Shown here in pieces: positions 1-33,189 of a stretch of 33,189 nt of DNA. Position 1 is the stretch's first letter; each line of letters starts with the position of its first letter. Below the pieces are notes generated by a model. That model saw only the letters and a list, made by a program, of their open reading frames with translations. It searched no databases and was not told the DNA's origin. Position numbers and translations under genes: made by a program. The DNA is from Acidimicrobiia bacterium (GTDB lineage: Bacteria; Actinomycetota; Acidimicrobiia; Spongiisociales; ZC4RG35): NCBI GenBank assembly GCA_036524475.1, contig DATDCF010000115.1, positions 1 through 33,189 on the forward strand. The letters run 5' to 3'.

Positions 1-1
1 G

Positions 2-178
2 ATTCTGGGACAATCGTGGCAGGAGGCCAGCGAAGCCATGATCGAGCGAACGGAACCCCCGGACAGAATTGCCGGGATCAGACGGCGATCTGCAAACCAA
101 ACCCGTCTGTTCGACACCGCCGAGATGCAGGGGTTGGTGGACGGTGATGTCCCTCCCGAGGACGGGACAGGCCCCTGA
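2..178 (+). CDS. 3' end of an unidentified gene that begins upstream of the window (partial)
   Basis: The frame is open from the window edge to TGA 176-178 (...DTAEMQGLVDGDVPPEDGTGP*). The stop lies 1 nt before the ATG of the next gene. No diagnostic motif recognised. Confidence 0.3.
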   Translation: MLGQSWQEASEAMIERTEPPDRIAGIRRRSANQTRLFDTAEMQGLVDGDVPPEDGTGP

Positions 179-179
179 A

Positions 180-736
180 ATGGCCAGTTTCCATCTCCTC
201 TGCGCCGGATACGGGGGTGACCGTGTCGCATCCACGGTGTCGTTGATTGTTGCCGAAGATGGCCTGGTGGTGATCGATCCCGGAATGGTTTCGGCGAGAT
301 CGGCCATCCTGGATCCGCTCTCGGAGTTGGGCTTCGACGTCCGGGACGTGACGGACGTCGTTCTATCTCATCACCACCCGACCACACGATCAACATTGCT
401 CTGTTCCCGAACACCAGGGTCCATGACCATTGGGCGGTGTATCTCAACGACGAGTGGACGGCGAGACCCGCTGAAGGGACCCTGGTCGCCGAAGGCGTCG
501 TGCTCTGGGAGACTCCCGGTCACACTCCGCAGGACATCACCACCATCGTCTCCGACGGTGACGATGTGATCGCCTTCACACACCTCTGGTGGTACGAGTC
601 GGCTCCGTTCGACGATCCCCTGGCGACCGATCCTGCCGGTCTGCACCGTGGGCGTGAACGCGTCCTCGAGGTGGCCACCTTGATAGTCCCCGGCCATGGT
701 GAGCCCTTCGTGCCCACGGCAGAAACTTCGAGATAG
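180..736 (+). pseudogene. MBL-fold metallo-hydrolase, disrupted by a 1-nt frameshift inside the HxHxDH zinc motif (or an assembly error)
   Basis: ATG 180 gives MASFHLLCAGYGG...VVLSHHHP in frame 0. The sequence continues as DHTINIALFPNTRVHDHWAVYLNDEW...ETPGHTPQD...VPGHGEPF only in the -1 frame from nt 380. Joined, the two pieces read SHHHPDH, the canonical HxHxDH motif. Confidence 0.7.
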
Positions 737-744
737 GTCGGCGC

Positions 745-1476
745 ATGGCTGGCAATGGACCCGTTGAGGAAATCTCGGCCAACGACTCTTATGCGAGAGT
801 TTCAGAGGGAAACGTCCTCGAGGTCGCACCAGACGGCCTTTTCCTCGATCGGACCGTTTTCTACTCCCGGGGTGGCGGACAGCCGGGTGACGTTGGAATC
901 ATCAAATGGGACGGGGATTCCCTGGAGGTGATCGATACCGTCCGCCGCGATGGGAAACCTTTTCACGTGGTGGCCGACGGATCTGAGATGCCGGATCCGG
1001 GTACTCCGGTCGAAGCCGCTATCGATTGGGAGAGGCGCTATCGAACGATGAAAGTCCACACCGCACTCCATGCTCTGTCCGGTCTGGTTTTTCGCGACTT
1101 CGACGCAAAGGTGACCGGTGGGAACATGACCCCCGATGGTGAAGCCCGTATGGACTTTGAACTCGACGGGATATCAGTCGAGTTCGGGCGGCAGGTCGAG
1201 GAAAAACTGAACTCGGAGCTAACCAAAAACTATCCGACTGAGATCCTCTACATGGCCCGTGAGGAGGCATTGAAGGATCCTGACTTGATCCGCACCAAGG
1301 TCAACCTGATACCGGAGTGGGTGGAGGAGATCAGGGTTATCGACATCGTCGGTCTGGATCGCCAGGCCGACGGTGGCACTCATGTTGCCTCGACCCTCGA
1401 GGTGGGATATGTCCAGGTGGTCAAGACAGAGTCGAAAGGTAAGGCTAATAAACGTATGAGGATCAAGCTCACCTAG
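745..1476 (+). CDS. alaX: alanyl-tRNA editing protein, AlaX-M type (Thr/Ala-tRNA synthetase second additional domain)
   Basis: 243 aa with the HTALHAL (HxxxH) and DGGTHV motifs typical of AlaX/AlaRS editing domains. Confidence 0.8.
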   Translation: MAGNGPVEEISANDSYARVSEGNVLEVAPDGLFLDRTVFYSRGGGQPGDVGIIKWDGDSLEVIDTVRRDGKPFHVVADGSEMPDPGTPVEAAIDWERRYRTMKVHTALHALSGLVFRDFDAKVTGGNMTPDGEARMDFELDGISVEFGRQVEEKLNSELTKNYPTEILYMAREEALKDPDLIRTKVNLIPEWVEEIRVIDIVGLDRQADGGTHVASTLEVGYVQVVKTESKGKANKRMRIKLT

Positions 1477-1498
1477 ATCGAGGTCCGGGGCGATCTAG
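1473..1498. terminator. 8-bp inverted repeat between convergent alaX and glnK that embeds both stop codons
   Basis: CTAGATCG (1473-1480) and CGATCTAG (1491-1498) flank a 10-nt loop. TAG of alaX is 1474-1476 and the glnK stop is 1495-1497. No U-tract. Confidence 0.3.
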
Positions 1499-1836
1499 AC
1501 CGCGTCGTCTCCCACCTCTCCTGTACGTATCCGTACGGCCCTTTCGACCGGGGTAACCCAAATCTTGCCGTCCCCGATCGACCCGGTGTGAGCAGCAGCG
1601 GCTACTGCTTCAACGATGAGGTCGACCTCCGAGTCTTCGCAGAGAATCTCGATTTTCGTCTTTGGTACGAATTCGACCTCATACTCCGCACCCCGAAAAC
1701 TCTCTGTGTGACCGCCCTGGCGCCCGAATCCGTGCGCCTCGCTTATGGTCATGCCGGCGACCCCGGATTGTTTGAGTGTTTCCTTGACCGGTCCGAGCCG
1801 TTGCGGCTTGATCACCGCCGTGATTAGTTGAAGCAT
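1495..1836 (-). CDS. glnK: P-II nitrogen regulatory protein
   Basis: 113 aa with T-loop GFGRQGGHTESFRGAEY and C-terminal DGKIWV...IRIRTGE. It starts 10 nt downstream of the amtB stop. Confidence 0.95.
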   Translation of the reverse strand: MLQLITAVIKPQRLGPVKETLKQSGVAGMTISEAHGFGRQGGHTESFRGAEYEVEFVPKTKIEILCEDSEVDLIVEAVAAAAHTGSIGDGKIWVTPVERAVRIRTGEVGDDAV

Positions 1837-1846
1837 GCCGTTCTCC

Positions 1847-3244
1847 TCAGGAATTTACTGGCTTCTTAGCCGCTACGCCCGCTAACGCATTCCCGTTTGG
1901 AACTGAGGGTTCGACCCCGTATCCAGGTGAGCCATGCTCCATGACATCGAGACCTGCCAACTCCTCTTCCCTACTGACCCGCAAACCGATGGTCCTTTTC
2001 AGGGCAAGGAACAACGCTCCGGCCGTAACGGTGACGAAAACGAAATGAACGACCACAAAAAGGAGCTGTGTCCAGAACTGATCGAGCCCTCCGCCATAGA
2101 AGAGCCCGGCGTTTTCACGACCCAAGAACGCATCGTCGTATCTTGCGAAGAACGCAATTGACAGGGTTCCAAAGGTACCTACAACTGCATGGACCGAAAT
2201 CGCACCGACAGGGTCATCGATCCTGAGCCGATCGAAGAGTCGTACTGAGAGAACCACTATCAACCCACCAATCCCACCGATAACGACTGACGCCCAGGTC
2301 TCGATCGAACCAACGGGAGCTGTCACCGCTACCAACCCCGCCAGCAGGCCGTTGGCTGCTATCGACACGTCCGGCTTCCCGTCGAGCCGCCAGTTCAGCA
2401 GCATCGCCGCAACGGAACCGGCACATGCGGCCAGCAGGGTCTTCAGCGCGATTTGCGGGACGAACTCGTCGGCGACGAGTTCAGAGCCCGGGTTGAATCC
2501 GAACCAACCTATGAAGAGAATCATCGCTCCAAGGACAACGAACGGGATTGAGTGGCCCGGTATCGCGCGTGGCTTGCCGTCCTTTCCGTACTTGCCGATT
2601 CGGGCACCGAGAACAATTGCCCCCATCATCGCCGCCCAACCCCCTGTCGCATGGACGATGGTCGACCCGGCGAAGTCCGAGAATGGGATTTCGAGCTGGG
2701 AGAGCCATCCGCCGCCCCAAGTCCACCGAACCACGATCGGGTAAATAAGGGCTGTAATGAAGAAGCTGTAGACGAAATAGCTCTTGAACTTGGTTCGCTC
2801 GGCCATTGCCCCTGACACAATTGTTGCCGCCGTTGCAGCGAATGCCGCCTGAAAGAAGAAGAACGTGGACGGAAGCAGCCCGTCGGCCACTGTGTCTTCG
2901 ACGCCGGCGATCCCCACTCCGAACCCCAACCAGCCACCAAGTAGCTCGGCACCCCCGAAGGCGATCCCGAATCCCACGATGGCGAAGGCGAGGACTCCTG
3001 CTGACATATCCATGAGATTCTTCATCATGATGTTCGCAACGTTCTTCCCGCGGGTCAGCCCGGCTTCCACCAGGGCGAACCCCGCCTGCATGAAAAACAC
3101 GAGGACGCCGGCAATGAACACCCAGAGATTGTCGAGGATGAATTGCGATGCCGGTGCCAACTCCTCCTGTGCCATCGCCGGACTCGCCAGAACCAAAACG
3201 AGCAGGGCTGACAGCCCTCCGCCAGTCAACAATTTGCGTCTCAC
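1847..3244 (-). CDS. amtB: ammonium transporter (Amt family) with N-terminal signal peptide
   Basis: 465 aa, multi-TM, with Amt signatures (FFMQAGFALVEAG, AGSTIVH, AISVHAVVG). GTG start is preceded by AAGGGAGGAAG. Confidence 0.95.
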   Translation of the reverse strand: MRRKLLTGGGLSALLVLVLASPAMAQEELAPASQFILDNLWVFIAGVLVFFMQAGFALVEAGLTRGKNVANIMMKNLMDMSAGVLAFAIVGFGIAFGGAELLGGWLGFGVGIAGVEDTVADGLLPSTFFFFQAAFAATAATIVSGAMAERTKFKSYFVYSFFITALIYPIVVRWTWGGGWLSQLEIPFSDFAGSTIVHATGGWAAMMGAIVLGARIGKYGKDGKPRAIPGHSIPFVVLGAMILFIGWFGFNPGSELVADEFVPQIALKTLLAACAGSVAAMLLNWRLDGKPDVSIAANGLLAGLVAVTAPVGSIETWASVVIGGIGGLIVVLSVRLFDRLRIDDPVGAISVHAVVGTFGTLSIAFFARYDDAFLGRENAGLFYGGGLDQFWTQLLFVVVHFVFVTVTAGALFLALKRTIGLRVSREEELAGLDVMEHGSPGYGVEPSVPNGNALAGVAAKKPVNS

Positions 3245-3333
3245 TCTCTTCCTCCCTTAGCCCGCATGGAGCGGGCCGGTTGTTAGCTGGGCGGAAATTA
3301 AGTGGCGCGCATTTCGCGACGATGGCAGCAGTG

Positions 3334-3371
3334 TTACGAGTCTGGCACCGAGGTGTTTCGGTTTCATTTCC
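3334..3371. promoter_or_regulatory. four pentamers phased at 11 bp, resembling an actinobacterial GlnR-type operator upstream of amtB-glnK
   Basis: GTTAC-n6-GGCAC-n6-GTTTC-n6-ATTTC lies 90-127 nt upstream of the amtB start. It contains GTnAC and GAAAC (minus-strand) half sites. Confidence 0.3.
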
Positions 3372-3447
3372 AAATCAGGGGCTGGTGTCACGGATCGTGG
3401 TCCGTCGGCCGGGTCTTCGAATGTTTGGCGCTACCTGCCAGAATCTC

Positions 3448-5967
3448 TCAGAGCGTGGAGCCGAGATAGTTGGCAAGCCGTAGGACATCGGCAAACACAC
3501 CCCCGGCGGTAACGTCAGGTCCGGCTCCCGGTCCCTGGACTACCAGCTGGTTGGTGTTGTAACGGTGGGTACGGAACATGACGATGTTGTCTGTGTGTCT
3601 ACCGCGCGCCAGGGAATGGTCGCTGCCGAGCGACTGTAGGGACACCGAACACCCGAGGTCGGGGTCGATGGTGCCGACGAATCGTAAAACCTCATTTCGT
3701 CGCCTCGCCTCTTCGAAGACCTGGAACATCGCGTCATCGTGGTCTGCGAGGTTGCCGAGAAAGTCCTCCGTTGACCCGAACTCGAGCCCATTGGGGACGA
3801 GTCCCTCGATCTTCACATCGCTGAGGCTGATATCCATGCCCATCTCGCGGGCAAGGATCACAATCTTGCGCGCCACGTCCATCCCCGACAGGTCATCACG
3901 GGGGTCGGGCTCGGTGTAGCCCTCGTCTCTGGCCGAAGAGACGATGCTCGAGAAGGGTTCCGATCCGTCAAAACGGTTGAAGAGATAGGCGAGAGTTCCC
4001 GAGAATATCCCATCGATTCGGTGGATGACATCGCCCGTCTGAACCAGGTCTCTCAGGGTTTGGATAACCGGAAGCGCCGCCCCGACGGTGGTTTCGTAGA
4101 AGTAGTGGGCATCGGCCCGTCGTCCATGCTCTAGCAATTCGCGGTAGTAACCGATCTCGCCGCTGTTGGCCTTCTTGTTAGGAGTTATCACGTGAACCCC
4201 CGCGGCCAGCCAAGCGCCGTAGCGTGCGGCAACGCTCTCGCTGGCCGTGCAATCGATGATGGCGGCATGAGGGACGGCATCGGTGTGGACGAAGTCGACG
4301 AGTCGGTCGAGATCAGCCGGGATTGCGTGCTCGCCGCCCGACATCCGCTCTCGCCACGAAGCCAGGTCGATCTGATTGTCGTCAACGATCATCGAGGTGC
4401 TGTTCGCGATGGCACGTACGCGTAGATCGACGCCGTAATCGTCGCGGAGGCGTTCGAGTTGTCGTTCCATCTGATCGAGCAGAGCAGAACCGATATGGCC
4501 CGGACCGACGAGTCCGATTGAAAGTGTCTGTCTCGACAGGTAGAAGCCGGAGTGAGCAGCCCTCAGTGCTCGGGTTGCCTGGTCGGAGGAGATGACTACT
4601 GAGATATTGCGTTCCGACGACCCCTGAGCGATGGCGCGGATGTTGACCCCAGCGCGCGCGAGGGCTCCAAAGAACTTCGCCGCGATTCCAGGCGTTCCCG
4701 ACATACCGTCACCAACCGCCGCCAATATCACACAATCAGAGGTGATCTCCACTTCCTGGAGTTGCCCGTGCTCCTTCTCGGAGGCGAATGCCTTTTCGAC
4801 GGCTCGTTTGGCTACTTCGCCCTGGTTCTCGGGTGTTGCGAAACAGATCGAGTGCTCCGAACTGCCTTGTGAGATGAGGACGACAGATACGCCGGCACTG
4901 CGTAGCGCCCCGAATAGCCGTTCAGCGATACCGGGAACTCCGATCATGGCCGTTCCTTCGAGGTTCAAAAGCGCAATATCTTCGATCGATGCGAAACCTT
5001 TTACAGGAAGTCTGGAAGCGGGTGACAGATGTACCCGGGTGCCCGGCTGATCAGGTTTGAACGTGTTGCGGATGGTGACCGGAATTTGTTGACGGATTGC
5101 TGGAGCCATGGTCGCCGGGTGGAGAACTTTCGCCCCGAAGTATGCGAGTTCGACTGCTTCGTCATAGGAGAGCTCGGCAAGTACTTGCGCTTGGGCCACC
5201 AGTGATGGATCTGCGGTCATCACCCCGTCCACATCGGTCCAGATGTTGATGTCCGATGAGCCGAGAAGCGCACCAAAAATGGAAGCGGAATAGTCGCTTC
5301 CGTTGCGCCCCAGGGTGGTTGGCGATCCCCTGTCATCGCTGGCGATGTATCCGGTGACGACAACGATTGGCTGCTGATGCTCGGAGAGCCAGGCGTCGAG
5401 TCGGGCGGAACTCTCCGTCCAGTCGACTACGGGCACGGGCTCAGTGTTCTCGACGACGAGCACCTCCCGCGCATCCATCCACGTCGCGGACTCGCCGATC
5501 TGCACCAGGTACGAGGCGAGAGCCTGGGCTGACCATATCTCCCCGAAACCGGAGACGACCCTGATGGCGTTGACGAGGGTGGCTCCCATCGCACTCGATG
5601 CTTTGAGGATGTCTGCGATCGCGTGGAAGTCGTGATCGATGCGGGTGATCAGATCAGAGGCGCCGCCGGCATCGAGCAAGTCTGAAACCAGACCAATTTG
5701 ATGTTCCTTCAGTTCTGCACACTGCCGCACCCATGAACTGTCCCTCCGCCCTGCGGTGTCGACCAGTCGAATCAGTCCATCGGTGATACCTCCCGCGGCG
5801 GATACAACGACCGCTTGATTATCGCCGCGGCCGGCGATAATCGAAGTCGCCTGTCGATACCCCGAGGCATCGGCGAGACTCGTGCCGCCAAACTTGTGTG
5901 TGACCCATCGAGTTTCGCTTGTTTGGTTGTCGACGGTTTTCCCGTCGGATCTTCCTATGTTCATCAA
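3448..5967 (-). CDS. thrA: bifunctional aspartokinase / homoserine dehydrogenase (ThrA-type fusion)
   Basis: 839 aa. The N-terminus has KFGGTSLADA (aspartokinase), the middle has ACT-like repeats, and the C-terminus has LVGPGHIGSALLDQ (NAD-binding) and a homoserine dehydrogenase catalytic region. The start is TTG 5967 or the adjacent ATG 5964. Confidence 0.9.
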   Translation of the reverse strand: MMNIGRSDGKTVDNQTSETRWVTHKFGGTSLADASGYRQATSIIAGRGDNQAVVVSAAGGITDGLIRLVDTAGRRDSSWVRQCAELKEHQIGLVSDLLDAGGASDLITRIDHDFHAIADILKASSAMGATLVNAIRVVSGFGEIWSAQALASYLVQIGESATWMDAREVLVVENTEPVPVVDWTESSARLDAWLSEHQQPIVVVTGYIASDDRGSPTTLGRNGSDYSASIFGALLGSSDINIWTDVDGVMTADPSLVAQAQVLAELSYDEAVELAYFGAKVLHPATMAPAIRQQIPVTIRNTFKPDQPGTRVHLSPASRLPVKGFASIEDIALLNLEGTAMIGVPGIAERLFGALRSAGVSVVLISQGSSEHSICFATPENQGEVAKRAVEKAFASEKEHGQLQEVEITSDCVILAAVGDGMSGTPGIAAKFFGALARAGVNIRAIAQGSSERNISVVISSDQATRALRAAHSGFYLSRQTLSIGLVGPGHIGSALLDQMERQLERLRDDYGVDLRVRAIANSTSMIVDDNQIDLASWRERMSGGEHAIPADLDRLVDFVHTDAVPHAAIIDCTASESVAARYGAWLAAGVHVITPNKKANSGEIGYYRELLEHGRRADAHYFYETTVGAALPVIQTLRDLVQTGDVIHRIDGIFSGTLAYLFNRFDGSEPFSSIVSSARDEGYTEPDPRDDLSGMDVARKIVILAREMGMDISLSDVKIEGLVPNGLEFGSTEDFLGNLADHDDAMFQVFEEARRRNEVLRFVGTIDPDLGCSVSLQSLGSDHSLARGRHTDNIVMFRTHRYNTNQLVVQGPGAGPDVTAGGVFADVLRLANYLGSTL

Positions 5968-6000
5968 TCGGTCCCGTAGTTCTGCAGTCGGCTACCAGCC

Positions 6001-6028
6001 AAAAAAAACCCGCACCGAATGGTGCGGG
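6001..6028 (-). terminator. intrinsic terminator of the thrA leader (attenuator)
   Basis: On the minus strand, CCCGCACC-AUUC-GGUGCGGG is followed by eight U. It ends 33 nt upstream of the thrA start. Confidence 0.75.
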
Positions 6029-6055
6029 ATTCGAGTTGCTTGGCCGTCGAAATGG

Positions 6056-6115
6056 CTAGTGCACAGCGAATCCCTGCCACATTCCGAATGTGGTCGTGGT
6101 GATTCCGGTGCACAT
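6056..6115 (-). CDS. candidate Thr/Ile leader peptide MCTGITTTTFGMWQGFAVH (19 aa)
   Basis: ATG 6115-6113; Ile plus four consecutive Thr codons (AUC ACC ACG ACC ACA, 6103-6089); UAG 6058-6056. It lies between a promoter-like element and the terminator. Too short to appear in the ORF track. Confidence 0.6.
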   Translation of the reverse strand: MCTGITTTTFGMWQGFAVH

Positions 6116-6136
6116 GGCGTATCTCAAGATCACACG

Positions 6137-6165
6137 ACGCTACCCGTGCCGGAGTCACCCGTCAA
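6137..6165 (-). promoter_or_regulatory. putative sigma-70-type promoter for the thrA leader
   Basis: Minus strand: TTGACG (6165-6160), 17-nt spacer, TAGCGT (6142-6137). The implied TSS is near 6130, about 15 nt before the leader ATG. Confidence 0.45.
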
Positions 6166-6502
6166 CAGACTGGCGACGGCCAAGCGCCACTCGGGCATGG
6201 GCTTCGAGCCCTTCCGGCCGGGCGAGAGCGATCACGTCTTGACGTATCGGTGCCGCATCGTCGAGTCGAAGCCACGTCTGAGGTCGTAGAAATGTCGAGA
6301 CCGATAATCCCGCACGGAACCTTGCACTGCCTCCGGTTGGCAGGACGTGGTTAGGGCCAATCCCATAATCAGCGAAAGCTTCGGCAGATCGCTGTCCGAG
6401 GAATATGTGTCGAGAGAGTACCTTGACGGGTTGCAGTTCGCCCGATAGGTTCTCTCCAACATGTTTGGTGCCAACTCGATTCGAATGATGTGTACGGTCT
6501 CC
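6155..6502 (-). pseudogene. hisD: C-terminal relic of histidinol dehydrogenase (about 115 codons, no start codon, N-terminal ~3/4 missing)
   Basis: The minus-strand frame reads ...IFLGQRSAEAFADYGIGPNHVLPTGGSARFRAGLSVSTFLRPQTWLRLDDAAPIRQDVIALARPEGLEAHARVALGR...*. The GxNHVLPTxGxARF, GLSVxxFL and EGLxAHA blocks are HisD hallmarks. The frame is closed upstream by TAG (6505-6503). There is no ATG/GTG/TTG that would give more than 27 aa. Confidence 0.75.
6423..6451 (+). promoter_or_regulatory. putative promoter for the metY-metX leader
   Basis: TTGACG (6423-6428), 17-nt spacer, TAGGTT (6446-6451). The -35 module TTGACGGGT is identical to that of the divergent thrA promoter. Confidence 0.45.
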
Positions 6503-6529
6503 CTAGAGCCGTGCGGACGAGTCGTGTAA
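6461..6529 (+). CDS. candidate leaderless Met/Cys leader peptide MFGANSIRMMCTVSLEPCGRVV (22 aa)
   Basis: ATG 6461 lies 10 nt after the -10 box and has no SD. Codons AUG AUG UGU occupy 6485-6493. The ORF contains the antiterminator segment CCGTGCGGA (6509-6517). TAA is at 6527-6529. Confidence 0.45.
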   Translation: MFGANSIRMMCTVSLEPCGRVV

Positions 6530-6553
6530 AACCAAACCAAAACCAAACGAGAG

Positions 6554-6587
6554 GATCCGCACCGGCGACGGTCGCGGATCTTTTTTT
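6554..6587 (+). terminator. strong intrinsic terminator 60 nt upstream of metY (attenuator terminator)
   Basis: GATCCGCACCG-GCGA-CGGTCGCGGATC forms 11 bp with one bulged C and a GNRA-type loop, followed by TTTTTTT (6581-6587). Confidence 0.8.
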
Positions 6588-6598
6588 ATTACAGATAG

Positions 6599-9057
<2,459 letters not shown>

Positions 9058-9290
9058 CCCGATCACCCGATGGCGAGTTCTCCCAACCTGACCAAGTCCT
9101 TTTTCAGGGCGGTGCCAGTCGTTCCCTCTGCGCCAATGAATGCAAAATGCACGAGGGACTATCTCGTGGCTAGTCGACAGCTGACCCAGAACGATTCGCT
9201 TTCTCAAAAGCAAGGGCAGCCCGCGGTGGGAGACCTGGTCGGGGACGAACGGTCTGTGTTTAAGATGCATCGCTCCCAGATAGGGAGCTT

Positions 9291-12200
9291 GTGACCCGAC
9301 CTTTCATCGACCCAGGTTTTGATCACGATGCCTGCGGCGTCGGGTTCATCGCCGCGATAGACCGGGTACCCACCTATCGGCTCACCCGCTCGGCAGTGCA
9401 GTGTCTACGACGCCTCGATCATCGTGGTGCAAAGGCTGCGGACGGAACTGGCGACGGAGCCGGCCTACTTACCCAAATTCCGTATCGGCTCATTGAACGC
9501 GAACTCCGCGCCCACGGAATCGAAGCCGAGCGAGAGCGGCTTGCGGTGGTTATGTGTTTCATCCCTCATCTCGAAGCCGACCTATCTCGCTCGATCGTCA
9601 ACGAGGCGCTCGTCGCCGAAGGTCTGCAAATAGCTCTGTGGCGTTCCGTCCCCATCGACCCGGATGTACTCGGAGAGCATGCGCGGGAGACCCTGCCGCT
9701 GATCCAACAGGCGATCGTGATCGGCGATGTGAACGGAGTAGATCTCGAGCGTCGTCTCTTCCTGGCGAGAAAAAGGATCGAGCGCGACGCCAATCCGGGA
9801 CTATCAATTGCGTCGTCCTCGGGGTTAACCGTGGTCTACAAAGGCCTGTTCACGGCAAATCGAGTTGCCCGGTTCTATTGGGACCTTCGAGATCCTGACT
9901 TCGAAACCTCATTTGCCATATTCCACCAGAGGTACTCCACCAACACCTTCCCGTCTTGGGACAACGCACAGCCATTCCGGGTGCTTGCGCACAACGGTGA
10001 GATCAACACCATTCAGTCCAATCGGTCTTGGATGAAATCGAGAGAACGCGGAGCGTCTTCCGCAATATGGGGCAACCGCTTGCCCGACCTGTTGCCCTTC
10101 CTTCAGCCCGATATCTCTGACTCGGGGAGCCTCGACAATGCCTACGAACTGCTTATGCACAGTGGGCGATCTCTACCGCATGTCAAGGAGCTCCTGATCC
10201 CGGAGGCGTGGGAGAACGTGGCCGATATGTCTGCCGATCTGGCAGCTTTCTACGAGTACCACGCTTTCTTGACCGAGCCCTGGGACGGTCCGGCGGCGAT
10301 CGCAGTCACAGATGGCAAGTCTCTTCTTGCCGGCATGGATCGGAACGGATTGCGACCTGCCAGGTGGACCGTAACTCCTGACGTGGTCATCGTCGCCTCT
10401 GAAGCTGGCGTTTGTCCTGAGGAGGAGGCTCAGGCCCTGGCCACCGGTCAACTTGGCCCCGGCGAGTTGATCCTTTTCGATGGCGAAACAGGCGAGGTGC
10501 GCCACTCGACGGAAGCCAAGGCACGACTCGCAGCGATGCGACCCTTCGCTGACTGGGTGAGTTCCGAGACCCTCCGGATCGAAGCGCCATTCGACCCCTT
10601 CGCCGACAATCGATTCGATGCGAGTGCACTGGGTAGAGTTTTTGGCTACACAACAGAAGAAACCCGCTTGGTTCTGTCCCCAATGGCCGAGGGCCTGACT
10701 CCGACCGGGTCGATGGGGGATGACACCGGTCTCGCGGTTCTCTCCGATCGTCCCAGACGTCTCACGCGATACTTTCACGAGATGTTCGCCCAGGTGACCA
10801 ATCCGCCTATGGACCCGATTCGCGAGCATCTGGTCATGTCGCTTCGCATACAACTCGGGCGTCGCGGGCCGTTGCTAGAGGAACTTCCTTCTCAAGCACA
10901 TCTGATCGAATTGTCGAGCCCCGTTCTCTCTGATGCCGAATTGGAGAAACTGATCAGCTCCAGCGATCCGCGCTTTTTCTCTCACTGGATCGCCGCGACG
11001 TGGAACGCGTCCAGGGGACCGCAGGGAATGAAAGCGCGGCTCGACGAGATTTGTGAAGAAGCGGCCTGGGCTATTCGTCAGGGTGCGAGCATCCTTGTCC
11101 TATCAGATCGCGAGACCGATGCCGAGGAGGCCCCGATCCCGATGGTGCTGGTAGTCGGGTCGGTTCATCATCACCTCATCGACGGAGGGATCAGGGGTGA
11201 TGTCTCCCTGGTCGCGGTCTCAGGCGAGCCGCGCGACGCCCACGATCTCGCCTGTCTCATTGGATTCGGAGCGTCGGCGGTAAATCCGTACCTGGCTATC
11301 GATCGAGTAATCGGACTCACTACGTCTGGTTCGATCGACGCGACTTCGATCATCGCACAGGAGAACTATCGCAAGGAATTGGAGGCTGGCCTCCTGAAGA
11401 TCATGTCGAAGATGGGAATTTGCACCCTATCGGCCTACCGGGGCTCAGAATTGTTCGAGGTAGTCGGTCTGGCGGAGTCTGTCTGCCGTCGCGCCTTCCG
11501 TAACGCGCCGAGGCGATTGCGTGGTCATGACTTCGAGGAGGTAGCGCGGCAGGTGTTGGACCGGCATCAGTTATATCGAGAAGGTGAGGCCGAATCCGGC
11601 GGGTTCTACGCCCATCGGCGTGGCGAGGAAGTCCATATCACCGGACCCCGACCGGTTCTCGACCTGCAGAGAGCGGTCCGCTCCGGCGAGGCTGAGGCCT
11701 GGAATCGTTATGTGACGTCGATCAGCAATCGTCCACCTGCTGTAGTGCGCGACCTGCTGACTTTCGTGAGGAGGGAAGCTATCCCCCTCAATGAGGTTGA
11801 ACCCGTCGAGCACATTATGCGAAGGTTCACGACCGCCGCGATGTCACACGGATCGCTTTCCAAAGAGGCTCATCAGACACTTGCCGAGGCGATGAATCTG
11901 ATCGGGGCGCGTTCCAACTCCGGAGAGGGTGGTGAAGACCCGGCGCGATACGGGACCAAATTCAACTCGGCTATCAAACAGGTGGCTTCGGGTCGCTTCG
12001 GGGTAACCCCTGCTTATTTGGAATCGGCCGAGGAGCTGCAGATAAAGATGGCCCAGGGCTCCAAGCCCGGTGAGGGAGGCCAGCTTCCAGGTCATAAAGT
12101 CACGGCCGAGATTGCCGCTCTGAGGCACACGGAACCCGGGATAACACTCATCTCGCCGCCACCTCATCACGATATCTACTCGATCGAGGACCTTGCCGAG

Positions 12201-13613
12201 CTCATCTACGATCTGAAGGCCTTCAAGCCAGGAGCACGGGTTTCGGTCAAGCTGGTCAGCGAGCCAGGTGTCGGAACCATTGCCGTCGGAGTCGCCAAAG
12301 CCCAGGCCGACGTCATCACCATCTCCGGTTCAGAGGGCGGAACCGGCGCATCGCCTCTGATCTCGATCAAACATGCCGGATCGCCGTGGGAGCTCGGGGT
12401 CGCCGAGGCACACCAGGTGCTGGTGGCCAACGGCCAGCGTCGTAGTGTCGTTCTGGAAACCGATGGTGGTCTCCGGACCGGTCGTGATGTCGTCGTAGCC
12501 GCATTGCTCGGGGCCGAGCGGTTCGGATTCGGCACGCTGCCCCTGCTCGCGCTGGGTTGCAAGATGGTCCGCCAATGCCACAAGAACACCTGCCCCGTCG
12601 GTATCGCGACCCAGGACATGGAATTGCGTTCGAAGTTCGGCGGTGCCACCGAGCAAGTCGTTTCTTTGTTCGAACACCTTGCCGGGGAAGTCCGCCATTT
12701 CCTGGCCCAGTTGGGTGCTCGTTCGGTTGAGGAAGTGGTCGGTCGCGCTGATCTGCTTCGCCCCTCTGATCCGACCCATGCTCTGGCTCCGGACCTGACT
12801 CGCATCCTTGTCCGGGCGAGCGGGCACAAACGTCACGATGGGTATCGCCCCTTGCAGCTGTCGAGTCTGTCGGGCCGTCTTGTAAGTGACGCGGCGGAGG
12901 CGATCGAGTCGAAACAAAGGATTGACCTGAGTTATCCGATTCGAAACATCGATAGGGCGATCGGAAGCCGGTTGTCGGGCGAGATCACGAGTCGGTACGG
13001 CGATCGTGGGCTTCCAGAAAACACAATCAATGTCAGGCTGACAGGTACGGCGGGTCAGAGCCTTGGTGCGTGGCTGACCCATGGGATCTCCATGCACCTT
13101 GCTGGAACTGCCAATGACTTCGTGGGTAAAGGGATGGGTGGCGGGCTCATGTCAGTCACGCCGGTGCGGCTGGCCGAGACTCCACATGCGGCCGGTAATG
13201 CGGTCTTGTATGGCGCAACTGGGGGCACGTTGTTACTCGCCGGCCGGGCCGGCCAGCGGTTCGCTGTGCGTAACTCCGGTGCCACCGCCGTGGTCGAGGG
13301 CTGTTCCGACCATGCCTGTGAGTACATGACCGGCGGCACGGTCGTGATACTGGGCGAGGTCGGTCGAAACATCGCTGCGGGTATGACGGGCGGAAAGGTC
13401 TTCGTGTATGACCCCGCTTTCGATTTGAAGAACAAGCTCGCTGACACCGCGCCACCTGTACGTCAGATTGTTGAGTCGGAGACAGCACAGTTGGCGAGTC
13501 TCTTGGAGATGCACGCGGCGGTCACCAACAGCCCTGTGGCCATATCTCTCCTCCAAAGCGTCTCGTTGTGGGAGGAATTGTTTGCGGTAATTGCAGCCAA
13601 CTCGGACCCATAG
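9291..13613 (+). CDS. gltB: glutamate synthase large subunit
   Basis: 1440 aa. It has the N-terminal Ntn amidotransferase CGVGFIA, a central FMN/Fe-S domain (GEGGED, KMAQGSKPGEGGQLPG, CHKNTCPVGIATQD) and a C-terminal GXGXG beta-helix. GTG is the only in-frame start upstream of Cys1. Confidence 0.95.
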   Translation: MTRPFIDPGFDHDACGVGFIAAIDRVPTYRLTRSAVQCLRRLDHRGAKAADGTGDGAGLLTQIPYRLIERELRAHGIEAERERLAVVMCFIPHLEADLSRSIVNEALVAEGLQIALWRSVPIDPDVLGEHARETLPLIQQAIVIGDVNGVDLERRLFLARKRIERDANPGLSIASSSGLTVVYKGLFTANRVARFYWDLRDPDFETSFAIFHQRYSTNTFPSWDNAQPFRVLAHNGEINTIQSNRSWMKSRERGASSAIWGNRLPDLLPFLQPDISDSGSLDNAYELLMHSGRSLPHVKELLIPEAWENVADMSADLAAFYEYHAFLTEPWDGPAAIAVTDGKSLLAGMDRNGLRPARWTVTPDVVIVASEAGVCPEEEAQALATGQLGPGELILFDGETGEVRHSTEAKARLAAMRPFADWVSSETLRIEAPFDPFADNRFDASALGRVFGYTTEETRLVLSPMAEGLTPTGSMGDDTGLAVLSDRPRRLTRYFHEMFAQVTNPPMDPIREHLVMSLRIQLGRRGPLLEELPSQAHLIELSSPVLSDAELEKLISSSDPRFFSHWIAATWNASRGPQGMKARLDEICEEAAWAIRQGASILVLSDRETDAEEAPIPMVLVVGSVHHHLIDGGIRGDVSLVAVSGEPRDAHDLACLIGFGASAVNPYLAIDRVIGLTTSGSIDATSIIAQENYRKELEAGLLKIMSKMGICTLSAYRGSELFEVVGLAESVCRRAFRNAPRRLRGHDFEEVARQVLDRHQLYREGEAESGGFYAHRRGEEVHITGPRPVLDLQRAVRSGEAEAWNRYVTSISNRPPAVVRDLLTFVRREAIPLNEVEPVEHIMRRFTTAAMSHGSLSKEAHQTLAEAMNLIGARSNSGEGGEDPARYGTKFNSAIKQVASGRFGVTPAYLESAEELQIKMAQGSKPGEGGQLPGHKVTAEIAALRHTEPGITLISPPPHHDIYSIEDLAELIYDLKAFKPGARVSVKLVSEPGVGTIAVGVAKAQADVITISGSEGGTGASPLISIKHAGSPWELGVAEAHQVLVANGQRRSVVLETDGGLRTGRDVVVAALLGAERFGFGTLPLLALGCKMVRQCHKNTCPVGIATQDMELRSKFGGATEQVVSLFEHLAGEVRHFLAQLGARSVEEVVGRADLLRPSDPTHALAPDLTRILVRASGHKRHDGYRPLQLSSLSGRLVSDAAEAIESKQRIDLSYPIRNIDRAIGSRLSGEITSRYGDRGLPENTINVRLTGTAGQSLGAWLTHGISMHLAGTANDFVGKGMGGGLMSVTPVRLAETPHAAGNAVLYGATGGTLLLAGRAGQRFAVRNSGATAVVEGCSDHACEYMTGGTVVILGEVGRNIAAGMTGGKVFVYDPAFDLKNKLADTAPPVRQIVESETAQLASLLEMHAAVTNSPVAISLLQSVSLWEELFAVIAANSDP

Positions 13614-13692
13614 ACGTTGTCGGCCGCGATGGGAGTCGATCACACGTCCAAATCCCCTGTTTCCTGAGGTTCCTTGTTACTAAGTAGTCGGA

Positions 13693-14661
13693 ATGATCGA
13701 CTTCATCCTCGGAATTGGTCTCACCGCGCTCGCGATACGAGGTTGGTTTCGCGGTTTTGTCCGAGAAGTGTTGGACCTGGTCAGCCTGGTACTCGGGCTC
13801 CTCGTGGCTCTCTGGTTGAGCGGGCCGCTAGGAAACTTCCTCAGCGACCGGTTTTCGGTATCACCCGAAGTCGCCCGCGTTGGATCAGGGATTCTCCTTT
13901 TTGTTTTGTTCGGCGTTGCGATGAGCATTGCTGCACACTTTCTATCCCAGGTCATGCGGCTCCCCGGTCTCAACCTCATCAATCGCCTCGGGGGCTCGGC
14001 CGTGGCCGTCGCATGGGGTATTGCGCTGGTATTGGTATTGGTCAATGTGGGCAGGGTGCTTCCTCTACCGGAGAGCGTCGACCAAGCCGTAGCCGAGTCG
14101 AACGTCGTCACCGCCATTGCAGGGCCTGAGGCAGTCCCGCAGCGCCTTGTCGGCTCGATTGGGCTTCAGGGAATGCTCGGCCCGCTGCACTCGCTTCAGT
14201 CGTTATTCGGAACGTCTCGGGTTGTGCCCCGGGGCGACGAAGTGATCTCGATCCCACCGGCACCCGTGGATGAGCTCCGCCAGGTGCGTGACGATGTCGA
14301 TCTGGCAACGAATCGGATCAACGAAGCAAGGACCGGTGTGGGGAAAGGTGCATTGCTTCTGGTACCTGACCTTGTGAATGTCGCTGAATCCCGGGCGACG
14401 ACAATGTACTCGTCAGGCCGGGTCAGCCGGGAAACACCGATCGGAGGATCGGTCAGTGATGACCTTTCGGAGGCCGGCATCAGGCTGGAAACATCCGGTG
14501 AAGACATTGCGCTCGCCCCATCAACGAGGGCCGCGCTCGATGCCCTGTTCGATGATGAAGAGGCACGGGTCCTTCTGGAATCAGCAGAATTCGATCGCGT
14601 CGGGATTTCAATAGTGCAAGGGCCTACCGGGTTCCTTCTCATCGTCGTTTTCGGTGGCTGA
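13693..14661 (+). CDS. CvpA-family membrane protein fused to a C-terminal CAP/SCP-like extracytoplasmic domain
   Basis: The N-terminal ~130 aa has four TM helices with a CvpA-like start (MIDFILGIGLTALAIRGWFRGF). The C-terminal ~120 aa resembles the CAP/YkwD fold (GEDIA..., ...FDRVGISIVQGPTGFLLIVVFGG). Confidence 0.7.
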   Translation: MIDFILGIGLTALAIRGWFRGFVREVLDLVSLVLGLLVALWLSGPLGNFLSDRFSVSPEVARVGSGILLFVLFGVAMSIAAHFLSQVMRLPGLNLINRLGGSAVAVAWGIALVLVLVNVGRVLPLPESVDQAVAESNVVTAIAGPEAVPQRLVGSIGLQGMLGPLHSLQSLFGTSRVVPRGDEVISIPPAPVDELRQVRDDVDLATNRINEARTGVGKGALLLVPDLVNVAESRATTMYSSGRVSRETPIGGSVSDDLSEAGIRLETSGEDIALAPSTRAALDALFDDEEARVLLESAEFDRVGISIVQGPTGFLLIVVFGG

Positions 14662-15576
14662 TTCCACCGACGTGCCGCCCGCCGCCGGGCTGGTCGCAAC
14701 GTACGCGACACCGCCGAGCACAATTGCAGCACCCACCATCTGAACCGGGGATGGGCGCTCGTCGAAGATGAATGCGCCCCAGATCATGGTCAATACGGGC
14801 TGAATGAGGATGATGGTTGCGGTTTCGACCGCCGGCAGGCGGGGGAGCGCGTAGCCGATCAGGAGCCAACCCACCACCTGGGCCGTGAGCGCCAATGCGA
14901 TCAGCCATCCATGCGCCGGCCACGACGGAACGAAGTCGATACCCGGCCGGATAAAGATCCCGAGAAAGAGGGGGGTGAGTAGCGCCCCAAATGTTGCTTG
15001 TGTGAGGGGTCCGGCGGGCGGAGCGAAGGTGTCATTCGATGCCCTGAATCCGAGGATGAATGATGAGTAGAACAGGGCTGCGAGCAGTGCCAACACCGCA
15101 CCGAGGAAGGGGTTTGCCCCGAAGGCGTTGCTCTGGCCGATACCGCTCACCAATCCGACGCCGACCAGTACCACTGGGACCGCAACCATGATCCTCGAAC
15201 TGGGGCGCTCACCCAGGAAGGCCCACGCGCCCAGTGCGACCCAGATGACGGACGAGTTCGCGATCAGGGTCGCCAACCCGGCTCCGATGAAGTTGATCGA
15301 GGTATGCCAGAGAAGCACGTCGACACCTAGCATCAGCCCCGCTCCGATCGCTAGCCATTGGCTACGCCTGGGGCGGTTGTCTTTCGCCCGACCGATCCAC
15401 CAGATAATGCCGAGAATCGGAAGCGAGTAAGCGGCCCGGAAGAATGCCCCGGTGATCGGCTCGACGGCGGATAGAGCGAAGAAGATCGCCGAGAACGATA
15501 TGGCGACAGCGCCAATCAGCGCCGCACCGAGCGTGCGAGCTGAATGGTGAGCATTGTCAACCAGTGGTGTGGTCAT
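14608..15576 (-). CDS. EamA/DMT-family transporter
   Basis: 322 aa with about 10 TM helices and duplicated EamA-like halves. It lies 31 nt downstream of the WS/DGAT gene on the same strand. Confidence 0.85.
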   Translation of the reverse strand: MTTPLVDNAHHSARTLGAALIGAVAISFSAIFFALSAVEPITGAFFRAAYSLPILGIIWWIGRAKDNRPRRSQWLAIGAGLMLGVDVLLWHTSINFIGAGLATLIANSSVIWVALGAWAFLGERPSSRIMVAVPVVLVGVGLVSGIGQSNAFGANPFLGAVLALLAALFYSSFILGFRASNDTFAPPAGPLTQATFGALLTPLFLGIFIRPGIDFVPSWPAHGWLIALALTAQVVGWLLIGYALPRLPAVETATIILIQPVLTMIWGAFIFDERPSPVQMVGAAIVLGGVAYVATSPAAGGTSVESATENDDEKEPGRPLHY

Positions 15577-15607
15577 CGAATCAGACTAGGGGCAGCACGT
15601 ACCGGGT

Positions 15608-17032
15608 CTAGGACGCCGCTCCGGCCAGCCGCCGCAGTTCCCCGGCCGAGGTGTGCAGGGCGGCAATAAATCGATCCGTATCGGGAACGGCGTCGTAGTC
15701 GGCGTGAATGCCCCACTGCAACTCACCGTTATAAGAGAACAGGGCAACGCCGAGCCCGTGTTGTGACCAGAGTGGAACCAGCGGAAAGTTGGCTCGCATC
15801 TCTGACTCCAGCAGATACATGGGGAATTGGGGTCCGGGCACATTGGTGACCGTCATGTTGAATGGCCGCATCTTGGGGCCTGCGACGCGATTGGCCATGG
15901 AGAGAAGTGTGATGGGTGTGCCCGAGCTGAGTCCAACCAGGGTGGCGGCCCCGAGCGCCTGATTCGTCTTCTTCAGATTGAATGTTCGTTCCCGGATCAA
16001 CTCGAGACGGCGGGCAGCGTCCGGTTCGCTGACCGGGAGTTCGATCAGCCACATCGCGATTTGATTGCCCAGGGCACCTCTTTGGTCGGCCACCCGGGTT
16101 GAGACCGGATTCATCACCCTGAACTCCGAGTCGGACACGTCGAACCCGCGTTCCTTGATGAGAAACGACCGGATCGCTCCGGTGGTGATAGCAAGCACGG
16201 AGTCGTTGAGGGTGCCGCCGAGGCCCTTCTTTATCTCTTTCACCTCGTCGAGCTGCATCGAAGTCCAGTCGAAACGACGGTTGGGACCGATGTCCGGATT
16301 CAGTGGGGTTCGATCTGTGGTTTTCAGCCACCCTGATCGGAGGGAACTCATGGCTGCGGCCGACTTGTCGAGGGTCTTGTCGCTCAGTCCCTTACCTTCA
16401 CGGATGTTGTCGGAGAGGTTGGTCAGACGGTCGGTGAGCCGACGTGTTGCTTTTGCTGCCTCGGCAACAGCCAGTTGACTCGACGTTGGTTCGGGCCTCG
16501 GTTCCCATTCCGGTGATTCTTCGATCTCAGCCGAGGCAACGACGTTGAGGAGGATTGTCGTCAGGTCCACACCGGAGAGACCATCGATCATGCAATGGTG
16601 GATCTTGGCGATGAGGGCGAACTGATCATTTTCGAGACCTTCGACGACCCACAGTTCCCAGAGGGGCTTTTCCCGGTCGAGAGGCGTTGACATGATGCGC
16701 CCGGCAAGCCTCTTCAATTGCTCTTCGGTCCCCGGGCGGGGAAGTGAGGTGTGGCGGACATGAAAATCGAAATTGAAGTGCGCGTCGTCGACCCAGACCG
16801 GTCTCCGGTTGTAGGGCACCCATTCCAAACGCTGTCGATATCGGGGGATGTACTGCAACTTCGAATCGATGTGGGCCCTGACCTCGTCGATGTCGATCCC
16901 GCCGCTCTCGGTGAGCAGCGGTTTAGCGTCGAATATGGCAACACCGGCCACATGCATGTGAATCGACCGCGACTCCAGAGCCAGAAACGACGAATCGAGA
17001 AATGTCAGCGCCTCGTAATGAAAGTCAGTCAT
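15608..17032 (-). CDS. wax ester synthase / diacylglycerol acyltransferase (WS/DGAT)
   Basis: 474 aa with the catalytic HHCMIDGLSG (HHxxxDG) motif and length typical of the family. Confidence 0.9.
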   Translation of the reverse strand: MTDFHYEALTFLDSSFLALESRSIHMHVAGVAIFDAKPLLTESGGIDIDEVRAHIDSKLQYIPRYRQRLEWVPYNRRPVWVDDAHFNFDFHVRHTSLPRPGTEEQLKRLAGRIMSTPLDREKPLWELWVVEGLENDQFALIAKIHHCMIDGLSGVDLTTILLNVVASAEIEESPEWEPRPEPTSSQLAVAEAAKATRRLTDRLTNLSDNIREGKGLSDKTLDKSAAAMSSLRSGWLKTTDRTPLNPDIGPNRRFDWTSMQLDEVKEIKKGLGGTLNDSVLAITTGAIRSFLIKERGFDVSDSEFRVMNPVSTRVADQRGALGNQIAMWLIELPVSEPDAARRLELIRERTFNLKKTNQALGAATLVGLSSGTPITLLSMANRVAGPKMRPFNMTVTNVPGPQFPMYLLESEMRANFPLVPLWSQHGLGVALFSYNGELQWGIHADYDAVPDTDRFIAALHTSAGELRRLAGAAS

Positions 17033-17196
17033 GCAAACGTGAACATACCCGTTCCCGCGACCTCAAACCGCCTTCCGACGGTATATCACGCCACATGTGG
17101 CACTAGATGGGAAAAGTACGCCGACCTGGTTCGCCGATAGCGTTCTTTTGCTACGGTTAGTGACCCGTTGTTTGACGACCGCCAAGAGGTAACCCC

Positions 17197-20100
17197 ATGA
17201 GAACAGCCGTCCCGATTCGTCGAGGGAGCACAGCCCTCCTCGCCTTCCTGCTGGTGACCACCACCCTCGCCTTCGCCCCATCCCAGCCAAGGGCAAATGC
17301 GGCCAGCGCGGACCTGCTGATTTCTGAGTACATCGAGGGGTCGAGTTTCAATAAGGCGGTGGAGATCTATAACGGGACTGGTTCTGCTGTGGACCTGTCC
17401 GCCTATACATTGGAGTTGTATTCCAACGGGTCGGCCACGGTCAGCCAGTCCGTCGCTTTGAGTGGGGTGTTGGCCGACGGTGATGTGTTCGTTGTTTCTC
17501 GGGCGGACGCCGACCCGGCTATCCAGGCGGTGACCGACCTGCTGGCACCAGCGGTGATCAACTTCAACGGTGATGACGCTGTTGTTCTCCGTAAGGGCGT
17601 GGATGTCGTTGATGCGTTCGGTCAGGTTGGTGTTGACCCCGGGACGGAGTGGACCGGTGGTGGGTTGGATGACACGTTGACCCGGATGGACGACGTGTGT
17701 GCTGGTGATACCGACCCGTCGGATGCCTTCAACGCTTCGACGGAGTGGAATGTCCTTCCTATCAACACGTTCACCGGACTCGGATCACACACCGCCAACT
17801 GCGGAGGCGGAGGCACTGCCCCGGTCATCGCTGTGTGCGACGTCGACCTGGTTACCGATGAAGGCGTTGAGGCAACAGCTTCGCTGTCGGCCAGCGACGC
17901 CGATGGAACCGTTGTCGACATTTCCGCTGTGGTCGACCCTGCTCCGGCATCAGGGTCGATTGCGATCAACAATGTCGTTCCGGCGGCGTCTGCCGGCGAT
18001 ACCGCCACGGCGGACCTGGTAGCCGATTCGTCAGTTCCGGCGGGAACGTATCAGGTGACAATCACCGCGTCGAACAACGACGACCCTGTGCAGACCGGAG
18101 AGTGTGTGCAGACTGTGGCGGTTCAGGGTGTCCTCCCGCTGACCCCGATACACGTGGTGCAAGGCACGACGGACACCAGCCCCCTCGCAGGGCAGGATGT
18201 GGCTATTGAAGGAGTGGTGGTGGGCGACTATGAGGGGCTGGCACCGACCCTCCGGGGGTTCTATGTCCAGGAGCAGGATGATGAACAAGACGCCGACCCC
18301 GCAACTTCGGAGGGGATCTTCGTTTTCCACGGCGATGAGGACACGGTCAGCCTCGGAGATGTGGTACGTGTACAAGGGGCTGTGGCTGAATTCCAGGGGC
18401 AGACCCAACTCGGTTTTCCCGACTCGTTAGAGGTCCTTTCGTCCAACGAAACCGTCACCGCAGCGGTGGCGTCCCTGCCGTTGGCCACCGCGGACGACCT
18501 GGAGGGCTACGAGGGGATGTTGGTAACGTTTCCGCAGACACTCTATGTGACCGAGTTCTTCCAATTGGGCCGCTTTGGCCAGGTGGTGGTTTCATCAGGT
18601 GATCGGCTTCCCCAGCCGACTTCGATTGCCGAGCCGGGTGCTGCGGCAGGCGCCATCCAGGCCGCCAACAATCTGAACCGACTGATCATCGATGATGCTG
18701 ATAACGGCCAGAACCAGGACCCGATCGTGTTCGGACGGGGTGGAAACGAGTTGACCGCGGCCAACACACTACGGGGTGGAGATACTCTGACCGGTGCTGT
18801 AGGTGTCATGACTTACACATGGGCAGGAAATGCCGCGTCGGGCAACGCATATCGACTCCGGCCGGTGGGCGATCTCAGCGATTCGGGCCTGGTGCCCGGT
18901 GGCGTGGTCCCCGAATTCCAGGCGGCCAACCCACGCCCCTCCGCCGCGCCGGTGGTCGGAGGTAGTGGGAAGGTCGCCAGCTTCAACGTCCTCAACTACT
19001 TCGTGACTCTCGATGCGGGGACTAACCAGTGTGGCCCGGTGGGGTTCTTGCAGGACTGCCGCGGAGCCAACTCGGCATTCGAATTGGACCGCCAACGCGA
19101 CAAGCTGGTTTCGGCGCTTCTCCAGATCGATGCCGATGTCCTGGGTTTAATCGAACTGGAAAACACAACTGGTGTGGAGCCACTCGATGACATCGTCGAG
19201 GCGCTCAACGATATCGCGGGCCCCGGAACGTACGACTATATCGAGACGGGAACGATCGGCACCGATGTCATCAAGGTCGGCATTGTGTACCAGCCCGAAG
19301 GAGCCTCACCGGTTGGTGGCTTTGCTGTTCTCGACTCCAGCGTCGACCCTCGATTCGACGATGATCTCAATCGTCCCGCCCTGGCCCAGAGTTTCGTCTC
19401 CGACGACGAGGTGTTCACAGTGGTGGTGAATCATCTCAAGTCGAAGGGTTGTGGCGGTGACCTCGGTCTGGACATGGACCAGGGTGACGGTGCGGGTTGT
19501 TTCAACCTGGCGCGAACGTCAGCTGCCGAGGCCGAAGTCGACTGGATTGCCTCTGATCCGACCAACGTTGGCGATGATGATTTCCTGGTACTCGGTGACC
19601 TGAATTCCTATGCCATGGAGGACCCGATCGACGTGTTTGTCGGTGCCGGCTACGCCGACCTCGGAAGGCTTTTCGATGGCGATGACACCTACTCGTATGT
19701 CTTCGATGGTCAATGGGGTTACCTCGACTATGCCCTAGCGTCGACGAGCATGGCGGTCAAAGTCACCGGCGCTGGTGAGTACCACGTCAATGCCGATGAG
19801 CCTTCCGTGCTGGACTACAACACCGACTTCAAGACAGCCAACCACATAAATATCCTCTACGCTCCGGACGAGTTCAGGACTTCGGACCACGATCCGGTCG
19901 TCGTCGGTTATTGCGAAACTGTCGCACCGTCGGCTTCGGCGACTGCCAACCCCAGTTCGATCTGGCCGCCGAACGGCAAGATGAAGGCGGTGACCGTGAC
20001 TCTGAGTGTCAGCGATGCCAACGACGTCACAGTCGAACTTGTCTCGGTGAGTTCGAATGAGCCGATCGTAGGAGATGTCGTCATCCTCGACGACACCCAC

Positions 20101-20250
20101 TTTAGGGTGCGCGCCGAGCGTGACGATGAAGGCCCGGGTCGGACTTACACGATGACCTACGTGGCCACCGACGAGTGCGGAAATGCAACAACGTTCACGG
20201 CGACAGTTGTTGTTCCCCACGATATAGCCGACAAAAACGAGCCAGTCTGA
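17197..20250 (+). CDS. ExeM/NucH-family extracellular endonuclease (signal peptide, lamin-tail domain, EEP nuclease domain, C-terminal Ig-like domain)
   Basis: 1017 aa. It has a signal peptide ending ANAASA and an LTD motif (LLISEYIEGSSFNKAVEIYNGTG...LELYSNG). EEP motifs are FNVLNYF, DVLGLIELEN and SDHDPVVV. The C-terminus reads PPNGKMKAVTV...YTMTYVATDECGN. Confidence 0.88.
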   Translation: MRTAVPIRRGSTALLAFLLVTTTLAFAPSQPRANAASADLLISEYIEGSSFNKAVEIYNGTGSAVDLSAYTLELYSNGSATVSQSVALSGVLADGDVFVVSRADADPAIQAVTDLLAPAVINFNGDDAVVLRKGVDVVDAFGQVGVDPGTEWTGGGLDDTLTRMDDVCAGDTDPSDAFNASTEWNVLPINTFTGLGSHTANCGGGGTAPVIAVCDVDLVTDEGVEATASLSASDADGTVVDISAVVDPAPASGSIAINNVVPAASAGDTATADLVADSSVPAGTYQVTITASNNDDPVQTGECVQTVAVQGVLPLTPIHVVQGTTDTSPLAGQDVAIEGVVVGDYEGLAPTLRGFYVQEQDDEQDADPATSEGIFVFHGDEDTVSLGDVVRVQGAVAEFQGQTQLGFPDSLEVLSSNETVTAAVASLPLATADDLEGYEGMLVTFPQTLYVTEFFQLGRFGQVVVSSGDRLPQPTSIAEPGAAAGAIQAANNLNRLIIDDADNGQNQDPIVFGRGGNELTAANTLRGGDTLTGAVGVMTYTWAGNAASGNAYRLRPVGDLSDSGLVPGGVVPEFQAANPRPSAAPVVGGSGKVASFNVLNYFVTLDAGTNQCGPVGFLQDCRGANSAFELDRQRDKLVSALLQIDADVLGLIELENTTGVEPLDDIVEALNDIAGPGTYDYIETGTIGTDVIKVGIVYQPEGASPVGGFAVLDSSVDPRFDDDLNRPALAQSFVSDDEVFTVVVNHLKSKGCGGDLGLDMDQGDGAGCFNLARTSAAEAEVDWIASDPTNVGDDDFLVLGDLNSYAMEDPIDVFVGAGYADLGRLFDGDDTYSYVFDGQWGYLDYALASTSMAVKVTGAGEYHVNADEPSVLDYNTDFKTANHINILYAPDEFRTSDHDPVVVGYCETVAPSASATANPSSIWPPNGKMKAVTVTLSVSDANDVTVELVSVSSNEPIVGDVVILDDTHFRVRAERDDEGPGRTYTMTYVATDECGNATTFTATVVVPHDIADKNEPV

Positions 20251-20261
20251 ACGTTTGACAA

Positions 20262-20292
20262 GCTGAGAGGCCCCGGTCCGGGGCCTCTCAGC
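20262..20292. terminator. GC-rich perfect hairpin between convergent genes (bidirectional, no U-tract)
   Basis: GCTGAGAGGCCCCGG and CCGGGGCCTCTCAGC form 15-nt perfect arms, 11 nt after the nuclease stop. Confidence 0.6.
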
Positions 20293-20339
20293 CCCGCAAA
20301 CAACCGGGGTTGAAGTTGGACTTCCGTGGACCTCGACCT

Positions 20340-21041
20340 TCAGGTACAGGCACCGTTGGTGTCGACACCGGCGACGCATATGATCGAGCTTTCGACCAGG
20401 GCCACTGTGAAGGATTCCCCCGACTCCTCGACGACAACCCTCAATCGCTGGCCCCGGGTTTTGGGGTCACTTCCTCCGATGAGGTCGAAGTAGACCTCCC
20501 GACCACCAAACTCGCGCTGTGAAATCTGGATTGGCTGCTGGCTCTGCAAGTCGGCGATCGTGCTCGCCACCGAGGCTAACAACTCATCAGCCGACGCTCC
20601 TACGAGGTCGGCCACCTCGAGCGTGATATCTCGCGTAGGCCCGAGGACCCCGGTTCGGTCCTGTGGGAAATAGCCCTGTTCGCGACCGTCCTGGCCGACC
20701 AATTCCCACACTGGCCCTCCGAGATAGCTCGCCGCTTCTCCTACGGCGATTAGGTTGGCGTCGAGACGGTCGACCGGCCACAAATTGCCGAAGAACTCGA
20801 TATCTGCGGCGGGGAAACTACCCACCCAGGCTTTTTCCTCCAGCGGCAGCCCGACTACTGATATGACGTCCCCGCCGGCGAAGTTGCTGGGCTCTTCGAC
20901 AACGTCGAGGAAGGGGTTGGCCAACAATGTTGTGGTTGCGGCGAGGAGGGTGGTCGTCGTTGATTCCTCTGGCGAGGAACCGCTACTCGTACAGGCGGTC
21001 ACTCCGGATAGAACGATCACAAGGACGAGCCATCGGCGCAT
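20340..21041 (-). CDS. hypothetical lipoprotein
   Basis: 233 aa with signal peptide and lipobox (LVIVLSGVTAC) followed by a Ser/Thr-rich linker. No recognised catalytic motif. Confidence 0.7.
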   Translation of the reverse strand: MRRWLVLVIVLSGVTACTSSGSSPEESTTTTLLAATTTLLANPFLDVVEEPSNFAGGDVISVVGLPLEEKAWVGSFPAADIEFFGNLWPVDRLDANLIAVGEAASYLGGPVWELVGQDGREQGYFPQDRTGVLGPTRDITLEVADLVGASADELLASVASTIADLQSQQPIQISQREFGGREVYFDLIGGSDPKTRGQRLRVVVEESGESFTVALVESSIICVAGVDTNGACT

Positions 21042-21113
21042 GGCGAAATCCTAAGCCGGTCGTCGAGAATCGGTGCTCTCTGGCGTAACGGTTGTCGGCA
21101 GGCCGACATTCAG

Positions 21114-21186
21114 CGCCCTCGGCAAGAATCGAACTTGCGACACCGGGTTTAGGAAACCCGTGCTCTATCCACTGAGCTACGAGGGC
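21114..21186 (-). tRNA. tRNA-Arg (anticodon CCU)
   Basis: A 73-nt cloverleaf folded by hand: acceptor GCCCTCG/CGAGGGC, D-arm GCTC-AGTGGATA-GAGC, anticodon arm CGGGT-TTCCTAA-ACCCG, T-arm GCAAG-TTCGATT-CTTGC, discriminator G. CCA is not encoded. Confidence 0.9.
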
Positions 21187-21282
21187 GGGATGGGTTGGAA
21201 ACGCGGTGTCAACTCTTTGGAGTCCAATCAGCCGGCGTTTCGTTGAGGGTAATCTCGCCACCCAGCCGTGCAATGTCGCCGG
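21179..21282. repeat. copy A of an imperfect direct repeat (first 8 nt of tRNA-Arg, 21186-21179, plus ~95 nt of its upstream region)
   Basis: Aligns with 23417-23528 at roughly 80% identity. Shared blocks are ACGAGGGCG, GGGATGGGTTG, AACGCGGT and GTTGAGGGTAATC.CGCCACCC...GCAATGTCG.CGG. Confidence 0.7.
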
Positions 21283-21362
21283 ATGACCCGATTTTTCAGG
21301 TTCGACCAACGGGGGAACGTTCTCTGGGTCTTTCCTAGTTCTTGTGGAGCGGTTCGGGCCAG

Positions 21363-21800
21363 CTAGCCGGTCCGATGCAAGAGTGGTGAGTCGACTGCGC
21401 CTGGGGTGGTGAAGATGTATTCGGTTTGGGCGCTTCGGTAGGCCTGCCAGGCGAGCATGCTGAGGTTGTTCTTTTCGAACCCGTAGTGGTGGAGTCGTTC
21501 TCGGGGATGGTGGTCGTCGATGAACCGGTTGGCGGATTCGGCGGAGGCCCGGAGCGCCTTTTGGACAGTCGAGAATGTCGGGCCGGTTTCGGGGAAGACT
21601 CTGAAGTGTTCTGGTCTGTTGTATCCGCTGAGTTTGTCTTCGGCGGTCTGGTCGAGTCTGATCGTCACATACCCATCGGGAGTGCCGTTTTCGATGGTGA
21701 TGTCGTATTTCGGCGGAGAGGCGAACTCTCCCGTCCTTCTGTCGTGATCCCCAGCCTGATGGTGTTCGGAGCACTGGTCCTGCGACCAGGAATCGACCAA
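21363..21800 (-). CDS. hypothetical protein
   Basis: 145-aa ORF with TTG start and protein-like composition (PKYDITIENGTPDGYVTIRL...HHYGFEKNNLSMLAWQAY). No family recognised. The opposite-strand ORF over the same DNA looks like a shadow ORF. Confidence 0.45.
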   Translation of the reverse strand: MVDSWSQDQCSEHHQAGDHDRRTGEFASPPKYDITIENGTPDGYVTIRLDQTAEDKLSGYNRPEHFRVFPETGPTFSTVQKALRASAESANRFIDDHHPRERLHHYGFEKNNLSMLAWQAYRSAQTEYIFTTPGAVDSPLLHRTG

Positions 21801-21965
21801 ATCGCCAACATCGGACTGAGCGTCATGTATGCCTTGACGATCATCGCCGGTGCGATCGGTGAGTGGAACTCCTACATCCTAGGCAGCGCCGTCGAAGTCG
21901 CACTACTCGGGGGTGTCGTCTATTACGCCTGGACCTGGCCAACACTGGCGCCATCGGCTCCATGA
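21759..21965 (+). CDS. possible small two-TM membrane protein (or N-terminal stub of a decayed gene)
   Basis: An internal ATG of the 21426-21965 ORF gives MVFGALVLRPGIDQIANIGLSVMYALTIIAGAIGEWNSYILGSAVEVALLGGVVYYAWTW... with two hydrophobic helices. Confidence 0.25.
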   Translation: MVFGALVLRPGIDQIANIGLSVMYALTIIAGAIGEWNSYILGSAVEVALLGGVVYYAWTWPTLAPSAP

Positions 21966-22046
21966 GCGGGGGAGTGGCCGGGCTTATCACATCCAGGCCA
22001 GGCCCGTAGCCCATTAGAAGACGTCGAGCTCAGTAGATCGAAGACG

Positions 22047-22300
22047 ATGAAGGCAATCACACGGAGCGAGTACGGCTCGCCTCGAGAGGCCTCGAACTGA
22101 AGGACGTCGACACGCCAGTGATGAAAGACGACGAGGTCCTGGTGCGGGTCCATGCCTCCAGCGTGAACACAACCGATCCCTTGGTGGTCCGAGGCACTCC
22201 ATATATCAGTAGACTTGTGCAGGGCTTGAGAAGGCCTAAGCGACCTGTGATCGGTAGGCTTCACCAACATTTAGTGGACTTGAATACCAAGCCGAGTTGA
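22047..22300 (+). pseudogene. N-terminal fragment of a zinc-type/MDR quinone oxidoreductase, frameshifted and truncated
   Basis: MKAITRSEYGSP (frame 0) then LELKDVDTPVMKDDEVLVRVHASSVNTTDPLVVRGTPYISRLVQGLRRPKRPVIG (other frame) matches the GroES-like N-terminus of MDR oxidoreductases. The frameshift is near 22083-22090 and the remaining ~250 aa are absent. Confidence 0.7.
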
Positions 22301-22363
22301 TAAGACTCCAGGAGCGGAAAACCGGCCATCCACATCGACAAGTACGGCGAACTCGTTACCAAA

Positions 22364-22810
22364 TTGCGCGGCCGGCCGCTGAGAGAACGGCATTCACCTT
22401 TCGAAAGAATGGGGCATCAAATCATTGGACACTTAAATGCGGGATCTCAAGAGAATGTTGACGCATTCGATCATCTCCGCGATCACCGCTTCATAGCACT
22501 TACTACTTTTCGCCGCGATGGCACCCCCGTTCCCACCACTGTCTGGTTTGCGCACAGAGACATCGGCATCGTGTTCGGGTCGGCCATGGGTGCCGGGAAG
22601 GTAACGCGGCTGCGCCGTGACGATCGAGCGATCGTCGCCGCATCCACCTTTCGTGGGCGGCTGAAAGGCGAGCCAACCCCCGCCGTGGGCTCGATCCTCG
22701 ACGAAGCCGAGGTAGACAAGTCGGTACGGCTCTTGGCAGCAAAGTACGGCGTTGCTTGGCGTCTATTCGGGGGGAATATGGACGTGTTCGTCCTTCTGGA
22801 ACCGACCTGA
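22364..22810 (+). CDS. PPOX-class (probable F420-dependent) oxidoreductase family protein
   Basis: Contains FIALTTFRRDGTPVPTTVWF...GAGKVTRLRRDDRA...KYGVAW, typical of small PNPOx-like proteins. The true start may be the ATG at 22409. Confidence 0.75.
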   Translation: MRGRPLRERHSPFERMGHQIIGHLNAGSQENVDAFDHLRDHRFIALTTFRRDGTPVPTTVWFAHRDIGIVFGSAMGAGKVTRLRRDDRAIVAASTFRGRLKGEPTPAVGSILDEAEVDKSVRLLAAKYGVAWRLFGGNMDVFVLLEPT

Positions 22811-23416
22811 CCTATTGGGTGCGCTGCCGGCGAGCGCTTTTGAGCTGCGACATCGAAGAAAGGGGTGAGGTTGTGTCATGGGCACATCCATTCCGAGTTA
22901 GTGCCTGCACCGCCCCATGATCTCGCCCGGGCCGAACTCGCGAACCTGAGATCAGAAAACGAGAAAGTGTTTCGCACCGACCAGCGGAGACCTTCAGACC
23001 AAAGACACCGCCGACTGTCTACCCTGGGTAACTCACACGCTCCTATACGACCATCTCGAAACCCTCGAAAGACTCAGCGAACTGCCACTCCGAGGCACCC
23101 TCCAAGGAGGCCCACCAGTCGGCCGACCCGAATCCGACAGGTCGACCTCAGCCCAATTCACCGCCAGCGGACGCGCAGCCGCAGCTCGACGGACACCAAC
23201 CACAATCCCGCAAGAGGGCTAAAAGAGATAGATAGAACAAAAGAGGATGCGCAGAGACGACAAACGGCGACAAACCCGCCTGGCTCTCTGGGAACTCCTA
23301 GAGAGCCCAGGTCCCTAAGGCGTTCCAGGATTCCGACGAACGCGTTCCCGGTCGGCCCGATATGTCGGAGTATCACCGGTCGAGCATTTGACGTTCCAGA
23401 GATCTCAACCAATCCC

Positions 23417-23528
23417 ACGAGGGCGAGTGCGGGATGGGTTGAAAACGCGGTTGACAACTCGTTTCAGAGTTGGTCCAACAGTGTCAGGTTGAGGGTAATC
23501 CCGCCACCCGGTCGCGCAATGTCGTCGG
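23417..23528. repeat. copy B of the tRNA-Arg upstream direct repeat (no intact tRNA attached)
   Basis: See copy A. Similarity stops after the first 8 nt of the tRNA; on the minus strand GCCCTCGT is followed by GGGATTGG instead of AGCTCAGT. Confidence 0.7.
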
Positions 23529-23610
23529 CGTGCGATACCGGTGTCTGTCCGCCGGAGTGCCTGCAACAATACCCGAATGACTGCAGACGCTTCACGATAG
23601 GAGTACGAAA

Positions 23611-24030
23611 ATGAGAAATCGAACTATGGCATTTCTGTTGGCAACGGCGGTTGTCTTCGGAGCATGTGCGGACGCCGGCACCGATGAGTCGGTTCCCGGG
23701 GACTCCAACCCGCCTACCTCAGCCGAAAGCAGCACGCCGACGGATTCCGAGGATGAGGTCGTCGGACAATTAGAGGATCAGATCGAAACTCTGTCCAACG
23801 CCATATCTTCATCGGAGACCGGTCAGGAGCTGAGTTCGGCATGGAACACCCTCAAAATCGAGCTGGCGGCCACGGTCGCAACATTGAGGACACAAGGCGA
23901 GGTGGCACGGGATGAATTGGAGTCAGCTCTGGACGCTTTCGAGGAAGAACTGGACGCGATCGAAGTCGGCGAAGACGTCAGCGCCGCATGGGAAGAACTG
24001 CGAACTCGACTAGAACAGTTGACGGGCTAG
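23611..24030 (+). CDS. hypothetical acidic lipoprotein
   Basis: 139 aa with lipobox (AVVFGAC), a low-complexity linker, then an Asp/Glu-rich helical region. Confidence 0.6.
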   Translation: MRNRTMAFLLATAVVFGACADAGTDESVPGDSNPPTSAESSTPTDSEDEVVGQLEDQIETLSNAISSSETGQELSSAWNTLKIELAATVATLRTQGEVARDELESALDAFEEELDAIEVGEDVSAAWEELRTRLEQLTG

Positions 24031-24164
24031 CCTCATCTCTGCTGGCGTTTCACCGGTTGTCCGCATGCTTTGGTGCGATCTTGGTGAGACAAGTTGCGGC
24101 CATCTGGCCCAGAATCGAACTGCCGTCAATTCGGCGGCACATGTCTTAGAAGGAGGCATACCAA

Positions 24165-24725
24165 ATGACTATTGGACCAATCCAGGGGATCGTGATCGGA
24201 TTCCCGGACAACGGAATGTTTGAGGGCCGCATCGCCGAGGAGCTGGCCCGGCTCAGTGATTTGGGTCAGATTCGGGTCATCGACGCGGTGTTTGTAACCC
24301 GCAACGGAGACGAAGTAGACGTCCTATCAGTTTCCGGTCTCGACGAGGAGCAGAGGGCAGAATTGCGCGCCGCGGTCGGTGCGTTGGTCGGATTGGGACT
24401 TGGAGGAGAAGAAGCTGCGATGGCCCTCGGAGAGGCGGCCGCCTCTGTCGATGTCGACGCTATCACCCTGGCGGAGTCGGTGGCGGTCGACCTGATCGAC
24501 GAACTTCCTGAGGGGAGCTCTGCGCTAGTACTTGCCTTCGAACATCTCTGGGCAGTTCCGCTGCGGGACGCCGTACGCGGTGCTGGCGGTGTGGTCCTCG
24601 CCCACGTCGCCCTGTCCGCGGAAGACCTCATCGGGCTGGGGATGTTGGCGGGTTATGCAGCCGAACTAGAGGCGGAGCAAGAGGCTGTCGAGCGGGAAGC
24701 TGCGGCGTCGTCAACTGACAACTAA
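24165..24725 (+). CDS. DUF6325-like protein
   Basis: The N-terminus (GPIQGIVIGFPDNGMFEGRIAEELARLSDLGQIRVIDAVFVTRNGDEVDV) matches my memory of the DUF6325 family. A strong SD (GAAGGAGG) precedes the ATG. Confidence 0.7.
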   Translation: MTIGPIQGIVIGFPDNGMFEGRIAEELARLSDLGQIRVIDAVFVTRNGDEVDVLSVSGLDEEQRAELRAAVGALVGLGLGGEEAAMALGEAAASVDVDAITLAESVAVDLIDELPEGSSALVLAFEHLWAVPLRDAVRGAGGVVLAHVALSAEDLIGLGMLAGYAAELEAEQEAVEREAAASSTDN

Positions 24726-24910
24726 GGATGATGTCCGGGGACGTTGTCCCTGGTGGGATGGGCTGAGCTCTCCGAGCGAGACCTTGGCCCAGCGGCCCAC
24801 TGCCCCGGCAAAGGGCCGGTTATAGCTCTCGAGCCTGCTTACCAACCTGGCCCAACCGCGTTGGCTTCCTATCCGGACGAGCTTCTGTCCGAGCCGGTCT
24901 CTGCGGCCCG

Positions 24911-25612
24911 TCAACCGGTTGTGATTGGTTGACCGAAGGCGATGGAGATTCCGACGACGAGGCCTATGCTCGCGAGGACGAGCAGAGCCACCTGGGCGCG
25001 GAAATACTCGAAGCGCTCGGCCATCGCAGCGAAGAACAAGACCGCCGCGAAAAGCAGGGTGGTCAGGGTGTAGATGTCCGAAATGTTGTTCGCGGTTTCG
25101 CCTTCGGCGAAGAGCTCGTCGGCGCGGTTTTCCAAGCGCTCCGCTTCCGCCTCCTGGGCCACCTGGTATTCCGGCATTCCCAACGGGCTGGACGGTGCGT
25201 CCGGGTTGTTGAACGGATCCAGGGCGATCCAAGCGTCATACCCCACCCGGAACTCGTCCCGGAACCGTTCAAAGTAGAAGGCGGCGACATCCTCGTTCTC
25301 GTCGATCGTGGCATTGATGTAGGCCTCAAAGATGCCGAGATCGGCCAGCCTGAACTGGTTGGCTGCGGTGCGCTGCTGTGCCGCGTTCGTCCTAGAACCT
25401 GATGCCTGTGTGTAATTGCTCGACTGGATCCCATCCCACAGCGATGCCTGATACCCGCTCCACGCCGTCGCGAGAGCGGCGATCGCCAGGATTACGACGG
25501 TGACGATCTCCATACGCCGCTCGGACCGGGACGTCTCGCGGTTCCTATCGTCCAAGGTCATCGTTCTTGTGCATCGCCGGAGGATAAACGAACTCGGGGT
25601 TCGAGTCCCCAT
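24911..25612 (-). CDS. hypothetical membrane protein (TM helices at the N- and C-terminal ends, DUF4337-like topology)
   Basis: The ORF has N- and C-terminal TM helices flanking a helical soluble region. The first 17-33 codons are doubtful, so the real start may be 25561 or 25513. Confidence 0.6.
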   Translation of the reverse strand: MGTRTPSSFILRRCTRTMTLDDRNRETSRSERRMEIVTVVILAIAALATAWSGYQASLWDGIQSSNYTQASGSRTNAAQQRTAANQFRLADLGIFEAYINATIDENEDVAAFYFERFRDEFRVGYDAWIALDPFNNPDAPSSPLGMPEYQVAQEAEAERLENRADELFAEGETANNISDIYTLTTLLFAAVLFFAAMAERFEYFRAQVALLVLASIGLVVGISIAFGQPITTG

Positions 25613-25651
25613 TCCGTTTTAGAGAGACATAATCGAGATGGCATCGCTCTC

Positions 25652-26155
25652 TCAGCGATCGCGACGCCCTTCTCCCATCGCCATCAGGTAGCCACGGGCC
25701 CTTTCGGTCAATTCGTAGCGCCCCACCAGCTCCTGGAATTCGGGGCCGTGGTTTCTCACCACGATGTGGGCGAGCTCGTGGACTATGACCGAGTCGACGA
25801 CCCAGGCGGGCGCGTCTGCGATCCGATCGGATATCCGGATCCGCTTATCCCCGGGGGTACAGGAACCCCATCGCATGTTTTGACGGCTGCTCCAGACGAT
25901 GGACTCGGCCTCGGGCAAGTCGTGTTTCCTGGCGAGAAAGGTGGCCCGTGTGACTAAATCGGCGCTCGCCGAAGTCTGCTTCCGCACCACCTTCGCGACG
26001 ATCCCCTCGACGAGGCGCGACTCCTCGGATGGATCGAGGCCGGCGGGGACTCTCACTTCGATCCGGCCATCAGTGAGAAGAGCCTGCACCGTTCGGCGAC
26101 GCCGCTCGCTCCTGATAATTTGAACCGGCCATTCGCTCATAGGAGAACCGTACAA
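25652..26155 (-). CDS. YgjP-like / DUF45 (M48-family) metallopeptidase-fold protein
   Basis: 167 aa with HELAHIVVRNHGPEF (HExxH ... NH..F), typical of DUF45. Confidence 0.85.
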   Translation of the reverse strand: MYGSPMSEWPVQIIRSERRRRTVQALLTDGRIEVRVPAGLDPSEESRLVEGIVAKVVRKQTSASADLVTRATFLARKHDLPEAESIVWSSRQNMRWGSCTPGDKRIRISDRIADAPAWVVDSVIVHELAHIVVRNHGPEFQELVGRYELTERARGYLMAMGEGRRDR

Positions 26156-26281
26156 CGAGATGCCGACAATTCGGGGGCCATGCAGTAGGGAGCAGATTGG
26201 CTCTGCCGATCATCGGGACGTTGACTGCTCCAGAAATACGGACCAGGGAGTGGCGGCGGTGGGCCGCCACTCCGAAGACCG

Positions 26282-26683
26282 TTAGGCGGCGGTTATGTCG
26301 CGCCCGTGGGCGGTAAGAGCCCAGATCACGAAGGATCCGGCCGCGATCATGACCAGCGACCACAGTGGGTTGTAGGGGAGCCAGGCGAAGTTGGCCAGAA
26401 TGCTGACTCCGGCGATGATCACACCGAAAGTGCGTGCCCACACCGCCCCTGAGTAGAGCCCTACTCCGGCCAGAATCACCAGGATGCCTGCGATGAGGTG
26501 AACCCACCCCCACGTTGTCGCATCGAACGTGAGTATGTATTCGGGTGTCACCGCATAGAACTCGTCCTCGATGATTCCGGCTATACCGGCAATTGCGTGA
26601 AACGCTCCAAGCAGCCACATCCATACGGCTGCGAAAATCGTCCAACCGATTGCCCAACCACTGATCTCTCGATCCGTTGTCAT
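26282..26683 (-). CDS. four-TM membrane protein (DUF7144-like)
   Basis: 133 aa containing WAIGWTIFAAVWMWLLGAFHAIAGIAGI...FDATTWGWVHLIAGILVILAG, a pattern seen in actinobacterial membrane proteins. Confidence 0.7.
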   Translation of the reverse strand: MTTDREISGWAIGWTIFAAVWMWLLGAFHAIAGIAGIIEDEFYAVTPEYILTFDATTWGWVHLIAGILVILAGVGLYSGAVWARTFGVIIAGVSILANFAWLPYNPLWSLVMIAAGSFVIWALTAHGRDITAA

Positions 26684-26715
26684 TCCTTCTCCTTCTCCTT
26701 GGCTTTTTTACCCAT

Positions 26716-27279
26716 TCAGTGCGAGATGATGTCGATTGCCACCGTGATGGCAAGGATCAAAATCGCATCCTGGCCCGGCTCGATCTGGACCCCGTAGGTG
26801 TCGCGAACCCGGAACCACTTCTTCGACACTTCCGCTACCTTGTCGCTTCCTGCCGAAATCTGATATTCGTGATCGACGATGTTGCCCTGAACTTCCAGGT
26901 CAGGTCCGTCGCTGACCTTGACGCTGTATCGTTCCCGAAGGGGAGTGATCATCGCCTTTTTGATTGTGGCCAGAGTTCCTCCGTCAGGCCCCTCCACTTC
27001 GACCGTGTCCCGAACCCGCACCGGTCGGTCCTGAATATGAGCCAGTGCATTGCCGTTGGGGTCTTCAAAGATCAGCGTCTTACGCAATCGGAGTGCCTTG
27101 CCGTTGACTTTGAAGGCGCGTTCGCCGTGATTGGTCTCGATCCAGGAGTCGTCCCCGATCGAGAGCAGTTTCTCTTTCATCTGGTACTGGATGGCATCGC
27201 CACCGCGACCGAAGGTCTGTCGATCGTCCTGGCGTTCTTCTCTACGTTCTTGTCTGCGCCGTACCGGCATTTTTGTCAA
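26716..27279 (-). CDS. LURP-one-related (tubby C-terminal-like/scramblase-fold) protein
   Basis: Contains MKEKLLSIGDDSWIET..GERAFKVNGKALRLRKTLIFEDPNGN...ISAGSDKVAEVSKKWFRVRDTYGVQI after a basic N-terminal tail. Confidence 0.8.
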   Translation of the reverse strand: MTKMPVRRRQERREERQDDRQTFGRGGDAIQYQMKEKLLSIGDDSWIETNHGERAFKVNGKALRLRKTLIFEDPNGNALAHIQDRPVRVRDTVEVEGPDGGTLATIKKAMITPLRERYSVKVSDGPDLEVQGNIVDHEYQISAGSDKVAEVSKKWFRVRDTYGVQIEPGQDAILILAITVAIDIISH

Positions 27280-27447
27280 CTTCCTTTCGGCGATCCTACT
27301 CAGTCACCCGGCCGTCGGTGGATCATAGGGGCACTGAGAAACTCCGGTGTCTCGATTCTCGCGCCCGGACATGCCGATTACCGGTATGTGCCATAGCTCG
27401 AACAATTCCCTAACGTCGGTGTGGATTCGTCCGATAACTGAGTAGAT

Positions 27448-28200
27448 ATGACTTATGGCTCCCCCAAAGCCGAGCAGTCAACCCCGACGTTGACCACCAA
27501 ATCACGCAACGCGTTCGCAGCGAGAACCGTCGGCATTCCATCCTGGGTTTTGCTCATTCAGATCTTCATCGGTCTGGGTTGGCTCCGAGGTGCGGTGGAG
27601 AAGATGATCGAGCCCTCGTGGTGGACCGGCGTGGACTTACAGATCTTCTTGTTCCAGCAAGCAGACGACATGCTGGGCTGGTATCGACCGATCGCCAATA
27701 ATTGGATCGCCCCTTATGCCGCGAGTGTCGCCATCGCAGTTGTCGCCGTTCAACTCTTTGCGGCGTCGACTCTCCTCAGCGGTCGTCTCGTCAGGCTCGG
27801 GCTGTTTGCCGGTATGTTGCTGAACCTCAATTTCATGGCCGCGGGTTCTGTCAACCCTTCGGTCTTCTACTTGCTCGCTCAGGGTGTACTTGTCCTCTGG
27901 CTGGCCGAGCAGTCACTGCCGGGCAAATCGGTGCCCAGACTGCTCTCGGGAGCCGCATATCTGTCCTATGTAGTCGGAGTTATGAGCCTCCCCTATATCC
28001 GGACCATTCATCCCGCCGAGATCATGACCGACCCGGCGGTGATGCTGGTCTTCTCCGCAGTTCTGACAGTGGTTGTGTGTGATCACGCCTACCGTCGTAT
28101 CGTCGGTGGGCGCGGCTTACCTGCACTGAACTGGCTATTCCAACGTGAGGAATCGCGGTTGGCCCGCTTAGCCAAACAGGAATTGTCGACAAGCGCCTAG
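27448..28200 (+). CDS. integral membrane protein (DoxX/DoxD-like)
   Basis: 250 aa with about 5-6 TM helices. The family assignment is tentative. Confidence 0.6.
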   Translation: MTYGSPKAEQSTPTLTTKSRNAFAARTVGIPSWVLLIQIFIGLGWLRGAVEKMIEPSWWTGVDLQIFLFQQADDMLGWYRPIANNWIAPYAASVAIAVVAVQLFAASTLLSGRLVRLGLFAGMLLNLNFMAAGSVNPSVFYLLAQGVLVLWLAEQSLPGKSVPRLLSGAAYLSYVVGVMSLPYIRTIHPAEIMTDPAVMLVFSAVLTVVVCDHAYRRIVGGRGLPALNWLFQREESRLARLAKQELSTSA

Positions 28201-28359
28201 TCGCGGGTTTCGGGTGGTTCGCCGGATCTCCGGGATTGCCCGATCCGCCTTTCATGTAGTCGACAGGAGTAAAGCTCTATGCTGGCGAGCCGCAGATGTC
28301 TCGATGTATCGGAGTGAAGAAGTGATCAGGATTTCAACCTTCTGGCTCCCGGAGGCGAA

Positions 28360-30729
28360 TTGGTGAAAACCGTCGCGATCCCGCGCGCATCGTATTTCGT
28401 AGCGACCCACGGGCAGCCAAGAGTGCGACGTCCTAGAGACATCCTCATGACTGGTATCGGGCTGATACTCGCCCTGTGGGCCATCGCCACAGCCGACCAT
28501 GTCGCAAGTTGGGACTCGTCCTTCACCCAGCTCGTGCAGTCAGGCCCGAGCTGGGTCGAGTCACTGCTTTCATTGGGATACCTGTTGAGCATGATCCATG
28601 CCCTGGCCATCATTGGTGCGCTCGTCCTGGGTGGGCGGGAACGGCGCGAGGCATTGCGGGACATTGCGATCGTCGCGATCGGAACAACAGCTCTGGTAGT
28701 CCTTCTGTCCCAGCTGATCAACGGGACTTGGCCGTATTTCGTGCCGGAGGTCGATCTGCAAAATCCGGTCGCCCAATTTCCGGTGGCGAGGGTCGCCGTG
28801 GTCACGGCGATCTTGATTTGCGCCACTCCGTTTGTGACCCGCCCGCTGAAGTTCATCGGATGGTTTGCAGTGCTGGTGACCTCGATTGCCGCCGTCGGGT
28901 TGGAGTACGGAACGGTACGGCACACAATAGGATCGTTCGGAGTCGGTCTGTTTTCCGCGGGTTTGTTGCTCCTGATCGTGGGTTCACCGAAGGGTTACCC
29001 TGAGCCCGATTCAGTAGCGGCCGGATTGCGTCTACTGGGGGCTGAGAGCAGCGGGATAGCTCTGGCCAAGAATCAGACTTGGGGGGCTGTCCGCTTCACC
29101 GCTCGCGGGGATGGGGGGAAACCCCTCGATATAAAGGTTTTGGGACGAGACGCAGCAGACTCCCAGCGTGCCGCGAGGTTGTGGAGGACCTTGTGGTACC
29201 GCGAGATGAGTCGCACTGCGAGCCATTCCCGGCTCCAGACGGTCGAACACGAGGCACTCACCACGATGATGGCCGCTCGGGCCGGAGTCAAGGTCCCAGA
29301 ACTGGTCGCAGTAGGGAATCCAACTTCTGAGATCGCCCTGATTGCCCTGGAAATAGGTGGTGTGACTCTGGCCGAGGTCGAACCCTCCTCCTTGACGGAC
29401 CAGTTCCTGGTCGGCCTCTGGCGCGATGTCCAATTGATGCACGACCATTCGATCAGCCACGGACGGCTAAGCACCGCTGCGATCCGTGTCGACTCGGATG
29501 ACTTCCTGATCACGGACTTTGCCTACGGGTCACTGGCTCCTGATGATGCCAGCCAATCCGAAGACGCGATGGAGTTGTTGTTTTCCCTCGCTCTCATCGT
29601 CGGGCCGGAGCGGGCGGCCAGGTCGGCGTTTGATGGACTCGGGAGGGACTCGCTCATCGAGAAACTGCCATATCTCCAGCTACCGGCGATCAGCGCAACC
29701 AGCCGACGGCTCGCTGAGAATCCCAAGAAAGTCATGTCGGGATTGGTGGGAGCCGTTCTTGCTCTCACCGAGACCGAGGCTCCCGAACCGGTAAAGCTTC
29801 GACGGGTAACGCTTCGCAATCTGATAACGGCCGCCCTTCTGCTCCTCGTCGCGTTTGCACTGGTCCCACTGTTCACGAACGTCGACTATGCCGAGATCTG
29901 GGCTGTTCTGCAGACCTCTGATTGGACTCTGATGGTGGCCGCCCTTCTCGTGGGCCAGACCCAATTCCTCCCCTCAGCAGCTTCGACCATGTTCGCTGTC
30001 AGCGTGCCACTCCCTTTCTGGCCGTTGGTCACCCTGCAGACCGCGGCCCAGTTCGTAAGCCTGGCGATACCGAGTTCCGCGGGACGGATAGCCATGAACA
30101 CGGCCTTCCTCCACAAGTTCGGGCTATCGGTAACTTCAGCCCTCACTCAGGGTGCCATCGACGGTTTCTCCGGATTCATTGTTCAAGCTTTGATCCTTCT
30201 GTTCGTCTTCCTGACTGGTGACGTTTCCTTGAATATCGACACGTCGAGCATCCCCTGGTTACTAATTCTGGGAATCGTCGTTTTGATCATCATCGGGGCC
30301 GTGATAACTATTCTGCGGGTTCAAAAGCTGCGTGACCGCATTGTTCCGATACTCGCCCAGTCCTGGGACGCACTTGCCGTCGTCGTCAAGCAACCATCCC
30401 GCGCCATCGGACTGCTCGTGAGCAGCTTTATCTACTGGAACATTTTGGGTATGACCCTCTGGCTCTTGCTCGAAGCTGTCGGTGCCCCCCTCGACTACGG
30501 TTCGGCATTGTTCGTCGTGGCCGGCACCAGCCTGTTCGCAGGATTCATGCCGGTTCCAGGTGGGGTTGGAGTTGCTGAAGCCACCATGACGGCAATTCTT
30601 GCGACTTTCGGGGTTGATAGTTCCGCCGCGTTCGCAGCAACGGCGGTCTATCGGGTCATCACCTTCTATCTGCCTGCCCTCGAAGGACTCTTTGGCATGA
30701 GGTGGCTCGAGCGCAACGAGTACATCTGA
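28360..30729 (+). CDS. flippase-like (lysylphosphatidylglycerol-synthase TM region/UPF0104) membrane protein with an N-terminal TM bundle and a central kinase-like, probably inactive, domain
   Basis: 789 aa: about 6 TM helices, then a kinase-like region (LDIKVLGRD, EHEALTTMMAARAGVKVPELV, SHGRLSTAAIRV, ITDFAYG), then about 8 TM helices typical of MprF-type flippase domains. TTG start follows GGAGG. Confidence 0.8.
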   Translation: MVKTVAIPRASYFVATHGQPRVRRPRDILMTGIGLILALWAIATADHVASWDSSFTQLVQSGPSWVESLLSLGYLLSMIHALAIIGALVLGGRERREALRDIAIVAIGTTALVVLLSQLINGTWPYFVPEVDLQNPVAQFPVARVAVVTAILICATPFVTRPLKFIGWFAVLVTSIAAVGLEYGTVRHTIGSFGVGLFSAGLLLLIVGSPKGYPEPDSVAAGLRLLGAESSGIALAKNQTWGAVRFTARGDGGKPLDIKVLGRDAADSQRAARLWRTLWYREMSRTASHSRLQTVEHEALTTMMAARAGVKVPELVAVGNPTSEIALIALEIGGVTLAEVEPSSLTDQFLVGLWRDVQLMHDHSISHGRLSTAAIRVDSDDFLITDFAYGSLAPDDASQSEDAMELLFSLALIVGPERAARSAFDGLGRDSLIEKLPYLQLPAISATSRRLAENPKKVMSGLVGAVLALTETEAPEPVKLRRVTLRNLITAALLLLVAFALVPLFTNVDYAEIWAVLQTSDWTLMVAALLVGQTQFLPSAASTMFAVSVPLPFWPLVTLQTAAQFVSLAIPSSAGRIAMNTAFLHKFGLSVTSALTQGAIDGFSGFIVQALILLFVFLTGDVSLNIDTSSIPWLLILGIVVLIIIGAVITILRVQKLRDRIVPILAQSWDALAVVVKQPSRAIGLLVSSFIYWNILGMTLWLLLEAVGAPLDYGSALFVVAGTSLFAGFMPVPGGVGVAEATMTAILATFGVDSSAAFAATAVYRVITFYLPALEGLFGMRWLERNEYI

Positions 30730-30742
30730 CGCGATTCGGGGC

Positions 30743-31597
30743 TCAGTCGAAGACGGCTGTGCGGTTTCCGTATGGGAGCACCCGACCTTCGAGATGCAAA
30801 CGGACGGCGCGGGCGAGGACGACCTTCTCGAGGTCACGGCCTTTCTGTCTGAGACCGGGTACTCCGTCACGATGGCTGACCCGCATGACATCCTGGACGA
30901 TGATCGGACCCTCGTCGAGGTCGGTGGTCACATAGTGGGCGGTGGCCCCGATTAGTTTGACGCCTCGTGTGTGTGCCTGGTGATAGGGCTTCGCTCCGGC
31001 GAAGGCCGGCAGAAAGGAGTGATGGATATTGATAATCCGGTTCTGATAGTCAATGACCATTGACTCGGGGATGATCTGCATGTAGCGCGCCAGGACCACG
31101 AGGTCGACTTCCTCATTGTCACAGATTTCTCGAATTCGGCTCGGATGCGAATTGCGATCTTCCGGATCTACCGGCACATGGTGGAACGGAATCCCGTAGT
31201 GGTCTGCAAGGAAACTGTGGTCGGGGTGGTTGGAGGCCACTAAGACCAGTTCTGAATTCCTCATCTCATCGATCGCCCAGCGACTCAACAAATCAGCCAA
31301 GCAGTGGGACTCCCTGGATGTAAGGATGGCTACGCGAACTCTCGAATGTGGAGCCTGCAGGGACCATTCCATATCAAAACGGGAAGCCACCTCATCGAAT
31401 TCATTGGCTACCCGGGCCACACCATCGGCGTCGATGAAGAACTGGATCCGCTGCAGGAACAAGTTCTTCTCATGGTCGATGTGCTGGTCGGCATGGAGGA
31501 TATTCGCTCCTCTTTCGGCGAGAAATTGAGCCACCGACGCCACGAGGCCGGGACGATCGGGGCATGTGACGAGGAGAGTGCACGGGTCGTGGTCCAT
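30743..31597 (-). CDS. purU: formyltetrahydrofolate deformylase
   Basis: 284 aa with an N-terminal ACT domain and a formyltransferase core (IINIHHSFLPAFAGAKPY, GATAHYV). Confidence 0.93.
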   Translation of the reverse strand: MDHDPCTLLVTCPDRPGLVASVAQFLAERGANILHADQHIDHEKNLFLQRIQFFIDADGVARVANEFDEVASRFDMEWSLQAPHSRVRVAILTSRESHCLADLLSRWAIDEMRNSELVLVASNHPDHSFLADHYGIPFHHVPVDPEDRNSHPSRIREICDNEEVDLVVLARYMQIIPESMVIDYQNRIINIHHSFLPAFAGAKPYHQAHTRGVKLIGATAHYVTTDLDEGPIIVQDVMRVSHRDGVPGLRQKGRDLEKVVLARAVRLHLEGRVLPYGNRTAVFD

Positions 31598-31643
31598 TCG
31601 CAGGAAGGTTTAGCAGAACATGGACTGGCGACCGGTTTACGCT

Positions 31644-32339
31644 CTAGGTCGAAGCCAGCGTGACAGCGAAACCAACCACGGTCCAGACTCCCGCCTGAGC
31701 TCCGCCTTTGTCGAATGCATAGGGCATGAGGGAGTTTGTCAGCATTGCCAGGAGGCCACCCGCGGCGAGGGCGGCAGCCCTGCTGCCGTCGGCACCCAGG
31801 GCACTTCCCACGAGATAGCCAATCCCAGCTGTAACCGCACACGCCACCACGACACTTCCCCACATCTTTGTCATCCTTGCCGCCTTCCATCCTGACTCGG
31901 CAAGGGCGGCCGATGGGGCGAGAGCCTGTGGAATGTTGGAAACCCAAACTGCGCCGAGGAAGGCGGCGCTGATTCCCTGCCCGGTGGCGATCTGGATCCC
32001 GAATATCACCGATTCGGGTACACCGTCGACCACGGCGCCGACGACGATGCCGAGCGGGCCGGATCCACCCCCTTCACCATATTTGGCTTCAACGATATGG
32101 TCACTGACAACAAAGACCCCCGCGCCGATCAGGAGCCAGATCGCCACCTGCCACACCGGGAGATTCATACTCTCGGGAATCAGATCGAATGCGACCGCAC
32201 TGACCAGGGCTCCGGCCCCAAACCCGGCCAGGGCGCCGATGACCTTGGACGGGATCTTGATTCCATACACGACCAGGCCGCTCAAAATCAGCGAAGACTG
32301 AGCCAGGCCACCGAGGAGGAGGGCGTCCCAAAAACTCAA
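31644..32339 (-). CDS. ZIP-family divalent metal transporter
   Basis: Multi-TM protein with FDLIPES, SDHIVE and GVPESVIFG motifs. I prefer the TTG start at 32339 (AGGAGA lies 6 nt upstream). The ORF-track start at 32528 would add a non-membrane Arg/Ser-rich extension overlapping the ABC gene. Confidence 0.8.
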   Translation of the reverse strand: MSFWDALLLGGLAQSSLILSGLVVYGIKIPSKVIGALAGFGAGALVSAVAFDLIPESMNLPVWQVAIWLLIGAGVFVVSDHIVEAKYGEGGGSGPLGIVVGAVVDGVPESVIFGIQIATGQGISAAFLGAVWVSNIPQALAPSAALAESGWKAARMTKMWGSVVVACAVTAGIGYLVGSALGADGSRAAALAAGGLLAMLTNSLMPYAFDKGGAQAGVWTVVGFAVTLAST

Positions 32340-32430
32340 ATTGTGTCTCCTGTCCGATCTGGCTTTGCGGAAGCGTAGCCACGCCACACTCGGCGTAGTG
32401 CTCAGCTCGGGTTGAGCCAGAGGCCAGGAG

Positions 32431-33189
32431 CTATCGGACTGTCGACGGAGTTCCCACGACCGACTCGTCGGGCAGATCGACCTCGGGACCGGCAAATTGC
32501 GAGTTATACAAGGCGGCGTACGCTCCATCTCTTGTGATGAGTTCCTGATGGTTGCCTCGTTCGACGATCTGGCCGTGTTCCATGACCAGAATCAGGTCAG
32601 CATCTCGGATAGTGGAGAGCCGATGAGCGATGACAAAGCTAGTTCTCTTGGTTCTCAGGGCAGCCATGGCATGCTGAAGAAGTAACTCTGTCCTGGTGTC
32701 GACAGAGCTTGTGGCTTCATCGAGAATGAGAAGAGCCGGGTTTGCGAGAAACGCCCGGGCAATGGTGATCAACTGCTTCTCGCCGGAACTGACGTTGCTT
32801 CCCTCGTCGTCGATAACCGTCTCGTAGCCATCCGGGAGACTGTGGACGAACCGTTCCACGAATGTCGCCCGCGCTGCCTCGAAAATTTCTTCGTCAGTGG
32901 CGTCGGGTCGTCCGTAGGCGATGTTTTCTCGAATGGTTCCCTTGAATAGCCATGTGTCCTGGAGCACCATTCCGATTCTCGACCTGAGGTCGCCGCGCGG
33001 GACAGATGCAATGTCGACGTCATCGAGCAAGATCCGACCGGCGTTCAACTCGTAGAACCTCATGATTAGATTCACGAGGGTCGTCTTCCCGGCCCCCGTG
33101 GGCCCGACGATGGCCACTGTTTGCCCGGGTTTGACCACCATTGATAGGTTCTCGATCAGCGGGCGATCCTCGTCGTATCGGAACGAGAC
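32431..33189 (-). CDS. ABC exporter, ATP-binding domain (partial; N-terminal TM domain lies beyond the window)
   Basis: Contains Walker [10 protein letters not shown], signature SGGEKQ, Walker B LILDEATS and an H-loop. The frame stays open to the window edge (...[20 protein letters not shown]). Confidence 0.9.

Follow-up and report, generated by a model that had tools for sequence, protein, structure and literature searches.

A putative ribosome-mediated threonine/isoleucine attenuator upstream of a stand-alone thrA gene in one small lineage of Acidimicrobiia

The window analyzed here is a 33,189-nt stretch of an Acidimicrobiia genome assembly (GCA_036524475.1, contig DATDCF010000115.1). Its minus strand carries, 3' of the leader described below, an 838/839-codon ORF assigned to NCBIfam NF006959, bifunctional aspartate kinase/homoserine dehydrogenase I, with a score of 984 bits (cutoff, 726). 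The product of thrA is the entry enzyme of the threonine pathway; the gene is stand-alone at this locus and does not form part of a thrABC arrangement. Related leaders were found at the loci L001 (identical to L003), L002, L083 to L086, and L101. As the L002 copy is truncated at its 5' end, per-copy statistics refer to the seven full-length copies, the window included; these sequences are close to one another, and covariation is sparse. The gene 5' of the leader differs among the loci (hisD, colicin-V-like, LPG synthase, or formyltransferase), and the leader unit is kept throughout. In L084, and by similarity also in L086 and L101, the element is directly preceded by an intact, co-oriented hisD; the window retains a 3' remnant of hisD, and the gene is absent at L001, L083, and L085. 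Coordinates of the leader features are collected in Table 1.

Table 1. Features of the thrA leader region, in window coordinates
Feature	Position	Strand	Remarks
-35 hexamer TTGACG	6160..6165	-	TTGAC invariant in 7/7 copies
-10 hexamer TAGCGT (TAnnnT type)	6137..6142	-	TAGCGT in 6/7 copies; TACGGT in L086
Predicted transcription start (A)	6130	-	7th nt after the -10 hexamer; purine in 6/7 copies
Leader sORF, maximal conserved frame	6056..6127	-	UUG 6127 to UAG 6058-6056; 23 codons plus stop
Segment 1	6101..6113	-	GUGCAC.CGGAAUC.CC, forming the 5' side of the 1:2 anti-antiterminator helix; every copy has this pairing in its MFE
Regulatory codons AUC ACC ACG ACC ACA (Ile-Thr-Thr-Thr-Thr)	6089..6103	-	Codon-level conservation
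Small hairpin CCACAUU-CGG-AAUGUGG	6077..6093	-	Overlaps the last two Thr codons; 93.9% paired
Segment 2, GC-A-GGGAUUCG	6067..6077	-	Strand common to helices 1:2 and 2:3; nearly invariant
Leader stop codon UAG	6056..6058	-	Same column in 7/7 copies; UAG in five, UAA in two
Segment 3, CGAAUCCCGC	6024..6033	-	Partner of segment 2 (antiterminator) or segment 4 (terminator)
Intrinsic terminator	6001..6028	-	CCCGCACC 6028-6021, loop AUUC, GGUGCGGG 6016-6009, U8 6008-6001
thrA, regulated gene	3448..5967	-	Start ATG 5964 or TTG 5967; NF006959

The promoter-like TTGACG-17-TAGCGT that an initial, sequence-only reading had placed at 6165-6137 can be read directly. Both hexamers are kept in all seven copies; the spacer between them varies and measures 17 nt in the window and 17–18 nt across the copies. 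The pair fits the actinobacterial promoter consensus TTGACn-~17-TAnnnT (PMC8079986). A promoter scan using an E. coli-type consensus made no call for these hexamers. In S. lividans, the distance from the -10 element to +1 is usually 5–7 nt and +1 is a purine (PMC8079986); from this spacing, we infer that transcription starts at 6130. The 5' end of the predicted leader RNA carries an invariant CUUGAGA, which the attenuator model proposed below leaves unexplained. A long-range helix joining CUUGAGA to the spacer that follows the stop codon appears in several single MFE structures; by our own reading, its register varies between copies, and no such helix is claimed here.

The leader peptide was originally described as MCTGITTTTFGMWQGFAVH, encoded by a 19-codon ORF running from ATG 6115 to TAG 6058-6056. 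This ORF and its coordinates stand, but ATG 6115 does not hold as a conserved start: an AUG occupies this position in three of the seven copies, and ACG, CTG, or ACC in the remaining four. AUG 6115 is codon 5 of a longer frame that begins at a UUG present in 6/7 copies; this UUG has no Shine–Dalgarno sequence and lies roughly 3 nt downstream of the predicted +1. L083 lacks this UUG and is the only copy with an AUG at codon 10, directly before its Thr codons. In every copy, the Thr run is preceded in frame by an AUG or UUG, at differing positions and with no clear Shine–Dalgarno sequence. A search for an in-frame RTG 4–9 nt after the -10 hexamer found none; the predicted +1, A or G, is separated from the UUG by UC, AC, or CC. 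In mycobacteria, UUG and CUG fail in leaderless initiation, and leadered UUG requires a Shine–Dalgarno sequence (PMC4633059). Judging by these sequence features, translation may begin at either AUG 6115 or UUG 6127, and the latter is doubtful as an initiator. The frame itself is open in all seven full-length copies, and the sole indel within it is of 3 nt (L084); outside the ORF, indels are of 1–2 nt.

The Ile and four Thr codons reported at 6103-6089 are present, and selection on this run acts at the codon level. Counted over the seven copies, its five columns comprise 26 Thr, 4 Ile, 2 Lys, 1 Met, and 1 Pro, and codons 9–13 of the aligned frame specify Thr or Ile in 30/34 cases. The first base of the run codons is A in 34/35, and all four bases occur at the third position, which gives the run a three-base periodicity composed of synonymous ACN changes and Thr-to-Ile swaps. 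L085 reads Thr-Ile-Ile-Thr-Thr here and L086 Thr-Lys-Lys-Thr-Thr, as compared with Ile-Thr4 in the window. At codons 16–20, which overlap segment 2, the third positions are invariant, indicating a constraint on the RNA. Regulatory codon totals are 4–7 Thr and 0–2 Ile per copy. The Thr/Ile frame contains 5–9 Thr plus Ile codons per copy as compared with 1–5 in the other frames, and in-frame Thr enrichment relative to shuffled sequences yields P values of 0.0002–0.045 for the individual copies.

The terminator had been placed at 6028-6001, ending in U8 33 nt before the thrA start. It can likewise be read directly and, at −15.9 kcal/mol, is the best match of a terminator scan; in a stricter scan of both strands of the 33 kb, it is the sole hairpin in the window with a perfect U-tract. 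The hairpin is 100% paired in the seven copies, with a C-G to U-A change in L086 and L101; its loops are variable, and a tail of U6–U9 is conserved. The complementarity noted within the leader is also exact: GGGAUUCG (6074-6067) is the perfect complement of CGAAUCCC (6033-6026), and the pairing is lengthened by GC (6077-6076 with 6025-6024) past a bulged A. Segment 3 is common to the antiterminator and terminator helices. The geometry of these elements is fixed with respect to the reading frame, as exactly 8 nt separate the end of GGGAUYCG in segment 2 from the stop codon in all seven copies, and segment 3 begins 21–23 nt past this codon, again in 7/7.

Both alternative helices are retained among the aligned copies. 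The 2:3 antiterminator helix is 98.6% paired, versus 13–59% when partners are slid; L086 shows a compensatory U-A to C-G change in this helix as well as a change from U-A to U-G, though the single compensatory pair is not significant alone (80/500 shuffles; seven close sequences). The terminator state is 95.2% paired, versus 27–50% with slid partners, and its covariation score was matched by 0/500 shuffles. Changed bases fit both of their alternative partners (alignment column 62 with 26 and 101; column 108 with 54 and 120). Additionally, one element had been missed by the first reading: segment 1 pairs with 6073-6061 (92.9% of alignment cells paired) and sequesters GGGAUUC in the free RNA. 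Changes in this 1:2 helix are one-sided only (wobble). In the small hairpin, two pairs are changed on both sides (U-A to G-C; C-G to G-U), and this hairpin is a candidate for a pause hairpin or for the apical hairpin of 1:2. With segment 1 and the small hairpin added, the architecture recovered by folding is the full classical 1:2 / 2:3 / 3:4 design.

Folding of the leader, which had been suggested together with the original reading, bears it out: the predicted folding energy of its 141 nt is −56.3 kcal/mol, with z = −4.6 relative to dinucleotide shuffles, none of which (0/200) folded as well. Three states of the RNA were modeled in each copy. When the 3' arm of the terminator is not yet made, the 2:3 helix is the predicted MFE in 7/7 copies; with segment 2 hidden under a ribosome at the stop codon, the terminator is predicted to form in 7/7; and the free full-length RNA is predicted to adopt 1:2 plus the terminator, also in 7/7. 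The regulatory run ends 14 nt ahead of segment 2, and a ribosome stalled on it would leave segment 2 free in the model. These predictions agree with the switch originally proposed, in which a stalled ribosome favors the antiterminator and a terminating ribosome the terminator. The free truncated RNA is already predicted to favor 2:3; accordingly, the switch could not be purely thermodynamic, and discrimination would have to be kinetic.

The U8 tract of the window ends 33 nt before TTG 5967 or 36 nt before ATG 5964. Across copies, the gap between terminator and thrA spans 30–74 nt (30–36 nt in most) and is unconserved in sequence. The promoter lies 5' of the terminator, and no other promoter for thrA is evident; the 33–36 unconserved nt that follow the terminator leave no room for a separate conserved one. 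This arrangement suggests that thrA expression depends on readthrough.

The element occurs upstream of thrA in 8/8 known members of one Acidimicrobiia ThrA subclade, whose ThrA proteins are mutually at least 69% identical, and in none of the nearest outgroups, in keeping with the expectation that a Thr-rich sORF and terminator should recur before thrA orthologs of related genomes. A covariance model (R1) built from the seven full-length copies also matches the eighth, truncated copy; copies from the clade score 85–142 bits, and nothing else in approximately 0.5 Mb of thrA loci scores above 19 bits. The leader is absent in the nearest outgroups and in 77 more distant thrA loci, and a covariance search with filters off returned no divergent copies in four outgroup loci. 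Among 80 loci obtained by ThrA alignment from species-representative genomes, four of them from Acidimicrobiia, only L003 has the leader. When the most divergent ThrA that has a leader (P0008) served as the query of a further protein search, no additional clade members emerged. A metagenome scan with a pattern for segments 2, 3, and 4 returned 14 loci, all of them 23S rRNA fragments or chance matches; the collection scanned evidently lacks the JGI contigs of L083 and L085. At Rfam gathering thresholds, the whole window yielded only a tRNA, and at E<=10 the region 5800-6400 contained no RF00506, T-box (RF00230), or riboswitch. A Leu_leader match in this region (21 bits; gathering threshold 50) was set aside because it arises from the terminator only. 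These data indicate that the leader is a previously uncatalogued sequence family, confined on present sampling to one small lineage.

Separately, a textbook His leader is present upstream of hisG on L105, an Acidimicrobiia outgroup contig. A 14.8-bit covariance match on this contig corresponds to that His leader and is unrelated.

Phyletic pattern, codon signature, structure, geometry, three-state folding, and the placement of the promoter before the terminator all agree with an attenuator, as do the role of thrA in the Thr pathway, the established leader-peptide attenuators of Actinobacteria, and the outgroup His leader. We consider it likely that the leader controls thrA as a ribosome-mediated transcription attenuator responding to Thr and Ile, which would couple expression of the gene to charged tRNA-Thr and, secondarily, to charged tRNA-Ile. 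A housekeeping-type promoter would start a leader RNA of ~130 nt near 6130, and a ribosome would translate the 19–23-codon sORF through the Ile-Thr4 run to its stop at UAG 6058-6056. In the emerging RNA, segment 1 (6113-6101) and the segment 2 region (6077-6061) could pair; alternatively, segment 2 could join segment 3 (6033-6024) in the antiterminator, or segment 3 could join segment 4 in the terminator (6028-6009, followed by U8). With Thr-tRNA plentiful, a ribosome at the stop codon would cover segment 2, the 3:4 helix would form, and polymerase would terminate at 6001. With Thr- or Ile-tRNA scarce, the ribosome would stall on the run, cover segment 1, and melt the small hairpin; segment 2, left free, would then capture segment 3 as it emerges, precluding the terminator and permitting readthrough into thrA. 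If the leader were not translated, 1:2 would form first and the terminator after it. Against this reading stand the variable, partly non-canonical start codon, the small number of regulatory codons, the sparse covariation, the need for kinetic discrimination, and the unexplained CUUGAGA. Stalling, the coupling of transcription with translation, and the regulatory response of the thrA leader are what we infer from the arrangement of these elements.

It is unlikely that the leader acts instead as a translation-independent RNA switch sensing a ligand, a protein, or an uncharged tRNA, with the Thr-rich frame incidental. The ambiguous, non-canonical start codon of the sORF would be accounted for in this way, as would conservation of the segment 2 region and the 5' CUUGAGA as nucleotides, third codon positions included; additionally, a UGGC just 5' of the antiterminator helix superficially resembles a T-box UGGN bulge. 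However, the three-base periodicity falls exactly in the Thr/Ile run and involves synonymous ACN variation, the stop position is fixed while UAG and UAA alternate, and the one ORF indel keeps the frame. The constant 8-nt gap between segment 2 and the stop makes sense for a ribosome only. The 70-nt 5' domain lacks a conserved unpaired pocket, and no T-box or riboswitch was matched at E<=10. A T-box is further disfavored by the use of several synonymous Thr codons in place of a single specifier, in agreement with the lack of an RF00230 match.

Slightly less probable again is an element with no regulatory role toward thrA, either the terminator and 3' end of an upstream his operon or an independent sRNA gene with a promoter and terminator of its own, in which case thrA would rely on a different promoter or on constitutive leak-through. 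The position of hisD in several relatives, its 3' remnant in the window, the strength of the terminator, and the sRNA-like, promoter-to-terminator anatomy would all suit such an element. Yet the promoter lies between the hisD stop codon and the hairpin, which is thus not simply the end of hisD, and the unit stays beside thrA where hisD is absent or, as in the window, broken. It always accompanies thrA, with a gap after the U-tract that is unconserved and mostly too short for a promoter, and a conserved antiterminator and Thr run would be purposeless in a plain terminator. Very improbable is a relic histidine attenuator tied to the neighboring his genes and read in the +2 frame (HRNHHDH in the window). 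Shifting ACCACGACCAC by one base does produce CAC (His) codons, the window has five His in this frame, and his genes adjoin the element in some relatives; but the number of His codons is unconserved (2–5 per copy), and the +2 frame stays open as far as the terminator. The element also lies downstream of hisD, not upstream of a his operon, and accompanies thrA at loci with no his genes nearby.

E. coli-type amino acid attenuators are usually held to be largely gammaproteobacterial (PMC3766115). The sequence-only reading had described leader-peptide control of a thrA-type gene as not known to it from high-GC Gram-positives. Attenuation by leader peptides as such is well known in Actinobacteria, for trp, ilv, leu, and cys genes; a thr or thrA case is unreported. 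Actinobacterial examples comprise trpL, ilvL/ilvB, leuL, and the leuS and trpS leaders of Corynebacterium, Streptomyces, and Mycobacterium (PMC1262725; PMC8079986). These leaders share with the thrA leader the phylum, a cognate-codon sORF, often a hairpin with a U-stretch, and a start at or near the 5' end of the transcript. They sense Trp, Leu, or Ile/Val, whereas the thrA leader would sense Thr/Ile; those reported as leaderless begin with AUG or GUG at +1, whereas the conserved candidate here is a UUG at about +4. The thrA leader is also unusually complete in E. coli-like parts, including a canonical U8 terminator. A previous survey found no such RNA control upstream of actinobacterial threonine genes (Seliverstov 2005; PMC1262725).

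The leader peptide 'thrL' of S. lividans, which precedes the threonyl-tRNA synthetase gene thrS, has been proposed as a threonine sensor (PMC8079986). Its peptide, MKRVRPFLETTPGFVPAR, has only two Thr codons, no clear Rho-independent terminator follows it, and it precedes a tRNA synthetase gene rather than a biosynthetic one; there is no sequence similarity between the two leaders. In the mycobacterial 'Cys ribulon', leaderless polycysteine sORFs stall ribosomes on a cognate run and thereby remodel the downstream RNA (bioRxiv 10.1101/834739). The thrA leader resembles them in phylum, in having an sORF near the 5' end of the predicted transcript, and in the proposed stalling on cognate codons. 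However, the 'Cys ribulon' sORFs sense Cys, start with a 5'-terminal AUG or GUG, and act on translation, where stalling unmasks a ribosome-binding site, and not on an intrinsic terminator.

For annotation, these results add an uncatalogued RNA family and an sORF overlooked by gene callers. An attenuator at this locus would imply transcription–translation coupling in Acidimicrobiia, and the family offers a natural test case for the minimum number of regulatory codons and for initiation on very short 5' leaders; understanding of the attenuation mechanism itself is unchanged. A bolder reading, which we put forward tentatively and hold to be considerably less likely than attenuation as such, is that of an independently evolved thrL-type family that initiates at a UUG near the 5' end and is re-tuned between lineages (to Thr, Thr+Ile, or Thr+Lys control) by codon swaps in a fixed RNA scaffold. 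If so, initiation would take place in a near-leaderless UUG context that should not work according to the mycobacterial data and, together with the His leader of L105, Acidimicrobiia would hold an unrecognized repertoire of E. coli-style terminator-based attenuators.

The closest parallel is E. coli thrL (RF00506), whose logic the initial reading had recognized in this leader, and the comparison holds for both the 1:2 / 2:3 / 3:4 pairings and the Thr/Ile run before a fused thrA. Each has a Thr/Ile-rich leader peptide directly upstream of the gene for a fused aspartokinase I–homoserine dehydrogenase I, the same pairings followed by a U-tract, and an identical dual Thr/Ile logic. The E. coli leader contains 12 regulatory codons, 8 Thr and 4 Ile; the present one has fewer (4–7 Thr, 0–2 Ile), precedes a stand-alone gene in place of thrABC, and has an actinobacterial-type promoter and a UUG that would follow a 5' UTR of ~3 nt. 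It occurs in another phylum and there only in a narrow clade, with no detectable homology to RF00506 in sequence or structure (no match at E<=10). The closest non-actinobacterial ThrA loci, many Gammaproteobacteria among them, have no such leader, which argues for an independent origin over co-transfer with thrA. The leader thus appears to be an invention independent of Thr_leader, one that arose where thrA became a free-standing gene; the same complete design would have evolved once more, seemingly de novo, in an actinobacterial class that is uncultivated and little studied.

The minus strand from 5850 to 6400 bears out each element proposed by the sequence-only reading, namely promoter, small ORF (sORF), threonine run, terminator and antiterminator complementarity, the last extended by two G-C pairs across its bulged A. 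The terminator hairpin of the leader is the strongest site of the terminator scan and, in a stricter scan of both strands of the whole 33-kb window, the sole one with a perfect U-tract. Folding of the leader gives −56.3 kcal/mol (z = −4.6 relative to dinucleotide shuffles), and the predicted structure includes a long imperfect hairpin spanning the sORF, in which GGGAUUC pairs with GAAUC.CC; in this model the latter strand is the classical segment 1, leaving 1:2, 2:3 and 3:4 as anti-antiterminator, antiterminator and terminator, respectively.

Elements of the thrA leader and the downstream gene in the window
Feature	Position	Strand	Basis or remark
-35 box TTGACG	6165-6160	minus	Read from sequence (5850-6400); 17-nt spacer follows
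-10 box TAGCGT	6142-6137	minus	Read from sequence
Leader sORF, product MCTGITTTTFGMWQGFAVH	ATG 6115 to TAG 6058-6056	minus	Read from sequence
Segment 1 strand GAAUC.CC	6113-6101	minus	Pairs with GGGAUUC in predicted fold
Regulatory run AUC ACC ACG ACC ACA	6103-6089	minus	Read from sequence
Antiterminator strands GGGAUUCG and CGAAUCCC	6074-6067 and 6033-6026	minus	Complementary; two further G-C pairs across bulged A
Terminator hairpin CCCGCACC-AUUC-GGUGCGGG	6028-6009	minus	U8 follows (6008-6001)
thrA ORF, 838/839 codons	3448-5967	minus	NF006959, bifunctional aspartokinase/homoserine dehydrogenase I, 984 bits

Related thrA loci were gathered by looking up exactly the proteins closest in the database, by scanning species-representative genomes, and by a DNA-pattern scan of metagenomes. 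The complete unit occurs 5′ of thrA in L001 (ThrA 87% identical), L083 (78%), L084 (77%), L086 (73%), L085 (72%), and L101 (72%); in L002 (84%) the leader is present and the contig ends inside it. The corresponding proteins (P0001-P0008) form a discrete ThrA cluster, to which a search started from the most divergent one added no further members, so that the leader is found in all eight cluster members. The unit of Thr-rich sORF and terminator expected upstream of thrA orthologues is present throughout this cluster but does not extend to the nearest outgroups: the next-nearest Acidimicrobiia (ThrA 63-69% identical; L102, L104, L105, L106, and GTDB representatives L004-L006) all lack a leader, and a Thr/Ile run together with a terminator occurs in none of 77 more distant thrA loci, which include Gemmatimonadota, Verrucomicrobiota, and many Gammaproteobacteria. 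With a covariance model derived from the seven full copies, the eight copies reach 85-142 bits, and no other hit in 0.5 Mb exceeds 19 bits. The metagenome scan for the leader returned only 23S rRNA and chance matches. In several metagenome contigs (L087, L089, L093-L095, L097-L100), a conserved 23S rRNA stretch fits the degenerate pattern for segments 2, 3 and 4; the GGGAUUC...GAAUCCCGCAC...GURCGGG combination thus also occurs outside the thrA leader.

The unit stays with thrA despite differing upstream neighbor genes among loci. In several leaderless outgroups thrA lies 8-50 nt behind another gene, whereas it is free-standing in the leader-bearing clade; gain of the leader thus coincides with relocation of thrA. 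The gene preceding thrA in L004, L102, and L105 encodes a DAO-family oxidoreductase, apparently in one operon with it. The window itself has a GC content of ~59%, and its closest named ThrA relatives are Acidimicrobiia (Actinomycetota) MAGs. An ammonium transporter gene follows thrA, and metY-metX (O-acetylhomoserine sulfhydrylase and homoserine O-acetyltransferase; 6647-9057) diverges from it, beginning with metY at 6647; in the ~100 nt between metY and the hisD remnant (6547-6646), no SAM riboswitch or other Rfam family was detected. This remnant (6155-6400, minus strand), directly 5′ of the leader and on the same strand, retains only the C-terminal ~80 codons of hisD (positions 331-406 of 411 in Pfam PF00815, Histidinol_dh; E 1.3e-20), with an in-frame stop further 5′. 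An intact hisD occupies this place in L084 and, by similarity, in L086 and L101. The −35 box of the leader is within the final codons of this remnant, whose stop (TGA, 6157-6155) falls between −35 and −10.

All seven full copies keep TTGAC(G/T) and TA(G/C)(C/G)GT around an unconserved 17-18-nt spacer. This arrangement fits the experimental actinobacterial consensus (PMC8079986), in which TTGACn, a ~17-nt spacer, and TAnnnT precede a purine +1, usually at a distance of 5-7 nt from the −10. At 7 nt past the −10, 6/7 copies have a purine, which predicts a transcription start at 6130 in the window. Because this promoter is 5′ of the terminator, and the U-tract is followed by no more than 30-74 unconserved nt before thrA begins, expression of thrA should depend on readthrough. 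The database thrA start of L083 (848 aa; locus 2001-2031) is an ATG one nt past the U-tract; this is almost certainly an over-extension, with an ATG ~30 nt further 3′ aligning with the start in the window.

The frame holding the Thr run is open in every full copy and stops at one alignment column (UAG in five, UAA in two). The sole indel within the sORF is 3 nt (L084), as compared with indels of 1-2 nt in the post-stop spacer and terminator loop. Numbering from an in-frame TTG at 6127, codons 9-13 begin with A in 34 of 35 cases and vary freely among C, G, U, and A at the third base (26 Thr, 4 Ile, 2 Lys, 1 Met, 1 Pro), whereas the third positions of codons 16-20 (AUG UGG CAG GGA UUC), which form the segment 2 strand, are invariant. 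Codon identity is thus under selection in the run, and the RNA sequence itself in the pairing strand, as expected of an attenuator. In every copy, the run frame holds more Thr than its shuffles (P 0.0002-0.045, though these tests are not independent). In L086 (663-677), codons 9-13 read ACC AAG AAG ACC ACA (Thr-Lys-Lys-Thr-Thr) within an otherwise conserved scaffold; through the two Lys codons, which stand in place of Thr/Ile codons, the leader may also respond to lysine, a further end product of the aspartokinase pathway.

Initiation is the weak point of the sORF reading. The originally proposed ATG at 6115 occurs only in the window, L086, and L101, the other four copies having ACG, CTG, CTG, and ACC. 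The in-frame TTG, four codons 5′ of it, is found in 6/7 copies, and L083, the sole copy without it, alone has an ATG directly 5′ of the Thr codons. No Shine-Dalgarno sequence accompanies this TTG, which lies only ~3 nt from the predicted +1; in mycobacteria, leaderless initiation is not supported by TTG (PMC4633059). At its extreme 5′ end, the predicted RNA carries an almost invariant CUUGAGA (6128-6122), with CTTGAGA in 6/7 copies (homologous positions in L001, L084-L086, and L101) and AGA in 7/7. As an Arg codon, AGA is normally rare in GC-rich genomes. The motif could represent a start codon with its context, act as a weak Shine-Dalgarno sequence (GAG) for the AUG at codon 5, or pair with the post-stop spacer; none of these readings suits all copies.

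Pairs were counted for both conformations on an RNA-only alignment. The terminator state (1:2, a small hairpin, and 3:4) is 95.2% paired, as compared with 27-50% for slid partners; three of its pairs change on both sides, and none of 500 shuffles matches its covariation score. The 10-pair antiterminator is 98.6% paired (13-59% when slid), with one compensatory change (U-A to C-G in L086) and an adjacent U-A to U-G that are not significant alone (80/500). Changed bases remain compatible with both alternative partners. Block energies are −14 to −26 (1:2), −20 to −32 (2:3), and −11 to −16 kcal/mol (3:4). Segment 2 ends exactly 8 nt 5′ of the stop, and segment 3 starts 21-23 nt past it, in 7/7 copies. 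When a ribosome was imitated by masking a 28-nt footprint during folding, one placed at the stop codon covered segment 2 and the terminator formed; one placed on the Thr/Ile run, with the 3′ terminator arm untranscribed, allowed 2:3 to form (both 7/7). The free full-length RNA adopts 1:2 plus the terminator in all seven copies. When truncated, the free RNA likewise favors 2:3 on thermodynamic grounds; in the no-translation state, 1:2 would therefore have to form first, a kinetic effect.

The mechanism proposed from these data is classical leader-peptide attenuation acting on thrA. The sequences show the anatomy, its conservation, codon-level selection, alternative pairing, and ribosome-compatible geometry. 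The feature is thus genuine and has good support, and the sequence-only interpretation holds, with its start codon corrected and segment 1 added. From this anatomy we infer the transcription start, start codon, stalling, coupling, and physiological response. The codon periodicity, conserved stop, and frame-preserving indel disfavor an RNA switch that senses a ligand, a protein, or tRNA, as does the lack of any T-box or riboswitch match. Similarly disfavored is a plain hisD terminator or free-standing sRNA gene, given the promoter position, the retention of the unit at loci with an absent or broken hisD, and the conserved antiterminator.

Shifting the Thr run by one base (+2 frame; window 6113-6001) yields His codons (VHRNHHDH...) in a frame open through the terminator, which we judge incidental; a His attenuator in this frame was rejected, as His content is not conserved (2-5 per copy).

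Leader-peptide attenuators are established in Actinobacteria for trp, ilv, leu, cys, and some tRNA synthetase genes (PMC1262725; PMC8079986; bioRxiv 10.1101/834739). The thr-type leader appears new to the group, as initially suspected: a dedicated survey reported no such attenuator for threonine genes (PMC1262725), and the only reported "thrL", 5′ of thrS, has two Thr codons and no clear terminator (PMC8079986). Our literature search, which was incomplete and may have missed a report, found nothing linking Acidimicrobiia with leader peptides. The outgroup contig L105, which has no thrA leader, carries a textbook His leader peptide (MYCSFAHAHHHHHPHRVG*; 5281-5403, 7 His in 9 codons) 5′ of hisG, with GCCGACC-GGTA-GGTCGGC and a U-rich tail ~40 nt later; the 2005 survey did not find His attenuators in Actinobacteria (PMC1262725). 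Single observations raise more novel possibilities: UUG initiation in a near-leaderless mode, a re-tuned choice of sensed amino acids (Lys-Lys in L086), and a wider Acidimicrobiia set of classical attenuators. The leader has no match to Rfam Thr_leader even at E ≤ 10, and the closest non-actinobacterial ThrA loci are leaderless, which together point to an independent origin within one Acidimicrobiia lineage. In its proposed operation it would resemble E. coli thrL, adding a new sequence family, and a new lineage, to a textbook mechanism.
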